Virus record (IMG/VR): IMGVR_UViG_3300042544_000912
Coordinates: 66,899 to 130,898 of that record
DNA from: a virus
Direction: 5' to 3' (one strand)
DNA: 64,000 nt
Every line of letters starts with the position of its first letter. The first letter of the stretch is position 1. Under the pieces are notes generated by a model that was not told where the DNA came from, did no database searches, and saw only the letters and a program-made list of their open reading frames with translations. Position numbers and translations under genes: made by a program. This document shows, piece by piece, positions 1-64,000 of this stretch.

Positions 1-1
1 C

Positions 2-529
2 AAGGACCTAGTGGTTTCTGGTGATCTTACGGTCAACGGAACTACAACAACCGTTAACTCGACGACCATCTCTGTTGATGATAAAAACATCGAACTTGGT
101 TCTGTAGCATCACCAACAAATACTACTGCCGACGGTGGTGGTATTACACTAAAGGGTGCGACAGATAAGACTTTCAACTGGGTAAATGCTACTGCGGCAT
201 GGACTTCTTCAGAAGATCTCAACCTACTTAGTGGCAAGGTTTATGAAATCAACGGTACTACTGTTCTTTCTTCTTCTGCGCTTGGTTCAGGTGTTACTGG
301 TTCGTCACTAACAAGCGTTGGTACTATCGCAACTGGTGTTTGGAATGGTACTGCGGTTACTGTTCCTTATGGTGGTACTGGTGCAACAACATTCACTTCG
401 AATGGTATTCTATACGGAAATGGCACAGGTGCTCTACAAGCAACTGCGGCTGGCACAAACGGCTACTTCCTGTATTCGAATAGCGGTACACCTGCTTGGA
501 CAAATACAATTAGCGGTGGAACATACTGA
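2..529 (+). CDS. Tail/structural fibre protein, C-terminal part (ORF open at the left edge)
   Basis: Thr/Gly/Ser-rich beta-type sequence; frame is open from position 2; about 110 aa are paralogous to the middle of 789..2927; ends in a GGTY motif typical of T4-like fibre genes. Confidence 0.7.
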   Translation, partial: KDLVVSGDLTVNGTTTTVNSTTISVDDKNIELGSVASPTNTTADGGGITLKGATDKTFNWVNATAAWTSSEDLNLLSGKVYEINGTTVLSSSALGSGVTGSSLTSVGTIATGVWNGTAVTVPYGGTGATTFTSNGILYGNGTGALQATAAGTNGYFLYSNSGTPAWTNTISGGTY

Positions 530-537
530 TAAATAAA

Positions 538-558
538 GGGAGAGGGTTTCCCTCTCCC
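538..558 (+). other. Strong hairpin GGGAGAGGG-TTT-CCCTCTCCC
   Basis: Perfect 9-bp stem just after GATAAATA (527-534); no U-tract follows, so terminator status is uncertain. Confidence 0.6.
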
Positions 559-575
559 AACTTGTGAGGATTATC

Positions 576-779
576 ATGGATCAGACTAAATTTATTAATA
601 CATATATCGCAAATCTCGCGGAGCAAACTAAAAGTGCTACGCTTGAGATTATTATGCTGAAAACGCATTTGGCAATTGCAAATGAGACTATCGCTGAATT
701 GACGACCAAACTTGAAGCACAAGCAACAGAAATTAAACAGGATGAGGCAGACGTTCTTCCTCTATCTGATTACAAATAA
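576..779 (+). CDS. Small coiled-coil hypothetical protein between fibre genes
   Basis: ORF 564..779; SD GAGGA favours ATG 576; heptad-like helical pattern. Confidence 0.6.
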   Translation: MDQTKFINTYIANLAEQTKSATLEIIMLKTHLAIANETIAELTTKLEAQATEIKQDEADVLPLSDYK

Positions 780-788
780 GGTAGTGAA

Positions 789-2927
789 ATGGCAACAAGA
801 GTTCAATTCAGAAGAGGTACTACGGCAGAGCATAGCACTTTCACGGGTGCAGAAGGTGAAATAACCGTAAACACAACAAAAGATACTCTTGTTGTTCACG
901 ATGGCTCGACTGCTGGTGGTTTCGAAATAGTAAGTTTGGCCGCGTCCCAAACATTAACTAATAAAACATTAACTTCTCCAACATTCACTGCACCGGTTCT
1001 GGGAACACCTGCTAGTGGTACCTTAACTAACTGCACAGGATTACCTGTTGCATCTGGCGTTTCTGGTTTAGGAACTGGCGTTGCTACATTTCTGGCCACG
1101 CCATCTTCCGCAAACTTAATCTCTGCGATTACGGATGAGACTGGTTCTGGCGCACTGGTATTTGGAACAAGTCCTGCTATCACCACATCTATTACTACGC
1201 CAAGCACAACTTTTGCACTAGTAAATACTACGGCGACAACAGTAAACTTTGCTGGTGCGGCGACTGCGGTTACTATTGGTGCTTCAACCGGCACTACAAC
1301 AGTAAATAATAGTTTGGTGGTCACTGGCGATCTTACGATCAATGGAACTACGAATACTATCAATTCAACAACAATTACTGTTGATGATAAGAACATCGAA
1401 CTTGGTTCGGTAGCATCACCAACTAACGTCACAGCAGATGGTGGTGGTATTACTCTAAGGGGTACTACAGATAAAACGTTTAACTGGGTGAGTGCAACGG
1501 CCGCATGGACTTCATCGGAAGACTTAAATCTTCTTACGGGTAAAGTCTATGAAATCAACGGCACTACCGTTCTTTCTGCCACGGCATTGGGGTCGGGCGT
1601 TACTGGTTCTTCACTGACTTCTGTTGGCACGATTGGAACGGGTGTTTGGCAGGGAACTTTGGTAAGTTCTACCTATGGTGGAACAGGCGTAAATAATGGT
1701 GGTAGAACCATTACATTAAATACGGGCAACTTAACAATTGCTGCACAGGCAGGTGGCTCATCGCTTACTGCACCATCTACTGGTACAATTGCAACTCTTG
1801 CTGGCACAGAAACATTTACTAATAAAACTCTTACCCTTCCAATTATTGATAACATCAAATTAGGTTATACTGCAACTGCCACCGCAGCTGGTACAACTAC
1901 ATTAACTGCATCTAGCAATCGTCAGCAATTATTTACTGGTTCGACTACACAAACTGTTGTTCTTCCAGTAACCAGCACATTAGTCGCTGGTATGGGTTAT
2001 GATATCGAAAATAACTCAACAGGTAACTTAACAGTGAATTCTTCTGGTGGTAATTTAGTAGCAACAGTTGTTCCAGGAACCAATCTTCACGTAGTTTGTA
2101 TTGGTACTACTCTAACTACTGCGGCAGACTGGGACGCAGAATTTACAGGATTTGGTACGCTTACAGGTACGGGTTCAGTTGTTCTAGCAACATCACCTAC
2201 ACTAACGACACCAAATATTGGGGCTGCTACTGGTACATCTCTAAGTGTTTCTGGGTCCTTAACTTCCACTGTTGCAACTGGCACTGCTCCGTTGGTAGTC
2301 ACTTCTACTACTAAAGTTACTAACCTAAACGCAGAACTAGTAGATGGTTACCATGCAACTGAAACCAACACGGCATCAAATATTGTTGTCAGAGACTCGA
2401 CACGCAAAATCAATCACAGCGGTGCCGTTCTTTCAGGTTCTACGTCAGGAACAACTACGGTAGTTGCAACTGCAATTGCAGGAACTACTACTTTAACTTT
2501 ACCTGCCGCCACAGATACGCTGGTTGGTAAAGCAACTACCGATACTCTTACAAATAAAACTCTCACTACACCGGCAATCAATGGTGCAACTGTGGGTGTT
2601 TCTGCGACTGTTACAGCTGGCACTAATGCTCAGGGTCAAGGCGCACTGACATCCGATTATAACGTAATAACCACCGCGGCATCTGCTCCATCTGGAGTAA
2701 CTCTTCCGACTGCTACTACTGGACGTAGAATTGTTATCGTAAATAAGGGCGCAAATATCATCAATATCTATCCTGCAACTAGTGGATATATTGATGCGCT
2801 TGCAATCAACACCGCAACTTCGCTTGCACCAAACGGAACAATGGAATTGATGGCATCATCTACAACTCAATGGTATTCTATTGACCGACTTGCAATTTAC
2901 AATGCAGCGGGAACATTGTTGAACTAA
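789..2927 (+). CDS. Long fibre protein with Mtd_N-like N-terminal domain
   Basis: N-terminus RVQFRRGTTAEHSTFTGAEGEITVNTTKDTLVVHDGSTAGG resembles the Bordetella phage Mtd N-terminal domain; very Thr-rich; three L/F-TNKTLT-x-P repeats. Confidence 0.75.
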   Translation: MATRVQFRRGTTAEHSTFTGAEGEITVNTTKDTLVVHDGSTAGGFEIVSLAASQTLTNKTLTSPTFTAPVLGTPASGTLTNCTGLPVASGVSGLGTGVATFLATPSSANLISAITDETGSGALVFGTSPAITTSITTPSTTFALVNTTATTVNFAGAATAVTIGASTGTTTVNNSLVVTGDLTINGTTNTINSTTITVDDKNIELGSVASPTNVTADGGGITLRGTTDKTFNWVSATAAWTSSEDLNLLTGKVYEINGTTVLSATALGSGVTGSSLTSVGTIGTGVWQGTLVSSTYGGTGVNNGGRTITLNTGNLTIAAQAGGSSLTAPSTGTIATLAGTETFTNKTLTLPIIDNIKLGYTATATAAGTTTLTASSNRQQLFTGSTTQTVVLPVTSTLVAGMGYDIENNSTGNLTVNSSGGNLVATVVPGTNLHVVCIGTTLTTAADWDAEFTGFGTLTGTGSVVLATSPTLTTPNIGAATGTSLSVSGSLTSTVATGTAPLVVTSTTKVTNLNAELVDGYHATETNTASNIVVRDSTRKINHSGAVLSGSTSGTTTVVATAIAGTTTLTLPAATDTLVGKATTDTLTNKTLTTPAINGATVGVSATVTAGTNAQGQGALTSDYNVITTAASAPSGVTLPTATTGRRIVIVNKGANIINIYPATSGYIDALAINTATSLAPNGTMELMASSTTQWYSIDRLAIYNAAGTLLN

Positions 2928-2928
2928 T

Positions 2929-3708
2929 ATGGCCACAACAATCCAAATAAAAAGCAGTGAGACCGTAAATTCCGTTCCAACTGCGGGTCAGTTGTCAACG
3001 GCTGAACTTGCGGTAAACTTGGCCGACGGGAAGCTATTCTCGAAAAAATCTGACGGAACAATCGTCACTCTAGCTGGCAATACAACCGCCACAACATATT
3101 ATATTCCCACAATTCTAGGATTGATTACTGAGACTGCCGACTTTGGTACTGACTTTGGTTCTATTACTTCGGCTGTTAGCAGCGGTAATATGCAAGATAC
3201 TAATACGAACAGTGATGTTACGTTCGATTCAGTTGAAACCTCCAGTATAACTATTGGCGGGAAACAAGCGGTCAACGGTCCAGCATTCAGTGCTTATGCA
3301 GCCGCTACTGTGCAAACAATTACCAGCGGTTCACAGCAAAAGGTGTTATTCCAAACCGAAGAATTTGATACTAACAACAACTTTGCCAGTTCACGTTTCA
3401 CACCTACAGTAGCAGGTTACTATCAATTAAATGCTGAGGTTCGTTTTGATGGAACATCTGGCACAGGTGAAATGATGATTGTTCTTTATAAAAACGGTTC
3501 AGAATACAAGCGCGGCACAAACCAACAAGGCACACAAATAGCATCAAATTTCTGGGCGATGCAGGTTAGTTCGTTAGTATATGCTAATGGAACCACTGAT
3601 TACTTTGAAATATATGTTCAACAAGGTTCTGGTGGAAATTTAAATGTTACTGCTGTTAACAATCCGGCTATTACTTGGTTTAACGGTTGTATGTTGCGCG
3701 GGGCGTAA
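2929..3708 (+). CDS. Fibre protein with C-terminal C1q-like domain
   Basis: N-terminal IQIKSS...ELAVNLADGKLF module seen in T4-like fibres; C-terminal AFSAY...VLFQTEEFDTNNNF...RFTPTVAGYYQLNAEVRF C1q-type signature. Confidence 0.7.
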   Translation: MATTIQIKSSETVNSVPTAGQLSTAELAVNLADGKLFSKKSDGTIVTLAGNTTATTYYIPTILGLITETADFGTDFGSITSAVSSGNMQDTNTNSDVTFDSVETSSITIGGKQAVNGPAFSAYAAATVQTITSGSQQKVLFQTEEFDTNNNFASSRFTPTVAGYYQLNAEVRFDGTSGTGEMMIVLYKNGSEYKRGTNQQGTQIASNFWAMQVSSLVYANGTTDYFEIYVQQGSGGNLNVTAVNNPAITWFNGCMLRGA

Positions 3709-3716
3709 TATAAATA
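3709..3716 (+). promoter_or_regulatory. T4-type late promoter TATAAATA
   Basis: Exact consensus 20 nt before the gp13 start. Confidence 0.85.
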
Positions 3717-3735
3717 GTCCGAAAGAGGAATACAA

Positions 3736-4704
3736 ATGGCAATTTCATCAAGACAAGGACTAATCGATTACTGTCTTCGCAGACTTGGATTTCCAGTAAT
3801 CGAAATCAACGTTGATGACGATCAAATACAAGATCGTATCGATGATGCATTACAGTATTTCCAAGAGTTTCATTTTGATGGTGTAGAGAGAGTCTATCTC
3901 CAGCATCAAGTAACTGGCGCAACCCTAAGATTTTCTGGCCTTTCTACACCTTCTTTTGAAGACGGTGAAACGCTTATAGGCGCAACTTCTGGTGCATCTT
4001 GCAAAGTAGTATCAATCAGCGGTACAACTTTGAGTGTGTCTAAAGTTTCTGGTACATTCCAATCGGCAGAGACTGTCACTGGACAAAATTCTGGATTCAG
4101 TAGAGCATTAGCAACGACGAATTTTTACACCGCAGGTGATATTCAGAATGGATATGTATCCATCCCAGATGCCGTCATCGGTGTAATTAGAGTGCTTCCA
4201 GTCAATGGACCTAGCTCAGGTATGAATAACGCAAACAATATGTTTGATGTTATTTACCAATTCCGTATGAACGACATGTATAATCTCTTGTCGGCCGATA
4301 TGATTTACTACACTCAGATGAAGCAATATTTGTCAATGCTCGACATGCTTCTTGTCGGTGATAGATCATTCGCATATAATCGTAAGACAGATAAGCTAGA
4401 AATTCATTGCAATTGGGAAGATGTATTCGACCCTGGCGATTTTATCATTGTTGAATGCTATCGTATTGTTGACCCAAATACATACACGCAAGTATATGAT
4501 GACCGATTCCTCAAAGAATATGCAACCGCATTGATTAAAAAGCAATGGGGTGATAACATGAAGAAGTTCGGTGGAATGCAATTACCAGGCGGTATTGTCA
4601 TGAACGGACAACAAGTCTATGATGAAGCGGTAGAAGAAATTAGAATGATCCGTGCAGACATGCAAATGAGTTCGGAGCTGCCCGTCGATTTTATGGTAGG
4701 ATAA
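3736..4704 (+). CDS. gp13: Neck protein gp13
   Basis: LIDYCLRRLGFPVIEINVDDDQIQDRIDDALQYF, KEYATALIKKQWG and GGIVMNG motifs; synteny before gp14/gp15. Confidence 0.9.
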   Translation: MAISSRQGLIDYCLRRLGFPVIEINVDDDQIQDRIDDALQYFQEFHFDGVERVYLQHQVTGATLRFSGLSTPSFEDGETLIGATSGASCKVVSISGTTLSVSKVSGTFQSAETVTGQNSGFSRALATTNFYTAGDIQNGYVSIPDAVIGVIRVLPVNGPSSGMNNANNMFDVIYQFRMNDMYNLLSADMIYYTQMKQYLSMLDMLLVGDRSFAYNRKTDKLEIHCNWEDVFDPGDFIIVECYRIVDPNTYTQVYDDRFLKEYATALIKKQWGDNMKKFGGMQLPGGIVMNGQQVYDEAVEEIRMIRADMQMSSELPVDFMVG

Positions 4705-4707
4705 AAA

Positions 4708-5358
4708 ATGGCAACAACTAGAAAAATTTTCACGGCAAACATGGGTGGTACTGTTGCCACCAATTATATTGGTCGCAGGGGAGAGATATTTTATGATGAT
4801 ACTACAGGGGAACTTCGCAGATCAGATGGTGTAACTCCAGGCGGCATTTCAATTTTAACTCCATCCAATACCGATCGCACTCAAGGATGTTTTCACAAGA
4901 AAGCAAACATAACAGCCGCTGCTTCTAATACTGTGTATGCATTTGACTGGTATACAGATACTACTGCACATTTAACTGATGATGTAACTGTCACATCTGC
5001 CCAACCATCTAGAGTGGTGCTTTCCAACGATGGTACTTATAAAGTATTTTTAGAAATGCAAGTAAAAAGCACTGGTAATGCCGAGCGTGATGTTTTTATT
5101 TGGTTAGCAAAGAATGGCGCTGACATTGCTGAAACTGCCGTTAAGATTCAAATCAGAGGTGGTGGGTTGGTAAACCCAGTATATCAACTACTTGCCAAAC
5201 AATGGATTATTGACGATATTGAGGCCGACGATTATATTGAATTGCGCTTTGCTCTAAGCGATCATGACAGAATTAGTCTCGAATACACCGCCGCACAAAC
5301 TACACCTTATGTGAGACCTGCAGTTGCAAGTGCAGTCTTTACGATAACATCGGTATAA
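4708..5358 (+). CDS. Fibre/adhesin-like protein inserted between gp13 and gp14
   Basis: N-terminal GEIFYDDTTGELRRSDGVTPGG (Mtd_N-like) plus beta-rich C-terminal domain (TNF/C1q/BclA-like pattern). Confidence 0.55.
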   Translation: MATTRKIFTANMGGTVATNYIGRRGEIFYDDTTGELRRSDGVTPGGISILTPSNTDRTQGCFHKKANITAAASNTVYAFDWYTDTTAHLTDDVTVTSAQPSRVVLSNDGTYKVFLEMQVKSTGNAERDVFIWLAKNGADIAETAVKIQIRGGGLVNPVYQLLAKQWIIDDIEADDYIELRFALSDHDRISLEYTAAQTTPYVRPAVASAVFTITSV

Positions 5359-5364
5359 TTTATC

Positions 5365-6120
5365 GTGCCTACCAACTTCTACTTTCAATCAGGAAATACT
5401 TCAGGTACAACAGGCGAACAACGTCTGCTGGAGGATTTGATTATCGAAAGTATGAAAATTTATGGGCATGATGTTTATTATCTACCTAGAACCATAATGA
5501 ACAAAGATAATATTCTACTTGAAGACCCATTATCATATTTTGCTCAGGCATATCCCCTAGAAATGTATCTTGAAAATACAGAAGGTTTCGAGGGTGAGGG
5601 TGAGTTATTGACAAAGTTTGGCTTTGAGTTTAGATCGAATGCTACTTTTGTTGTTGCTAGACGCCGCTGGGAAGAATCTGTGGGTCGTAATGCAGTCAAT
5701 CTACAGCTACCAGAACGTCCAGCGGAAGGCGATTTGCTTTTCTTTCCTAAGACAAAGACTTTCTTCCAAATCAATTATGTGGATTTTCTAAATCCATTCT
5801 ACCAACTCGGTAAGATTTACACATATAAAATGTCTTGTCAAGTATTTGAATTTAGCTCAGAGACTATTAATACTGGCATCGAAGAGATTGATAGTATCAC
5901 AGATGGTAAAACACAGGATACTCTCGGATGGCAACTTATTATGCAAAGTGGAGATTATGTCCTCGATAGTAAGGCAGCCACGATTATTCTACAACAGAGC
6001 GGTACAGCCAATGTTGACCCTCTAGACCAGACTAACGATATTGAAACAGAGGCAGGTGAATTCTTAGACTTTACCGCATTTAATCCATTCGGTGAAGTTC
6101 AAATAAGGACAGCGGCATAA
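5365..6120 (+). CDS. gp14: Neck protein gp14
   Basis: EQRLLEDLIIESMKIYGHDVYYLPR, RPAEGDLLFFP and NPFGE motifs; GTG start. Confidence 0.9.
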   Translation: MPTNFYFQSGNTSGTTGEQRLLEDLIIESMKIYGHDVYYLPRTIMNKDNILLEDPLSYFAQAYPLEMYLENTEGFEGEGELLTKFGFEFRSNATFVVARRRWEESVGRNAVNLQLPERPAEGDLLFFPKTKTFFQINYVDFLNPFYQLGKIYTYKMSCQVFEFSSETINTGIEEIDSITDGKTQDTLGWQLIMQSGDYVLDSKAATIILQQSGTANVDPLDQTNDIETEAGEFLDFTAFNPFGEVQIRTAA

Positions 6121-6896
6121 TGTTTTTGAAACAACAATTCTATCACCAGCACATTCGTAAAGCAATCATTGCTTTCGGAACTATATTCAATCAACTTACG
6201 GTTCAGCGCAAAAATGCAGCGGGTGAAATTGCACAGTCAATTAGAGTTCCGTTGGCATACGGACCTAAAGATAAGTTTCTAGCAAGAGTTGCCGCGGTAT
6301 CTGGAAATGACCCTGCTTCTGTGGCGATTACATTACCGAGAATTGGTTTTGAGATTACGGGTCTTCAATATAATCCACAACAGAAATTAAATATTCTTAC
6401 TAAGAATATAGCAGTGGGTGTTGGAGATGATGCTGATAAAGTGAGAGTTCAATATACTAGCACACCGTATAATCTGTCAATCTCTTTATTCATTATGACT
6501 AAAAATCAGGACGACGGCCTTCAAATCATCGAACAAATTTTACCGTTCTTCAATCCAGATTTTTGTGTGTCTATCACAGATATACCAGAGATGGGAATCA
6601 AAAGAGATTTACAAATTATACTAGAGAATATTTCGTATGAGGATAATTACGAGGGTGAGTTTACTCAGAGACAATCAATCATATGGAATTTAAACTTTAC
6701 ACTTGGTGTAAACTTCTATGGTCCAGTTGATATGCAGGGTTACATTAAAACTGCTATTGCAAATACATATGCAAATATCAATCCTGATCCCGACACCTCT
6801 GAAAAAATTAAATATCAAGTAACCTATACGCCTAATGATGCATCCTATCTAGACGATTGGAGTTATGTGGAGCAATTTGATGAAGCCTACGAATAA
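6120..6896 (+). CDS. gp15: Tail sheath stabiliser / tail terminator gp15
   Basis: FYHQHIRKAIIAFGTIFN, VPLAYGPKDKF and QIIEQILPFFNP motifs. Confidence 0.9.
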   Translation: MFLKQQFYHQHIRKAIIAFGTIFNQLTVQRKNAAGEIAQSIRVPLAYGPKDKFLARVAAVSGNDPASVAITLPRIGFEITGLQYNPQQKLNILTKNIAVGVGDDADKVRVQYTSTPYNLSISLFIMTKNQDDGLQIIEQILPFFNPDFCVSITDIPEMGIKRDLQIILENISYEDNYEGEFTQRQSIIWNLNFTLGVNFYGPVDMQGYIKTAIANTYANINPDPDTSEKIKYQVTYTPNDASYLDDWSYVEQFDEAYE

Positions 6897-7344
6897 TCAA
6901 TACGATAAACTAGATGCCATTTTTGGCACTCACATGGACGAAGTTCTAAGTTCGAAAGAAGAAAAACTACCAGCAGTGGTCGAAGAACCACCGGTACCAG
7001 TAATTGTGTCCACCGGTGATGATATCGAGGATGATTATCTAGCGGCCCGAAAGAAACTAAACGATTTGATTGGTACCAGTCAACAGGCACTCGATGGTAT
7101 GTTGAATGTCGCTCTCGCAAGCGATAGTCCTCGTGCGTATGAAGTTGTAGGTCAGTTGATAAAAACCACTGGCGATGCTGCAAAAGACCTTCTTGATTTG
7201 CAAGCCAAGAAAAAGAGATTACGAGAAGAAGAACCCAAGAAACAGAATATTGATACACAAAACAATATAATCTTTTCAGGTTCCACTTCCGATTTACTCA
7301 AAGCATTGAAAGCAGAGAAAGCAAAAGTCATAGATCATGAGTGA
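6880..7344 (+). CDS. gp16: Terminase small subunit gp16
   Basis: SDSPRAYEVVGQLIKT and NNIIFSGSTSDLLKAL motifs; directly before gp17; ATG 6880 preferred over 6865. Confidence 0.85.
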   Translation: MKPTNNQYDKLDAIFGTHMDEVLSSKEEKLPAVVEEPPVPVIVSTGDDIEDDYLAARKKLNDLIGTSQQALDGMLNVALASDSPRAYEVVGQLIKTTGDAAKDLLDLQAKKKRLREEEPKKQNIDTQNNIIFSGSTSDLLKALKAEKAKVIDHE

Positions 7345-8980
7345 GGAATCCTCGTACCACGGTAATATTAACTTAAAGCCGATTGGTCATAAACACAACT
7401 TCACACTAGAACAACTGGCAGAAATTGAAAAGTGCCAGGAAGATCCAATTTATTTTATTGAAAACTATTGTCAGATTGTTACACTGGACTATGGTCTCCA
7501 GCTGTTCAAGTTGTATGATTGTCAGAAAGAAAAAGTTCTTCACATTCTTGGAAATCGTAAAGCAATTCTGATGGAAGGACGCCAGCAGGGTAAGACTATT
7601 ACCTCTGCAGCCTGTATTCTTTGGTATACTCTCTTTCAAGACAGCAAGACGGTCGCTATCATGGCCAACAAGACGGCTGCGGCCCGTGAAGTTATGGCTC
7701 GTTATCAGGGTATGTATGAAAACTTACCGCTATGGATGCAGCAAGGTGTCAAGACATGGAACAAAGGTGACGTAGAGCTGGAGAACGGCTCTAAGATTTT
7801 TACCGCTGCTACAACCGCATCTGGTATTCGTGGTAAGTCAGTTAACTGGCTATACATTGACGAAGCGGCAATTATTCCAAATACCGTCGCAGAACAATTC
7901 TTTGCTTCTGTTTATCCTACCATTTCTGCTGGTCAGACAACAAAGATTCTTCTGACTTCTACTCCTCTCGGCTACAATCACTTCTGGAAGTTCTGGAATG
8001 AAGCGGAGAAGGGTAACAATGGCTTTGTGCCAATGTTCATTCCTTACCACAGAATTCCGGGTAGAGATGAAGCATGGGCAGAAGAACAGCTCCGCTTACT
8101 TGGAGAACTAAAGTTCAACCAAGAAGTTCTCTGTGAGTTTCTTGGCTCAAGCAACACACTGATTAGTGCTAAGACTTTGGGCGCTATGAGTTCTATCGAT
8201 CCTATTCACACGAAAGATGGACTGGATATTTTCGAAGAACCAATCGAAGGCCATATCTATGCAATGGGTGTAGATACGGCTCGCGGTGTAGGTGGAGACT
8301 ATTCTGCTTTCACACTTTTGGATGTTACCGAAGCGCCATACAGACTGGTGGCTAAGTATCGTGATAATAAAATTGCTCCGATGCTGTTTCCTAACATCGT
8401 AGCTAAGGTAGGTACCGAATACAACAAGGCATATATTCTTGTTGAAATTAATGATATCGGTCAACAAGTGGCAGATATTTTACACATGGAGTTAGAGTAT
8501 GATAATATTCTTACTACCGTTAAGACTGCACTAAAGCAATATCTATCACCTGGCTTTGGTACAAAGACCCAGCGCGGTGTTAGAATGACGAAGCAAGTAA
8601 AGAGACAGGGATGTTTTGCCCTTAAATCTCTACTCGAAGAACAAAAATTATTAGTATTTGATGCGGAAACTATTTCCGAGTTCTCTACTTTCATTGAAAA
8701 GCAGGGGTCTTGGCAGGCAGACGAAGGTTACTTTGATGACCTTGTAATGAGTCTTGTTCTATTAGCATGGATGACAAGTAATCCATACTTTAAAGATATG
8801 ACAAATGTTGACATTCGTGAGAAGATGTATAAAGATCAAATGGACAGCATCGAGGATGAACTAACTCCATTTGGGACAATAAGCAATGGACACCAAGAAG
8901 ACTATTTCGTATCAAATGGTGATTTATGGACAGTGTCCCAAGATGATGATGAACCTCGCCGCTCAGGTTGGTTACTGTAA
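7337..8980 (+). CDS. gp17: Terminase large subunit gp17
   Basis: Walker A GRQQGKT, YIDEAA Walker B, STPLG, nuclease VDTARG and DDLVMS motifs. Confidence 0.95.
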   Translation: MSEESSYHGNINLKPIGHKHNFTLEQLAEIEKCQEDPIYFIENYCQIVTLDYGLQLFKLYDCQKEKVLHILGNRKAILMEGRQQGKTITSAACILWYTLFQDSKTVAIMANKTAAAREVMARYQGMYENLPLWMQQGVKTWNKGDVELENGSKIFTAATTASGIRGKSVNWLYIDEAAIIPNTVAEQFFASVYPTISAGQTTKILLTSTPLGYNHFWKFWNEAEKGNNGFVPMFIPYHRIPGRDEAWAEEQLRLLGELKFNQEVLCEFLGSSNTLISAKTLGAMSSIDPIHTKDGLDIFEEPIEGHIYAMGVDTARGVGGDYSAFTLLDVTEAPYRLVAKYRDNKIAPMLFPNIVAKVGTEYNKAYILVEINDIGQQVADILHMELEYDNILTTVKTALKQYLSPGFGTKTQRGVRMTKQVKRQGCFALKSLLEEQKLLVFDAETISEFSTFIEKQGSWQADEGYFDDLVMSLVLLAWMTSNPYFKDMTNVDIREKMYKDQMDSIEDELTPFGTISNGHQEDYFVSNGDLWTVSQDDDEPRRSGWLL

Positions 8981-8992
8981 CTTTCACATTTT

Positions 8993-9000
8993 TATAAATA
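8993..9000 (+). promoter_or_regulatory. T4-type late promoter TATAAATA
   Basis: Exact consensus upstream of gp18. Confidence 0.85.
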
Positions 9001-9052
9001 AAAACATAAAAAGACAAGTTAATATTGTCAAGTTTACAACGAGGAGAAGAAT

Positions 9053-10738
9053 ATGGCTTTTCAATTATCGCCAGGTGTCCTAGTAGCAGAAAAGGATTTA
9101 ACAAACGTTATTCCTGCCGTATCGACTTCGGCAGGTGCGTTTGTAGGTAACTTCAACTGGGGCCCAGTATCAGAAATTTTTACCGTAGGTTCAGAAAATG
9201 AACTACGCAAGTATTTTGGTCTACCACTAGACAGCACCGACTGGTTCACTGCCGCCAACTTCTTGGCATATGGCAACAACCTGCAGCTTGTTCGTGCAGC
9301 GGGCGAAGACGCATTAAATGCTACCGCAGAAGGTACTGGCGTATTTATTCCAAATCAAGATGTTTATGAAGCAGTTTATGCATCAGGCAGCACAAATGAC
9401 CATGGTGAAGTAGCTGCTAAATATCCTGGTATATACGGCAACAGCCTCGAAGTTCAATATGCCGACGCAACTTCGTTTGCAGGCTGGGAGTATGCTTCAT
9501 ACTTTGATGCTGCACCAGGCACAAGTGCGCAGGCTGCGGCTGTTGGCTGTTCAAATGACGAACTACACATTGTAGTTGTCGATACAGCTGGTCGTTTTTC
9601 GGGTGCAAACGGTACAGTAGTTGAAAGATTTGCTTTTGCTTCTAAGCAACTTGGTAACAAGCTGGCAGATGGTACAAACAACTACTACAAAGAAGTTCTA
9701 AACCAGCAATCACAGTATGTCTGGTGGATGGATCACCCAGAAGGTAGAAACTGGGGTGCGCCTGCCTCAACTGCATTCGATGGCACAGAAGCGGACGGTC
9801 AAGCAACTGGCCAAGACCCTCTAGTCATGGATTTAGATGGTGGTGCCCTTGATACTCCGTCAACCGGCGACCTGCAAGATGCATATAGCCTGTTTGCAAA
9901 CAAAGAGATTGTCGATATTTCACTCGTTCTAACTGGGGGTCACGCCGCAAGCGTAGTTCAACACGCAATCGATAACATTGCATTGGCTCGCCTAGATTGC
10001 GTTGTATTCCTTTCGCCACCTCTTGCATCTGTATACAACAATGCTGGTAATGAAGCTGCCGATGTCGTTGAATATCGCCAAGAAGATATCAATCGCAACA
10101 CTTCATACGCCGTTATGGACTCCGGTTGGAAGCGCCAATATGATCGCTATAATGATGCATACATCAATGTTCCTTTGAACGCTGATACTGCTGGTCTATG
10201 CGCCCGCACAGATCAAACAAACGATGCATGGTGGTCACCTGCTGGCTTCAATCGCGGTCAACTCAAGAATGTTGTTAAGTTAGTTTGGTCTCCAAATCAG
10301 ACAGAACGCGACACACTTTACAAGAATGGTGTTAACCCAGTAGCTACCTTCCCAGGTGAAGGCACTCTACTGTATGGTGATAAGACACTTCTTGCTAAGC
10401 CAAGCGCATTCGACCGTATCAACGTTCGCCGTCTATTCATTGTTCTTGAAAAGGCTATCGCAACTGCGGCTAAGTATCAACTCTTTGAGTTCAACGATGT
10501 CTTTAGTCGCGCACAGTTCCGTTCGATGGTTGAACCATTCCTACGTGACGTTCGCGGCCGTCGTGGCATCTATGACTTCCGTGTTGTTTGCGATGAAACA
10601 AACAACACTGGCGAAGTTATCGACCGCAACGAATTCGTTGCTGATATCTACATCAAGCCAGCACGTTCGATCAACTTCATCTACCTGAACTTTGTTGCGG
10701 TTCGTACCTCAGTATCGTTCACAGAAGTTGGCGCCTAA
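9053..10738 (+). CDS. gp18: Tail sheath protein gp18
   Basis: MAFQLSPGV, WWSPAGFNRG, SAFDRINVRRLF and IKPARSINFI motifs. Confidence 0.95.
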   Translation: MAFQLSPGVLVAEKDLTNVIPAVSTSAGAFVGNFNWGPVSEIFTVGSENELRKYFGLPLDSTDWFTAANFLAYGNNLQLVRAAGEDALNATAEGTGVFIPNQDVYEAVYASGSTNDHGEVAAKYPGIYGNSLEVQYADATSFAGWEYASYFDAAPGTSAQAAAVGCSNDELHIVVVDTAGRFSGANGTVVERFAFASKQLGNKLADGTNNYYKEVLNQQSQYVWWMDHPEGRNWGAPASTAFDGTEADGQATGQDPLVMDLDGGALDTPSTGDLQDAYSLFANKEIVDISLVLTGGHAASVVQHAIDNIALARLDCVVFLSPPLASVYNNAGNEAADVVEYRQEDINRNTSYAVMDSGWKRQYDRYNDAYINVPLNADTAGLCARTDQTNDAWWSPAGFNRGQLKNVVKLVWSPNQTERDTLYKNGVNPVATFPGEGTLLYGDKTLLAKPSAFDRINVRRLFIVLEKAIATAAKYQLFEFNDVFSRAQFRSMVEPFLRDVRGRRGIYDFRVVCDETNNTGEVIDRNEFVADIYIKPARSINFIYLNFVAVRTSVSFTEVGA

Positions 10739-10771
10739 TAACCCGACTAAATAGAAATAGGAGATTTATAA

Positions 10772-11284
10772 ATGGATATTTCAAAGTTTAAGGGGTTACT
10801 AGGGGCTGGTGGTGCAAGACCAAACCAATTCCGTGTTATTCTAACATTCCCAGGCTACGTTTCTTCGGTGCCTGATACAGAATACTCGCTACTGGTTACT
10901 GGTGCGGCACTTCCTGCGTCAACAGTAAACCCAACAATCATTCAATATCGCGGCCGCGAAGTTAAGTTGGCAGGTGAGCGCATCTTTGATCCGTTCACAA
11001 TCACAGTTGTCAATGATACTAATATGTCGCTTCGTCGCCCATTCGAAGAGTGGATGAATGGCATGAACGATTTAGAAGCCAACACTGGTATTCTAAATCC
11101 AATCGACTATCAGGTCGATATGTCAGTTGAACATCTTGATCGTAATGACGACCCACTTATGACTTATGTTCTTTATAATGCTTTCCCGATTAACATGTCG
11201 GAAATTGGTTTACAGTATGGTCAGAATGACGTAATTGAAGAGTTCACAGTAACCTTTAACTACTCACATTATCTGACTGCATAA
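10772..11284 (+). CDS. gp19: Tail tube protein gp19
   Basis: GGARPNQFRV, YRGREVKLAGERIFDPFTITVVND and IEEFTVTF motifs. Confidence 0.93.
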   Translation: MDISKFKGLLGAGGARPNQFRVILTFPGYVSSVPDTEYSLLVTGAALPASTVNPTIIQYRGREVKLAGERIFDPFTITVVNDTNMSLRRPFEEWMNGMNDLEANTGILNPIDYQVDMSVEHLDRNDDPLMTYVLYNAFPINMSEIGLQYGQNDVIEEFTVTFNYSHYLTA

Positions 11285-11307
11285 TTCAATCCAACTAGGA
11301 TAATTTA

Positions 11308-12882
11308 ATGCAGATTTTTGGTTATAAAATTGAAAAGTCTACGGCGCCACAAACTGAGAAATCATTTGTGGCGCCAACGGACGATGGTGGCGTAGAAACT
11401 ATCAGAGCCGGTGGCTACTATGGTACATACATCGATATCGATGGTACCGCAAATAATGAAATAGAATTAATTCGTAAGTATCGTGATATTTCTATGATGG
11501 CAGATATTGATACTGCTATCGATGATATCGTAAATGATTCAATTGCAAATCTTGACGACGAAGCACCAGTAAAACTTGATCTTGACGAAGTAGATTTGTC
11601 AAAGAATATTAAAAAAATGGTGCAAGAGGAATTCCAAACACTTCTCAATATGTTGGACTTCAATCTAAGAGCGCAAGATTACTTTAGACATTGGTATATT
11701 GATGGCAGACTATTCTTCCATAAGGTTGTTGATACTGCCAATCTAAAGAAGGGTCTAACGGACATTCGTTATATTGACCCGAGAAAAATTAAGAAGATGA
11801 GAGAGATCCTTAAAGAAAAGGATACAAAAACGGGCGTAGAGTTCATTAAAGATATTAAAGAATATTTTATCTACAATGAACGTGGTCTAGTTCCAAACAA
11901 GACATTCACTCCAGCTGCATCACTCACTTCAACAGCCGGTGCCACCATGCGCATCGAAAAAGATTCTATCTGCTTTGTTCCTTCTGGCTTGAAGGACATG
12001 GACAGAAACATGCCACTTTCTTATTTGCACAAGGCTATTCGCCCAGCAAATCAGTTGCGTATGATGGAAAATGCCGCAGTCATCTATCGTATCACTAGAG
12101 CGCCGGAGCGCCGTGTATTCTACGTTGACGTTGGTAATCTTCCAAAGATTAAAGCCGAACAGTATCTCAAGGGTATCATGAACCAGTATCGTAACAAAGT
12201 TGTTTACGATTCTCAGACTGGCGAAATCCGTGACGATAAAAAGTTTATGTCAATGCTTGAAGATTTCTGGTTGCCGCGCCGCGAAGGTGGTAGAGGCACA
12301 CAGATTGAAACTCTACCAGGTGGTCAGGGTCTAGGCGAAATGGGAGACATCGAATACTTCCAGCGCAAACTATATCAAGCGTTGAACGTTCCTATGTCAA
12401 GACTGGAACAACAGACCGGTCTAAACTTTGGTCGTGCCGCTGAAATCAATAGAGACGAATGGAAGTTTACGAAGTTTATTTCTAAACTGCGCCGCCGTTT
12501 CACACTTCTATTTGATGATCTACTAAAGACACAACTTATTCTCAAGGGTATCATTACTGAGGCCGATTGGGAAAAGATGAAGTATGATATCAAGTATGTT
12601 TTTGCAACAGATGCTTTCTATACAGAATCCAAAGAACAGCAAATTCTACAATCTAGAGTTGAAATTCTTCAAGGTGTTGCACCGTTTATCGGCACAATGT
12701 ATAGTAAAGAATACGTTCAAGAAAATATTCTCAAATTGTCAGACGACGAAATTGAAGCGATTAAGAAGCAAAATGATGCAAGTCCTCCTGAAGTTTCGCC
12801 GCCCGACTATTCACCACTAGAAGGCGAACCGCCAGCGGCGATTCAACAACAAAATCAAGGACAAGATGATGGACAACAGTAA
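11308..12882 (+). CDS. gp20: Portal protein gp20
   Basis: WYIDGRLFFHK, YRITRAPERRVFYVDVGNLP and EDFWLPRREGGRGT motifs. Confidence 0.95.
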   Translation: MQIFGYKIEKSTAPQTEKSFVAPTDDGGVETIRAGGYYGTYIDIDGTANNEIELIRKYRDISMMADIDTAIDDIVNDSIANLDDEAPVKLDLDEVDLSKNIKKMVQEEFQTLLNMLDFNLRAQDYFRHWYIDGRLFFHKVVDTANLKKGLTDIRYIDPRKIKKMREILKEKDTKTGVEFIKDIKEYFIYNERGLVPNKTFTPAASLTSTAGATMRIEKDSICFVPSGLKDMDRNMPLSYLHKAIRPANQLRMMENAAVIYRITRAPERRVFYVDVGNLPKIKAEQYLKGIMNQYRNKVVYDSQTGEIRDDKKFMSMLEDFWLPRREGGRGTQIETLPGGQGLGEMGDIEYFQRKLYQALNVPMSRLEQQTGLNFGRAAEINRDEWKFTKFISKLRRRFTLLFDDLLKTQLILKGIITEADWEKMKYDIKYVFATDAFYTESKEQQILQSRVEILQGVAPFIGTMYSKEYVQENILKLSDDEIEAIKKQNDASPPEVSPPDYSPLEGEPPAAIQQQNQGQDDGQQ

Positions 12883-13126
12883 CATTAGTGACTTAATAAA
12901 TAACATTGAAAGCGGCACTTTTGCAGATGCCGAACAAGTTTTTAATGATATTATGGACCTTAAAGCAGGCGAACATTTAGATCAAATGCGACAAGATATG
13001 GCAGCCGGAATTTATAACGACACGCCAGAAGATAATGATGTTGAAGATTTCGACCACTATGAAATCACCGACGAAAATGACCATGGCGATTTAGAAGAAA
13101 TAGAGGACACCGATGACGACCTATAA
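12866..13126 (+). CDS. Acidic prohead core-like protein (gp67 position)
   Basis: Small, very Asp/Glu-rich ORF immediately after the portal gene. Confidence 0.55.
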   Translation: MMDNSNISDLINNIESGTFADAEQVFNDIMDLKAGEHLDQMRQDMAAGIYNDTPEDNDVEDFDHYEITDENDHGDLEEIEDTDDDL

Positions 13127-13523
13127 GCAACTTCAAGAGCGCATCAACATGGCGAAAGCCAAGATGGGTGATGTCATCAAGGACTTCCAGGACTCCGATG
13201 CTCCTCAATTCAAAGGCAAGTCGGACGAAAAGCGCCGCCAGATGGCGATTGCAGCTAAGTTGTCCAACGAAGAAGTTGAACAGACCGACGAAGGTTATCA
13301 CGTAATGCGTAATGGTCAATCAATCAGTTATCATCAAGATAAAGAATCGGCTGACAAGCGGGCAAGCGCCTCTAATATGCGTGGCGGTTCTAATGCTACC
13401 GTTGTTAAAGATGAACGCGGCGTTAAAGAAGAACTAAAGGGCGACCAACATAAGATTGACGCCAATAAGAATGGTAAAGTTGACGGGCACGATTTTAAAC
13501 TTCTTCGCGCTAAGAAGAAATAA
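13113..13523 (+). CDS. Modular prohead-region hypothetical protein with EF-hand-like motif
   Basis: Lies between gp20 and gp21; DFQDSDAPQFKGKSDEKRRQMAIAA module; DANKNGKVDGHD loop. Confidence 0.6.
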   Translation: MTTYKQLQERINMAKAKMGDVIKDFQDSDAPQFKGKSDEKRRQMAIAAKLSNEEVEQTDEGYHVMRNGQSISYHQDKESADKRASASNMRGGSNATVVKDERGVKEELKGDQHKIDANKNGKVDGHDFKLLRAKKK

Positions 13524-13539
13524 GTAAAGGGAATAGTAA

Positions 13540-13917
13540 ATGGCAACGAAAACGGTACTAAAGTTAACACAAGTTCACGGCGTGGTCAAAGTGCGCGGGA
13601 CTGGGAACGCCACTATTGCCCTTGCTACCGACCTAAAGAAGTCATCTGAAACACAGTCTTCACCCCTGGTGAATATTCGCACACTTCACTGGGCGTTGTC
13701 AGTAGGTTCTACTGCTACTATTACTAGAGACAGCGAAGTTCTATATTATCTTTCCGGTTCAGGCAAGATGGAATTTATGGGATGGTCAGATAACGAAGAA
13801 AACGGATCAGATATTGTTGTAGATTTTTCGTCAGGAACTGGCGCAGTAGTTCTAGAACTTGCTAAGGTTTCCGGTTATGGCTCACAACAACATCAAAATC
13901 AAGGAGACCTAGGCTAA
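13540..13917 (+). CDS. Hypothetical protein (gp68 position)
   Basis: ORF with SD GGGA, abutting the gp21 start. Confidence 0.6.
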   Translation: MATKTVLKLTQVHGVVKVRGTGNATIALATDLKKSSETQSSPLVNIRTLHWALSVGSTATITRDSEVLYYLSGSGKMEFMGWSDNEENGSDIVVDFSSGTGAVVLELAKVSGYGSQQHQNQGDLG

Positions 13918-14573
13918 TGAAACTTATTACCGAAGTCAACGACCAAGTTCGTTATATCACAGAAGAGAAAGCTGGAAAGAAATCTTTATACATTGAGGGT
14001 GTCTTTCTACAATCAAATCTAAAGAACCGCAATGGACGTATGTATCCGGCTGAAATCATGGAGAAAGAGATTTCTCGTTACATGAAAGAAGCAGTTGAAA
14101 ACAACAGAGCATTCGGTGAACTAGGACACCCAGATGGGCCGTCGATTAATCTGGATCGTGTATCGCATATCGTAACAGAACTTCGTCGTGACGGCGATAA
14201 CTGGATAGGTAAAGCGAAACTGACTGAAACACCAATGGGCAACATCGCTCGTGGTCTAATTGAGTCTGGTGGTCAACTTGGCGTTTCGTCAAGAGGCCTC
14301 GGTACCTTGAAGGAAAACAGAGACGGCGTCCAAGTTGTGCAAGATGACTTTCATCTTGCAACAGCAGCCGACATCGTAGCTGATCCTTCTGCACCAGATG
14401 CTTTTGTTCGTGGCATCATGGAAAATAAAGAATGGGTAGTTGTGAATGGTGTTTGGACCGAACAGCATTGCGATATGTCCAAGAAGTATATTAAGAAAGC
14501 AAGTAAGAAACAACTCGAAGAAGCAAAACTGCATGTCTTTGAACGTTTCTTACATCATCTTTCTTCAAAGTAA
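13917..14573 (+). CDS. gp21: Prohead protease gp21
   Basis: NRNGRMYP, AFGELGHPDGPSINLDRVSH, GVSSRGLG and DIVADPSAPDA motifs. Confidence 0.95.
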   Translation: MKLITEVNDQVRYITEEKAGKKSLYIEGVFLQSNLKNRNGRMYPAEIMEKEISRYMKEAVENNRAFGELGHPDGPSINLDRVSHIVTELRRDGDNWIGKAKLTETPMGNIARGLIESGGQLGVSSRGLGTLKENRDGVQVVQDDFHLATAADIVADPSAPDAFVRGIMENKEWVVVNGVWTEQHCDMSKKYIKKASKKQLEEAKLHVFERFLHHLSSK

Positions 14574-14579
14574 TATTTT

Positions 14580-14587
14580 TATAAATA
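14580..14587 (+). promoter_or_regulatory. T4-type late promoter TATAAATA
   Basis: Exact consensus upstream of gp22. Confidence 0.85.
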
Positions 14588-14616
14588 GAATATAAAAATC
14601 CATTTAGGAGACGCAA

Positions 14617-15774
14617 ATGAGTGTAGAAAACAAAATCAGAGAGTTGCTAACTAAGAAGCAACTATCCGAAGAAGTTCTAGACGAAAAGGTTGCTGGAGAC
14701 ACAACCAACCCTAAGCAGGGTTCGTCAGAAGATGCCGCAATCGAGGGCAAAATGGGCGCATCAAAGGGCAAGGATACTTCTATCGCAGCTAAGGTAGCTG
14801 GCGATCAGACGCAACCTCGTCAAGGTGATTCCCAAGACGCTCCAATTTCCAGCGAACGTGATGAAGAAACTGATAATCCAGGTGCTAAGGAAGCTGCTCC
14901 AGTTTCCAGCAACCAGGCTACACTTTCTCAGGGTGGTGCAGGTAATGCACCTAACTTCACGACCCATAGTGACCCAACTTCGGTTGTAAACATGGCATCG
15001 TCAAAGGGTAATGTTCATCAAGAAGAAACAGAGGAAGATGGCGAAATGATTGAAGAAGATTTCACTGCCGATCTCGCTACCCTCTTTGATGGTAACGAAG
15101 ACCTATCAGAAGAATTCCGTGGCAAAGCATCGTCGCTCTTTGAAGCAATGGTAACTGCCCGTGTAGCTAATCAAATTCAAACCATCGAGGAAGGCCTCAT
15201 CTCAGAAGCCGCAGAATTGATGGAAGAGTTCAAGGCTGACTTGACCGAGAAGGTCGATTCTTATCTTAACTATGTAATTGAAAAGTGGGTTGAAGACAAC
15301 GCACTTGCTGTTGAAAATGGTCTCCGCACAGACATCGCGGAATCATTCATCAATGGCATGAAGAACCTGTTCGCAGAACATTATATTGATGTTCCCGAAG
15401 AGAAATATGATGTGCTTGGTGAAATGCAAGCCCAACTAGAAGAAGTATCTGCTAAGTTGGACGAGGCAATTGCTGCAAATGTAGAACTGCACAATAACAA
15501 TGTAGACCTCATGAAGGAAGGCGTTTTCGCCGTCGTTGCTGAGGACCTTGCAAAGACCGATGCTGAAAAGTTTAAGTCGTTGGTAGCTGATGTAGAATTC
15601 GAGAACGCAGACATTTTTGAAGAAAAGCTAAACGTCATCAAGGAAAATTATTTCCCTGCTTTTAAGTCGACCATTGTGGAAGACAAGCTAGAAGATGAAG
15701 GCGTTGAAGTCTTAGACGAATCGACAGTCAGTAAGTATGTCCAAGCACTGGATAAGATTGCTGCTCAAAAGTAA
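14617..15774 (+). CDS. gp22: Prohead scaffold protein gp22
   Basis: Acidic; KVDSYLNYVIEKWVEDNALAVENGLRTDIAESFINGMKNLFAEHYIDVPEEK motif; lies between gp21 and gp23. Confidence 0.9.
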   Translation: MSVENKIRELLTKKQLSEEVLDEKVAGDTTNPKQGSSEDAAIEGKMGASKGKDTSIAAKVAGDQTQPRQGDSQDAPISSERDEETDNPGAKEAAPVSSNQATLSQGGAGNAPNFTTHSDPTSVVNMASSKGNVHQEETEEDGEMIEEDFTADLATLFDGNEDLSEEFRGKASSLFEAMVTARVANQIQTIEEGLISEAAELMEEFKADLTEKVDSYLNYVIEKWVEDNALAVENGLRTDIAESFINGMKNLFAEHYIDVPEEKYDVLGEMQAQLEEVSAKLDEAIAANVELHNNNVDLMKEGVFAVVAEDLAKTDAEKFKSLVADVEFENADIFEEKLNVIKENYFPAFKSTIVEDKLEDEGVEVLDESTVSKYVQALDKIAAQK

Positions 15775-15779
15775 TTTTT

Positions 15780-15787
15780 TATAAATA
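15780..15787 (+). promoter_or_regulatory. T4-type late promoter TATAAATA
   Basis: Exact consensus upstream of gp23. Confidence 0.85.
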
Positions 15788-15817
15788 AAAGATATTGACA
15801 CACAAGGAGAAAACTAA

Positions 15818-17110
15818 ATGTTTCTTTCAGAACAACTACAAAAGAAGTGGGAACCTGTTCTAAATCACGGCGGTCTCGGCGAGATTAAGGACAACTACCG
15901 TCGCGCAGTTACAGCCGTCGTTCTTGAAAACCAAGAAAAGGCCCTTCGCGAAGAAAAGTCTGCACTTTTCGAAGACGCTCCAGCAAATAACATTGCTGGT
16001 TCGGGTGCATCAAACATCGACCGTTATGACCCAATTCTCATCTCGCTCGTTCGTCGCGCTCTTCCTAACCTAATGGCTTATGACGTAGCTGGCGTTCAGC
16101 CGATGACTGGCCCAACTGGCTTGATCTTCGCTATGAAGTCAAACTACAGCACACAAGACGGCACAGAAGCTCTCTTCAACGAAGCTGATACAGACTTCTC
16201 GGGTACTGGTACCCACGATGGTTCGAACCCAGTTGACGGTACCTACACAACTGGTACTGGCTTGGCTACTTCTGCGGCAGAACGTCTCGGCGCAGGCGGC
16301 GAAGGTGACGGCGATTTCGGCGAAATGGCATTCAGCATCGAAAAGACAACTGTTACTGCTAAGACACGCGCTCTAAAGGCAGAATACACAGTTGAACTGG
16401 CACAGGATCTTAAGGCTATTCACGGTCTTGATGCTGAATCAGAACTTTCGAATATTCTTTCGCAAGAAATTCTAAACGAAATCAACCGCGAAGTTATCCG
16501 CACAATCTACAAGGTTGCTAAGACAGGCGCTGCTTCAACAGCAACAGCTGGTACTTTCGACCTTGACGTTGACTCGAACGGTCGTTGGAGCGTTGAGCGT
16601 TTCAAGGGTCTTCTGTTCAACATCGAACGTGACGCTAACGTAATCGCACAAGATACCCGTCGTGGTAAGGGTAACTTCATCATCTGTTCGTCAGATGTTG
16701 CGGCTGCTCTAGCTATGGCTGGTGTTCTTGACACTGGTCGCGCCCTACAAGGTTCGCCAACTCTTGAGTCGGACGACACAGGCAACACCTTCGTTGGTAC
16801 AATCGGTGGTAAGAAGGTTTACATCGACCCTTACTCAGCTAACACAGGCGCTGCTAGCCAGTTCTACGTTGTTGGTTATAAGGGCGCTACAGCATATGAT
16901 GCTGGTCTCTTCTATTGCCCATACGTTCCACTACAAATGGTTCGTGCTATCGACCCTAACAGCTTCCAGCCAAAGATTGGCTTCAAGACACGTTACGGCA
17001 TGATTGCTAACCCATACGTAACACAGTCGAACGGCACAACTGACGGTGATACATTCACTGCCAACCGCAACCAATACTATCGTCGCGTTAAGGTTACTAA
17101 CCTTATGTAA
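15818..17110 (+). CDS. gp23: Major capsid protein gp23
   Basis: GVQPMTGPTGLIFAM, TAKTRALKAEYTVELAQDLKAIHGLDAE, FYCPYVPLQM and FQPKIGFKTRYG motifs. Confidence 0.97.
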   Translation: MFLSEQLQKKWEPVLNHGGLGEIKDNYRRAVTAVVLENQEKALREEKSALFEDAPANNIAGSGASNIDRYDPILISLVRRALPNLMAYDVAGVQPMTGPTGLIFAMKSNYSTQDGTEALFNEADTDFSGTGTHDGSNPVDGTYTTGTGLATSAAERLGAGGEGDGDFGEMAFSIEKTTVTAKTRALKAEYTVELAQDLKAIHGLDAESELSNILSQEILNEINREVIRTIYKVAKTGAASTATAGTFDLDVDSNGRWSVERFKGLLFNIERDANVIAQDTRRGKGNFIICSSDVAAALAMAGVLDTGRALQGSPTLESDDTGNTFVGTIGGKKVYIDPYSANTGAASQFYVVGYKGATAYDAGLFYCPYVPLQMVRAIDPNSFQPKIGFKTRYGMIANPYVTQSNGTTDGDTFTANRNQYYRRVKVTNLM

Positions 17111-17148
17111 TCGATACCTTCCCATTAGAGGAAGGGTTGCAAGAAACT

Positions 17149-17177
17149 GGGGGGAGCAGAAATGCTCTCCCCTTTTT
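17149..17177 (+). terminator. Intrinsic terminator after gp23
   Basis: 10-bp stem GGGGGGAGCA-GAAA-TGCTCTCCCC (one G-U pair) followed by TTTTT; a second small hairpin lies at 17117-17135. Confidence 0.85.
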
Positions 17178-17180
17178 CGT

Positions 17181-17188
17181 TATAAATA
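17181..17188 (+). promoter_or_regulatory. T4-type late promoter TATAAATA
   Basis: Exact consensus upstream of gp3. Confidence 0.85.
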
Positions 17189-17204
17189 ATAGACGGAGAA
17201 AGAT

Positions 17205-17741
17205 ATGTCAAGACGAACTTTAGATAAACCTGAGACTTTAAATTATCTGAAACCAAATGGTTTTCAGTTTAATATCGACACGCTTCCTAATGTATCGTTC
17301 TTTTGCCAGTCGGCAAACATACCTGCATTGTCAATCGGTAACGCATATATTGCCAACCCGTTAGTAGACTTCACTGTTCCTGGCACCAATCTTACGTATG
17401 ATGAATTGACCATAAAGTTTATCGTTCAAGAAAACTTCCAAAACTATATTGAGTTGCACGATTGGTTAATTGGTCTAGGCTTTCCAGAAGAGCGAAATCA
17501 GTATAAACAATTTAAACAAGCCAGAGGCGGTACTGAAAAAGGATTTAGCAGCTCCGGGGATTATTCAGACGGAACATTGGTTGTTCTAGATTCCGATCTA
17601 AATAAAACAATGGAAATCAAATTCATTGATTGTTATCCAACAACTTTACAGGGGTTGGAATTTGATATCAGTGATGGTAATGCACAATATTTAACCGCAC
17701 AGGTCACTTTTAGATATACGATGTATAAGTTTGTTCAATAA
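17205..17741 (+). CDS. gp3: Tail completion / tube terminator gp3
   Basis: NYLKPNGFQF, SFFCQSANIP, ENFQNYIELHDW and SDGTLVVL motifs; typical position after gp23. Confidence 0.85.
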   Translation: MSRRTLDKPETLNYLKPNGFQFNIDTLPNVSFFCQSANIPALSIGNAYIANPLVDFTVPGTNLTYDELTIKFIVQENFQNYIELHDWLIGLGFPEERNQYKQFKQARGGTEKGFSSSGDYSDGTLVVLDSDLNKTMEIKFIDCYPTTLQGLEFDISDGNAQYLTAQVTFRYTMYKFVQ

Positions 17742-17757
17742 CTATTGAGGTTTTATT

Positions 17758-18198
17758 ATGAAATTATCAGAAGTCCAAGAAATGTGGACAGGCGATTCTA
17801 AAATAGATGAGTTAAATCTAGGTAGAGAATCCACTAAAACACCAGAATTACATGCAAAGTATTTGAATATTCTTTCGAATACTAAACTGCAACTGCGAAA
17901 AGCAGAAGCGGATTACTATCGTCTACGGCGTGATAAAGGTAAATACTTTCGCGGTGAAATGACGCTAGATGAACTACAGGATAAAGGCTGGGACCAGTAT
18001 CAAGGTCTAAAGCCATTGAAGCATGACATGGAAGACCGCATCAATTGTGATGAAGATATCATTCGCGCAATGGATAAAGTGGAATATGTGAAAGCCCTAC
18101 TCTACCAGCTGGAGCAAATTATACGCTCACTAAATAGTAGAACATGGGATATTAAGAATGCCATTGAGTGGACTAAATTTACAAACGGACTAATGTGA
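17758..18198 (+). CDS. uvsY: Recombination mediator UvsY
   Basis: ESTKTPELHAKYL and SRTWDIKNAIEWTKF motifs; precedes uvsW. Confidence 0.88.
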   Translation: MKLSEVQEMWTGDSKIDELNLGRESTKTPELHAKYLNILSNTKLQLRKAEADYYRLRRDKGKYFRGEMTLDELQDKGWDQYQGLKPLKHDMEDRINCDEDIIRAMDKVEYVKALLYQLEQIIRSLNSRTWDIKNAIEWTKFTNGLM

Positions 18199-19676
18199 GT
18201 GATTTAACAGTTTCCAAAAAAAATGAAGTGCATCTAAAGGTCGATTGTGACCCCGGTATTGCACAAGAAATAAACGATTACTTCACTTTTGAAGTCCCGG
18301 GTGCACGTTTCATGCCAACGTATCGCGCCAAACTTTGGGATGGTAAAGCCAGACTGTTCAATATCTGGACAAAAGAACTCTATGTTGGCCTATTACCATA
18401 TCTCAGAGAATTTGCGGAAAGACTAGACTATACCGTAGACGTTGATATGGAACGTATCGGGGACCCAGTCACTATAGAGGATGTGCAGAAGTTTGCGGAA
18501 TCGTTGAACCTACATAGCCAAGATAAACCGATTGAGACTAGAGACTACCAGTTAGAAGCGGTCAAATATGCTATTCGCATCGGTCGCACGTTGCTGCTAT
18601 CACCTACCGCATCTGGTAAGTCGCTCATCATCTATCTGCTAATGCGTTACCATCAACAGTTTGGCCGCAAACAACTTATCATTGTTCCCACGACATCACT
18701 CGTTGAACAAATGTATAAGGACTTCCAAGACTACGCATCACACACAGACTGGTACGTATCTCAGAACTGCGCCAAGATTTATGCTGGGCATGAAAAATCA
18801 AACGAAGCATCTATTGTAATTTCCACCTGGCAGTCCATCTATAAGCTACCGAAAAAATTCTTTGATGAGTTTGATGTAATCTATGGCGATGAAGCGCATT
18901 TGTTTAAAGCAAAGTCGCTAACATCTATCTTTGATAAATGCGTTAACACAAAGTATCGCATCGGTACCACCGGAACATTAGATGGAATGAAGACCCATAA
19001 ACTCATTCTTGAGGGTCTATTCGGTAAAGTTAAAAAAGTTATCTCGACTAAGGAACTGATGGACCAAGGCTCAGTGGCTGACCTGGATATTCACTGTATT
19101 CTTCTAGACTACACAGACGAAGAAAAGAAGGCACTAAAGACCTACACATATCAAGAAGAAATGGACTGGCTGGTTACTCACCCCAAGCGCAACAATGTTA
19201 TTAAGAACCTAGCCACAACTCAAACAGGCAACACGCTTGTTCTGTTTCAGTTTGTTGAAAAGCATGGCCAAGTTTTGTATGACTTGATTGACAATAAGGT
19301 TGGAGATACTCGCCAAGTTTTCTTTGTTCACGGTGGAACTGATACGCAACAGCGAGAAGCCATTAGAGATATCACGGAAAAAGAAAAAGACGCTATCATC
19401 ATAGCGTCCTACGGCACGTTTTCAACGGGTATAAATATAAGAAATCTGCACAACGTCATCTTTGCATCACCTTCTAAATCGCGCATCCGAAATTTACAGT
19501 CGATTGGTAGAGGACTTCGAAAGGGTACCGACAAAGCAATGTGTAGACTATTTGACATCGGGGATGACCTAACATGGAAGAGCCGAAAGAACTATACTCT
19601 TTCCCATATGGTGGAAAGAATTAAGATATATAATGAAGAAGGTTTCAACTACAAACTGGTGAGAATACAGCTATGA
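18195..19676 (+). CDS. uvsW: SF2 helicase UvsW
   Basis: RDYQ, SPTASGKS, GDEAH, GTTGT and LQSIGRGLR motifs. Confidence 0.95.
   Translation: MSDLTVSKKNEVHLKVDCDPGIAQEINDYFTFEVPGARFMPTYRAKLWDGKARLFNIWTKELYVGLLPYLREFAERLDYTVDVDMERIGDPVTIEDVQKFAESLNLHSQDKPIETRDYQLEAVKYAIRIGRTLLLSPTASGKSLIIYLLMRYHQQFGRKQLIIVPTTSLVEQMYKDFQDYASHTDWYVSQNCAKIYAGHEKSNEASIVISTWQSIYKLPKKFFDEFDVIYGDEAHLFKAKSLTSIFDKCVNTKYRIGTTGTLDGMKTHKLILEGLFGKVKKVISTKELMDQGSVADLDIHCILLDYTDEEKKALKTYTYQEEMDWLVTHPKRNNVIKNLATTQTGNTLVLFQFVEKHGQVLYDLIDNKVGDTRQVFFVHGGTDTQQREAIRDITEKEKDAIIIASYGTFSTGINIRNLHNVIFASPSKSRIRNLQSIGRGLRKGTDKAMCRLFDIGDDLTWKSRKNYTLSHMVERIKIYNEEGFNYKLVRIQL
19430..19437 (+). promoter_or_regulatory. T4-type late promoter TATAAATA inside the uvsW 3' region
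   Basis: Exact consensus; could drive the downstream ORF. Confidence 0.5.
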
Positions 19677-20038
19677 CCGATGTGACTGTTCTAAGATTAA
19701 AAAATGGCGAAACACTCATTGCAGGTGTTCGCCAAGCAGATGATAATAATTATTGGGTAGATGACCCGATTGCCGTTGTCCCTGTTCAAGTAACTCACGA
19801 GGGAGTAAGCGGAGAAACATTTCTCTTGAAGCCCTGGATTGGAATTTCACCGGATAAAAGTTTTCTTTTGGGTGTCGGGGAGATACTCACCTCGGGTTCA
19901 CTAAAAGAAAATCTGCTACAGCAATACCTAATGTATATCGGCAACGATACGGCCGAGCCAGTCAACGACATTGAAGACTTTGATGAGATGGAAATGCTTC
20001 AAGCAAGAATACTAAGAAGCAAAGGATTACTTAATTGA
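19673..20038 (+). CDS. Hypothetical protein (Sm-like fold pattern) after uvsW
   Basis: VLRLKNGETLIA...LKPWI pattern resembles the Sm-like ORF at 35887. Confidence 0.6.
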   Translation: MTDVTVLRLKNGETLIAGVRQADDNNYWVDDPIAVVPVQVTHEGVSGETFLLKPWIGISPDKSFLLGVGEILTSGSLKENLLQQYLMYIGNDTAEPVNDIEDFDEMEMLQARILRSKGLLN

Positions 20039-20113
20039 AGTTATTCTTGAAGAGCTACACTCTTCTTATACACCAAGAATCGCTATATGTAAATACTTTT
20101 TTCAATAAAAATG

Positions 20114-20142
20114 TTGCTATATACAAAAAAATGTAGTATAAC
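20114..20142 (+). promoter_or_regulatory. sigma70-type promoter TTGCTA-17-TATAAC
   Basis: Upstream of gp55. Confidence 0.6.
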
Positions 20143-20166
20143 AAATTATATCATGATGGAGGCCAA

Positions 20167-20751
20167 ATGGTCAAGAATAGAAAAAATAATGTTCACTACG
20201 TAGATAACGCTTTGTTTCTAGAAAAGATTACAGAGTATAGAGAACAGGTGCTGGCGGCCAAAGCTCAGCCTGATTATGACCGTAGTAAGAAACCTCGCGT
20301 GCCTAATTATCTAGGTGAATGCTTCCTTAAGATTGCCAATCACTTGGCATATAAATCTAACTTCATCAATTATACCTATCGCGAGGAAATGATTCTTGAT
20401 GGTATTGAAAACTGCATTACTTACATCGATAACTTCGATCCTGCTAAGTCTAAGAACCCCTTTGCTTACTTCACACAGATTACGTATTATGCCTTCTTAC
20501 GCCGTATTGCGAAAGAGAAAAAGCAACAGGCCGCGAAGTATAGATACATCCGCAATCTAGATGTCCATGATTTAATCACGCAAGATCACGATGGTGGTGA
20601 TTATGGTAATGAGTTTATTGACTATCTTAAAAAGACAATTGACCTGGTAGAAGACTTTGATAAGCCTGCCGAAGTCAGTAATATTCCAAAACGCCGCCCA
20701 AAATATCTGGACAAACAAAAAACTGTTGACTCGGGACTAGATTTAGAGTAA
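20167..20751 (+). CDS. gp55: Late transcription sigma factor gp55
   Basis: HYVDNALF, YLGECFLKIANHL, FINYTYREEMILDGIENC and NPFAYFTQI motifs. Confidence 0.95.
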   Translation: MVKNRKNNVHYVDNALFLEKITEYREQVLAAKAQPDYDRSKKPRVPNYLGECFLKIANHLAYKSNFINYTYREEMILDGIENCITYIDNFDPAKSKNPFAYFTQITYYAFLRRIAKEKKQQAAKYRYIRNLDVHDLITQDHDGGDYGNEFIDYLKKTIDLVEDFDKPAEVSNIPKRRPKYLDKQKTVDSGLDLE

Positions 20752-20754
20752 TAT
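20726..20754 (+). promoter_or_regulatory. sigma70-type promoter TTGACT-17-TAATAT
   Basis: Overlaps the gp55 3' end, upstream of 20785; GACTC overlaps the -35. Confidence 0.65.
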
Positions 20755-20784
20755 GTAAACATAACTCTAATCGAAAGGCTTATT

Positions 20785-21138
20785 ATGACTGATATAAACA
20801 ATCTCAAAATCTCGACACCTGGTGCAAAGACGTTTCTTTCCGAAAACTGGTTCCCTCTCTCCATGTTCGGTGTTGTTGCTCTTGGTCTGGTTTCTGTTCT
20901 TTCTAATGTAGCAGAACACCGCGAAGAAGTGCAGACAATTTCGGTACAGAACGCTGGCTGCATCTATCTTGAATCTTCCAAGTTAGGTGAAGGCCAACAC
21001 TATATGATTTGTAATGGCCAAATTACACTAAAGCGAGTCGCTGATGGTGAACAGACTGACCCCGAACAGGCTCTAGAAGAAGCCATTCCCACAGAAGCGG
21101 CCGCTGCAACTAATACAACTGCGCCGCCTACTAAGTAA
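20785..21138 (+). CDS. Hypothetical membrane-anchored protein
   Basis: One hydrophobic segment (WFPLSMFGVVALGLVSVL), a Cys pair and an Ala/Thr-rich tail. Confidence 0.6.
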   Translation: MTDINNLKISTPGAKTFLSENWFPLSMFGVVALGLVSVLSNVAEHREEVQTISVQNAGCIYLESSKLGEGQHYMICNGQITLKRVADGEQTDPEQALEEAIPTEAAAATNTTAPPTK

Positions 21139-21146
21139 GGTGAAAT

Positions 21147-21323
21147 ATGAGTAAGGAACTTATTGTTCCTGCAATCGTCCAGCAGATGGTCGATAGTATG
21201 CAGGACAAGGCAACGCCGTCTAATATCAGACATAACTATATGGTCACGATTGAAAATATTCGAGACTATTGCGATAAGGCATTGGCACAATATGCAAAAG
21301 ATAATGGATTAAAGCGTAAATGA
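21147..21323 (+). CDS. Small hypothetical protein (58 aa, not in the ORF track)
   Basis: MSKELIVPAIVQQMVDSMQDK...IRDYCDKAL translated by hand; SD AAGGTG; stop overlaps the next start. Confidence 0.7.
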   Translation: MSKELIVPAIVQQMVDSMQDKATPSNIRHNYMVTIENIRDYCDKALAQYAKDNGLKRK

Positions 21324-21859
21324 AAGTAACTGATCCTAATACCGTTCATGTAATGATTGACTTGGAAACTCTTTCGACAAGAGCCAATGCGACCATTCTT
21401 TCTATTGGTGCTACCAAGTTCACTATCGGTGAAGGTATTATCGATAAGTTCTACTGTAACATTGATGCTAAATCTTGTAAGACTGCTGGGCTTCATGTTG
21501 ATAAGTCTACCATTGAATGGTGGATGCAGCAAAGCCCTGCAGCAAGAGACGCACTTCTTACCGACCAACTACCTCTGGCGGATGCATTGCAAAGTTTTTC
21601 TGACTGGATTGGCAGAGACAAGGTAATGCCGTGGGGTAATGGCGCTTCGTTTGATATCAGTATCATGGAGTCTGCCTATCAAGCCGTTAGTCTTCCTTAT
21701 CCTTGGCGCTACAGTAACATCATGTGTTATCGCACCGTTATGAATCTTATGGGTCTAAGCAATGCTAAGATTCGTGCAGCCGAAAATGACACGCATCACC
21801 ATGCTCTTGATGATGCTATCAGCCAGACCAATACTTTACTTGGAATTCTAAAGTCATGA
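21320..21859 (+). CDS. DEDD 3'-5' exonuclease (DexA/Rv2179c-like)
   Basis: HVMIDLETL, WGNGASFDISI and HHALDDA motifs. Confidence 0.85.
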   Translation: MKVTDPNTVHVMIDLETLSTRANATILSIGATKFTIGEGIIDKFYCNIDAKSCKTAGLHVDKSTIEWWMQQSPAARDALLTDQLPLADALQSFSDWIGRDKVMPWGNGASFDISIMESAYQAVSLPYPWRYSNIMCYRTVMNLMGLSNAKIRAAENDTHHHALDDAISQTNTLLGILKS

Positions 21860-22911
21860 AAATTGCGTTGATTACGGACACGCACTTCGGTGCTAGGTCA
21901 GATTCCATCCCGTTCGATAACTTCTTTGCGAAGTTCTACACAGAAACATTCTTCCCCCATTTGGAACGAGAAGGTATCAAGACTATCATTCACTTGGGTG
22001 ATGTCTTTGATAGGCGCAAGTTTATAAATTATAATACGTTGAAGAAATGCCGCGAGTATTTCTTTGACAGAACCAGTGATTTGGGTATCGATGTCCATAT
22101 GATTGCTGGTAATCACGATACTTTCTTCAAGAATACTAATGATGTAAACTCTCTGGACCTTCTTCTCCGTGAGTATGAGAACATCATTACATATTCAGAA
22201 GCAGAAGAAATCAGATTAGACGGAAAGAATCTACTGCTTGTTCCATGGATTTGTTCGGGCAACTATGCAGAAACTATGGAGGTAGTAAAGAAAAGCAATG
22301 CACAAGCAGTATTTGGACACTTTGAGTTTTCAGGTTTCGAAATGTATCGTGGGCATAAAAATGACCATGGAATGGACACTGTTGACTTTGATAGATTTCC
22401 TCTCGTTTGCAGCGGTCATTTCCATCATCGCAGTCGGTCTGGTAACATTGTCTATCTTGGTAATACCTATGAGTTTACTTGGAGCGATTATAATGATCCA
22501 AGAGGGTATCACATCTATGATACGGAAACGAATGAGATAGAATTTCATGAGAACCCATTTAAAATCTTTCATAAAATCTATTATGATGACACTACTGGTG
22601 ACCCTAGTTTGCTTGATCTTAGCGCACTTGTGGGGAGTTGCGTTCGGTTAGTTGTCGTAAAGAAAACCGACTTCTATAAGTTTGACCGCTTTGTAGATAA
22701 GTTGTATGACCTAAATCTCATCGAACTAAAAATCGTTGAAGACTTTTCCGAGTTTGAAACAGAAGCTATGGAAGATGAAGAAATGAATATCGAAGATACT
22801 ATGACTGTTCTTTCTGACTTCGTTGACACTATTCAAACCGATCTAGAAAAGAACCGTATTAAGTCTATTCTCCAGACACTCTATGTTGAGGCACAGAACG
22901 TTACTGTATGA
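21856..22911 (+). CDS. gp47: Recombination nuclease gp47 (Mre11/SbcD-like)
   Basis: DTHFG, GDVFD, GNHD and GHFH metallophosphoesterase motifs. Confidence 0.93.
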   Translation: MKIALITDTHFGARSDSIPFDNFFAKFYTETFFPHLEREGIKTIIHLGDVFDRRKFINYNTLKKCREYFFDRTSDLGIDVHMIAGNHDTFFKNTNDVNSLDLLLREYENIITYSEAEEIRLDGKNLLLVPWICSGNYAETMEVVKKSNAQAVFGHFEFSGFEMYRGHKNDHGMDTVDFDRFPLVCSGHFHHRSRSGNIVYLGNTYEFTWSDYNDPRGYHIYDTETNEIEFHENPFKIFHKIYYDDTTGDPSLLDLSALVGSCVRLVVVKKTDFYKFDRFVDKLYDLNLIELKIVEDFSEFETEAMEDEEMNIEDTMTVLSDFVDTIQTDLEKNRIKSILQTLYVEAQNVTV

Positions 22912-24623
22912 TTATTTTCAACACAATTCGCTGGAAGAACTTTCTTTCAACTGGCAACCAGTTCACAGAAATCAAGCTAGACCGTTCACCTAACACTCTG
23001 ATTGTCGGTGAGAATGGTGGCGGAAAGTCAACAATGCTTGACGCATTGTGCTTTAGTCTTTTTGGTAAGCCGTTTCGTAACATCAACAAGCCTCAGTTGG
23101 TAAACTCCATCAACAAGAAGCAACTTCTGGTTGAGGTGGAATTCCAGTCGGGTCGCAAGTCGTATAAGATTGTGCGCGGCATCAAGCCTAATCTTTTTGA
23201 AATCTATGTTGACGGTGACCTGATTAACCAAGACGCCGCCGCTCGTGACTATCAGAAGTATCTCGAAGAATCTATTCTCAAGTTGAACTACAAGTCCTTC
23301 ACACAGATTGTCATTCTGGGTTCAGCATCGTTTACGCCATTCATGCAGTTGCCATCTGGCACACGCCGTGAGATTATCGAAGACCTACTTGACATTCAAA
23401 TCTTTACCACTATGAACGTGGTGCTTAGGGATAAGATGAATGAGTTGAAGGATCGATTGCAAGACGCCGACGGTAAGTTGGAAGTTTTGAAGCAGAAGGC
23501 CTCAATTCAGAAAGAATATGTTGACACCCTAGAAGCGAACCGAGAGAAGAGAGTCGATGAAATATTGGAGCGTATTGAGGCTGGTGAGGGGAAGATATCA
23601 AGTCTTACCAATCTCGCCAATGATGTGGCGGGGCAGAAAGTTTCGATTGAAGAAGCCCAGAAAAATCTGGGAGACCTTGCAACCAAGCAAAAGAAACTTG
23701 ACTCCTTCAAAACCAAATTTTCCACTCAACTCCGCGATCTTCAAAAAGAGGTTGCTTTCTACGAGGAAACAGATGAGTGTCCGACGTGCCAACAGGGGAT
23801 TGCTCACGACCATAAAGAAACTATCGTCTCATCAAGACAAGAGAAAATTCAAGAACTCTCTTCTGGAATGGAGAAACTCCAAGAAGAATTTACAAAACTT
23901 GAAGACCTCATTGCGGAAAATGAGATTCTTTCCGAACAAATTTCTGGGTTGAACGCGGAGATTATCACGCACAACAATGAAATTATTGTTCAACAAAGAC
24001 TGATACAAGCCCTTAATTTGGAACTGGCTGACATTACATCTAAAACTGGTGATATAGATACTGAGAAAAATAAGTTGAAAACTTATGCTAAGGAAGTTCT
24101 GACTCAGAACGAAGAAAAGGCCAAGTTGAATGAAGAAAAGCATTACCTGGATGCTGTCTCCACTCTCCTCAAGGACACTGGTATTAAGACTAAGATTATT
24201 CGGCAGTATCTTCCAGTTATCAATAAACTGGTGAATAAATATCTACAAGCAATGGACTTCTTCGTGCAGTTTAATCTGGATGAAAAGTTCGATGAAACTA
24301 TTAAGTCTCGCCATCGTGATGATTTTAGTTACGCATCATTCTCGGAAGGAGAAAAGCAACGCATCGACCTTGCTCTTCTGTTTACATGGCGGACAATCGC
24401 TAAGATGAAGAACAGTGTGGCTACCAATCTTCTAATCTTGGACGAGGTATTCGATAGTTCGCTTGATAATAATGGTACCGATTATGTTATGTCTCTGCTA
24501 GATACAATTGGCGAAGATACAAATCTATTCGTTATCAGTCATAAGGGCGACCAACTCTTTGATAAGTTTCGCAGTCTTATTAAGTTTGAAAAGAAAAATA
24601 ACTATAGTGAAATGGTGATATAA
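22908..24623 (+). CDS. gp46: Recombination ATPase gp46 (Rad50/SbcC-like)
   Basis: GENGGGKST Walker A, CPTC zinc hook, FSEGE signature and LILDE Walker B. Confidence 0.95.
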   Translation: MIIFNTIRWKNFLSTGNQFTEIKLDRSPNTLIVGENGGGKSTMLDALCFSLFGKPFRNINKPQLVNSINKKQLLVEVEFQSGRKSYKIVRGIKPNLFEIYVDGDLINQDAAARDYQKYLEESILKLNYKSFTQIVILGSASFTPFMQLPSGTRREIIEDLLDIQIFTTMNVVLRDKMNELKDRLQDADGKLEVLKQKASIQKEYVDTLEANREKRVDEILERIEAGEGKISSLTNLANDVAGQKVSIEEAQKNLGDLATKQKKLDSFKTKFSTQLRDLQKEVAFYEETDECPTCQQGIAHDHKETIVSSRQEKIQELSSGMEKLQEEFTKLEDLIAENEILSEQISGLNAEIITHNNEIIVQQRLIQALNLELADITSKTGDIDTEKNKLKTYAKEVLTQNEEKAKLNEEKHYLDAVSTLLKDTGIKTKIIRQYLPVINKLVNKYLQAMDFFVQFNLDEKFDETIKSRHRDDFSYASFSEGEKQRIDLALLFTWRTIAKMKNSVATNLLILDEVFDSSLDNNGTDYVMSLLDTIGEDTNLFVISHKGDQLFDKFRSLIKFEKKNNYSEMVI

Positions 24624-25138
24624 TGGAATTAATTAAGTTTACTGACCCAACACTTCGGGTAGAGCCAACAGCTTTTGAATTTGGCAAAGAAGATGCTAAA
24701 GATTTGGTAGATAGACTATGGACAAAATGTCGAGAACTTCGAGGTTTAGGTTTATCTGCAAATCAGGTAGGAATTGATGCCAAAGTTTTTGTGATGGGTT
24801 CAGATGATGATAATCGTAAGAATATTTTTAACCCGAAAATTGTTTCCTCGTCGGAAGAAACTAATCTTGCTAAAGAAGGTTGTCTAAGTTATCCTGGTCT
24901 GTGGCTGTCTATCAAACGCCCAGCTACCATCACTGCTTCATATCAGAATGTGGAGGGTGAATATATAGTAGAAGAATTTACGGGATTGCCCGCTAGAATC
25001 TTTCAACATGAATATGATCATATGCTTGGATTGAATTTCTCTGACCATGCTTCTGAAATGAAAATGAAGATGGCTATGAAGTCACTAGAAAAACGAGCAA
25101 AAAAGTATATTAAAAAATATGTCCAAAACAACCTCTGA
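24623..25138 (+). CDS. def: Peptide deformylase
   Basis: All three PDF motifs present: GLSANQVG, EGCLS and HEYDH. Confidence 0.93.
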   Translation: MELIKFTDPTLRVEPTAFEFGKEDAKDLVDRLWTKCRELRGLGLSANQVGIDAKVFVMGSDDDNRKNIFNPKIVSSSEETNLAKEGCLSYPGLWLSIKRPATITASYQNVEGEYIVEEFTGLPARIFQHEYDHMLGLNFSDHASEMKMKMAMKSLEKRAKKYIKKYVQNNL

Positions 25139-25162
25139 ATTTATAGTTGATTAATTATTTTT

Positions 25163-25636
25163 ATGTCTATACGATTATTCCATCTTACTTTGCCAGAAAA
25201 TTTCGTTGATAATGTTTTAGCATTGCGTGGTATAGCCAAGTCTGTTAAACGAAGTAATAAAGGTGGATGGCAAAGTCACCGGTGCAATAGAAAAACTTAT
25301 TCCTGGGCAGAATCAGTTATAGATAATGTTCAAACTGTAGCCGATGTTACTGGAGATATAACTTGCTGGTATAATATCAATACGGATAGTGATTATAATG
25401 AGTGGCACCATCACGATAGGGGTGACACAGATGAGATGTGTGCAGTCCTTTATCTCCAAGTTCCAGAAAATGCTGGTCATTTTGAGTATGAGATTGAAAA
25501 AGAAATCTTCCAGATTAAACCATATGCTGGGTTGTTATTATTATTTCCTGATGATTTGATGCATCGTGTTTTACCGAACGAAGGTGATGGCGAAAGAGTC
25601 TCCATGGCTTTTAATTTTTGGAAAATGTTGAAATGA
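25163..25636 (+). CDS. Putative 2OG-Fe(II) oxygenase
   Basis: SNKGGWQS, WYNIN, HHHD, LLLFPDDLMHRV and RVSMAFN pattern (HxD...H...R). Confidence 0.75.
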   Translation: MSIRLFHLTLPENFVDNVLALRGIAKSVKRSNKGGWQSHRCNRKTYSWAESVIDNVQTVADVTGDITCWYNINTDSDYNEWHHHDRGDTDEMCAVLYLQVPENAGHFEYEIEKEIFQIKPYAGLLLLFPDDLMHRVLPNEGDGERVSMAFNFWKMLK

Positions 25637-25672
25637 ATATATTTTATCCCCACGAAAGGTATATTAGAAAAT

Positions 25673-26047
25673 ATGTCCAACACAACCTATGATTTCGGAT
25701 TTACATTCGAAGACCCCTCCGAAACTGTAATTCATGTCCAAGAGCCGTATAGTTCTCAGACGATAGATACAGGCGACCTAAAAGATGAGATTATGGCCAA
25801 GCTCTATGACCTTGAAGCCAGACTTCTTAATGTAGACCAGTCAACTCTCATTGCAGAACACAAGAGACTTGTGGAAATGGAAGTTGCAGAAAAATTGAAG
25901 CAGGTAGAAGACTTAATTCTACCTTTAATGTATAACCTGATGAAAAATCCTGAAAAGGAATACATCCACTGGCCGAATAGGACACCCATAATTGATAACC
26001 AAATTGAAAAGATCACCGCAATCACACGATACTATGAACGAGTTTGA
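25673..26047 (+). CDS. Hypothetical protein of a type seen in T4-like phages
   Basis: DFGFTF and LILPLMYNLMKNPEKEYIHWPNR motifs. Confidence 0.65.
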   Translation: MSNTTYDFGFTFEDPSETVIHVQEPYSSQTIDTGDLKDEIMAKLYDLEARLLNVDQSTLIAEHKRLVEMEVAEKLKQVEDLILPLMYNLMKNPEKEYIHWPNRTPIIDNQIEKITAITRYYERV

Positions 26048-26630
26048 TGGTCCTTCGAAAGCTAGATTTTTTGCGCAGCCAGTGGCTACCGCAGTAAATC
26101 TATATTTGTGTGGCGAAATCAAAGCCGCAGAAGAATATGTAGAGTGGTTTCAGTTGTTCCGCGCTGCTGGTGAAAATGATATCATTTACATTCGCATCAA
26201 CAGCGAGGGTGGCGACCTGTTTGCCGCTCTACAGATAGTAAGAGCAATTCAAGAATCGAATGCTACTATTGTCTGTTCGGTAGAAGGCATTTGTATGTCG
26301 GCTGCAACACTTATCTTCCTTAGCGCGGACCGCTTCGAACTGTCTGACCATACCATGTTCATGTTCCACAACTATTCAAGTGGCACCATCGGTAAGGGCG
26401 GCGAGATGTATGACCAAATCACACACTTCCGTGCTTGGTCTGAAAAACTGTTCACTTCATTCTACAAGGACTTCCTGACGCCAGAAGAAATCAAGTCGAT
26501 GCTTGATAACAAGGATATCTGGCTTGATGCAGAGGAAGTCGCCAAGCGTTTGAAGAACCGCATCGAAGCAGATGCGGAAGAAGAAGCTCCGAAGCCTAAA
26601 AAGACTCGGAAGAAAGCCGTTCCTGCATAA
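26034..26630 (+). CDS. ClpP-like serine protease
   Basis: INSEGG, CMSAA (catalytic Ser), FMFHN (His) and DIWLDAEE; ATG 26034 preferred over 25992. Confidence 0.85.
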   Translation: MNEFDGPSKARFFAQPVATAVNLYLCGEIKAAEEYVEWFQLFRAAGENDIIYIRINSEGGDLFAALQIVRAIQESNATIVCSVEGICMSAATLIFLSADRFELSDHTMFMFHNYSSGTIGKGGEMYDQITHFRAWSEKLFTSFYKDFLTPEEIKSMLDNKDIWLDAEEVAKRLKNRIEADAEEEAPKPKKTRKKAVPA

Positions 26631-26637
26631 ATACTAC

Positions 26638-26666
26638 TTGACATTTCCTTGCGAATCGAGTAGTAT
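26638..26666 (+). promoter_or_regulatory. sigma70-type promoter TTGACA-17-TAGTAT with CGAATCG in the spacer
   Basis: GAATC at 26653-26657; late-like CATAAATA at 26626-26633 just upstream. Confidence 0.75.
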
Positions 26667-26672
26667 ATAAAC

Positions 26673-27278
26673 ATGATTAGTTTTAAAGAGTTTATAAGTG
26701 AGTCGCAAGACGGTGCCGGATTAACTATCTGGGACATTGATGAAACTCTATTTCGCACAACTGCCCGCGTCCATATCATCAAAGATGGTAAGATTATCAA
26801 GACGTTAGGTAACAAGCAATACAATACATATAATTTACAGCCGGGTGAGTCCTTCGACTTTAGCGAGTTTAGGGACGCCCGGCATTTTCAATCTACCAGC
26901 GAACCAATCGCAAGAGCGATTCGCAAACTGATTGCAATGCACAAGAACATCAAGGCCAAGGGTAGCAAGATGGTTGTTATCACAGCCCGCTCCGACTTTG
27001 ATGACCGTGATATTTTTCTAGATACATTTCGTAAGCAAGGCATTGATATCGATGATATCCATGTCCATCGTGCTGGCAATCTTGGCGCCATGCCCTCTGC
27101 GGCTGCTAAGAAAATCTATATCAAACAATACCTTGACACTGGTAAATATACTCGCGCCCGTCTCTTTGATGACGCGGTGTCCAATCTCCAGATGTTCAAG
27201 GACTTAGCGAATGAATACCCTAATGTGAAGTTTGAGCCGTTCTTGGCTCACGAAGATGGAACAATGACTCGTTTTTAA
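26673..27278 (+). CDS. HAD-superfamily hydrolase with capsid-targeting-like N-terminus
   Basis: WDIDETLF (DxD motif I), VITAR (motif II), K, and LFDDAVSNL (motif IV); begins MISFKEFISE. Confidence 0.75.
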   Translation: MISFKEFISESQDGAGLTIWDIDETLFRTTARVHIIKDGKIIKTLGNKQYNTYNLQPGESFDFSEFRDARHFQSTSEPIARAIRKLIAMHKNIKAKGSKMVVITARSDFDDRDIFLDTFRKQGIDIDDIHVHRAGNLGAMPSAAAKKIYIKQYLDTGKYTRARLFDDAVSNLQMFKDLANEYPNVKFEPFLAHEDGTMTRF

Positions 27279-27279
27279 C

Positions 27280-27307
27280 TTGACATTACCATCGATTCGT
27301 GTATACT
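27280..27307 (+). promoter_or_regulatory. sigma70-type promoter TTGACA-16-TATACT with CGATTCG in the spacer
   Basis: GATTC at 27294-27298. Confidence 0.7.
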
Positions 27308-27322
27308 AATAATATAAGGAGA

Positions 27323-27691
27323 ATGATTATGTTTAAGTCTATTGTTTCTAGTATTGTTGCTATCAGTGTTCTTGCTACTCCTGTAGTAGCAGAAGCCAAG
27401 GGTCGTGGTGAACACCGCAGTGAACGCCACGAGCGCAAGCGCGGCAATCATATTAATACCGGAGAAGCTATTGCTATCGGTCTTGGTGCCTTTATTCTCG
27501 GTGCTGCTATTAAAAACAACAATAGCCGCGACGAGGAAGTTGAGCGCGAAGTTTATGACCGCGAGTATGAATATCACTATCGCAACCGTGATTCATATTA
27601 TCGCCGTGACCGCAACTGCCGCACCACAGAAGTTACTGAATATGACTACTACGGCAATCGATATATTCGCCGTGAGCGCCGTTGTTTCTAA
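27323..27691 (+). CDS. Exported/membrane hypothetical protein of bacterial type
   Basis: Signal peptide ending AEA, Arg/His-rich linker, glycine-zipper-like GEAIAIGLGAFILGAAI, Tyr/Arg-rich C-terminus; SD GGAG favours start 27323 or 27329. Confidence 0.7.
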   Translation: MIMFKSIVSSIVAISVLATPVVAEAKGRGEHRSERHERKRGNHINTGEAIAIGLGAFILGAAIKNNNSRDEEVEREVYDREYEYHYRNRDSYYRRDRNCRTTEVTEYDYYGNRYIRRERRCF

Positions 27692-27745
27692 AAGAATCGC
27701 TTGACATTTGGTCGCGAATCGACTATAGTAAATAATGTGATTGAT
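27692..27745 (+). repeat. 54-bp promoter cassette, copy 1 (TTGACA-17-TATAGT, two GAATC sites)
   Basis: 52/54 identical to 29980-30033 by manual alignment. Confidence 0.9.
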
Positions 27746-27761
27746 TGATTGATGAGGTTTT

Positions 27762-29981
27762 GTGATGTCCCAGTTTGCTGAAAAGTCGATTCTCGCCAAG
27801 TTGTTGGCGACCGAAAATATCCACGTAGAACACCAGAAGACAAGTACCGCTTACTTCAATCTGGAGACCCGCACGGTCGTGCTGCCGATCTTCAAAGAAA
27901 CTTCGGCTGACCTTTATGACCTGCTTATCGGCCACGAAGTTGGTCACGCTCTCGAAACGCCTGCCGAGGGCTGGCACTCCAGCATCTCTGAGAAGGGTGT
28001 AGGCTTCAAGTCTTTCCTCAACATCATTGAAGATGCTCGTATCGAACGTAAGATGAAGACCCGTTATCCTGGTCTTCGTCGGTCGTTCTACAATGGTTAC
28101 CAAGAACTCTTCGAAAAGAATTTCTTCGGTGTCGAAGGCATGGATGTCAATAAGCTAAAGTTTATTGACCGCATCAACCTTCACGCCAAAGTCGGTTCGT
28201 TTTTGAACGTCAAGTTCTCGGAAGAAGAGCAAGCGATTGTCAATCGTCTTGACGACCTGAACACCTGGGAAGATGTGGTCGCTTTGGCTAGCGAACTCTA
28301 TGACCGCGCCGAAAATTCCACCGAAGAACTTGACTTCGAAAATTTTCTGAACCAGTTTGAAATGTCGGAAGATAGTGACGGTGAATTCGACCCGTCTGCC
28401 GACTACGTTGAAGTTCCTAATTCAGAAAAGTCCGACGCTAAGGACGAACCCAATTCACCTTCTCCTAAAGGTCAGAAGTCGGAAGACGAGACCGAAGAGT
28501 CGAAGTCATCTTCTTCGGATGATGCCGAAGACAAGACCAAAGAAGAGAAGGACGATGGTTCATCTGAGGACAGCAAGTCCGAGGACAGCAAGGAAGAAAG
28601 TCCTGAGCCAACTTCGTTCACCGATGAAAACTTTCGCCGGAACGAGGATAGTTTGCTTGATGCAAACGCCCGTGAGACGTTCTATGCCAAACTTCCTGTT
28701 CTGAACCCTGCCGATTTTATTGTTGGTATCAATACTATCGAAAAGATGTTGGCGTTCTCTGTCGGTGGCGCGGCCAGTCGCGCTGGTAAAACTGTCGAAC
28801 AGGTCAAGATGGAACTCTACAAGGACTTTCTTGCCAAGAACAGCAAGTACCTCAGTGCAATGGCACAGGACTTCGAACGTAAGAAGAAAGCCAAGTCACT
28901 TATGCGCGCCCAGACTTCCAAGACTGGTCGCATCAACATGGACAAGGTTTGGGCTTACAAGATTACCGAAGACTTGTTTCTCCAGAACACGGTTGTTCCC
29001 AACGGTCAGAACCACGGTATGCTTCTGTACCTCGATATGTCGGGTAGCATGTCTACTAACATGGCTGGTACCATGGAGCAGCTGGTTCTTCTGGCTTCGT
29101 TCTGCCAGAAAGTCCGCATTCCGTTCGAAGTTTATGGCTTCATCACGAACAGCGGTGCTCCACACTCATATTACGATACATTGCGTAGCCGTAATAACTA
29201 TTCTGACCCCAAGAATCTAGTGATTTCTGATGGTAGTTTCCGTATGCTCCAGCTTGTAACCACTGGCGTTTCTGGTGGTAAGTTCAAGACCCAGATGGCA
29301 AATCTTCTGGCTCTTGGCAATACTTATAGTCGCAACTACGCCGACCTGTATCTGGACCGTCCAGCTGCAAATGCTTTCGGCCTTGGTAGCACTCCTCTGG
29401 AAGAAGCCATTCTACTCGGCCGCTACATTGCCGAAGACTTCAAGGTGCGCAACCGCGTTGAGGTTCTCTCGTCGGTATTTCTCACCGATGGTGATGGCGA
29501 TTGTAACTTTGAAACCGTTGGTCCTAACGACCATTATCGCAAGAACCTAGCGATTGTTGACTCTAAGACTCGTCGCACCTTTACGCAGCCACATGATAGC
29601 AGCGGTAGCTATCGCAGTAAGTCTTATTGCAAGGCTCTTCTGGATCTTTATCGTAACACCACTGGTTCGCGGATGATTAACTTCTATCTGCTTGGTTCAT
29701 ACGATTTGAAGTATTTCTTGGCCCGCTCTCCTATCACTGGCACAGCGAACGAAGCCGCCAAGAAAGCCTTCAAGAAGGAAGGTGCGGCACTTCTCAAGGA
29801 CATCAATGGCTTTGATGACCAGTTCTTGATTAAGGCTGGTGCTAGCCTTCAAGTCACGGAAGATACACTGACTGTGGACTCCAACGACAAGAAGGAATTG
29901 ACTAAGGCTTTCAAGGCTTTTCAAGATAAAAAGTCTATTGGTCGTGTGATTCTTACGAAAATGGTTGATGCTGTGGCGTAA
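27762..29981 (+). CDS. HExxH metallopeptidase-like domain plus C-terminal vWA domain (CobT-like)
   Basis: HEVGHALET zincin motif, acidic linker, MIDAS YLDMSGSM, STPL and FLTDGDG. Confidence 0.85.
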   Translation: MMSQFAEKSILAKLLATENIHVEHQKTSTAYFNLETRTVVLPIFKETSADLYDLLIGHEVGHALETPAEGWHSSISEKGVGFKSFLNIIEDARIERKMKTRYPGLRRSFYNGYQELFEKNFFGVEGMDVNKLKFIDRINLHAKVGSFLNVKFSEEEQAIVNRLDDLNTWEDVVALASELYDRAENSTEELDFENFLNQFEMSEDSDGEFDPSADYVEVPNSEKSDAKDEPNSPSPKGQKSEDETEESKSSSSDDAEDKTKEEKDDGSSEDSKSEDSKEESPEPTSFTDENFRRNEDSLLDANARETFYAKLPVLNPADFIVGINTIEKMLAFSVGGAASRAGKTVEQVKMELYKDFLAKNSKYLSAMAQDFERKKKAKSLMRAQTSKTGRINMDKVWAYKITEDLFLQNTVVPNGQNHGMLLYLDMSGSMSTNMAGTMEQLVLLASFCQKVRIPFEVYGFITNSGAPHSYYDTLRSRNNYSDPKNLVISDGSFRMLQLVTTGVSGGKFKTQMANLLALGNTYSRNYADLYLDRPAANAFGLGSTPLEEAILLGRYIAEDFKVRNRVEVLSSVFLTDGDGDCNFETVGPNDHYRKNLAIVDSKTRRTFTQPHDSSGSYRSKSYCKALLDLYRNTTGSRMINFYLLGSYDLKYFLARSPITGTANEAAKKAFKKEGAALLKDINGFDDQFLIKAGASLQVTEDTLTVDSNDKKELTKAFKAFQDKKSIGRVILTKMVDAVA

Positions 29982-30033
29982 GAATCACTTGACATTTGGT
30001 CGCGAATCGACTATAGTGAATAATGTGATTGAT
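29980..30033 (+). repeat. 54-bp promoter cassette, copy 2
   Basis: TTGACA 29989-29994, TATAGT 30012-30017, GAATC at 29982 and 30004. Confidence 0.9.
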
Positions 30034-30063
30034 GATGTTTGTTTGTGAAAAGGTGATTTTGTT

Positions 30064-31230
30064 ATGACTATTGGTACCCGTGAAGACCTGCTTGCTGCCC
30101 TTCGTGCCGCTGATACGAATGGTGGTGTTTTTCGTAAGAAGGATGTTTTTGCCATCGCCCACCCAATGGGCATTGAGAAGTTGAATTGGCTCCTCTCGAA
30201 GGAGAATGTCGTTTCTCGTGGTGTTTACAATCTCTCGGCAGAAATGGCTGGTGTGGCACCCGCTGCACCCAAGCCTCGGCCTGTCGCTGAGATTGTCTCG
30301 AAGCCCGTTGCTAAGACGGTAATCCAACCTAAGCTGGAAGTCATTGTGGACAACCTGGTTCCTCGTCTTGATGCGACCTACGTTCCGTTTGGCTTTTACG
30401 CGGACCTTACCAAGGTTCTCAAGGCAGAAGCCTTCTATCCTACGTTCATCTCTGGTCTGTCTGGTAACGGTAAGACTACGATGGTCGAACAGGCTTGCGC
30501 TAAGTTGAAGCGCGAATGCCTTCGCGTCAACATCTCGGTAGAAACCGATGAAGATGACCTGATTGGTGGCAACACCCTTGTCGATGGTAACGTAGTGTAC
30601 CGCGAAGGTCCTGTCCTCACTGCCATGAAGCGTGGTGCAATTCTTATTCTTGATGAAATCGACCGCGGGTCGAATAAGTTGATGTGCATCCAGGCTATTC
30701 TGGAAGGCAAGCCTTACTTCAATAAGAAGACTGGCGAGACTGTCTTCCCCGCTAAGGGCTTCAACGTGATTGCAACGGCTAACACCAAGGGTCGTGGTTC
30801 CGACGACGGTAAGTTCATCTCAGCCCAGATTCTTGATGACGCCTTCCTTGAGCGTTTCGCCATCACAGTCGAGCAAGAATACCCATCGGCCAAGGTCGAA
30901 AAGAAGATTGTCATGAACAAGATGGAAAAGGCTGGTGCGATTGATGAAGAATTCGCCGACAACCTTGTTACTTGGGCTGAAATCATCCGTAAGACTTTCT
31001 ACGATGGTGGTATTGACGACCTGATTTCTACTCGCCGTCTGGAACACATTGTCAACGCCTTCGCCATGTTCAAGTCTCGCCAAAAGGCAGTTGAACTCTG
31101 CGTTAACCGCTTTGATGCTGATACCAAGTCGGCGTTCCTCGACCTCTACACCAAGGTCGATGCCAAGGTAGATACTGGCCCTACCGATAACGTCAATGAA
31201 GACGCATTTTTTGAAGAAACCCCATTCTAA
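30064..31230 (+). CDS. MoxR/CobS-like AAA+ ATPase
   Basis: GLSGNGKT Walker A, LILDEID Walker B, ATANTKG, AFLERF and STRRL motifs; follows its vWA partner. Confidence 0.9.
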   Translation: MTIGTREDLLAALRAADTNGGVFRKKDVFAIAHPMGIEKLNWLLSKENVVSRGVYNLSAEMAGVAPAAPKPRPVAEIVSKPVAKTVIQPKLEVIVDNLVPRLDATYVPFGFYADLTKVLKAEAFYPTFISGLSGNGKTTMVEQACAKLKRECLRVNISVETDEDDLIGGNTLVDGNVVYREGPVLTAMKRGAILILDEIDRGSNKLMCIQAILEGKPYFNKKTGETVFPAKGFNVIATANTKGRGSDDGKFISAQILDDAFLERFAITVEQEYPSAKVEKKIVMNKMEKAGAIDEEFADNLVTWAEIIRKTFYDGGIDDLISTRRLEHIVNAFAMFKSRQKAVELCVNRFDADTKSAFLDLYTKVDAKVDTGPTDNVNEDAFFEETPF

Positions 31231-31239
31231 GGAGAACCT

Positions 31240-31734
31240 ATGACAATTAAGTATAAGTATAACGAAGGTGACCTGCTTCGGCAGGTTACCGAATACGTGA
31301 ATTCAACGTATGACCAACATTACTCCCAGACCAAGTTCCAAGCTACCGAATTCATTATTGATGGTGGTCATGGCGTAGGCTTTACGATTGGAAATATCAT
31401 GAAGTATGCCCAGCGTTACAGTCATAAGGGAACGCCCGAAGATTGGCGTAAGGACCTCATGAAGGTCATTCACTATGCCATCATTGCTCTACATGTTCAT
31501 GATAAAGCACAACAGCCTAGTCTAGCAGACCTTTTCAAAGATGCCAAGATAGAACCTGTTACTTTAACTGGTGTATTGCCAACTACGATATCTGGTGGTA
31601 CGATTTCTGCTACTTTGCCCACCCCTACCCCCGACTGGTCAACATATAATATGGGTACCACTTCTCTCTTGACAACTGACACAAATTCTAGTATAACTGT
31701 TACTGGTACTAAGACCAAAAAGAAAAAAGGTTAA
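31240..31734 (+). CDS. DUF3310-like hypothetical protein with Thr-rich tail
   Basis: YKYNEG...HYS...GFTIGNIMKYAQRY...KDLMKVIHYA pattern. Confidence 0.65.
   Translation: MTIKYKYNEGDLLRQVTEYVNSTYDQHYSQTKFQATEFIIDGGHGVGFTIGNIMKYAQRYSHKGTPEDWRKDLMKVIHYAIIALHVHDKAQQPSLADLFKDAKIEPVTLTGVLPTTISGGTISATLPTPTPDWSTYNMGTTSLLTTDTNSSITVTGTKTKKKKG
31669..31697 (+). promoter_or_regulatory. sigma70-type promoter TTGACA-17-TATAAC
   Basis: Inside the 3' end of the previous ORF, upstream of gp45. Confidence 0.7.
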
Positions 31735-31740
31735 TATATT

Positions 31741-32400
31741 ATGAAAATTTCCAACGAAACACTTTCCCTTCTCAAGAACTACGCTGGCATCAATACAAAT
31801 ATTCTGTTTCGGCAGGGTAATGTTATTGGTACCGTAAGTCCTGGGAAGAACATCTTTTCACGCGCCACGGTCACTGAAACCTTTCCGCGTGAAATTGCCG
31901 TCTATGACCTGAACAGCCTTCTGGCACTTCTGACCCTTATGGAAGATCAGGACGTAGATTTTGGCGAGAACAGCATCAAGGTTAGTAAGGATGGGTCGAA
32001 GTTCGAATACTTCTATTCTGATCCTGGCACCGTGACCGCTGCTCCCGACAAGAACCTTGAGATTGAACCTGTGTGGTCGTTCGATCTTTCATCGGATGAA
32101 ATCAGTATGATTCTCCGCGCCGCATCAATCACCTCGGCACCAATCATCAGCATTGTATCGGATGGCGCCCAGGTTCAACTCAAGGTTGGCGACCCCACCA
32201 ATTCATCGGCAAACTCCTACACTAAGACTATCAGCACCGATGCTGCTCCTGTGTTTGATTGTCGAGTGAAGACCGAGAACCTCAAGGTCCTGTCTGATAA
32301 CTACACTGTCACGCTTGGTAAGAAGCGCGCCATGGAGTTTAAGAGTAAGGGTCGTGAACTCGTTTATTATATTGCCATGGACCCTGCGTCCTCTATCTAA
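31741..32400 (+). CDS. gp45: Sliding clamp gp45
   Basis: MKISNETLSLLKNYAGINTNILF, IAVYDLNSLL and YFYSDP motifs. Confidence 0.9.
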   Translation: MKISNETLSLLKNYAGINTNILFRQGNVIGTVSPGKNIFSRATVTETFPREIAVYDLNSLLALLTLMEDQDVDFGENSIKVSKDGSKFEYFYSDPGTVTAAPDKNLEIEPVWSFDLSSDEISMILRAASITSAPIISIVSDGAQVQLKVGDPTNSSANSYTKTISTDAAPVFDCRVKTENLKVLSDNYTVTLGKKRAMEFKSKGRELVYYIAMDPASSI

Positions 32401-32411
32401 GGTGATATAAT

Positions 32412-32642
32412 ATGATTGTGACCTATCTGCCATGGCTAATGTCTTGTCTGACAATTTGGATGACACTACTTGCTGGAAACAACCATCCACGTGCCTGGGC
32501 AGTAGGTCTAGTCAATCAAGTGTTTTGGGTGACATGGATTATTGCTAGTCAAACTTGGGGATTAATTCCTATGAGTATTGCACTAGGTATTGTTTATGCA
32601 CGTAATCACTTCAAGTGGAATCCGACAGAAGATATTAAGTAA
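32412..32642 (+). CDS. Small multi-TM membrane protein
   Basis: Three hydrophobic Trp-rich segments; PnuC/SemiSWEET-half-like size. Confidence 0.6.
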   Translation: MIVTYLPWLMSCLTIWMTLLAGNNHPRAWAVGLVNQVFWVTWIIASQTWGLIPMSIALGIVYARNHFKWNPTEDIK

Positions 32643-32660
32643 AATTTAAGGAGATATAAT

Positions 32661-32828
32661 ATGACTAAGTTTGAATTTACCTTTAATGCCCGCATCCCTT
32701 ATGATGCAGAAGAAGACCCTCGCGATGTAACCATTGCGTTTACCACGGGTGACCTTGATGAAGTTGTTCGCCAGTTCAACAAGCTCCTCATTCTTAATGA
32801 TTTCGACGCACAGGTGGCGATTGTATAA
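32661..32828 (+). CDS. Small hypothetical protein (55 aa, not in the ORF track)
   Basis: MTKFEFTFNARIPYDAEEDPRDVTIAF... translated by hand; strong SD AAGGAG; stop overlaps the next ATG. Confidence 0.7.
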   Translation: MTKFEFTFNARIPYDAEEDPRDVTIAFTTGDLDEVVRQFNKLLILNDFDAQVAIV

Positions 32829-33412
32829 TGGCTGAGAAGTTTAAAATTAAGCACAAATGGGATGATGAAGCAAGCGAACAGGAACTACCTGAGATTGTTC
32901 CTGCTGTAGTCTTTAAGACCCGTGTCCGCGATAACTCAATTGAAGGTCCAAATCCATTCCGTTGGGAAGATAAGACAACCTATGATTACTTTGCTGGTAA
33001 GCGTGTAGTTCTGTTCTCTCTTCCTGGTGCATTCACACCGACATGTTCTACCATGCAACTTCCTGGTTTCGAACAGAACTTCGCGGAGTTTAAGGCCCTC
33101 GGTATCAAGGACATCTACTGTGTATCTGTCAATGATTCGTTTGTCATGAATTGCTGGGCCAAAGATCAGAAGATTAAGAAGGTCAAGATGATTCCTGATG
33201 GTTCTGCTAAGTTCACTGGTAAGATGAAAATGCTTGTGGAAAAAGACAACCTTGGTTTTGGTCATCGTTCGTGGCGCTATGCATGTGTTGTGAACAACGG
33301 TCAGATTGAGAAGTGGTTCATTGAAGGTGATGTTGTTGAAGATAACATCGATTCAGATCCTTATGGTGTAACTTCACCTGAGAATATTCTTGACTGGTTG
33401 CGCAACAACTGA
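32828..33412 (+). CDS. Peroxiredoxin (Prx5/redoxin family)
   Basis: FSLPGAFTPTCS peroxidatic motif, SVNDSFVM, IPDGS and RSWRYA. Confidence 0.92.
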   Translation: MAEKFKIKHKWDDEASEQELPEIVPAVVFKTRVRDNSIEGPNPFRWEDKTTYDYFAGKRVVLFSLPGAFTPTCSTMQLPGFEQNFAEFKALGIKDIYCVSVNDSFVMNCWAKDQKIKKVKMIPDGSAKFTGKMKMLVEKDNLGFGHRSWRYACVVNNGQIEKWFIEGDVVEDNIDSDPYGVTSPENILDWLRNN

Positions 33413-33490
33413 TATAGTGAATGCTGGTCACTAAGCCAGAGTCCGTGGATGCACTAACATCGCGACGGACATTTTATTTTATTATGGAGA

Positions 33491-34429
33491 ATGAATATGC
33501 GTGAAGACTTCCTCTGGGTTGAGAAGTATCGTCCTCGTAAGCTGGACGATTGTATCCTTCCCGACGAACAACTGAATACCTTTCGCCAGTTTGTGGCGAC
33601 TGGTGAGATTCCCAATATGCTCCTCTGTGGTTCGGCTGGTGTAGGTAAGACTACCATCGCCCGAGCCATTTGTGAGGAACTGGGGTGTGACTATATCGTT
33701 ATCAACGGTTCAGAAGAATCTGGTATCGATGTTCTGCGCACCAAGATTCGAGAGTTTGCATCCTCTGTCTCGTTTAGCGGCAAGACTAAGGTTGTCATTC
33801 TAGACGAAGCTGATTATCTAAATCCAAACTCTACACAGCCAGCCCTTCGTGCCTTCATTGAAGAGTTTGCCAACAACTGCCGCTTCATCTTTACCTGTAA
33901 CTTCAAGAATCGCATCATTGCACCTCTGCATAGTCGGACTGCGGTGATTGAATTCAAGTTGACTAAGGCTGACCGACCCAAGATGGCTGGTCGTTTCATG
34001 AAGCGCCTCGGTGACATTCTTGAAGCCGAGAATGTGCAGTATGATGACAAGGTTGTAGCCGAAGTCCTCAAGAAGCACTTCCCTGATTATCGCCGTGTTC
34101 TTAATGAACTCCAGCGTTACAGCGTAAGTGGTACTATCGATGCTGGCATTCTAGCCAATGTCCAAGAAATCAACATGAAAGAACTGGTCGATGCCCTGCG
34201 TGGTAAAGACTTCAAGAAGGTCCGTCAGTGGGTCGTAGATAATATCGATAACGATTCCGGTATCATCTTCCGCAAGATTTATGATACCCTTCTTGATGAT
34301 GTTAAATATCCTGCGGCTCTTATCGTTCTCTTGGCCGACTATCAATACAAGTCTGCTTTCGCTACCAATCAAGAAATCAATCTCGTAGCCTGTCTGGTTG
34401 AGATTATGGCTGGAGTGGAGTGGAAGTAA
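33491..34429 (+). CDS. gp44: Clamp loader large subunit gp44
   Basis: LWVEKYRP, GSAGVGKTT, ILDEAD and SRT motifs. Confidence 0.95.
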   Translation: MNMREDFLWVEKYRPRKLDDCILPDEQLNTFRQFVATGEIPNMLLCGSAGVGKTTIARAICEELGCDYIVINGSEESGIDVLRTKIREFASSVSFSGKTKVVILDEADYLNPNSTQPALRAFIEEFANNCRFIFTCNFKNRIIAPLHSRTAVIEFKLTKADRPKMAGRFMKRLGDILEAENVQYDDKVVAEVLKKHFPDYRRVLNELQRYSVSGTIDAGILANVQEINMKELVDALRGKDFKKVRQWVVDNIDNDSGIIFRKIYDTLLDDVKYPAALIVLLADYQYKSAFATNQEINLVACLVEIMAGVEWK

Positions 34430-34884
34430 TGGATGGTATTCTAGAGGGTCTTGGTGATCCAAAGGTAGAATATAAGCCAGAAGATTATGTAGAGAAAAAA
34501 GCTAAGATTTCTCCCTTTGATTTCATCAACGATATTAACCATAAGAAGACCAATCTCATAGTAGATGATTGGTCAGAGAAACAATACAACCCTTGGATTA
34601 TCAATCGTGGGCTGAGTTTCAGTGCCGATACTGTTATTCCAGCCAACGAGATGAACTGCCGTCCACACCTTGACAAAGCTCTGCAAAATACTTTTCTTAT
34701 AAATACAATTAGGTCTAGAAAGCGTTTTGATAAATGGATCAAAATCGAAGACGATGCCGAAGTTGAGATGATAAAGGAGTATTATGGCTATAGCAATGAA
34801 AAGGCTAGTCAAGCTCTTACAATTCTCTCCGAAGAACAAAAAAAATATATAAAAGAGAAATTGTATAAAGGTGGTAGAAAATGA
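34429..34884 (+). CDS. gp62: Clamp loader small subunit gp62
   Basis: YNPWIINRGLS, ANEMN and KEYYGYSNEKA motifs; lies between gp44 and regA. Confidence 0.88.
   Translation: MDGILEGLGDPKVEYKPEDYVEKKAKISPFDFINDINHKKTNLIVDDWSEKQYNPWIINRGLSFSADTVIPANEMNCRPHLDKALQNTFLINTIRSRKRFDKWIKIEDDAEVEMIKEYYGYSNEKASQALTILSEEQKKYIKEKLYKGGRK
34698..34705 (+). promoter_or_regulatory. T4-type late promoter TATAAATA inside gp62
   Basis: Exact consensus upstream of regA. Confidence 0.55.
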
Positions 34885-35297
34885 GCGAAGATTTTTTTGA
34901 TATTAACTATCCAGGGTATGCACCCTTGGAAGTTAAGTTGGAGAATCCAGACGACTTTCTAAAGGTTCGTGAAACTCTTTCACGTATTGGGGTAGCGTCT
35001 CGTAAGGATAAGATTCTTTATCAGTCATGCCATATCCTTCATAAGCAGGGTAGGTATTTTATTGTTCACTTTAAGGAACTCTTTGCCCTAGATGGTAAAG
35101 ATGCGGACTTTAGTGACAATGACTTGCAACGTAGAAATACCGTTGCGCATCTGCTTTCGGATTGGGGTTTAATTACTATTCTCAATCCAGAAATTCATGA
35201 GGACAAAGCTCCTCTAAATCAAATCAAAGTAATTGCTCACAAAGAAAAGAACGACTGGGAACTTATCCAAAAGTATAACATCGGTCGTAAAAAGTAA
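34881..35297 (+). CDS. regA: Translational repressor RegA
   Basis: DDFLKVRETLSRIGVAS, LYQSCHILHKQGRYFIVHFKELFALDG. Confidence 0.95.
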   Translation: MSEDFFDINYPGYAPLEVKLENPDDFLKVRETLSRIGVASRKDKILYQSCHILHKQGRYFIVHFKELFALDGKDADFSDNDLQRRNTVAHLLSDWGLITILNPEIHEDKAPLNQIKVIAHKEKNDWELIQKYNIGRKK

Positions 35298-35328
35298 TTG
35301 ACTTTCTTCTAAAAGTATAGTATAAATA
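35298..35328 (+). promoter_or_regulatory. Dual promoter: TTGACT-17-TATAAA whose -10 is also late TATAAATA
   Basis: -35 at 35298-35303; TATAAATA at 35321-35328. Confidence 0.75.
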
Positions 35329-35330
35329 AA

Positions 35331-35362
35331 GTGTGTCATGCTTCGGATGACACACTTTTTTT
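35331..35362 (+). terminator. Terminator-like hairpin in the hsp20 leader
   Basis: GTGTGTCAT-G-C(TTCG)G-ATGACACAC followed by T7. Confidence 0.65.
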
Positions 35363-35385
35363 AACTCGCTTAATAGGAGCAAAAT

Positions 35386-35874
35386 ATGAAATTTGATACA
35401 GTAAATCTTCCACACATGGACCGTTATTTTGTAGGCGCTGACCGCGTCATGAAGAGATTAGCAGACATTGCTGATCAATCAACGCAAATGATGCCTATTA
35501 AATATCCCCCATACAATATCAAGAAGGTCGATGAAAGTCGCTACGTAATCGAACTAGCCGTGGCTGGTTTTGGTAAGACAGATATTGATATTGAATTGCA
35601 AGAGGGTAAGTTGTCCATTCAAGGGAAGTGTGACTCGTCTGACGCCTCTGAATATCTCTACAAGGGAATTGCCGAGCGCGGATTCAAACGTGAATTCACT
35701 CTCGCGGATAACGTCGAGGTAAAGAGTTCGTCTCTTGTTAATGGTATGCTAAAGATCTTTCTTGAAGCATTCATTCCAGAAGAGAAGAGACCAAAGAAAA
35801 TCGACATTAGCGACGGTGATAATGAATATCCATCGCAAGCTGCCGAATTCTTGGCAGAAGGTAAAACTAAGTAA
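35386..35874 (+). CDS. hsp20: Small heat shock protein
   Basis: YPPYNI, IELAVAGF, YLYKGIAERGFKREFTLAD and NGMLKI alpha-crystallin motifs. Confidence 0.93.
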   Translation: MKFDTVNLPHMDRYFVGADRVMKRLADIADQSTQMMPIKYPPYNIKKVDESRYVIELAVAGFGKTDIDIELQEGKLSIQGKCDSSDASEYLYKGIAERGFKREFTLADNVEVKSSSLVNGMLKIFLEAFIPEEKRPKKIDISDGDNEYPSQAAEFLAEGKTK

Positions 35875-35886
35875 TAATTTAAGAAG

Positions 35887-36195
35887 GTGAATGCTATGTC
35901 CAATATTAAATGTATTAAGCTAATCAGTGGCGAGGAAATCATTGCTGATATTGATGAGAGTATTGAAGGTCTCGTTATTCTGAAAAAGCCTCTATTGATT
36001 ATGATGGTACCTAACCAGAATAATCAGTTTGGTATTGGACTAGCACCCTTTTGTCCGTATGCACAGTCCGGAGACATTCCTATCCGCGCCGGTGCAGTAG
36101 TTTCAATTTTCGAACCAGATACTGGAATGGTTAACGAGTATAATGTTCGCTTTGGTAGTGGAATTGTTCTACCGGAAAGTAAGATTATCGTATGA
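35887..36195 (+). CDS. Sm-like-fold hypothetical protein
   Basis: IKCIKLISGEEIIA motif; common position between hsp20 and gp43. Confidence 0.65.
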   Translation: MNAMSNIKCIKLISGEEIIADIDESIEGLVILKKPLLIMMVPNQNNQFGIGLAPFCPYAQSGDIPIRAGAVVSIFEPDTGMVNEYNVRFGSGIVLPESKIIV

Positions 36196-36857
36196 AGAAC
36201 TTTATAGCCGCTCTATTTCTATTCGCTCTACCGACTGTAGCTAATGCGTCCACATGTGACCAGTTCTATCCTAATGGAAAAGAAATCAAGGTCCCCAATA
36301 CGGTAGTTCTGTGTAACTCTTTCTTTGCCACTGTTTATGATGATGTAAACAATGCAACGGTATTTTCTACCGAGATTGCACAGACCCGTGCAGTCAAGGT
36401 AGCCCGCACAGACGATTTCCGTGCTGACAAGCGCATCTCTGATTCGCCTACCCCCGCCGACTACACCAATACTGGCTATGACCGCGGACACATGGTACCT
36501 GCTGCGAATGCCGATGAGAAGCAAGAAATGTCCGATACATTCTTGATGACTAATATGACTCCTCAGTTGCCGTCGGTCAATCGTGTAGCCTGGAAGAATC
36601 TGGAAGAGCGAACTCGCTCTGTTCCCTTCAAGTGGGTCATTACTGGTGCATATTACGGACCATCAATCAAGTGTGATGCAACTGTAAAGTGCATCGGCAA
36701 GGCCAAGGTACCAGTTCCTCTGTTTCTTTATAAGGTTGCCTTTTTCGAGAGCGGAAATGTTGCGGTCTATATTGTTGACAACGTAACTCCTAAGTCGCAA
36801 GTTGAGACCATGAAGCTGGAAGAACTTGAAGCCAAGTTAGGATATAAATTGCGATAA
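36192..36857 (+). CDS. DNA/RNA non-specific endonuclease with signal peptide
   Basis: DRGHMVP active site, NMTPQ and WKNLEE (NucA/EndoG family); N-terminal MKNFIAALFLFALPTVANA. Confidence 0.88.
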   Translation: MKNFIAALFLFALPTVANASTCDQFYPNGKEIKVPNTVVLCNSFFATVYDDVNNATVFSTEIAQTRAVKVARTDDFRADKRISDSPTPADYTNTGYDRGHMVPAANADEKQEMSDTFLMTNMTPQLPSVNRVAWKNLEERTRSVPFKWVITGAYYGPSIKCDATVKCIGKAKVPVPLFLYKVAFFESGNVAVYIVDNVTPKSQVETMKLEELEAKLGYKLR

Positions 36858-36862
36858 ACCTC

Positions 36863-36891
36863 TTTACTTTTGTCATGTTTTATAGTATAAT
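36863..36891 (+). promoter_or_regulatory. sigma70-type promoter TTTACT-17-TATAAT
   Basis: Upstream of gp43. Confidence 0.7.
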
Positions 36892-36917
36892 AGTATTTGA
36901 ATTGAACAAGAGGTATT

Positions 36918-39446
36918 ATGTCGAAATTCTACACAAGCGCACACCAATATGGCTCCAAGATTCTCGTTCGAGGTGTTCATAATGGTGTGCGCTTCAATCG
37001 TAGGGAAGACTTCTCTCCCACTCTCTATGTGAAGAGTAAAGAAGAAAGTGTCCACAAGTCCCTATATGGCGACAATCTCCAGCCTGTTGAGTTCCAAAGC
37101 AACAATGACGCCAAAGAGTTTATCCAAACCTACGGTGAAGTAGATAACTTTCCCATCTATGGTCAGACAAACTTCGGTTACCAGTATATCACGCATAAGT
37201 TTCCAGGTGAAATCCAATGGAGCATGGATTCACTAAAGATACAGACTATCGATATCGAAACATCCGCCGAGTTTGGTTTTCCTGATATCAATAATCCCAT
37301 CGAAGAAGTTCTTCTCATCACGGTAAAAGACCTAGTTTCCCGTCAAATTATTACCTTTGGCTGCGGCGACTTTGATGATATTAACTCTGAAATCATCACC
37401 AATCTCCGCAACCAAGGTTGCAAGTTTCTATATGTGAAGTGTGATAATGAACGTGACCTGCTTGAAACGTTTGTCCGTTTTCATTCCGATAACCATCCAG
37501 ATATTATCACTGGTTGGAACGTTGAACTGTTCGATATTGCATATCTGATTGCTCGTGTAGAGCGGCTGTTCAATGATGAAAATGCCACTAAGAAGAAGTT
37601 TTCTCCTTGGGGTCTTGTGCAGCGCAAGAACATGAACGTCATGGGTCGCGAAATGTTTACCTATGAGATGAAGGGTATTGCGGTTCTCGACTATCTCGAC
37701 CTGTATAAGAAGTTTACTTATTCGAACCAAGAGTCCTACAAGCTGGACCATATCGCAGCCGTAGAACTTGGTAAAAAGAAACTCGAACATTCTTACGATA
37801 GTTTCCGCGAGTTTTATACTAAAGATTGGCAGCGATTCGTTGAATATAACGTTGTTGACGTTGAAATCGTGGACGAACTTGAACGTAAGTTGAAGTTGAT
37901 TGAACTTATTCTCACTATGGCATATGACGCCAAGTGTAATTACAATGACGTTTTCTCACAGGTTCGCACCTGGGATTGTCTTCTCTACAATCACCTGTAT
38001 GATAAGAATATCCACATTCCACAGAAGAAAGACCAGCAGGGTCGAAGCATCGAAGGTGCTTACGTTCAAGAACCTAAGCCCGGTAAGTATGACTGGGTAG
38101 TTTCTTTCGATGCTACCTCTCTGTATCCGTCAATCATTATGCAGTATAACATGTCACCCGAAACTATGGTAAATGGTTATGTCAAAGATACCACCGTTCG
38201 TGGTCTTCTTGATAAGACCTTTGACCTCGATGACCTAAAAGACAATGACTATTGTATGACTTCGAATGGGTATTGCTATAATCGCACGAAGCAAGGTCTG
38301 TTCCCAGAAATCGTAGAGAAGTTCTTTGATGACCGTCAACGCTACAAGAAGTTGATGATTGCCGCGCAGAAAGAATATGAAGCTACTAAAAATCCCAAAC
38401 TAAAGAACGACATTTCGAAGTATAATAACTTCCAAATGGCAAGAAAGATTCAGTTGAACTCTCTCTTCGGTGCCATGGGTAATGAATACTTCCGCTACTA
38501 TGATGCCCGTGTAGCAGAAGGTATCACCATGACAGGTCAGTATATTATTCAGGAAGTAGGTAAAGCACTTGACGTTTATCTCAACAAGGTTGTAGGAACA
38601 AATGGACATAACTACTCTTTCTACTCTGATACTGACTCTTGCTATATTTCCTTGGAGCCTCTTGTTAATAAGTTTTATCCTGACATGGACCGCGATAAAC
38701 TCATTGGCGTTCTCGATAAAATCTGCGAAGAGAAAATCACAGAGGCAATCAACAAGAGTTGTGATGGACTTGCGGACTACACGAATGCATTTCAAAAGAA
38801 AATTATATTCAAACGCGAGGCAATCGCGGAACGTGGCATCTGGGTTGCAAAAAAGAGGTATGCGCTTAATGTCTATGACAACGAAGGCGTCCGTTACGAT
38901 GAGCCAAAACTCAAGGTCATGGGCCTCGAAATCGTCCGCTCGTCTACGCCCGCGCCCGTTCGCACGAGCCTCAAAGAAGCCGTCAGACTCTGCCTGACTT
39001 CCGACGAGGCAACTCTACAGAAGTTCATTGAAGATACCCGCGAAGCATTCTACAAGATGTCACCAGAAGAGATTGCATTCCCGCGGGGTGTCAATGGCCT
39101 ACAAAAGTATACTTCATCTTCGGACATCTATGCGAAGGGAACACCGATGCATGTTCGTGGCGCCTTGATGTATAATCATATGATTAAGAAAGCCAATCTT
39201 GATAGGAAGTATGAATTAATCCAAGAGGGTGAAAAGATTAAGTTTCTTTATCTCAAAGAGCCAAACACAATGCATGAAAATTGTATCGCTTTTCTTGGAA
39301 CTATGCCAAAAGAACTTGACATTCACAAGTATATAGATTATAAGATGATGTTCCAGAAAGCATTTCTTGACCCACTTAACATGATTGTAGACGGCCTAGG
39401 CTGGTCTACTGAGAAAAAAGCAACATTAGAGGACTTATTCGCATGA
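36918..39446 (+). CDS. gp43: Family B DNA polymerase gp43
   Basis: Exo DIET and GWNVELFD; pol FDATSLYPS, KIQLNSLFG, YSDTDS and KKRYAL. Confidence 0.97.
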   Translation: MSKFYTSAHQYGSKILVRGVHNGVRFNRREDFSPTLYVKSKEESVHKSLYGDNLQPVEFQSNNDAKEFIQTYGEVDNFPIYGQTNFGYQYITHKFPGEIQWSMDSLKIQTIDIETSAEFGFPDINNPIEEVLLITVKDLVSRQIITFGCGDFDDINSEIITNLRNQGCKFLYVKCDNERDLLETFVRFHSDNHPDIITGWNVELFDIAYLIARVERLFNDENATKKKFSPWGLVQRKNMNVMGREMFTYEMKGIAVLDYLDLYKKFTYSNQESYKLDHIAAVELGKKKLEHSYDSFREFYTKDWQRFVEYNVVDVEIVDELERKLKLIELILTMAYDAKCNYNDVFSQVRTWDCLLYNHLYDKNIHIPQKKDQQGRSIEGAYVQEPKPGKYDWVVSFDATSLYPSIIMQYNMSPETMVNGYVKDTTVRGLLDKTFDLDDLKDNDYCMTSNGYCYNRTKQGLFPEIVEKFFDDRQRYKKLMIAAQKEYEATKNPKLKNDISKYNNFQMARKIQLNSLFGAMGNEYFRYYDARVAEGITMTGQYIIQEVGKALDVYLNKVVGTNGHNYSFYSDTDSCYISLEPLVNKFYPDMDRDKLIGVLDKICEEKITEAINKSCDGLADYTNAFQKKIIFKREAIAERGIWVAKKRYALNVYDNEGVRYDEPKLKVMGLEIVRSSTPAPVRTSLKEAVRLCLTSDEATLQKFIEDTREAFYKMSPEEIAFPRGVNGLQKYTSSSDIYAKGTPMHVRGALMYNHMIKKANLDRKYELIQEGEKIKFLYLKEPNTMHENCIAFLGTMPKELDIHKYIDYKMMFQKAFLDPLNMIVDGLGWSTEKKATLEDLFA

Positions 39447-40507
39447 GCGCATTACTAGATAAACTGAAAAAGAATAGCACCATTAAAGAAACGAATGTGC
39501 TATCAGAAAGCAAACTCTTTAGCACCAAAGATTTAATTCAGACCGCGGTGCCAGCCTTGAACGTGGCTCTGTCTGGTAAGCTAGATGGTGGTCTAACACC
39601 TGGGCTGACCATCTTTGCTGGTCCATCGAAACACTTTAAGACTGCATTCGCAATGATGTTGGTAAAGAGTTTCTTGGACAAATATGATGATGGTATTGTT
39701 CTGTTCTACGACTCAGAATTTGGTGCACCGCAATCATATTTCGAGAACTTCGGTATTGATACCGGTAAGGTTGTTCATACCCCTATCACCGACATTGAAC
39801 AATTGAAACATGATATTATGAAGCAAGTCAATGAACTTGAACGTAAGGACCGTGTCATGATTGTAGTTGACTCTGTTGGTAACCTAGCTTCTAAGAAAGA
39901 AGTTGATGATGCCCTAGATGGTAAGTCGGTTGCAGATATGACTCGCGCCAAGCAGATGAAGTCTCTGTTCCGTATGATTACGCCACATCTTACTATCAAA
40001 GACATTCCGATGGTAGTTGTCAATCACACTTACATGGAAATCGGTATGTTCCCGAAGGCAATCGTCTCTGGTGGTACAGGCATCTACTATTCGGCTGATA
40101 ACATCTTTATCATCGGTCGCCAACAAGAGAAGCAGGGTACCGAGATTGTTGGTTATAACTTTATCATCAACGTTGAAAAGTCACGTTATGTCCGTGAGAA
40201 GTCCAAGATTCCTATTGAAGTTACCTTTGAAGGTGGTATCAGCAAGTGGTCTGGTCTGCTAGACATTGCACTTGAAAGCGGTCACGTAATCAAGCCGTCT
40301 AACGGATGGTACCAGATTGCTACCGAAGAAAAGAAGTATCGCTTGAATGATACATACAACAAAGAATTCTGGATGCCAGTTCTGACCGACCCAACATTCA
40401 GCGAGTGGGTTGAAAAGAGATACCGCATGGCAGGTGGACAAATGATGGAGGGTGAAAATGTGGACATTCCTGACGAAGATATTTCAGAAGAATACGAAAA
40501 TCTGTGA
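39443..40507 (+). CDS. uvsX: RecA-like recombinase UvsX
   Basis: GPSKHFKT, FYDSEFG, DSVGNLASKKE and VVNHTY motifs. Confidence 0.95.
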   Translation: MSALLDKLKKNSTIKETNVLSESKLFSTKDLIQTAVPALNVALSGKLDGGLTPGLTIFAGPSKHFKTAFAMMLVKSFLDKYDDGIVLFYDSEFGAPQSYFENFGIDTGKVVHTPITDIEQLKHDIMKQVNELERKDRVMIVVDSVGNLASKKEVDDALDGKSVADMTRAKQMKSLFRMITPHLTIKDIPMVVVNHTYMEIGMFPKAIVSGGTGIYYSADNIFIIGRQQEKQGTEIVGYNFIINVEKSRYVREKSKIPIEVTFEGGISKWSGLLDIALESGHVIKPSNGWYQIATEEKKYRLNDTYNKEFWMPVLTDPTFSEWVEKRYRMAGGQMMEGENVDIPDEDISEEYENL

Positions 40508-40679
40508 CCAATGTGGTTGCGGCATCAATCCTAAGAAAGATGCCGCAATCTGTCTTCATGGTTCAGAACATGGCCTAACTTTTGAGAAGTGGGTATGTGA
40601 AGATTGTTGCATGAAGATTGCTAATGAGTATGAAGAATATTTTGAACTAGAGGACTCCGCAGTTGTCGAAGAAAATTGA
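40458..40679 (+). CDS. Small Cys-rich (zinc-ribbon-like) protein at the T4 gp40 position
   Basis: CDQCGC...CEDCC; SD GGAGG favours ATG 40458; fills an otherwise empty 155-nt gap. Confidence 0.55.
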   Translation: MWTFLTKIFQKNTKICDQCGCGINPKKDAAICLHGSEHGLTFEKWVCEDCCMKIANEYEEYFELEDSAVVEEN

Positions 40680-42051
40680 AACAATTATCCTGAGTAAGTT
40701 GATTTCGGATGAGGATTACCTGCGTAAGGTAATCCCATTCATTAAAGATGAATATTTTACTGACAATGCCGAGAAGTTAATCTATCGGTATATCAATGAG
40801 TTTGTAGCCAAATATAATTCTCTTCCGACAATTGATGCAATCAACATTGCTCTACAGAATGACCGTAAGGTGAACGAGAAAGAGTATCAGCATGTTACTG
40901 AAACTCTAACTGCACTTGATGATGAAGTAGATGCCAATGAGAAGTGGCTTCTAGACCAGACTGAAAAGTTCTGTAAAGACCGAGCCGTGTATAATGCCAT
41001 CATGCAATCTATTCAGATTATCGATGGGGAAGACAAGGTGCATTCGCAAGACGGCATCCCTTCCATTCTTCAAGATGCATTATCTGTGGGCTTCGATAAC
41101 AACGTAGGCCATGACTACATTGATAACGCCGAAGAACGTTTTGATTTCTATCACCGTGCAGAAACTAAGCTGCCGTTTGACCTCGAGATGTTCAATAAGA
41201 TTACCAATGGTGGTCTGCCAAATAAGACATTGAATATTGCTCTTGCTGGTACTGGTGTTGGTAAGTCGCTGTTCATGTGCCACATGGCAGCGGGTGCATT
41301 GGGTCAGAACAAGAACGTTTTGTATATCACCATGGAAATGGCAGAAGAACGTATCGCAGAACGTATCGATGCTAACTTGATGAACGTGAACATCCAAGAA
41401 CTCAAAGACCTTTCGAAGTCCATGTTTGACCAACGCATTGCAAAGATTCGTTCGAAGACAGAAGGTCGTTTGATTGTCAAAGAATATCCAACTGCATCGG
41501 CTCACGTTGGTCACTTCAAGGCTCTGTTGAACGAACTCCAGTTGAAGCGAAACTTCAAGCCAGATGTTATCTTCATTGACTATCTGAATATCTGTGCCTC
41601 AAGTCGATACAAAGCATCTTCTGGTGCAAACTCTTACACTGTCATCAAGGGTATCGCAGAAGAACTCCGTGGTCTGGCAGTAGAGTTTGACTTGCCAATC
41701 GTTTCTGCCACTCAGACGACCCGTAGTGGTTATGCCAACTCGGACGTTGAACTGACTGACACCTCAGAATCATTTGGTCTTCCCGCGACGGCTGACTTGA
41801 TGTTTGCCCTTATCGCAACAGAAGAACTCGATAAGATGGGCCAATTGATGGTAAAGCAGTTGAAGAATCGTTACAATGACCCGGGTATGAACAAACGCTT
41901 TATGGTTGGTATCGACCGTGGGAAGATGAAACTGTATGACTTGGAAGATGATGCCCAGGCTGGTATCATGGACTCTGGACAAGATGATGTTCCAGTGTTT
42001 GAAAATACCACCATTGGTAAGCGGAGAGATTTTTCAAAGTTTGAATTTTAA
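40663..42051 (+). CDS. gp41: Replicative helicase gp41
   Basis: AGTGVGKS, ITMEM, KEYPT, IDYLNI, SATQTTR and QLKNRY; TTG start with SD GAGGA. Confidence 0.95.
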   Translation: MSKKIETIILSKLISDEDYLRKVIPFIKDEYFTDNAEKLIYRYINEFVAKYNSLPTIDAINIALQNDRKVNEKEYQHVTETLTALDDEVDANEKWLLDQTEKFCKDRAVYNAIMQSIQIIDGEDKVHSQDGIPSILQDALSVGFDNNVGHDYIDNAEERFDFYHRAETKLPFDLEMFNKITNGGLPNKTLNIALAGTGVGKSLFMCHMAAGALGQNKNVLYITMEMAEERIAERIDANLMNVNIQELKDLSKSMFDQRIAKIRSKTEGRLIVKEYPTASAHVGHFKALLNELQLKRNFKPDVIFIDYLNICASSRYKASSGANSYTVIKGIAEELRGLAVEFDLPIVSATQTTRSGYANSDVELTDTSESFGLPATADLMFALIATEELDKMGQLMVKQLKNRYNDPGMNKRFMVGIDRGKMKLYDLEDDAQAGIMDSGQDDVPVFENTTIGKRRDFSKFEF

Positions 42052-42052
42052 C

Positions 42053-42081
42053 TTGACAAACTCTTATAAATGTAGTATAAA
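42053..42081 (+). promoter_or_regulatory. sigma70-type promoter TTGACA-17-TATAAA
   Basis: -10 ends 9 nt before the tRNA. Confidence 0.75.
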
Positions 42082-42090
42082 ATAGTTTAT

Positions 42091-42167
42091 GCGCCGTTAG
42101 CTCATCTGGATAGAGCGCGAGACTTCTAATCTTGAGGCAGCAGGTTCGAGTCCTGCACGGCGCACCA
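42091..42167 (+). tRNA. tRNA-Arg, anticodon TCT (reads AGA)
   Basis: Acceptor GCGCCGT/ACGGCGC, D-arm GCTC/GAGC, anticodon stem CGAGA/TCTTG with loop CTTCTAA, T-arm GCAGG-TTCGAGT-CCTGC, encoded CCA. Confidence 0.95.
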
Positions 42168-42182
42168 TATTTAGGAAATATT

Positions 42183-42509
42183 ATGTCGAAGAATAAGATT
42201 GATTTAAAATTGGTTGTAGGAACTTCTATCTGGGTTAATGTTGGTAGCGAGGAAGTTCCTCTTTGGCGGTCAGTAGGTGCCAAAGAATACATAATCAAGT
42301 ATTTTACAAAAGAACCCACTCTGGAAGAAATTGGAAAATGTGTCGAAGAAAACAACCACATTCTGCAAGGCGGAGATGCAAATACTCGCGAAATACTAGC
42401 CGGTTGGCAGCTATATCTTAAAGATGCTATGACACACTCTGAATTCTTTCAGGTAAATCTGAACGGTAACATTGATTTTCCTCCGACTGATATAACAATT
42501 AATGAATGA
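42183..42509 (+). CDS. Hypothetical protein
   Basis: ATG 42183 with SD AGGA; the longer 42132 start overlaps the tRNA. Confidence 0.55.
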   Translation: MSKNKIDLKLVVGTSIWVNVGSEEVPLWRSVGAKEYIIKYFTKEPTLEEIGKCVEENNHILQGGDANTREILAGWQLYLKDAMTHSEFFQVNLNGNIDFPPTDITINE

Positions 42510-43215
42510 CATAACATTAATTCATACATATTACAATGAACCAGACCATCTAAGAAGAAACTTAGAGACTTGGTACACATTCGATTTCCCAATTAAAATT
42601 ATGATCGTGGATGATGGGTCAATGATTCATCCAGCGTATGATGTTTTAAAAGATGTCTCTCTACCCGAAAACGTAACTCTTTCTCTCTATAGAGTTAAAG
42701 ACGATATTGGTTTCAACTCACATGGTGCCAGAAATCTGGCTGCTAAGGTTGCAGATAGCGAATGGTTATTGTTTCTTGATATAGACCACAACATCCATAA
42801 CTGGAATTTGAAAACTCTAGTAGAAGAAGCCGAGTTGAAATCCCATGTGTTATATAAGTTTGGTGGGGTAGAATTTGTTGCCATAAAACATATAGACCGT
42901 AGAGTTACCGTTAATCAGTTTCTTATCAGCAAAGAAAAATTTGCCGAGACGGGTGGCTATGATGAATCGTATACCTCTGTTCATTGGGGTGATAGACCAT
43001 TTATTGAAGAGGTTGTAGAAAGTTCTTCAAGAATGGTAGTATTTAAAACTATTATTTTGCCCGTCTATAGAGGTGGAAGAAAAATTATTATCGATAATAG
43101 TTTTGAACGTCCTGTGTATGATGAAAAGAGAATGACCATTCATATGCCAGACCCCTATAAGATTACTAATCTTACCACCAAGAGAATCAATTTTGAATGG
43201 GAAAGAATATTATAA
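42502..43215 (+). CDS. Glycosyltransferase family 2
   Basis: IHTYYN, IMIVDDGS, ARNLAA, LFLDID and GGYDESY...WGD motifs. Confidence 0.85.
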   Translation: MNDITLIHTYYNEPDHLRRNLETWYTFDFPIKIMIVDDGSMIHPAYDVLKDVSLPENVTLSLYRVKDDIGFNSHGARNLAAKVADSEWLLFLDIDHNIHNWNLKTLVEEAELKSHVLYKFGGVEFVAIKHIDRRVTVNQFLISKEKFAETGGYDESYTSVHWGDRPFIEEVVESSSRMVVFKTIILPVYRGGRKIIIDNSFERPVYDEKRMTIHMPDPYKITNLTTKRINFEWERIL

Positions 43216-43218
43216 ATA
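43211..43218 (+). promoter_or_regulatory. T4-type late promoter TATAAATA
   Basis: Exact consensus upstream of 43246. Confidence 0.85.
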
Positions 43219-43245
43219 GAGGGTACACTATAGAGATGGACCCTT

Positions 43246-44382
43246 ATGTTATCTTTCACACAATACATTACAGAGGCAACACACACCGGTGGTATTGCTC
43301 ATATTGAGCATCCCTCTGATAGATCATTTGATAGTCAAGACGCTGCACACCACGCATTGGAAACTCTGCGTGGTGTTGCGCATGGGAAAACTCCTATCAC
43401 TCGTAAGATTGATGATAGAATGTCCTTTCATGCTATTCGAACAGCGGACGGTAAGATAGGTGTAAAGTATAAGGGCGCGGGTTCTCACTATAACTATTCT
43501 GCCTCAGATATTGAAAAGCAGCACGGCCATAAACCATATCTTGTCGGTCCTCTAAAGGCACTTCATGCCCATCTGGGTAAAGTTCTTCCTGAAAAGCCCG
43601 GTGAATATCAGGGCGGATATATGAGTGAACCTTCTGGAAGATCGGAATACTCCTCGCATATCTCACACACTCCTAACACAATTGAATATCGTGCAACTGC
43701 GGGTAGTGAAGAAGCGAAGAAGTTAAAGAGGTCTAAGGTCAGTGCTACTATTCATACGGAGCTAAAGGGTCCAGAAAGAACTGCACATCCTATCACGGAC
43801 ATGTCGCACTTTCAATCACATCCCGATGTTCATATGGTACAACATCTGGTATCAGATGAAGAGCGCAAACTTCCTGCCGCTGTTAGGTCAAAAGCCACAG
43901 AGCATTTAGATGCCGCCGAGAAGTTAATGAAGGGTCATACATATGACCATCTATCTGGCCATGAAATCCATCTAAGAACTTACATTAATAGAACAGTCAC
44001 GAGTGGTGAAAAACCTTCTGTTGAAGGATACAGAAAGCATTTGCAGACGGCACACCAGAAACTAATAGATGCCGTCAAGACTCCAGCCGCTAAAGAGCGC
44101 AAGACTGCTACTATGAATACTCATCTATCTCAGGTAGATGCAAATAAAAAACAATTCGAAAGATCATTCCAAATTCACCATCACCTACAACAGGCGACAA
44201 ATCATCTTGCTAGAGGATTAGATCGTGCCGGTGGTGGTGGGTTCTCGACACATATTAATGGTGCAGCCGCTGGCGGCGAAGGCTATGTCGCTCATGGCCT
44301 TAAAGTTGTTGACCGCGAAGGCTTCTCGAAAGCTAACCGAGAGCGTAGTGCAATTCTAAGAGCAAGTAGAGGTAAGAAATGA
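43246..44382 (+). CDS. His-rich hypothetical protein (DUF6267-like) with capsid-targeting-like N-terminus
   Basis: HIEHP, TRKIDD, PNTIEY, GEGYV and LKVVDREGFSKAN resemble a T4-like family usually paired with a cytidyltransferase; starts MLSFTQYITE. Confidence 0.6.
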   Translation: MLSFTQYITEATHTGGIAHIEHPSDRSFDSQDAAHHALETLRGVAHGKTPITRKIDDRMSFHAIRTADGKIGVKYKGAGSHYNYSASDIEKQHGHKPYLVGPLKALHAHLGKVLPEKPGEYQGGYMSEPSGRSEYSSHISHTPNTIEYRATAGSEEAKKLKRSKVSATIHTELKGPERTAHPITDMSHFQSHPDVHMVQHLVSDEERKLPAAVRSKATEHLDAAEKLMKGHTYDHLSGHEIHLRTYINRTVTSGEKPSVEGYRKHLQTAHQKLIDAVKTPAAKERKTATMNTHLSQVDANKKQFERSFQIHHHLQQATNHLARGLDRAGGGGFSTHINGAAAGGEGYVAHGLKVVDREGFSKANRERSAILRASRGKK

Positions 44383-44987
44383 GCGAAGTCCACCATCATA
44401 TCACGCAAGGTAGAATGAACCCAATCACAGTGGGTCATGAAGCTGTTGTGAACCAAGTTCGTAACACTGCCGGTTCACATGGACATACCATCGTTCTTAC
44501 TGGCACACATGATGCTAAGAAGAATCCTTTGACGCCTGAACAGAAGTTGAAACATGCTAAGAGGGCATTTCCGGGTGCGAATGTTCGTCTGCTAGACAAA
44601 GAACATCCAACCCTTCTTCATCAACTGTCAAGACTTCATAGCGAAGGTGTTACGCACTTACACTTGCATGTTGGCTCAGACCGCGCACATGAATTCCATG
44701 CATTGACACACAAGTATAACGGCAAAGAAGGTCGTCACGGTTACTACAACTTTAAGAAGATTACCATCCATACCGTTGGTAAAGAACGTTCCGATGCTGA
44801 CACCGGTGTAGCTGGTGCTTCTGGCACAAAGATGCGCCACCATGCAGCCGCTGGTAACGAAAAAGAATTTCATAAGATGGCACCAAGTGCGATGTCCACG
44901 AAGCATAAGAGCGAACTCTATAAAGATGTTCGCCGTGGTATGGGTCTTCACGAGGCGTTGTCCTTCAAGAAATTCCTAGGAATCTAA
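44379..44987 (+). CDS. HIGH-type nucleotidyltransferase (cytidyltransferase-like), His-rich
   Basis: GRMNPITVGH, KKNPL, VGSDR and ASGTKMR motifs. Confidence 0.75.
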   Translation: MSEVHHHITQGRMNPITVGHEAVVNQVRNTAGSHGHTIVLTGTHDAKKNPLTPEQKLKHAKRAFPGANVRLLDKEHPTLLHQLSRLHSEGVTHLHLHVGSDRAHEFHALTHKYNGKEGRHGYYNFKKITIHTVGKERSDADTGVAGASGTKMRHHAAAGNEKEFHKMAPSAMSTKHKSELYKDVRRGMGLHEALSFKKFLGI

Positions 44988-44988
44988 C

Positions 44989-45237
44989 ATGGGTAAATTG
45001 CTATCATACCTCAAAGATATGATGTCAGAAAATGGTAATCCATCTTCTAAGCGCATGGTGGCAGTTGTATCTACTCTGCTTATTGCAATTGGTTACATCG
45101 CAAATCTATTCTGGGACTTCACCATCGAAGAGTTTATCTTTAATGGTGTAATGTATATTGTCATCGGTACTCTTGGTATTACAGGTGTAGAGAAGTTTGC
45201 GCCAAAGAAACCAACTAAGAAGTCAGAAGAAGAATAA
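44989..45237 (+). CDS. Small two-TM protein, holin candidate
   Basis: Two hydrophobic helices, basic C-terminus, directly before the spanin pair. Confidence 0.55.
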   Translation: MGKLLSYLKDMMSENGNPSSKRMVAVVSTLLIAIGYIANLFWDFTIEEFIFNGVMYIVIGTLGITGVEKFAPKKPTKKSEEE

Positions 45238-45247
45238 GGAATTAAAT

Positions 45248-45763
45248 ATGTTCGGTATGATACCTCTCCCATATAAATTATTAGCAGGTGCAGCACTAAT
45301 TATTGGCGTTTTCTTTTATGGATATATGAAGGGCTCTGCCTACGCCGAAGCAGAACTACAAAGATTTGCTGCTAAGGCAAGCACACAAGTTGCCGAACTT
45401 GAGAAAAAGAATGCTGAAATAAGTAACAATGTAGTTACTGAATATGTTGATAGAACAAACACAATTAGAGAGAAAGAATATGTTTACATTGATACCGCCA
45501 AAAACATTGTTCCTAGCCAGTCTGTTATGTCTAACGGCTGGGTGTTCACGCACGACTCTAGTGCCACTGCCAGTGATGCCGACCCCACCAGAGCTTCTGA
45601 TGCGTCCCCCTCAGGAATTACAGACACTACGGCCCTCGTCGGAATCATCACAAACTACTCCAGATGCCAGCAAAACGCCCAGCAATTGATTGCCCTACAG
45701 AAGTGGATTGCAGATAACAAAACTGAGGTTGATCGTATCAACTCCGAGAAATCGAAGAAGTAA
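45248..45763 (+). CDS. Rz-like inner-membrane spanin
   Basis: N-terminal TM, coiled-coil periplasmic region, late YSRCQQNAQQL Cys; SD AAGGA before ATG 45248. Confidence 0.7.
   Translation: MFGMIPLPYKLLAGAALIIGVFFYGYMKGSAYAEAELQRFAAKASTQVAELEKKNAEISNNVVTEYVDRTNTIREKEYVYIDTAKNIVPSQSVMSNGWVFTHDSSATASDADPTRASDASPSGITDTTALVGIITNYSRCQQNAQQLIALQKWIADNKTEVDRINSEKSKK
45480..45689 (+). CDS. Rz1-like outer-membrane lipoprotein spanin embedded in the Rz-like gene
   Basis: Alternate frame; signal MFTLIPPKTLFLASLLCLTAG-C followed by a Pro-rich mature part. Confidence 0.7.
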   Translation: MFTLIPPKTLFLASLLCLTAGCSRTTLVPLPVMPTPPELLMRPPQELQTLRPSSESSQTTPDASKTPSN

Positions 45764-45767
45764 TTGT

Positions 45768-45775
45768 TATAAATA
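45768..45775 (+). promoter_or_regulatory. T4-type late promoter TATAAATA
   Basis: Exact consensus upstream of 45808. Confidence 0.85.
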
Positions 45776-45807
45776 TAGCAAACGTTTAGCTTCTGGAGAT
45801 ACTTTTA

Positions 45808-47724
45808 ATGGCTAATATTATTGAAAAAGCGAAGGCGAGACTGAAAGAGGCTCGTGGTTCTGCATACACGCTGTATCACAAATCGTATACAGATGCAATC
45901 AATCATGCACTATCACACCATCAAAAGTCTGGTCTTCATGTAAGTGACGATGATAGATTCCAACATGTGGGTGTTGGCTCAAAGAAGCCAAGCGAAGGTA
46001 ATACCACTTCGGTGAGTATGCCAGCTACGCATACTAGTGGCAAGAAGCACATGATTCACGTCCAAGTATTCAACAAGGGTGGCACACACCCATATGAATT
46101 GAATACCTATTCGAGTGGCATGGGTCGTCAAGTTAAAGAAGACGCCGAGCATGTAAACTGTGGTACTCCAGAATGTTGCGGCGAATGCACTCCACCGATC
46201 GAAGAAGCATACGGCATGTGGAAGGTAGACTTTCCTAAGCAACATGCTGGTAAAGCTGTTGCGGCTGGCTCAGTCCATGTTAAGGCGCAGAACACCGCTC
46301 ATGCACATAAGGTTGCAGCAAAGAGAGTCGGTGTTGACCACACTGTATTCAAATCAAAGGTAACTAAGTCTTCAATTCTTCCAGAAGAGCGCGGCGAAGA
46401 CTCTAAGGGTCACTACCGCGCAACAGAAGATGGTGCTGGTTTAACTCGTAAGGGTGCTAAAGCCATGGGCATTAAGACAGCCGTTACAACTCCTCCTAGC
46501 AAGCTAGACCCTAAGGGTGAAGCTGCTGGTCGTCGCAGGTCATTCTGCGCCCGTATGGGTGGCATGAAAGGTCCTATGAAGGATGAGAAGGGTCGCCCAA
46601 CTCGCAAAGCTATGTCACTTCGTCGCTGGAATTGCAACGAAGAACTAGGTAAAGAAAACGAATGGGGTAGCCCAGGTCTTCGTAAGAAGTTTGCTGCTAT
46701 GACACCAGGACAAGAAGGACTAGCGGCTGATAATATTCCAGCAATGAATCCATTTTCTGGTGATGCTATCCAAGAACAACAACTTGACGAAATCTCGGCC
46801 CTAGGTGCCAAGAAGCGTTCTGAATTTGCTGCCAAACTACAAAAGACACTTGCCGACCCGAAAAAAATCGCAAAGGCCAAGAAAGATATTGCAAAGAAAA
46901 AGGCAGTCCAGAAAGCAGAAGAACCTAAGCATCTTGTTATGCAACTTCGCAAAGCAACTTCGATTGGCTCCAAGGTTAAGTTCTATGACGGTGCAGAACA
47001 CCACGTAGCCCCTAACCATGTAGAGAAGTTCAATGATCGCTATCATTCATTGAAGTCTTCAATCGAAAAGGAAAGCCTAGTCAAGCGCGCCCACAAATCA
47101 CATGCCGATTTCATGAGAGCCATCTCAGAAGAAACCATGGGTCAGACAATGGGACCTTGCACTGACAATATCTCACCTGCAAATTATCCTTCACCATATC
47201 AACTATCACCTCTACCTGGTTTAGAGGACATGAATGCTGACAATGAGGCAAATCAATACACCGAGGCTGACTTGGCTGCAATTGAGGCTGATGTCACAAA
47301 TGAAATTGAATCTTCTTCATGGCAAGACCTGAGCAAGTATTATGATGCCGAAGACGATGAAGACGAAGATGAAAACGAAGAAGAGTTAGATGAAGCCATC
47401 ACTCCTCAGGGTCGTCTAAAGAAAAAGTTTGCTGCAATGCGTAACAAGACGCGCCGTAACCTTGCTAAGAACATGGCAATGAAGCGTATCGCTACACCCG
47501 ATGTAATTAAGGGTCGCTCAATTCGTGCCGCTCGTAGAATGGTTTACAAGCGCATTCTTCGTAACCGCGACCCATCTTCTGTATCAGCCTCTGAAAAGGC
47601 ACGTATCGAAGCACAGGTAAAGCGTATGGCACCAATGGTATCAAGAATTTCTATTCGTCTACAACAAAGCGAAAGAAAGCGTGACCAAGCCCGTGTAACA
47701 AACGCAAGAACAAAGAAGAAATAA
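45808..47724 (+). CDS. Modular late protein (includes a DUF6321-like module), candidate head polyprotein
   Basis: Basic modules separated by acidic x-x-E joints; RRRSFCARMGGMKGPMKDEKGRPTRKAMSLRRWNC module. Confidence 0.6.
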   Translation: MANIIEKAKARLKEARGSAYTLYHKSYTDAINHALSHHQKSGLHVSDDDRFQHVGVGSKKPSEGNTTSVSMPATHTSGKKHMIHVQVFNKGGTHPYELNTYSSGMGRQVKEDAEHVNCGTPECCGECTPPIEEAYGMWKVDFPKQHAGKAVAAGSVHVKAQNTAHAHKVAAKRVGVDHTVFKSKVTKSSILPEERGEDSKGHYRATEDGAGLTRKGAKAMGIKTAVTTPPSKLDPKGEAAGRRRSFCARMGGMKGPMKDEKGRPTRKAMSLRRWNCNEELGKENEWGSPGLRKKFAAMTPGQEGLAADNIPAMNPFSGDAIQEQQLDEISALGAKKRSEFAAKLQKTLADPKKIAKAKKDIAKKKAVQKAEEPKHLVMQLRKATSIGSKVKFYDGAEHHVAPNHVEKFNDRYHSLKSSIEKESLVKRAHKSHADFMRAISEETMGQTMGPCTDNISPANYPSPYQLSPLPGLEDMNADNEANQYTEADLAAIEADVTNEIESSSWQDLSKYYDAEDDEDEDENEEELDEAITPQGRLKKKFAAMRNKTRRNLAKNMAMKRIATPDVIKGRSIRAARRMVYKRILRNRDPSSVSASEKARIEAQVKRMAPMVSRISIRLQQSERKRDQARVTNARTKKK

Positions 47725-47725
47725 T

Positions 47726-48163
47726 ATGGATGAGTTGAATACTGCCCTTAAAATTGTGATGGCAAATACATATGCAATGTATTTTAAAGCACATGGCTTT
47801 CACTGGAACGTAGAAGGTAAAGACTTCTCACAATACCACAGATTCTTTAGTAAATTATACGAAGAACTATTTGATGCTGTAGATACCGTTGCGGAACAAA
47901 TTAGAGCTTTGGATGAATATGCGCCATATAATATGACAGAACTTGCTTCTATTACTACTATCAAAGAATCTAATATCTATGGTGTAGATGTATCTGGTAT
48001 GTTAGCCGACCTTAATGACGCAAACGCATCTGTTATTGAAGCACTTAATTCGGCGCATAAATTGGCGGAAGCAGAAAATAATAGAGGTCTATTGAACCTA
48101 CTCGAAGAGAGATTAGATGTTCATGCAAAACACGGTTGGATGATCCGTGCATCCTCTAAGTGA
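47726..48163 (+). CDS. dps: Dps / mini-ferritin
   Basis: HGFHWNVEG, HRFFSKLYEE, DTVAEQIR and KHGWMI ferroxidase motifs. Confidence 0.9.
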   Translation: MDELNTALKIVMANTYAMYFKAHGFHWNVEGKDFSQYHRFFSKLYEELFDAVDTVAEQIRALDEYAPYNMTELASITTIKESNIYGVDVSGMLADLNDANASVIEALNSAHKLAEAENNRGLLNLLEERLDVHAKHGWMIRASSK

Positions 48164-48189
48164 TAAATATAGAGGATAAGGAGATACTA

Positions 48190-49584
48190 ATGTCACTCGA
48201 ACAAACAATTAAAGACACTGTAATGGCAGAGTCAGTAGATTTGGACATGCGTTTGCAGCAACTAGTTCGTGCTGGACTAATGCCATCGAATACTATTCCT
48301 CTATTGCGCAAAGCTATTACTAAGATACAAGGTGGTTATCCACTTCAAGGCGCCGAGCGCGATGTCATGGCAAACTTCTTAAATTCCATGATGTTCATCG
48401 TTCTGGGTGATGATTCTATCTTTAATAAGGCCAGAGTTGGTGCTAAATCGTATGCAACCGAAGCTAAAGAGAAGCAAGAGTATGACTATGAAGGTGACAT
48501 GGCTATGTCCCAACTAAAGTCAATCATTGCTAACTCGCAACGTATGCATGATTCGATGAGCGAAGATACAAATCTTCCTGAGTGGGTTCAATCAAAGATT
48601 ACTCTAGCAGAAGATTACATCTCAACCGCAGCAAACTATCTTCAAAGCGAAATGAATGAAGGTAAGCGCGGTCTCTGGGATAACATTCATGCCAAGCGTG
48701 AGAGAATTAAAGCTGGGTCAGGTGAGCGTATGCGTAAGCCTGGTTCAGAGGGTGCACCTAGTGCCGCAGACTTGAAAAATTCTCGCACGGAAGAAGTCGA
48801 ATTGATCGGTGAAGTAAACGCAAATCAAATTAAAAAAGATCTCGATTCTGGAATGTCACATGATGCTGTTATAGGAAAACATGCAAATAAAAGAACAACT
48901 AACACTGACGCAATTCGCAAGGTTATCAAGCAACACGCTTGGGATAAGCGAATGAAGAAAGAAGAAGTTGAACTGGATGAAGCAACATATTTTGTTCACA
49001 CCGCTAATAATGCACATCATGTCAACAAAAAAATTCCAACCGGAAAAAAAGATGCGATGGGGCAGGCATTGATGACATCGAAGGTTGTCAAGTCGTTTCC
49101 TTATGGAGACACCCAATCAAAGCAAACATCTCCTGACCAGCACAAGGCTGCACATGCTCATGCTAAAAAACTGAATGCCAGTATGAAAGAGGGCGTCGAA
49201 ACAATCGATGAAATCTCTTCTGATATGGCGTATCGCTATCTAAAAGGAAAGCGTGAAAGAGACTATGATATTAGTCCAGATGGCAAATCGAGCAAATTGA
49301 AGAAACCAATGACGTATGCTAAAATGAATAAAGACGCGAAGAGTTCTATGCGGGCCCTCAGAACAATTGAGAAGGCTAAGAAAGCCAATGAAGAAAAAGA
49401 ATCTCGCCGCGGCGAAGCACGGGCTGATATCGCTGCCATCACACAGATGAATGAGTCTTATAAGACCACATTTAATGCAGCACTTACACAGTATGGCATC
49501 AAGTCTCCCTCGGAACTTGATGAAGAAAAGAGAAAAGAATTTTTTAATTTCGTAGATCAAAACTATAAACAGGGAGACAATTAA
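48190..49584 (+). CDS. Modular late protein, candidate head polyprotein
   Basis: Modules YDYEGDMA...LPEWVQSKITLAEDYI, GLWDNIHAKRERIKAGSGERMRKPG and KEFFNFVDQNYK joined by EVELDE/ETIDE-type linkers; ATG 48190 has an SD. Confidence 0.6.
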   Translation: MSLEQTIKDTVMAESVDLDMRLQQLVRAGLMPSNTIPLLRKAITKIQGGYPLQGAERDVMANFLNSMMFIVLGDDSIFNKARVGAKSYATEAKEKQEYDYEGDMAMSQLKSIIANSQRMHDSMSEDTNLPEWVQSKITLAEDYISTAANYLQSEMNEGKRGLWDNIHAKRERIKAGSGERMRKPGSEGAPSAADLKNSRTEEVELIGEVNANQIKKDLDSGMSHDAVIGKHANKRTTNTDAIRKVIKQHAWDKRMKKEEVELDEATYFVHTANNAHHVNKKIPTGKKDAMGQALMTSKVVKSFPYGDTQSKQTSPDQHKAAHAHAKKLNASMKEGVETIDEISSDMAYRYLKGKRERDYDISPDGKSSKLKKPMTYAKMNKDAKSSMRALRTIEKAKKANEEKESRRGEARADIAAITQMNESYKTTFNAALTQYGIKSPSELDEEKRKEFFNFVDQNYKQGDN

Positions 49585-51140
49585 TGTCCGCATGGGGTAA
49601 ATCAGATAGTAAATCAAGAGACGGTACAGTAACTCTTACTGCGCCATCTATCACATTCAATGCCGCGACAGGTCATGCTGCTGGCGTTTATACTTCGGCA
49701 GGTCATCCATTCCAACTGGGTGATCCTGTTGTATATTCAAACGGTTCAGGAACTTCTGTTGTCGGTCTAACATCTGGTAGCACATATTATGTTACCAACG
49801 TAACACCAAACACTTTCATGGTTGCTTCCACAGAAGACCGTGCGCTACGCAACGTTCCTGAAGCAATCGTATCAACTGATGGTATTGGTTCTTCGCATAC
49901 GTTCACGTTGCCACTTGCACTTGGTCGCGGAACTCTAACAGGTACTGACAGTCTCTTCCTTGATGATGGACATCAAGTTGGTGACATTGTTCGTGTTGGC
50001 ACACAAGAAATGATTTATACCGCAATTGCCAGCGAAACATCTGCTACTGTTATCAATGCAAATCCAGGAACAACTCTGACTGCATTCTCAGATCAAGAGT
50101 ATAGAGTCCACGAAAAACCAACTTTTGTTGCATCTAATGCAACGTCGGACTTTGAATCAACCCAAGTATTTGGTGTAAGAAGCGGCGAAATCCATGGCGA
50201 CCAATCGGGTGGTTATATTTCGGCAGTTGCTCTAATCCAAGGTGGAACACGTTACCTTGAAGCACCTGCTGTTGGTTTCACTGGTGGTGGCGGTTCAGGT
50301 GCTGCGGCAACTGCAACTATTGCTGCTGGTTCTGTTACTGCAATCGCTGTAACAGACAATGGTTCATCGTATGAAACTGCTCCAACTGTAAATCTTTCGG
50401 TTCCACGCCGCACTGTGCCTATTTCTGGTGTTAACACTACAACAAATGTTCTCACTTATGCCGCTCACGGATTAACTGCTGGTGAGCATCTCAAGTATTA
50501 TCATAACGGTGGTACTGCTATTGCTGGACTAACAAATGCTGCATCCTATTATCCAGGACAAGTAACTACAAATACTTTCGTGCTGTATAACAGTGCCGCT
50601 CGTGGTACCAATGCTGTTGCTACTATGACTATTGCTACTACTGCGGTTAACACAACTACTAATGTCATCACTTCAAATGCACACGGTCTAGTTAATGGTG
50701 CAGAACTTAACTACAGCAACCAAGGTGGTACCAGTATTACTGGTTTGACTTCGGGTAATGATTACTTTGTTGTCAATAAGACTACCAATACTTTCCAACT
50801 AGCACTGACTTCAGGTGGTGATCCTATCGATCTTACTGGCACAGGTAACAACTCGCAGACATTCGCATCGACTGGTCAACTCGACCTAACTGGTACTGGT
50901 AATGACGACCAGTATTTCGATCTTCAGACTGCAACAACTGCTACTGCTCGTGCAGCACTCGGTGTAAACCAAGGTGTTGACAATGCTGAATCTGGTGCTG
51001 TTGCACACACTGGTTGGGTCAAGCGTAAGGTTCTAACTGGTGCACACGCTGGTCGTATCCAGTATGAAGTTCTGGTTGCACTTTCGAAGAACGGTATCTC
51101 CAGTGATGCTGCCGATGATATCGAATTCCCAGAGGATTAA
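49584..51140 (+). CDS. Virion structural protein with three internal repeat domains
   Basis: MSAWG N-terminus, three H-G/P-x-x-G...GLT...Y-x-V...NTF repeats, C-terminal HTGWV...GRIQYEVLVA. Confidence 0.65.
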   Translation: MSAWGKSDSKSRDGTVTLTAPSITFNAATGHAAGVYTSAGHPFQLGDPVVYSNGSGTSVVGLTSGSTYYVTNVTPNTFMVASTEDRALRNVPEAIVSTDGIGSSHTFTLPLALGRGTLTGTDSLFLDDGHQVGDIVRVGTQEMIYTAIASETSATVINANPGTTLTAFSDQEYRVHEKPTFVASNATSDFESTQVFGVRSGEIHGDQSGGYISAVALIQGGTRYLEAPAVGFTGGGGSGAAATATIAAGSVTAIAVTDNGSSYETAPTVNLSVPRRTVPISGVNTTTNVLTYAAHGLTAGEHLKYYHNGGTAIAGLTNAASYYPGQVTTNTFVLYNSAARGTNAVATMTIATTAVNTTTNVITSNAHGLVNGAELNYSNQGGTSITGLTSGNDYFVVNKTTNTFQLALTSGGDPIDLTGTGNNSQTFASTGQLDLTGTGNDDQYFDLQTATTATARAALGVNQGVDNAESGAVAHTGWVKRKVLTGAHAGRIQYEVLVALSKNGISSDAADDIEFPED

Positions 51141-51146
51141 TAACTA

Positions 51147-51599
51147 ATGGCAGATAGCAAAGTAACCGCGATGAATCCAGCAACCGATGCGAATTCGGCT
51201 GATGTGCTTTATCTAGTGAAACCAAATACAAGTCCATATGATCATAAGATTACTATTGCTAATCTGTTCGGGGGCATTCCTGTCCCTGTAGTCTTAGAAG
51301 ATAAATTAGTAATGGGTGGCACTCCTCAGTCTTTATCGGCTGGGGGTGCCATCTCAATAGCTACTTCTGTTACTAAAATTTCATCACCTGATGCCAACGG
51401 TACTCTTACTATAGCGGATGGTGTAGATGGCCAAATTAAGACTATTATAATGCAGTCTAATATTGGTAGTCATACTATGACAATCAATGCCAATATTGGT
51501 CATTCGAGTATTGTATTTAATTCTGCGGGTGATACCGCAACTTTGATGTTTATGGGTACCGTCTGGTACTTCATCGGGGGAACGGCGACAGTATCATAA
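51147..51599 (+). CDS. Putative structural protein
   Basis: MADSKVTAM N-terminus and ADGVDGQIKTI...GDTATLMF...WY beta-rich pattern. Confidence 0.55.
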   Translation: MADSKVTAMNPATDANSADVLYLVKPNTSPYDHKITIANLFGGIPVPVVLEDKLVMGGTPQSLSAGGAISIATSVTKISSPDANGTLTIADGVDGQIKTIIMQSNIGSHTMTINANIGHSSIVFNSAGDTATLMFMGTVWYFIGGTATVS

Positions 51600-51600
51600 T

Positions 51601-51963
51601 ATGTTTGAATTAAATGATGATAATTTTTTGATCTTTGCTATTAAGAACTACGACAATCGGGGTTGCCTTGGTATGTCGGATCTTGAAGAAGATTTAAAAC
51701 GATTTAAATATATCAAACGATTATTTCGTAGATATGAAACAACAGATGTATTAAGCGAAAGATTGATACTCAATCACTTAATAGTTTTGTATAACGTATT
51801 TGGTAATGAAACCTCTTTGATGCTTTTATATAAGCTGGAAAATAAGTATTGGTCATATCTGAAAACATTTCTAGTTTATCTAAATAGAATGACTGTAGAT
51901 GATATACCAGAAGTATCTTTAGATTTAAATGTAGCAAGAACTTTAAGGAATATTGATGGCTAA
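51601..51963 (+). CDS. Hypothetical protein of a conserved T4-like type
   Basis: LNDDNFLIFAIKNYDN...EDLKRFKYIKRL...ERLILNHLIVLYNVFG. Confidence 0.7.
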   Translation: MFELNDDNFLIFAIKNYDNRGCLGMSDLEEDLKRFKYIKRLFRRYETTDVLSERLILNHLIVLYNVFGNETSLMLLYKLENKYWSYLKTFLVYLNRMTVDDIPEVSLDLNVARTLRNIDG

Positions 51964-52492
51964 GTTGATCGATAATGCTATTGCACTGCGCGTCCTTTGG
52001 ATGCTTACTACTCCGTTTGATAGGACGGATGCATACCGCTTGGGAATTATCGACAAGACAGGCAAAGAAATCACACCAATTTCAAAACTTAATACAGATG
52101 TTGAGAGAGAAGCATACACTTATCTCCATCGTTTAGTTTTTAGATTGAAAAGAATTATTCATATGGTGCCAGTAGAAAGTAAAAACTTTCTTTCTTTTGC
52201 CGCTGCGGTTGCATTGGTAAAAGAAGGTGTAGAATATGATGACGATATTTTAGAGGAACTATTCTATATGGCACATGAAGAACCAGAAGCGATTGCTCTA
52301 GCAGAAGAGCTAGAGAACAGAACCCTTTCATTCAGACAGTTTGTTGAAGAGATGGGTGTTGGCGGTGGTGCCGTTGCTGGTATTGGTATCAACAATCCAA
52401 ATATTCCTAATCAGGATGAACCTGGTGTCTCTAAGAAGGCACAAAAGAATTATAAAAAGAAGAAGAAAATTATAAGAAGGAATGCACAATGA
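51953..52492 (+). CDS. Hypothetical protein of a conserved T4-like type
   Basis: LTTPFDRTDAYRLGIID motif; internal TLSFRQFVEE. Confidence 0.65.
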   Translation: MMAKLIDNAIALRVLWMLTTPFDRTDAYRLGIIDKTGKEITPISKLNTDVEREAYTYLHRLVFRLKRIIHMVPVESKNFLSFAAAVALVKEGVEYDDDILEELFYMAHEEPEAIALAEELENRTLSFRQFVEEMGVGGGAVAGIGINNPNIPNQDEPGVSKKAQKNYKKKKKIIRRNAQ

Positions 52493-52941
52493 GTTTGTTA
52501 TCTTTTATAACTAAAGAGGAGCCAATCACTTCTCTTGCAGACTTGGAACTAGCCAAGGGTAAAATACAACTTACAATTATGAAGATGGCGGCAGCTATTC
52601 TCGGTATTATTATGATGTCTGTTGTTGTTACCATGATGATTGGCCTGTTTGTTCCAAATGAAACAATTGATAACAACGAAATCTTCAAGATTATTGGTCC
52701 AGCATTCTCGACCATCGTCGGTGCTTTTGTTGGTGCATTCGCTACTATGATGGGCATGAAGACTGCCGACTTTGACCCTAACGTTAAGGTTCAAGAGCTA
52801 GGTAAGACTGACCATAAAGCACTAGCAGAGGCGCATGTTATTAATGCTCAGGCAGAATCAATTGAAGCCGACACAGAAATCAAATTGATGGCAGCTATCG
52901 ATAAGTATAAAGATAGTGACGATGACTTCGGTCCATTCTAA
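52489..52941 (+). CDS. Two-TM membrane protein next to the endolysin (holin candidate)
   Basis: Two long hydrophobic helices; IIGPAFSTIVGAFVG. Confidence 0.55.
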   Translation: MSLLSFITKEEPITSLADLELAKGKIQLTIMKMAAAILGIIMMSVVVTMMIGLFVPNETIDNNEIFKIIGPAFSTIVGAFVGAFATMMGMKTADFDPNVKVQELGKTDHKALAEAHVINAQAESIEADTEIKLMAAIDKYKDSDDDFGPF

Positions 52942-52952
52942 GGAGTAAGATA

Positions 52953-54128
52953 ATGACACAATTAACAGAACATTTTACTCTAGCAGAGATGATCGTATCA
53001 CCAACGGCAAAGCGCCTTGGCATTCCTAACACACCAACAGCCGAGCATATCGAAAACATGCGCTACTGTTGTGAGAAGATTCTTGAGCCAGTAAGAGCGA
53101 AGTTTGGTCCAGTTACCATCAACTCATCTTACCGCGCGCCACTTGTCAATAAGGCAGTTGGTGGTTCTGCTACTTCACAACACGTTAATGGACAAGCAAT
53201 TGACTTCGAAGTTAAGGGTGTTGACAACAAGACCGTTGCTGACTGGGTTGCAGACAATCTAGAATTTGACCAAGTCATCCTCGAGTTTTACTCAGCCGGT
53301 GATAAGAACTCTGGTTGGGTTCACGCTTCAATCAAGAAGGCTGGTGGCAATCGCCGTCAACGTTTGATTGCTTCTAAGTCTAAAGCTGGTGGCACAAAGT
53401 ATACACCTGTTGCTGACTTTGACCCTAGCACAACTAAGGAAGCTGGTGCACCTGTAGTTCAAGCAGCGGCACAGGTTGCTAAAGCCGCCGTTCAAGCAAC
53501 ATCAACTTCTGGCCTTGGACCAATGGCTGCACTTCAAGCAAAGTGTGGTCTGCCTACTGATGGTAAGTGGGGCCCAGGAACATTCAAGGGTGCCAAAGAT
53601 TACTTCAAACTATCGACTGCACAGGCCGCGCACTTCTTCGGTCAATGCGCCCATGAGTCCGGTGGCTTCAAGGTGTTCTCGGAAAATCTAAACTACTCTG
53701 ACAAGGGTCTCAACGGCATCTTTAAGAAGTATTTCCCTACAATCGCATCGACTGCCGGGTATGCTCGTAAGCCAGAAAAGATTGCTAACAAAGTATACGC
53801 CAATCGTATGGGCAATGGCCCAGAAGCATCGGGTGATGGATGGAAGTTCCGAGGCCGTGGTCCAATCCAGTTAACTGGTAAGAGCAACTACACTCAATTT
53901 GCCCAAGATATCGGTCGCCCAGATGTTCTGACAAACCCAGACATCGTGGCAACAGAACTTGCTTTCGAATCCGCTCTATGGTTCTTCAATAAGAATGGTC
54001 TATTCGCAATCGCGGACAAGGGTGTCACAGATGCAGTCATCGGTCAGATTACTCGCCGCGTAAACGGCGGTACGCATGGTCTTGATGACCGTATTAAGAA
54101 AACTAAGCAATACGCAAACTGGGGATAA
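52953..54128 (+). CDS. Endolysin: peptidase M15 + peptidoglycan-binding-like segment + GH19 glycoside hydrolase
   Basis: SYR...SQH...AID...WVH (M15); LPTDGKWGPGT (PG-binding-like); HFFGQCAHES, FRGRGPIQLTG and NGGTHGLDDR (GH19). Confidence 0.9.
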   Translation: MTQLTEHFTLAEMIVSPTAKRLGIPNTPTAEHIENMRYCCEKILEPVRAKFGPVTINSSYRAPLVNKAVGGSATSQHVNGQAIDFEVKGVDNKTVADWVADNLEFDQVILEFYSAGDKNSGWVHASIKKAGGNRRQRLIASKSKAGGTKYTPVADFDPSTTKEAGAPVVQAAAQVAKAAVQATSTSGLGPMAALQAKCGLPTDGKWGPGTFKGAKDYFKLSTAQAAHFFGQCAHESGGFKVFSENLNYSDKGLNGIFKKYFPTIASTAGYARKPEKIANKVYANRMGNGPEASGDGWKFRGRGPIQLTGKSNYTQFAQDIGRPDVLTNPDIVATELAFESALWFFNKNGLFAIADKGVTDAVIGQITRRVNGGTHGLDDRIKKTKQYANWG

Positions 54129-54133
54129 TAAAT

Positions 54134-54304
54134 ATGCTTAATCAAATCAAAGACGCACTGAAAAAACTTTTTGGTTTTGTAGACGCTAACAAGGACGGTA
54201 AGATTGACCTTGTTGAGGTTACTGCCGCTGTTGACAAAGCAGAAGCAAAAGTGAAAGAAGTTAAGGCAGTTGTCAAAAAAGCCCGCAAACCAAAGGCTAA
54301 GTAA
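54134..54304 (+). CDS. 56-aa protein with canonical EF-hand loop (not in the ORF track)
   Basis: MLNQIKDALKKLFGFVDANKDGKIDLVEVTAAVDKAEAKVKEVKAVVKKARKPKAK translated by hand. Confidence 0.7.
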   Translation: MLNQIKDALKKLFGFVDANKDGKIDLVEVTAAVDKAEAKVKEVKAVVKKARKPKAK

Positions 54305-54769
54305 TTGGAATCTTTGGAAACAAAAGTCGCGGTAATCGAACATGACCTGAAACAAATTCAGGTTGTGTTCAGCCGTCTTGACCTCGCCATCGAAAAGATT
54401 GGTGATGTTTCCAACTGCATCAATAAAATGCTTGCTGTTCACGACACTAAACTCGAAGCACAGGAATCAGTCAACGAAGATATCTACACGAGTTTAGAAG
54501 TGCATAGACAAGAAACCAAGGCAATTAACGCCGAGTTACATTCGCGTATCACAACAACCACTCGTGAACTCGAAGCAAAAATTCAATCTACGGAAGACAA
54601 GATGCTTGCGGCAATCAATGCGCTCAAAACTTCCGTGGATAAAGAAGAAGAAAAACATAAAAATCGTATTGACAAGTTGGAAAGAACGAAGTATATTATG
54701 ATAGGTGGCGGCGTTGTAATCGGCGCTATCATCACAAAAATATTACCGATGGTGATGAAGTTCTTCTAA
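54305..54769 (+). CDS. Coiled-coil protein with C-terminal TM helix
   Basis: Heptad pattern and terminal IMIGGGVVIGAII; TTG start. Confidence 0.6.
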   Translation: MESLETKVAVIEHDLKQIQVVFSRLDLAIEKIGDVSNCINKMLAVHDTKLEAQESVNEDIYTSLEVHRQETKAINAELHSRITTTTRELEAKIQSTEDKMLAAINALKTSVDKEEEKHKNRIDKLERTKYIMIGGGVVIGAIITKILPMVMKFF

Positions 54770-54774
54770 AAGGG

Positions 54775-54803
54775 TTGACTTACACCATGTAAAGGTGTAT
54801 AGT
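54775..54803 (+). promoter_or_regulatory. sigma70-type promoter TTGACT-17-TATAGT with palindromic spacer
   Basis: TACACC-N7-GGTGTA at 54781-54799. Confidence 0.7.
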
Positions 54804-54809
54804 GAATCT

Positions 54810-55850
54810 ATGAGTGCATATATTGATATTCAGTTTCTCCATGCCATTTCGTATCGCCTGGAGAACTTCAAGAAAAAATCTAATGATCTTTGGAACTGCA
54901 GGTGTCCCATCTGCGGTGACTCCTCGCGTAACAAAAGAAAAGCGCGGGGTTATTTCTTCTTGGGAAAGAATGACCTGAACTATAAGTGCCATAACTGTGG
55001 CGCATCTATGGGCTTCGGTAACTTTCTAAAGCAGTTTGATGACAATCAATATAAGCAGTATGTAATTCAGCGATATGCTGATACTGCTAAAGTCGGACCA
55101 GCAAAGTCACATAAGAAAATCCAAGACGTTCTAGATTTTTCTCCCCCGGTATTCACCAAGAAGCCTGACCCCAAACTTATCGACCAAATTATGGTTCGAC
55201 TCGACACACTACCAGATGACCATGAGGTAATTCAATATGTTACTGACCGCAAAATCCCTCGCGATGCTTTTAGTCGGCTGTATTTCATTCCTAATGTTAA
55301 AGACATCATACAACTTAATGCCAAATACAAAGAGTCCATCATTACCTCAGAGCCGCGCCTCGCGATTCCTTTTTTTGATGGCACTGGTAAACTCCTTGTT
55401 GTTAGCCTTCGCGGAATCCGAGGCGAGTCGTTACGTTATATTAATGTTAAGGTAGATGAAGATGCGCCTTCTATTTTTGGTTTGGATCAGGTCGATCCTA
55501 GCAAAGAAATTCTTGTCGTCGAAGGGCCGCTTGACTCCCTTTTTCTGGATAATTCTATTGCTTGTGCTGGAACATCATTCGGAAAAATCGACCAACTCCC
55601 GATACCAAAAGAAAAGATAACAATTATTTTCGATAATCAACCTAAAAACCGAGAAGTCGGTAAGTTGATGAATAAGTATATAGAGATGGGTTACAAGATG
55701 GTAATCTGGCCAGACAGTGTTCCCGGTAAAGATATTAATGAGATGATTGAAAATGGGTTGACTTCTGGTGAAATCCATAGTATTATAAATGATAATACTT
55801 TTCAAGGACTAGCAGCAAAGGCAAGATATGCCATGTGGAGAAAGATATGA
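54810..55850 (+). CDS. gp61: DNA primase gp61
   Basis: CRCPICGDS...CHNC zinc finger, VEGPLDSLF TOPRIM, FDNQP and KDINEM. Confidence 0.93.
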   Translation: MSAYIDIQFLHAISYRLENFKKKSNDLWNCRCPICGDSSRNKRKARGYFFLGKNDLNYKCHNCGASMGFGNFLKQFDDNQYKQYVIQRYADTAKVGPAKSHKKIQDVLDFSPPVFTKKPDPKLIDQIMVRLDTLPDDHEVIQYVTDRKIPRDAFSRLYFIPNVKDIIQLNAKYKESIITSEPRLAIPFFDGTGKLLVVSLRGIRGESLRYINVKVDEDAPSIFGLDQVDPSKEILVVEGPLDSLFLDNSIACAGTSFGKIDQLPIPKEKITIIFDNQPKNREVGKLMNKYIEMGYKMVIWPDSVPGKDINEMIENGLTSGEIHSIINDNTFQGLAAKARYAMWRKI

Positions 55851-56113
55851 GCGAATTGGTCGCGAATGAATATGGAATAGAGTTTGACCATATTCGTATT
55901 ACAAAGTTACGTATACATCGCACAGACGGTAAGTGGCTTGTAGAATATCGTAGAGAGCCTCGCTGGCTCCTAGGTCTAGATCGCTGGTGGTGGTTCGATG
56001 ACGGTACATACATTGATTATGCAGATGCCTCTGCTAGAGTAGACCATCTATTGGGTATTGGTTTCGTAAGTAAGACACAGTTCCAGACAGTCAAGGAGTT
56101 TGAAGTTGAGTGA
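55847..56113 (+). CDS. Hypothetical protein
   Basis: ORF fills the gap between primase and thyX; SD GGAG. Confidence 0.55.
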   Translation: MSELVANEYGIEFDHIRITKLRIHRTDGKWLVEYRREPRWLLGLDRWWWFDDGTYIDYADASARVDHLLGIGFVSKTQFQTVKEFEVE

Positions 56114-56807
56114 AGTAAATTTAATTGGTATTACTGAACCAAATATGGATTATACAGGATGTATGACAGCAAACGAGTTGGTTGCTTGGGCTGCACGGGT
56201 CTCAAATCCATCTAATCAGAACAACACTGCTACTGCACCAAAACTAGTGCAATATCTTATCAAGAACCAACATTGGTCACCTTTGGAGATGGTCCATGTT
56301 TCTATGGAAATTAAAACAACTCGTGATATCGCTCGGCAAATTCTACGCCATCGCTCCTTTGCATTCCAGGAATACTCTCAGCGTTACGCCGATCCAACTA
56401 AGGACCTCGGGTTCGTAACTAGAGAGGCGCGGCTTCAAGATGCCAAGAACAGACAAAACTCTGTAGAGGTTGATGATGAAGAGTTGAATAATAACTGGAT
56501 GAGTGTCCAGGATGATGTTCAAAATACTGCAATTCTAGCCTATAATTGGGCTATTAAGAACGGAATTGCCAAAGAACAAGCCCGCGCAGTTCTGCCCGAG
56601 GGTATGACCGAATCGACCATCATCATGGCAGGTTCTCTACGTTCGTGGGTTCACTATTGCCAGTTGCGTATGGATAAGGCAACGCAAAAGGAACACCGTA
56701 TCGTTGCTGAACAGTGTTGGTTTTTCATTAGTCAACACTTCCCCGATGTAGCCAAGGCACTAGATGATATGGCAGCACAGGCAGAGTTCGAAAGAAAACT
56801 ACCTTGA
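56100..56807 (+). CDS. thyX: Flavin-dependent thymidylate synthase
   Basis: HWSPLE, RQILRHRSFAFQEYSQRY signature, EQARAVLP and QKEHR; true start may be TTG 56106. Confidence 0.95.
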   Translation: MKLSEVNLIGITEPNMDYTGCMTANELVAWAARVSNPSNQNNTATAPKLVQYLIKNQHWSPLEMVHVSMEIKTTRDIARQILRHRSFAFQEYSQRYADPTKDLGFVTREARLQDAKNRQNSVEVDDEELNNNWMSVQDDVQNTAILAYNWAIKNGIAKEQARAVLPEGMTESTIIMAGSLRSWVHYCQLRMDKATQKEHRIVAEQCWFFISQHFPDVAKALDDMAAQAEFERKLP

Positions 56808-56890
56808 CCAAAAAGCCAGGCACTTTTGAAAAACGGCAAGTCGCCTTTTTTTCGCGCCAATTTTTCGTGTTTAAAAAGTCGGGAAGATAA

Positions 56891-57736
56891 ATGAAAGTTC
56901 TAGTTACCGGTGCAACCGGCTATATTGGTAGTCATCTGGTCAAGAAGTTGGCAGAAGGCGGCCATGATGTTTTTGCAACAGATTTTAATCTGAAACAGAA
57001 TGACATTTCGAAGTATATCGTAGGTGACGTAATTCCATGGGATATCAGAATTCCTACGTTTATCGGAAACTATGATGCCATCGTTCATCTGGCTGCATTG
57101 ACGATGGTATCACGTTCTGTAACCATGCCTATTCCTTATTATAAGACAAATCTTTTCGGTACTCAAACCGTTCTAGATGCCACAAGAACAGATAATTTTA
57201 TTTACTGTAGCACAGGTTCTGCATTTAATCCTGGTAGTAGTCCATATGCAGGAAGTAAACGAGCCGGTGAAGACTTAGTTACATTACTTCCGTCTTATAG
57301 TATTGCTAGATTTTATAATGTCAGTGGTAACGACGGTTTCGACAAATTCGATGATAGTCACTATCACTTAATTCGCAAACTGGCCGCAGTTGCTAATGGT
57401 CTATATCCAGAAATCGGTATCTATGGCACTGATTATGATACTAGAGATGGTACTACTATTCGTAACTATACGCATATTACAGATATTGTAGATTCTCTCT
57501 ATAGAATAGTAGAGAATGGTCCAACAAATAATGTAGAATGTCTGGGTAGCACTACTGGGAGTTCTGTGTTAGAAGTTGTATCTGCCATGGAAAATGTTAT
57601 TGACAAACCCATCAATAAAGTGTATTGTGATAGAAGACCTGGAGAAGTAGTGGTTTCTGTTCTACCAGAGGTAAGCAAGTTTTTCACTGAAACTAAATCG
57701 TTAGAAGATATTTGTAAATCTGCTTTGGAGTATTAA
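56891..57736 (+). CDS. NAD-dependent epimerase/dehydratase (GalE-like extended SDR)
   Basis: GATGYIGS, HLAA, YAGSK (YxxxK), RFYNV, GTTIRNYTHI and RRPG. Confidence 0.88.
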   Translation: MKVLVTGATGYIGSHLVKKLAEGGHDVFATDFNLKQNDISKYIVGDVIPWDIRIPTFIGNYDAIVHLAALTMVSRSVTMPIPYYKTNLFGTQTVLDATRTDNFIYCSTGSAFNPGSSPYAGSKRAGEDLVTLLPSYSIARFYNVSGNDGFDKFDDSHYHLIRKLAAVANGLYPEIGIYGTDYDTRDGTTIRNYTHITDIVDSLYRIVENGPTNNVECLGSTTGSSVLEVVSAMENVIDKPINKVYCDRRPGEVVVSVLPEVSKFFTETKSLEDICKSALEY

Positions 57737-57737
57737 A

Positions 57738-58280
57738 ATGGTAGACACAGTAAAAGTGCAGTATGATGCAGTTTCAGACGAACATTATATTGCCTGGGAT
57801 GGACTCGAGGAAGAAACAGGGTGGAAGCCCGGTGATACAATAATTTGGATAGAAAATGAAGATGGGAGTTATACGTTGACTAAGAAGAATAATAATTATC
57901 AGAATGATGTTGAACAGTTTATGGCCGCAGCCGACCAGTATATCGGCGCTACTCCGCATCTAAATGAAAATAACGAGGCTCAAGCCAAGCTATATATTGA
58001 TCTAATTGATGAAGAATTCCGTGAACTTTGTGATGGATTTCTTCGTCGCCACATCGGAGATGTTGCAGACGGTGGCGCCGACCTAGTATGGGTCGTTAAG
58101 GGATTGTTTACCACACTGGGCATTAACTTTGATGCTGTATGGGAAGAAGTCCGTGCGTCTAATATGAGTAAGGTTTCCGAGGGTGGAAAGATTAAGAAGC
58201 GGGCCGACGGTAAGATTCTCAAGCCAGATACTTACTTTAAGCCGAACATTGAAAAAGTTTTAAAGGATCAGGGTCTATAA
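57738..58280 (+). CDS. MazG-like NTP pyrophosphohydrolase with extra N-terminal domain
   Basis: EEFREL, DVADGGADL, SNMSK and DGKILKP; N-terminal GWKPGDTIIW AbrB-like segment. Confidence 0.75.
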   Translation: MVDTVKVQYDAVSDEHYIAWDGLEEETGWKPGDTIIWIENEDGSYTLTKKNNNYQNDVEQFMAAADQYIGATPHLNENNEAQAKLYIDLIDEEFRELCDGFLRRHIGDVADGGADLVWVVKGLFTTLGINFDAVWEEVRASNMSKVSEGGKIKKRADGKILKPDTYFKPNIEKVLKDQGL

Positions 58281-60080
58281 ATGGCAAAAGAAAACTATCT
58301 CGGAATTGAAATTGATTTATCACGCGACAACCTGTTTGATAAGCTAGGTATTCAGCGGCTGCAGGAATCGTATATGCGAGATGATGAGACATCTCCGCAG
58401 CATAGGTTTGCTTTTGTATCAAAGACTTTTGGTTCTAATCCAGAACATGCCCAGCGCCTGTATGAGTATGCGTCAAAGCACTGGCTTTCATATGCAACTC
58501 CCATTCTTTCGTTTGGTCGCTCCAAGCGTGGAATGCCCATTAGTTGCTTCTTAAACTTCATTGACGATACTGCGGAGGGACTAGTTGACAATCTTTCAGA
58601 AACCAATTGGCTGTCTATGCTTGGGGGTGGCGTTGGTATTGGTTTTGGCATTCGCGCCGCAGATGATAAGTCTACTGGCGTTATGCCTCATCTTCGCACT
58701 TATGATGCTTCTAGTATGGCTTACCGTCAAGGTCGCACTCGCCGTGGGTCTTATGCTGCTTATCTGGATATTTCTCACCCTGATGTTGGGTTATTTCTAG
58801 AGATGAGAAAGCCTACGGGTGACCCGAATATGCGGGCGCTCAATTTGCACCACGGAATCAACATTACCGACGATTTCATGCAAATCATCGAACGTTGTAT
58901 GGCAGACGGTGATGCCGATGATAGTTGGAATCTAACAGACCCTAAATCGGGCGAAGTTCGTGATACTGTTTCTGCTAAGGAACTTTGGCAGAAGATTCTC
59001 GAATTGCGTATGATGACTGGTGAGCCATATATTCACTTCATCGATACTTCAAATCGTGCAATGCCAGATTTCCAGAAGGCGTTGGGTCTAAAGATTCATC
59101 AATCGAATCTTTGTTCGGAAATCATTCTTCCTACTGATAGAAAGCGCACGGCTGTTTGCTGTCTGTCCTCTGTCAACTTGGAATACTATGATGCATGGTC
59201 GAAAGACTCGCTGTTCTTGAAAGACATGGCAGAAATGCTAGACAACGTTCTACAGTATTTCATTGACAACGCGCCTAAGCAAGTTGCCAGAGCAATCTAC
59301 TCAGCCAAGCGTGAACGTTCTATTGGTATTGGTGCGTTAGGCTTCCATGCTTATCTGCAACGTAAGAAGATTGCATGGGAATCGGCTGTTGCTAAGGGTA
59401 CCAATATGCGTATCTTTAAGCATATCAAGAACCGCCTAGATGCTGCGAACCTAGAACTTGGCGCAGAACGAGGCGAGGCACCAGATGCTGCTGGCACAGG
59501 TCGTCGTTTCTCACATATGCAGGCAATTGCACCAAACGCATCGTCGTCAATCATCATGGGCAATACCAGTCCATCGATTGAACCATGGAGAGCAAACGCA
59601 TATCGTCAAGATACATTATCTGGTTCATTCCTTAATAAGAATAAATACCTCGACTTTATTATCAATATAGAAGCTGCAAATCACAAAGATGGTTGGTATG
59701 ATGAGACTTGGTCTTCGATTATCGCCAACGACGGTTCTGTGCAGCATCTTACATGGATGGACGCAATAACCAAAGAAGTGTTTAAAACTTCTATGGAAAT
59801 TGACCAACGGTGGGTCATTGAACATGCGGCAGACAGACAGAAGTTTATTGACCAGGCACAGTCCCTCAATCTATTCTTCCGTCCCGATGCAAATATCAAA
59901 TATCTACATGCGGTACATTATCTCGCATGGAAACAGGGTCTAAAAACGCTATATTACTGCCGCTCTGAGAAGATTGGTAAGGCAGATAAGGTATCGAAGC
60001 GCATTGAACGAGAAGCGATTAAAGAAATCGACTTCAAGGCAATGATTGACGGCGATGCCTGTATAGCTTGCGAAGGGTAA
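58281..60080 (+). CDS. nrdA: Ribonucleotide reductase class Ia alpha subunit (short, no ATP cone)
   Basis: ISCF, SNLCSEI, AVCCLSS, IAPNASS, TLYYCR and C-terminal CIACEG. Confidence 0.95.
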   Translation: MAKENYLGIEIDLSRDNLFDKLGIQRLQESYMRDDETSPQHRFAFVSKTFGSNPEHAQRLYEYASKHWLSYATPILSFGRSKRGMPISCFLNFIDDTAEGLVDNLSETNWLSMLGGGVGIGFGIRAADDKSTGVMPHLRTYDASSMAYRQGRTRRGSYAAYLDISHPDVGLFLEMRKPTGDPNMRALNLHHGINITDDFMQIIERCMADGDADDSWNLTDPKSGEVRDTVSAKELWQKILELRMMTGEPYIHFIDTSNRAMPDFQKALGLKIHQSNLCSEIILPTDRKRTAVCCLSSVNLEYYDAWSKDSLFLKDMAEMLDNVLQYFIDNAPKQVARAIYSAKRERSIGIGALGFHAYLQRKKIAWESAVAKGTNMRIFKHIKNRLDAANLELGAERGEAPDAAGTGRRFSHMQAIAPNASSSIIMGNTSPSIEPWRANAYRQDTLSGSFLNKNKYLDFIINIEAANHKDGWYDETWSSIIANDGSVQHLTWMDAITKEVFKTSMEIDQRWVIEHAADRQKFIDQAQSLNLFFRPDANIKYLHAVHYLAWKQGLKTLYYCRSEKIGKADKVSKRIEREAIKEIDFKAMIDGDACIACEG

Positions 60081-60084
60081 ACGA

Positions 60085-60321
60085 ATGACACAATATTTTG
60101 CACAAATAGTATCAAAACCAGATTGCCCGTATTGCGTAAAAGCAAAAGAGTTCATGGTAGGCATGGATATTAAATACACTGAAATGGTAGTTGGAGTTGA
60201 CTGCCTTTGGGAAGACATCACCGCACAACTTCCTAATGTGACTACTGTTCCCCAGATTTGGGTCAACGGTGAACATGTTGGTGGTTATGACGAACTAATC
60301 AAATGGGCAGCGGAGGTATAA
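60085..60321 (+). CDS. Glutaredoxin
   Basis: CPYC, TVPQIW and HVGGYDEL. Confidence 0.92.
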   Translation: MTQYFAQIVSKPDCPYCVKAKEFMVGMDIKYTEMVVGVDCLWEDITAQLPNVTTVPQIWVNGEHVGGYDELIKWAAEV

Positions 60322-61295
60322 TGTCTAATCTTTTAAGCGAACGTTCTTATTTTAAACCCTTTAATTATCCATGGGCGTATGATGCCTGGTTGAAGCATGA
60401 ACAGTCACACTGGCTTCATACCGAAGTCCCAATGATTGAAGATGTTAACGATTGGAAGAAGCGCCTCACCGATGGTGAAAAGCACTTCCTCACAAATATT
60501 TTCCGTTTCTTTACACAAGGTGATATCGATGTTGCGGGTGGTTATGTAAAGAATTATCTACCGTATTTCCCTCAGCCAGAAATCCGTATGATGCTGATGG
60601 GCTTTGCAGCAAGGGAGGCTCTCCATGTGGCAGCCTATTCGCACCTTATTGAAACGCTTGGGATGCCAGAGTCAACGTATCAAGAATTCCTTGAATACGA
60701 CTCAATGCGGGCCAAGCACGACTACTTTACAGATTTGTCGAATTCAAATGGAACGCCTGAATCCGTCGCGACCAATATCGCCGCGTTTAGTGCATTCACT
60801 GAGGGTATGCAACTGTTCTCGTCCTTCATCATGCTCCTCAACTTCCCTCGTCACGGAAAGATGAAGGGTATGGGACAGATTGTTACTTGGTCGATTGTTG
60901 ATGAAACGCAACATGCCGAGTCGATGATTAAGTTGTTCCGTGCATATGTTGAAGAGAATAGAGATATCTGGAACGATGAATTGAAGTCCAGCATCTATAC
61001 CATCGCAGAAAAGATGGTCGAACTTGAAGATAAGTTTATTGAACTTTCATTCTCTATGGGAGAAATGGAAGACCTTACTCAAGAAGATGTTAAGAAATAT
61101 ATTCGCTATATTTGTGACCGCCGACTAATTAGCCTCGGTATGAAGGGCATTTTTAAAGTCAAGAAAAATCCACTGCCTTGGGTCGAAGAAATGATTAATG
61201 CCCCGACCCACACCAACTTCTTTGAAAATAGAGCTACTGACTATGCGAAGGGTGCCTTATCCGGCAGTTGGGAAAACGTTTGGGGAACTGCATAG
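60321..61295 (+). CDS. nrdB: Ribonucleotide reductase class Ia beta subunit
   Basis: FFTQGD, EALH, EGMQLFSSF, DETQH and NFFENR; ATG 60321 preferred. Confidence 0.95.
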   Translation: MSNLLSERSYFKPFNYPWAYDAWLKHEQSHWLHTEVPMIEDVNDWKKRLTDGEKHFLTNIFRFFTQGDIDVAGGYVKNYLPYFPQPEIRMMLMGFAAREALHVAAYSHLIETLGMPESTYQEFLEYDSMRAKHDYFTDLSNSNGTPESVATNIAAFSAFTEGMQLFSSFIMLLNFPRHGKMKGMGQIVTWSIVDETQHAESMIKLFRAYVEENRDIWNDELKSSIYTIAEKMVELEDKFIELSFSMGEMEDLTQEDVKKYIRYICDRRLISLGMKGIFKVKKNPLPWVEEMINAPTHTNFFENRATDYAKGALSGSWENVWGTA

Positions 61296-61447
61296 TGGAA
61301 GAACAAGAATGTTTTTCATGTGATGCCGTGTTTTTGGTAGAACATGAATTAGATGAAGAATACTACAAAACTAAATTTTGTCCGTTTTGTGGCACTAAGA
61401 TAGCCGAAGAAGACCTCGACTGGAATGACTGGGACGAGGACGAATAA
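61295..61447 (+). CDS. 50-aa zinc-ribbon protein with acidic tail (not in the ORF track)
   Basis: MEEQECFSCDAVF...FCPFCGTKIAEEDLDWNDWDEDE; GTG start overlapping the nrdB stop. Confidence 0.7.
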   Translation: MEEQECFSCDAVFLVEHELDEEYYKTKFCPFCGTKIAEEDLDWNDWDEDE

Positions 61448-61472
61448 ATAGTTCACACGTTGGAGTGAACTA

Positions 61473-61826
61473 ATGGTTATTAAAAAGAAGAAGCCGTCGC
61501 CAAAGAAAGTGCATAGAGTCTATTGCACCTACTTTGACGACGGTAAATACTATATTGGTTACTCATGTAAGACTGATAAACTATTTGAAAAATATTTCGG
61601 TAGTTCTTCTTATGTGACTAATTATGAAGGCGAAATGCGTAAAGAAGTTGTTGCTGAATATGGGAGCAAATCTCACGCAAAAGCAGTTGAACATATTCTA
61701 CAGTGGGAATATCGGTTTGATGACCGATGCATCAATGACATGTGGAATGTTCGACTACGACTATCGCACTTGAAAGAATTAAAGTTGCCAGACTGGAGAC
61801 CAGGATGTTTTTCGCCGCCCTCTTAA
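61473..61826 (+). CDS. Small GIY-YIG-like nuclease
   Basis: RVYCTYFDDGKYYIGYS, YFGSS, conserved E and N. Confidence 0.65.
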   Translation: MVIKKKKPSPKKVHRVYCTYFDDGKYYIGYSCKTDKLFEKYFGSSSYVTNYEGEMRKEVVAEYGSKSHAKAVEHILQWEYRFDDRCINDMWNVRLRLSHLKELKLPDWRPGCFSPPS

Positions 61827-62776
61827 TGCTAGTAGCCCTAGCTATTACAGGTGTAGCTGGCTACTTTTCGATTTTGGGATTGATGGCTATCTTTCCTGCA
61901 TCACCTATCGCAGTAGCTGCCATGGGTGTTGTCTTAGAACTGGCCAAACTTGTCACGGCAAGCTGGGTGTATCGCAATTGGAAAACAGCAAATCGATTGC
62001 TGAAAACCTATTTTACGATGGCAGTCATTGTCCTATCGTTCATTACAAGTATGGGCGTATTTGGTTATCTAAGTAAAGCACATATCGAACACACCACTGT
62101 TGGTGGTTCAACGCAAATACAAATTGCACAACTAGAAAGTCAGAAGACTTCGGCAGAAAGGAAACTAAAGAATGCACAAACATCTTTGGATACTTTGGAC
62201 CGACTTGCTTCTGGGGAAAATATCCTCGATGCTAACTTCATTAGAAATCGACAAAAGAGGGAACGTGCGGCACTCAATAAAGAAATTGAGGGTGCGACTA
62301 CAGACATTCAGGCTATTGAGACTAATCTCATACCGCTCAAAACAGAAACGCTCAAACTCGAAGCGGAAGTAGGGCCAATTAAATATGTAGCGGAACTGTT
62401 CTACGGTAGTGGTGATAACGCCACTATCGATAAGGCCGTTCGTATGATGATTATCATTCTTATCTTTGTTTTCGACCCATTGGCAATTCTTTTAATAATT
62501 GCAGCAAATATGACATTTTTAGGGTTGACAAAACGAGAAGAATCAGATACAATGGTTATTGTCCCTGTTGAAGTTAATGAACAGAAAGCTCCAGTCGAGA
62601 CACCAAAAGCTAAGAAAATACGTAAGAAGAAACCTAAAGCTCCCACACCAGAAGTTCCTGACTTCTTTAAGTTTGAGAAACATGGTTCTACTCACGATGT
62701 TCCGATGCCAGATCCTCCTCGCCGAAATGCAAGGGGTCAAATTATAGTTGATGAAAAAAATATTAGGAGAATGTGA
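61805..62776 (+). CDS. Multi-TM coiled-coil membrane protein
   Basis: Three N-terminal TM helices, coiled coil, EVGPIKY, IFVFDPLAILL; ATG 61805 with SD AGG. Confidence 0.7.
   Translation: MFFAALLMLVALAITGVAGYFSILGLMAIFPASPIAVAAMGVVLELAKLVTASWVYRNWKTANRLLKTYFTMAVIVLSFITSMGVFGYLSKAHIEHTTVGGSTQIQIAQLESQKTSAERKLKNAQTSLDTLDRLASGENILDANFIRNRQKRERAALNKEIEGATTDIQAIETNLIPLKTETLKLEAEVGPIKYVAELFYGSGDNATIDKAVRMMIIILIFVFDPLAILLIIAANMTFLGLTKREESDTMVIVPVEVNEQKAPVETPKAKKIRKKKPKAPTPEVPDFFKFEKHGSTHDVPMPDPPRRNARGQIIVDEKNIRRM
62525..62553 (+). promoter_or_regulatory. sigma70-type promoter TTGACA-17-TACAAT with GAATC in the spacer
   Basis: Inside the membrane gene; GAATC at 62540-62544. Confidence 0.65.
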
Positions 62777-62777
62777 A

Positions 62778-63044
62778 ATGATGACCGACGTTGAAGCAAT
62801 GCGCGAAGACCTTAAGAATAATCTTCGTGCTAAGATTGGCACTGTTACCTTTACTAAGGCTAATGGTGATGAACGTATTATGCGCTGCACTCTACAGGAA
62901 TCTATGCTTCCCAAGCAGACCGAACTAGAAGAAGCCGTTCAGAAAAAGGGTTCTACTGATTCGCTAGCCGTATGGGATTTAGAGAAGAATGCTTGGCGTT
63001 CTTTTCGCTATGATACTGTAATTTCAGTGAAATTTGAGGGTTGA
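62778..63044 (+). CDS. DUF2693/WYL-like SH3-type small protein
   Basis: VTFTKANGDERIMRCTL and VWDLEKNAWRSFR; SD AGGAG. Confidence 0.7.
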   Translation: MMTDVEAMREDLKNNLRAKIGTVTFTKANGDERIMRCTLQESMLPKQTELEEAVQKKGSTDSLAVWDLEKNAWRSFRYDTVISVKFEG

Positions 63045-63069
63045 CAAATACCTTGATATATCGTATAAT
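63041..63069 (+). promoter_or_regulatory. Consensus sigma70 promoter TTGACA-17-TATAAT
   Basis: Perfect -35/-10 upstream of ATG 63094. Confidence 0.85.
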
Positions 63070-63093
63070 GAGATATATTGACAAGGAGTGATT

Positions 63094-64000
63094 ATGTATA
63101 AACTTAAGGTACCTATTGCTGAGTCGAAGTTCGTTGGTGTTGAGCCTGTTTGGGCCGACAGCTATGAGCCTGTAGACTATCAAAGCGAATTCGGCAAGGC
63201 TCTCAACTGGTATAACTACATTGTAGATGCCAAAGACTGTCGTGCCTTTCTCGTTGATTGGTTCAAAGCTGATAAAGAAAAGCTAAAGGCTGTCAGTCAG
63301 GTACCAGATAAGTTTCTACCTCGAACCTATGCCAACACGGCTAGAATTGCCATGCGTGGCTTCCCAGTGAGCGAAGTTCACCAGAACCGCATCTGGGAAA
63401 AGATACAGGAAGTGGTAAACAAGCGCATCAAGTCAGATGATGAAGATGAGTCTGTTGCCGCTCCTGTGGTCAAGGTAGTTAAGCCGGTTAAGTTGGCTTC
63501 TACCTATATCGTTTCGGACGTAAATGACGAAATCGACAATCTTATTGCTGGTGAAGACAATAAGAACATGGCTCAGATTCTTATGCCATATAAGATGAAT
63601 GATAAGCAGTATGCAGACTGTGCCGAAAAGCTCTTGCCTCTTCTGGCAGAATATTCCGAAGTGTTGGAACTTCGTCGGACAGATAGAAAGACTTTGACAG
63701 AAGAACAGATTGAGTTCATGGATTCTTTCCCGTTCTCTGGTATTACAATCATCAAGAAGATTGTCCAGCTTGTCGAAGGTTATGTCAATGACCTCAAGAA
63801 GTCTTTTATCAGTAAGCAGGTTGCTAAAGTTCGTAAGAAGAAGCCCAAAGATAAGACAAAGCTAGTCAAGGCTATTAAGTTCTTGGCAGAAGACCCCAAG
63901 TTCGGTAAGAGCGTTGAACCCATCAACCTTCTTAACTGTAGTGAAGTCTGGACGTTTGATATCAAGACACGTAAGATTTCCAAGTATTATAGCCCAGTCG
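63094..64000 (+). CDS. Hypothetical protein, runs off the right edge (not in the ORF track)
   Basis: MYKLKVPIAESKFVGVEPVW...ALNWYNY... appears open to the end of the window; SD AAGGAG. Confidence 0.7.
   Translation, partial: MYKLKVPIAESKFVGVEPVWADSYEPVDYQSEFGKALNWYNYIVDAKDCRAFLVDWFKADKEKLKAVSQVPDKFLPRTYANTARIAMRGFPVSEVHQNRIWEKIQEVVNKRIKSDDEDESVAAPVVKVVKPVKLASTYIVSDVNDEIDNLIAGEDNKNMAQILMPYKMNDKQYADCAEKLLPLLAEYSEVLELRRTDRKTLTEEQIEFMDSFPFSGITIIKKIVQLVEGYVNDLKKSFISKQVAKVRKKKPKDKTKLVKAIKFLAEDPKFGKSVEPINLLNCSEVWTFDIKTRKISKYYSPV

Follow-up and report, generated by a model that had tools for sequence, protein, structure and literature searches.

Why do several strong sigma70-type promoters of one phage carry the same GANTC word at the same distance from the -10 hexamer, and what might read it? 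The question arises from a 64,000-nt stretch of DNA (the window; positions 66,899 to 130,898 of the viral record IMGVR_UViG_3300042544_000912), for which a sequence-only reading had proposed that host CcrM methylation and GcrA, or a phage homologue, switch on an early gene set. The source phage appears to be an aquatic T4-like phage of roughly 170 kb, uncultured, with pelagimyophages and cyanomyophages among its kin; megablast returned no near-identical cultured phage, and a search of the cassette against 50,697 phage records gave no real match. In our reading the word, hereafter the box, is a genuine third promoter element within mobile early-promoter cassettes, fixed in position and under selection, and host GcrA is a tentative candidate for what reads it.

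Box promoters in the window and in a complete relative

The promoters, their extra GANTC copies and the genes that they are predicted to drive are as follows.

26638..26666, + strand: promoter P1, TTGACA-N17-TAGTAT; box CGAATCG at 26652-26658 (GAATC at 26653)
26673..27278, + strand: HAD-superfamily phosphatase-like gene, driven by P1 (PF03767, weak; phrog_415)
26699..26705, + strand: TGAGTCG, inside the HAD gene at about +29 relative to P1; its GANTC has GcrA-type flanks
27280..27307, + strand: promoter P2, TTGACA-N16-TATACT; box CGATTCG at 27293-27299 (GATTC at 27294)
27329..27691, + strand: gene driven by P2, for a small protein rich in Arg and Tyr whose N-terminus has a hydrophobic, signal-like segment
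27694..27698, + strand: upstream GAATC, 2 nt before the P3 -35, centre about -40
27701..27729, + strand: promoter P3, TTGACA-N17-TATAGT; box CGAATCG at 27715-27721 (GAATC at 27716)
27762..29981, + strand: CobT-like vWA 'peptidase' gene, driven by P3 (phrog_459, E 6e-179)
29982..29986, + strand: upstream GAATC, 2 nt before the P4 -35
29989..30017, + strand: promoter P4, TTGACA-N17-TATAGT; box CGAATCG at 30003-30009 (GAATC at 30004)
30064..31230, + strand: CobS-like AAA+ ATPase gene, driven by P4 (AAA_5, CbbQ_C, phrog_249)
62525..62553, + strand: promoter P5, TTGACA-N17-TACAAT; AGAATCA at 62539-62545 (GAATC at 62540)

All five promoters lie where they had been reported, each with its GANTC ending 3 nt before the -10, and the second GAATC described 2 nt upstream of the -35 in both duplicate cassettes is present at 27694 and 29982. 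P1-P4 are the four top-scoring sigma70-like sites between 25.5 and 34 kb and match the sigma70 hexamers at 10-11 of 12 positions; the extended -10 dinucleotide TG at -15/-14 is absent from all four. The preceding gene's stop codon lies 2-10 nt before the -35, or within it, at box promoters. The ATG of the HAD gene (26673) is only 6 nt past the P1 -10, so a leaderless transcript is possible there. A Pfam search placed the small Arg/Tyr-rich protein in no family, and a search of 25.5-34 kb for known RNA families found none. P5, in the same register as P1-P4, sits within a 344-aa ORF, and its orthologue at position 120341 of the complete relative G001 retains the box. In the whole 131-kb contig there is one more box promoter, the sixth, at genome position 24447; its -10 is TTATAA.

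The statistical case for the register had rested on 5 of 13 candidate promoters, four of them taken as independent. The pattern TTGAC-N16-18-TAnnnT in fact matches 22 times in the window, five of these with GANTC in the 3-nt-gap register, and the four clustered promoters cannot be treated as independent events because they are paralogous cassettes, and P4 (29989) repeats the 29 nt of P3 (27701) exactly. The proposed scan for register enrichment beyond the window gave a signal in G001 (171.6 kb): of its 97 promoter-like sites, 15 have a GANTC in this register, where 0.29 would be expected (Poisson p ~6e-21, paralogy ignored), and every other register holds at most one. GANTC centres in G001 form three peaks, at -18 (15 sites), at -40/-39 (6) and at +19 to +22 (11). 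Some promoters have further copies besides the box, either around -40 or, in the inverted form GATTCG, around +20 of the leader. The box is tied to the -10, its 3-nt gap being constant with 16- and 17-nt spacers alike; many G001 cassettes with a 16-nt spacer read GAATC-TGC-TAnnnT. The suggestion that the site flips orientation as a palindromic CGANTCG would turns out to depend on one promoter, P2, of about 17. P2 has the only flipped copy among the promoters listed; the conserved unit is top-strand CGAATC (GATTCG below), occupying -21 to -16 on the non-template strand, with 16 of 17 in G001 so oriented and the base after GAATC being G, T or A.

Conservation and cassette context

Orthologues were compared across 38 relatives, and the core of the box is constant among them while the adjoining spacer bases differ. 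At P1, P3 and P4 the core is invariant and the 5' spacer and gap bases vary among relatives with CobT-like proteins 73-97% identical, with five spacer differences among P1 orthologues and flanks that change on either side of a constant core at P4. The GAATC upstream of P3 (27694) is present in all P3 orthologues, with different flanks, and the one upstream of P4 (29982) is missing from several relatives; the G001 orthologue of the P1 region likewise has its site at +29. Matches to the exact P3 29-mer occur in 39 viral contig stretches. Other T4-like lineages (gp43 41-44% identical, GC 36-46%) carry CGAATC[A/G/T] in the same register within unrelated spacers. A core that is kept between changing flanks, and that recurs in distant lineages, leads us to reject chance or hitch-hiking as the origin of the box; the comparisons show it to be common to several divergent T4-like lineages and under purifying selection. 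There are exceptions: four related G001 cassettes and some orthologues keep the promoter without GANTC, and P2 orthologues in one lineage (L002, L014, L017) have GTTTC in place of the box. The CobT-like gene also has cyanophage and pelagiphage homologues, at about 32% identity.

Much of this architecture resembles the PeSL cassettes of T4-type phages (Arbiol 2010, PMC2839356; Comeau 2014, PMC4122927), in which a sigma70-like early promoter, a conserved leader, a Shine-Dalgarno sequence and a start codon are repeated as they are here. The box-cassette family of G001 has 17 members, many with the leader ...AGTAGTCAGTGAGAAGAAAGTGATTCGTTATG. Both PeSL and the phage cassettes precede small, variable genes and are gained and lost between relatives; a cassette made up of a box promoter and an HNH-motif ORF of 145 aa stands between the CobT-like and CobS-like genes in L026 and L029, survives as a remnant in L007 and is absent from the window. 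The two differ in that PeSL has a stem-loop upstream of the promoter, whereas P1-P4 have no terminator-like hairpin, and in that the published descriptions of PeSL covered here include no conserved spacer word such as CGAATC, which is a feature of the phage promoters studied here.

T4 itself uses UP elements, Alt ADP-ribosylation and, later, AsiA/MotA, and we know of no GANTC word in the spacers of its early promoters. What T4 early promoters share with these is very strong sigma70-type sequence, conserved positions beyond the hexamers and use right after injection (Hinton 2010, PMC2988021). The CtrA-box phages of Alphaproteobacteria likewise carry sites for a host cell-cycle regulator in their promoter regions, but there the regulator is CtrA, the motif is TTAA-N7-TTAA and the phages are cultured siphoviruses with known hosts; a scan of phage genomes for GcrA motifs in the same study gave no positional signal (Mascolo 2022, PMC9437464).

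Candidate readers of the box

GcrA, a sigma70-domain-2 cofactor of Alphaproteobacteria, is the best candidate that we have for the reader, although we hold this at somewhat less than even confidence. The element that it recognizes, YGAKTCG, lies either within the spacer or a short way past the start. Its reported motif is TGATTCG or YGAKTCK, with sites clustering around -20 and from +2 to +30 and with methylated sites preferred (PMC4647560). The motif match that had been pointed out stands: P1-P4 read CGATTCG on one strand, and CGATTCG (TGATTCG in related lineages) fits YGAKTCG/K; P5 reads TGATTCT. Caulobacter GcrA promoters (Haakonsen 2015, PMC4647560; Wu 2023, PMC9976885) resemble the phage promoters in having GANTC in the -35/-10 spacer and again past the start. 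In the PcsM scaffold, TTGACA-CCCGGGCGAATCCCTGC-TATAAT, CGAATC lies on the same (non-template) strand as the phage box, and the downstream boxes of PmipZ read top-strand GAGTCG, like GATTCG in the phage leader (PMC9976885). Both elements are tied to the -10, where sigma domain 2, the partner of GcrA, sits. Judged by GcrA box criteria (a centre at -20 +/- 1, at -30 +/- 2, or between +5 and +30), the leader copies at +19 to +22 fall within range. The gap to the -10, however, is 3 nt in the phage and 5 nt in PcsM, a point against a GcrA-type reading, and placing the hexamer at -12 to -7 puts the phage box centre at -18, against a reported tolerance of -20 +/- 1. The extra copy near -40 also differs, not having been described for GcrA, and the GcrA element is known from host genes while this one is phage-borne.

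The proposal of a GcrA- and CcrM-based switch is partly supported: the box is real and its motif and strand fit, but the suggested search for gcrA or ccrM homologues found none in the phage contig or the complete relative, and neither a GcrA gene (even at E<=10) nor a CcrM-type gene was detected in G000 to G003. Box promoters were also sought in the cultured T4-like phages HTVC008M (SAR11), Cr30 (Caulobacter) and phiM12/phiM9 (Sinorhizobium), with zero found, and intergenic GANTC in Cr30 has no recurring context. In 151 Alphaproteobacteria genomes, a register test with strict patterns, which has no power in either direction, gave 31 hits against 34 reversed-pattern controls for a 3-nt gap, and 29 against 20 for a 5-nt gap.

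GANTC usage in these phages bears on the methylation part of the proposal. The window holds 169 GANTC sites against 272 +/- 14.5 in shuffles, an under-representation, and in G001 their density is 5.7/kb between genes and 2.8/kb in coding sequence. The GATTCG context accounts for 28 of 44 intergenic but 62 of 453 coding GANTC sites there (odds ratio 11, p 1.5e-12). CcrM-bearing genomes show the same pattern of coding depletion and intergenic enrichment, GANTC being depleted overall and enriched between genes (PMC3973325). G003 and G001 each also have a PF01555 match:

G001 126429-127472: divergent DNA methyltransferase-like protein with an FSCGWG ... SPPY arrangement

We rejected this protein as a CcrM, since it is divergent and has motif I before motif IV. 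Its SPPY motif suggests N4-cytosine methylation; it had no PDB match even at E<=10, and there are no informative names among its 895 homologues. In G003 the protein terminates with TLDHLFS, a clamp-binding-like tail.

How might a reader act? The box would be a docking site for a factor riding on the sigma70 holoenzyme near the -10; docking would stabilize polymerase binding and open-complex formation, and initiation so stabilized would let phage early promoters outcompete those of the host. Because the box word matches the GcrA docking site, the phage may borrow GcrA to start infection. A reader encoded by the phages and shared among them is equally possible, since all box-bearing lineages are T4-like kin. 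The box could then be the operator of another DNA-binding regulator, phage-encoded or delivered with the virion, for instance a repressor that turns early promoters off at the early-to-middle switch, and boxes at -40, -18 and +20 would allow cooperative or looping binding. Such a regulator would account for the restriction of the box to T4-like contigs, for its absence from cultured phages of GcrA-bearing hosts and for the 2-bp offset from the PcsM box, which is unexplained if GcrA is the reader; the box overlaps spacer and leader, good places for repression, and to our knowledge this phage group lacks MotA and AsiA. But the nine first genes behind box promoters, searched for DNA-binding families, yielded none, an immediate-early activator would need to be injected together with the DNA, and an exact 6-7-mer would have to copy the GcrA element by accident, in its placement as well as in its orientation on each side of the start (odds of about 1 in 8 if the flanks alone are counted). 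We regard this other regulator as somewhat unlikely.

It is also conceivable, though unlikely, that there is no separate reader: the host polymerase might contact CGAATC itself, through sigma region 3 or the beta-prime zipper, the word might tune spacer geometry, or recombination might homogenize the cassettes as in PeSL elements, on which recombination is known to act (PMC2839356, PMC4122927). The promoters occur in repeated, mobile cassettes that relatives gain and lose, and the box, tied to the -10, adjoins the extended -10 zone. Homogenization, however, leaves unexplained a constant core with drifting flanks, the same word within unrelated spacers of distant lineages and the recurrent inverted copies at +20, and the same genome has equally strong, conserved sigma70-type promoters without a box, such as that at 33390. 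We know of no sigma70 spacer contact that reads CGAATC. Gating of early transcription by GANTC adenine methylation, by host CcrM or a phage methyltransferase, would make that transcription depend on the methylation state or cell cycle of the host; this reading draws on the preference of GcrA for methylated sites (PMC4647560), on the CcrM-like GANTC distribution (PMC3973325) and on the methyltransferase-like protein of the clade, which could mark progeny DNA. That protein is not CcrM-like, however, the complete relative has no CcrM-type gene, and a host enzyme limited to part of the cell cycle may leave lytic progeny DNA with little methylation. Promoters so near consensus should fire unaided, and the avoidance of GANTC argues against protection by a phage enzyme. 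We think methylation gating improbable. Just as improbable is a fuller scheme in which a widespread group of uncultured aquatic T4-like phages tune their early promoters to the GcrA-loaded sigma70 holoenzyme, with box methylation by host CcrM or a clamp-tethered phage methyltransferase separating parental from replicated DNA and timing the early programme. Any coupling of box promoters to the host cell cycle is speculation.

If GcrA does read the box, these would be the first phage promoters designed around a cofactor bound to sigma70 and not around a classical activator, and GcrA biology would reach beyond the host cell cycle. The box would then serve as a signature in the sequence by which uncultured phages could be assigned to alphaproteobacterial hosts, and work in Alphaproteobacteria would gain promoters that are short, strong and dependent on a cofactor. 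Should something other than GcrA read the box, it would be an undescribed third bacterial promoter element conserved across many phages, with a reader worth finding.

Host hints

Matches of the phage CobS in bacterial genomes are contigs binned into MAGs of five unrelated phyla; they are probably phage DNA placed in the wrong bins and for that reason yield no host. We rejected a cyanobacterial host, there being no psbA in the complete relative. A GapR-family gene (E 1e-25, 37-55% identical to cellular GapR) encoded by G001 and G003, together with the CcrM-like GANTC distribution, hints at an alphaproteobacterial host, this family being a marker for Alphaproteobacteria and the phages that infect them. 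Such a gene in a T4-like phage is no proof of host, since T4 DsbA is a distant GapR homologue (PMC7824862). No GapR was found in three other box-bearing fragments (18-46% complete), nor in two complete records of about 175-183 kb, each with one box match in the stretch fetched. Of the cellular genomes sampled, 46 of 61 from Alphaproteobacteria have the family; none of 61 from another phylum gave a match above the cut-off, and among 14 control genomes Caulobacter alone has it. Among cultured T4-like phages it is absent from a cyanophage and present in Cr30 and phiM9.

Box promoters in the replication block

The window covers the final 64 kb of an IMG/VR viral contig of 130,898 bp (41.6% GC, about 80% completeness) that is syntenic with the Pelagibacter phage HTVC008M (71 genes in common, mean identity 42%) and whose gp43 is about 49% identical to polymerases of cyanomyophages. 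Pelagimyophages are known carriers of curli CsgG/F and radical-SAM genes (PMC7029224). Genes around the box promoters, that is, promoters with a CGAATC/GANTC word (the box) between -35 and -10, make up a replication block of T4 type:

gp46/47-like nuclease, peptide deformylase, 2OG oxygenase, ClpP-like protease
HAD enzyme, small exported protein, CobT-like vWA 'peptidase', CobS AAA+ ATPase
DUF3310, gp45 clamp, redoxin, gp44 clamp loader, gp43 polymerase

All five GANTC promoters of an earlier sequence-only reading are present (P1-P4 at 26638, 27280, 27701 and 29989; P5 at 62525), each with GANTC ending 3 nt before the -10, and P1-P4 are the top four sigma70-like matches within 25.5-34 kb. Because this gap stays at 3 nt with spacers of either 16 or 17 nt, the word's position is tied to the -10. 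P3 and P4 share the same sequence over 29 nt, and both have the second GAATC claimed 2 nt upstream of the -35. The same reading counted 5 of 13 candidate promoters; the five stand but the total does not, as the window holds 22 TTGAC-N16-18-TAnnnT matches (9.2 expected), 5 of them with a box.

The ATG of the HAD gene (26673) lies only 6 nt past the -10 of P1 (window 26661-26675), so P1 would yield a leaderless mRNA, and a late-type CATAAATA motif sits directly upstream of its -35; both features are kept in a complete 171.6-kb relative, G001. Upstream of the gp44 clamp-loader gene there is also a strong, conserved sigma70-type promoter lacking GANTC (TTGACT-N17-TATAGT, 33390-33418), and the genome therefore has two sigma70-like promoter classes.

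The box as a selected promoter element

We gathered 38 related loci through the CobT-like protein (identity 49-97%), and G001, one of the fetched records, was covered in full. The register enrichment that the sequence-only reading called for is found there: 15 of 97 promoter-like sites carry GANTC in exactly the same register, against 0.29 expected (naive Poisson p 6e-21), and every other register has at most one. Permitting looser -10 hexamers gives 17 members, mostly within a block of small early genes (127-162 kb) missing from the window's contig. Around 67 strong G001 promoters, GANTC centres fall at -18 (15 sites), -40/-39 (6) and +19 to +22 (11), the leader copies being GATTCG just ahead of the ATG inside a recurrent leader. 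C precedes GAATC in 15 of the 17 members, the following base varies (G, T or A), and GAATC is on the top strand in 16; the unit is therefore CGAATC (template strand GATTCG), not CGANTCG. The suggestion of an orientation-flipping palindromic site is not borne out by this one-strandedness, P2 being the only flipped copy.

When orthologous promoters were compared across 38 relatives, the core of P1, P3 and P4 was invariant, while beside it five 5'-spacer positions vary in P1 and three, plus gap bases, in P3/P4. The P2 site is lost in one lineage, with GTTTC in its place, and an extra promoter, found in some relatives, has CGATTCT, CGAATCT or CAATTCT. Scanning viral contigs for TTGAC-N8-9-CGAATC-NNN-TAnnnT recovered more multi-hit contigs from other T4-like lineages (gp43 41-44% identical, GC 36-46%), in which CGAATCA is the commonest form. 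Since their spacers are otherwise unrelated, chance and simple hitch-hiking are ruled out as the source of the box, which is a real, selected third promoter element in mobile early-promoter cassettes. A literature search found no published description of the pattern. In behaviour they resemble mobile regulatory cassettes of the PeSL type (PMC2839356, PMC4122927), though without the stem-loop. An extra mobile cassette (L026:6252-6755, L029:6246-6749) separates the CobT-like from the CobS-like gene in some relatives; it consists of a box promoter, a conserved leader and an ORF of 145 aa whose HNH-type motif reads LEHLDGDH...CHGKK. The window has no such cassette, and L007:6224-6319 holds a degraded remnant.

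Candidate readers of the box

GcrA recognizes TGATTCG / YGAKTCK, and its regulon sites have a narrow centre at about -20 plus a spread from +2 to +30 (Haakonsen et al., PMC4647560); upstream boxes lie at -20 +/- 1 and -30 +/- 2, and a PcsM-derived scaffold reads TTGACA-CCCGGGCGAATCCCTGC-TATAAT (Wu et al., PMC9976885). Scaffold and phage box share an identical 6-mer on the identical strand, and the PmipZ downstream boxes are top-strand GAGTCG, as the phage leader is top-strand GATTCG. The gap to the -10 differs, at 3 nt in the phage versus 5 nt in the scaffold, which would put the phage box centre at -18, just beyond -20 +/- 1, if the hexamer spans -12 to -7.

Searches of the contig, the complete relative and two further relatives for the proposed phage homologues left PF07750 (GcrA) unmatched even at E<=10 and found no CcrM-type enzyme. 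Two other genes of the clade may bear on methylation and host:

G001 126429-127472 (L085:6429-7472), copy in relative G003: divergent DNA methyltransferase-like protein
L078:1477-2517, minus strand: the same methyltransferase-like gene
G001 125523-125759 (L085:5523-5759), also G003 (L232): GapR-family nucleoid-protein homologue, adjoining the tRNA cluster

The methyltransferase-like protein has the arrangement FSCGWG ... SPPY and 895 metagenomic homologues, all unnamed; it matches no solved structure even at E<=10 and is not CcrM-like. In G003 its last residues, TLDHLFS, form a clamp-binding-like tail; in G001 the gene immediately precedes a box promoter.

The 78-aa GapR-family protein (PF10073, E 1e-25) shares 37-55% identity with cellular GapR domains. 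This family, widespread in Alphaproteobacteria (PMC7373187), occurs in 46/61 sampled alphaproteobacterial genomes (45/60 minus the unpublished G050), in 0/61 above cut-off from the phylum of a Flavobacteriaceae MAG, and in Caulobacter only among 14 named controls. Cultured T4-like phages Cr30 (Caulobacter) and phiM9 (Sinorhizobium) carry it; HTVC008M, phiM12 and cyanophage S-CRM01 do not. The gene may mark the host as alphaproteobacterial, with the caveat that GapR has a remote homologue in T4 DsbA (PMC7824862). A search of the complete relative found no psbA.

We tentatively propose that a host GcrA-type cofactor riding on sigma70 reads the box, at somewhat below even probability: motif and strand agree with this, and the 3-nt gap may fit it less well. 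HTVC008M, Cr30, phiM12 and phiM9 contain no box promoters, and testing the register with strict patterns in alphaproteobacterial genomes lacked power at both the 3-nt and the 5-nt gap. That another regulator, such as an early shut-off repressor, reads the box seems rather unlikely, and direct polymerase contact, spacer geometry or cassette homogenisation still less probable. Methylation gating proper we consider quite improbable; since it falls within the GcrA reading as a stricter case, the four probabilities need not total one. GANTC is depleted in the window (169 versus 272 in shuffles; contig observed/expected 0.73, Markov expectation) and, in G001 with tRNAs masked, denser between genes (5.7/kb versus 2.8/kb coding, p 2e-5), where the GATTCG context is also commoner (28/44 versus 62/453 coding sites, p 1.5e-12). 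An equivalent distribution, with GANTC rare overall but denser between genes, is described for CcrM-bearing Alphaproteobacteria (PMC3973325). Masking is needed because the tRNA T-arm GTTCGAATC includes CGAATC; the G001 cluster has 24 genes (L085:5259-13427, G001 125.3-133.4 kb).

Palindrome avoidance

GANTC depletion is not unique, as many other palindromes are rare in the contig too (observed/expected GTAC 0.36, GATC 0.39, CCNGG 0.69). Avoidance is broad: AAGCTT, AGCGCT and GCATGC have 0 copies against 20, 15.5 and 12 expected, and TCGA, ACGT and GCGC are not avoided. Cr30 avoids GANTC mildly. Neither it nor this phage comes near the avoidance in HTVC008M (NC_020484, L093-L100), which has just 43 sites where about 252 would be expected, a ratio of 0.17.
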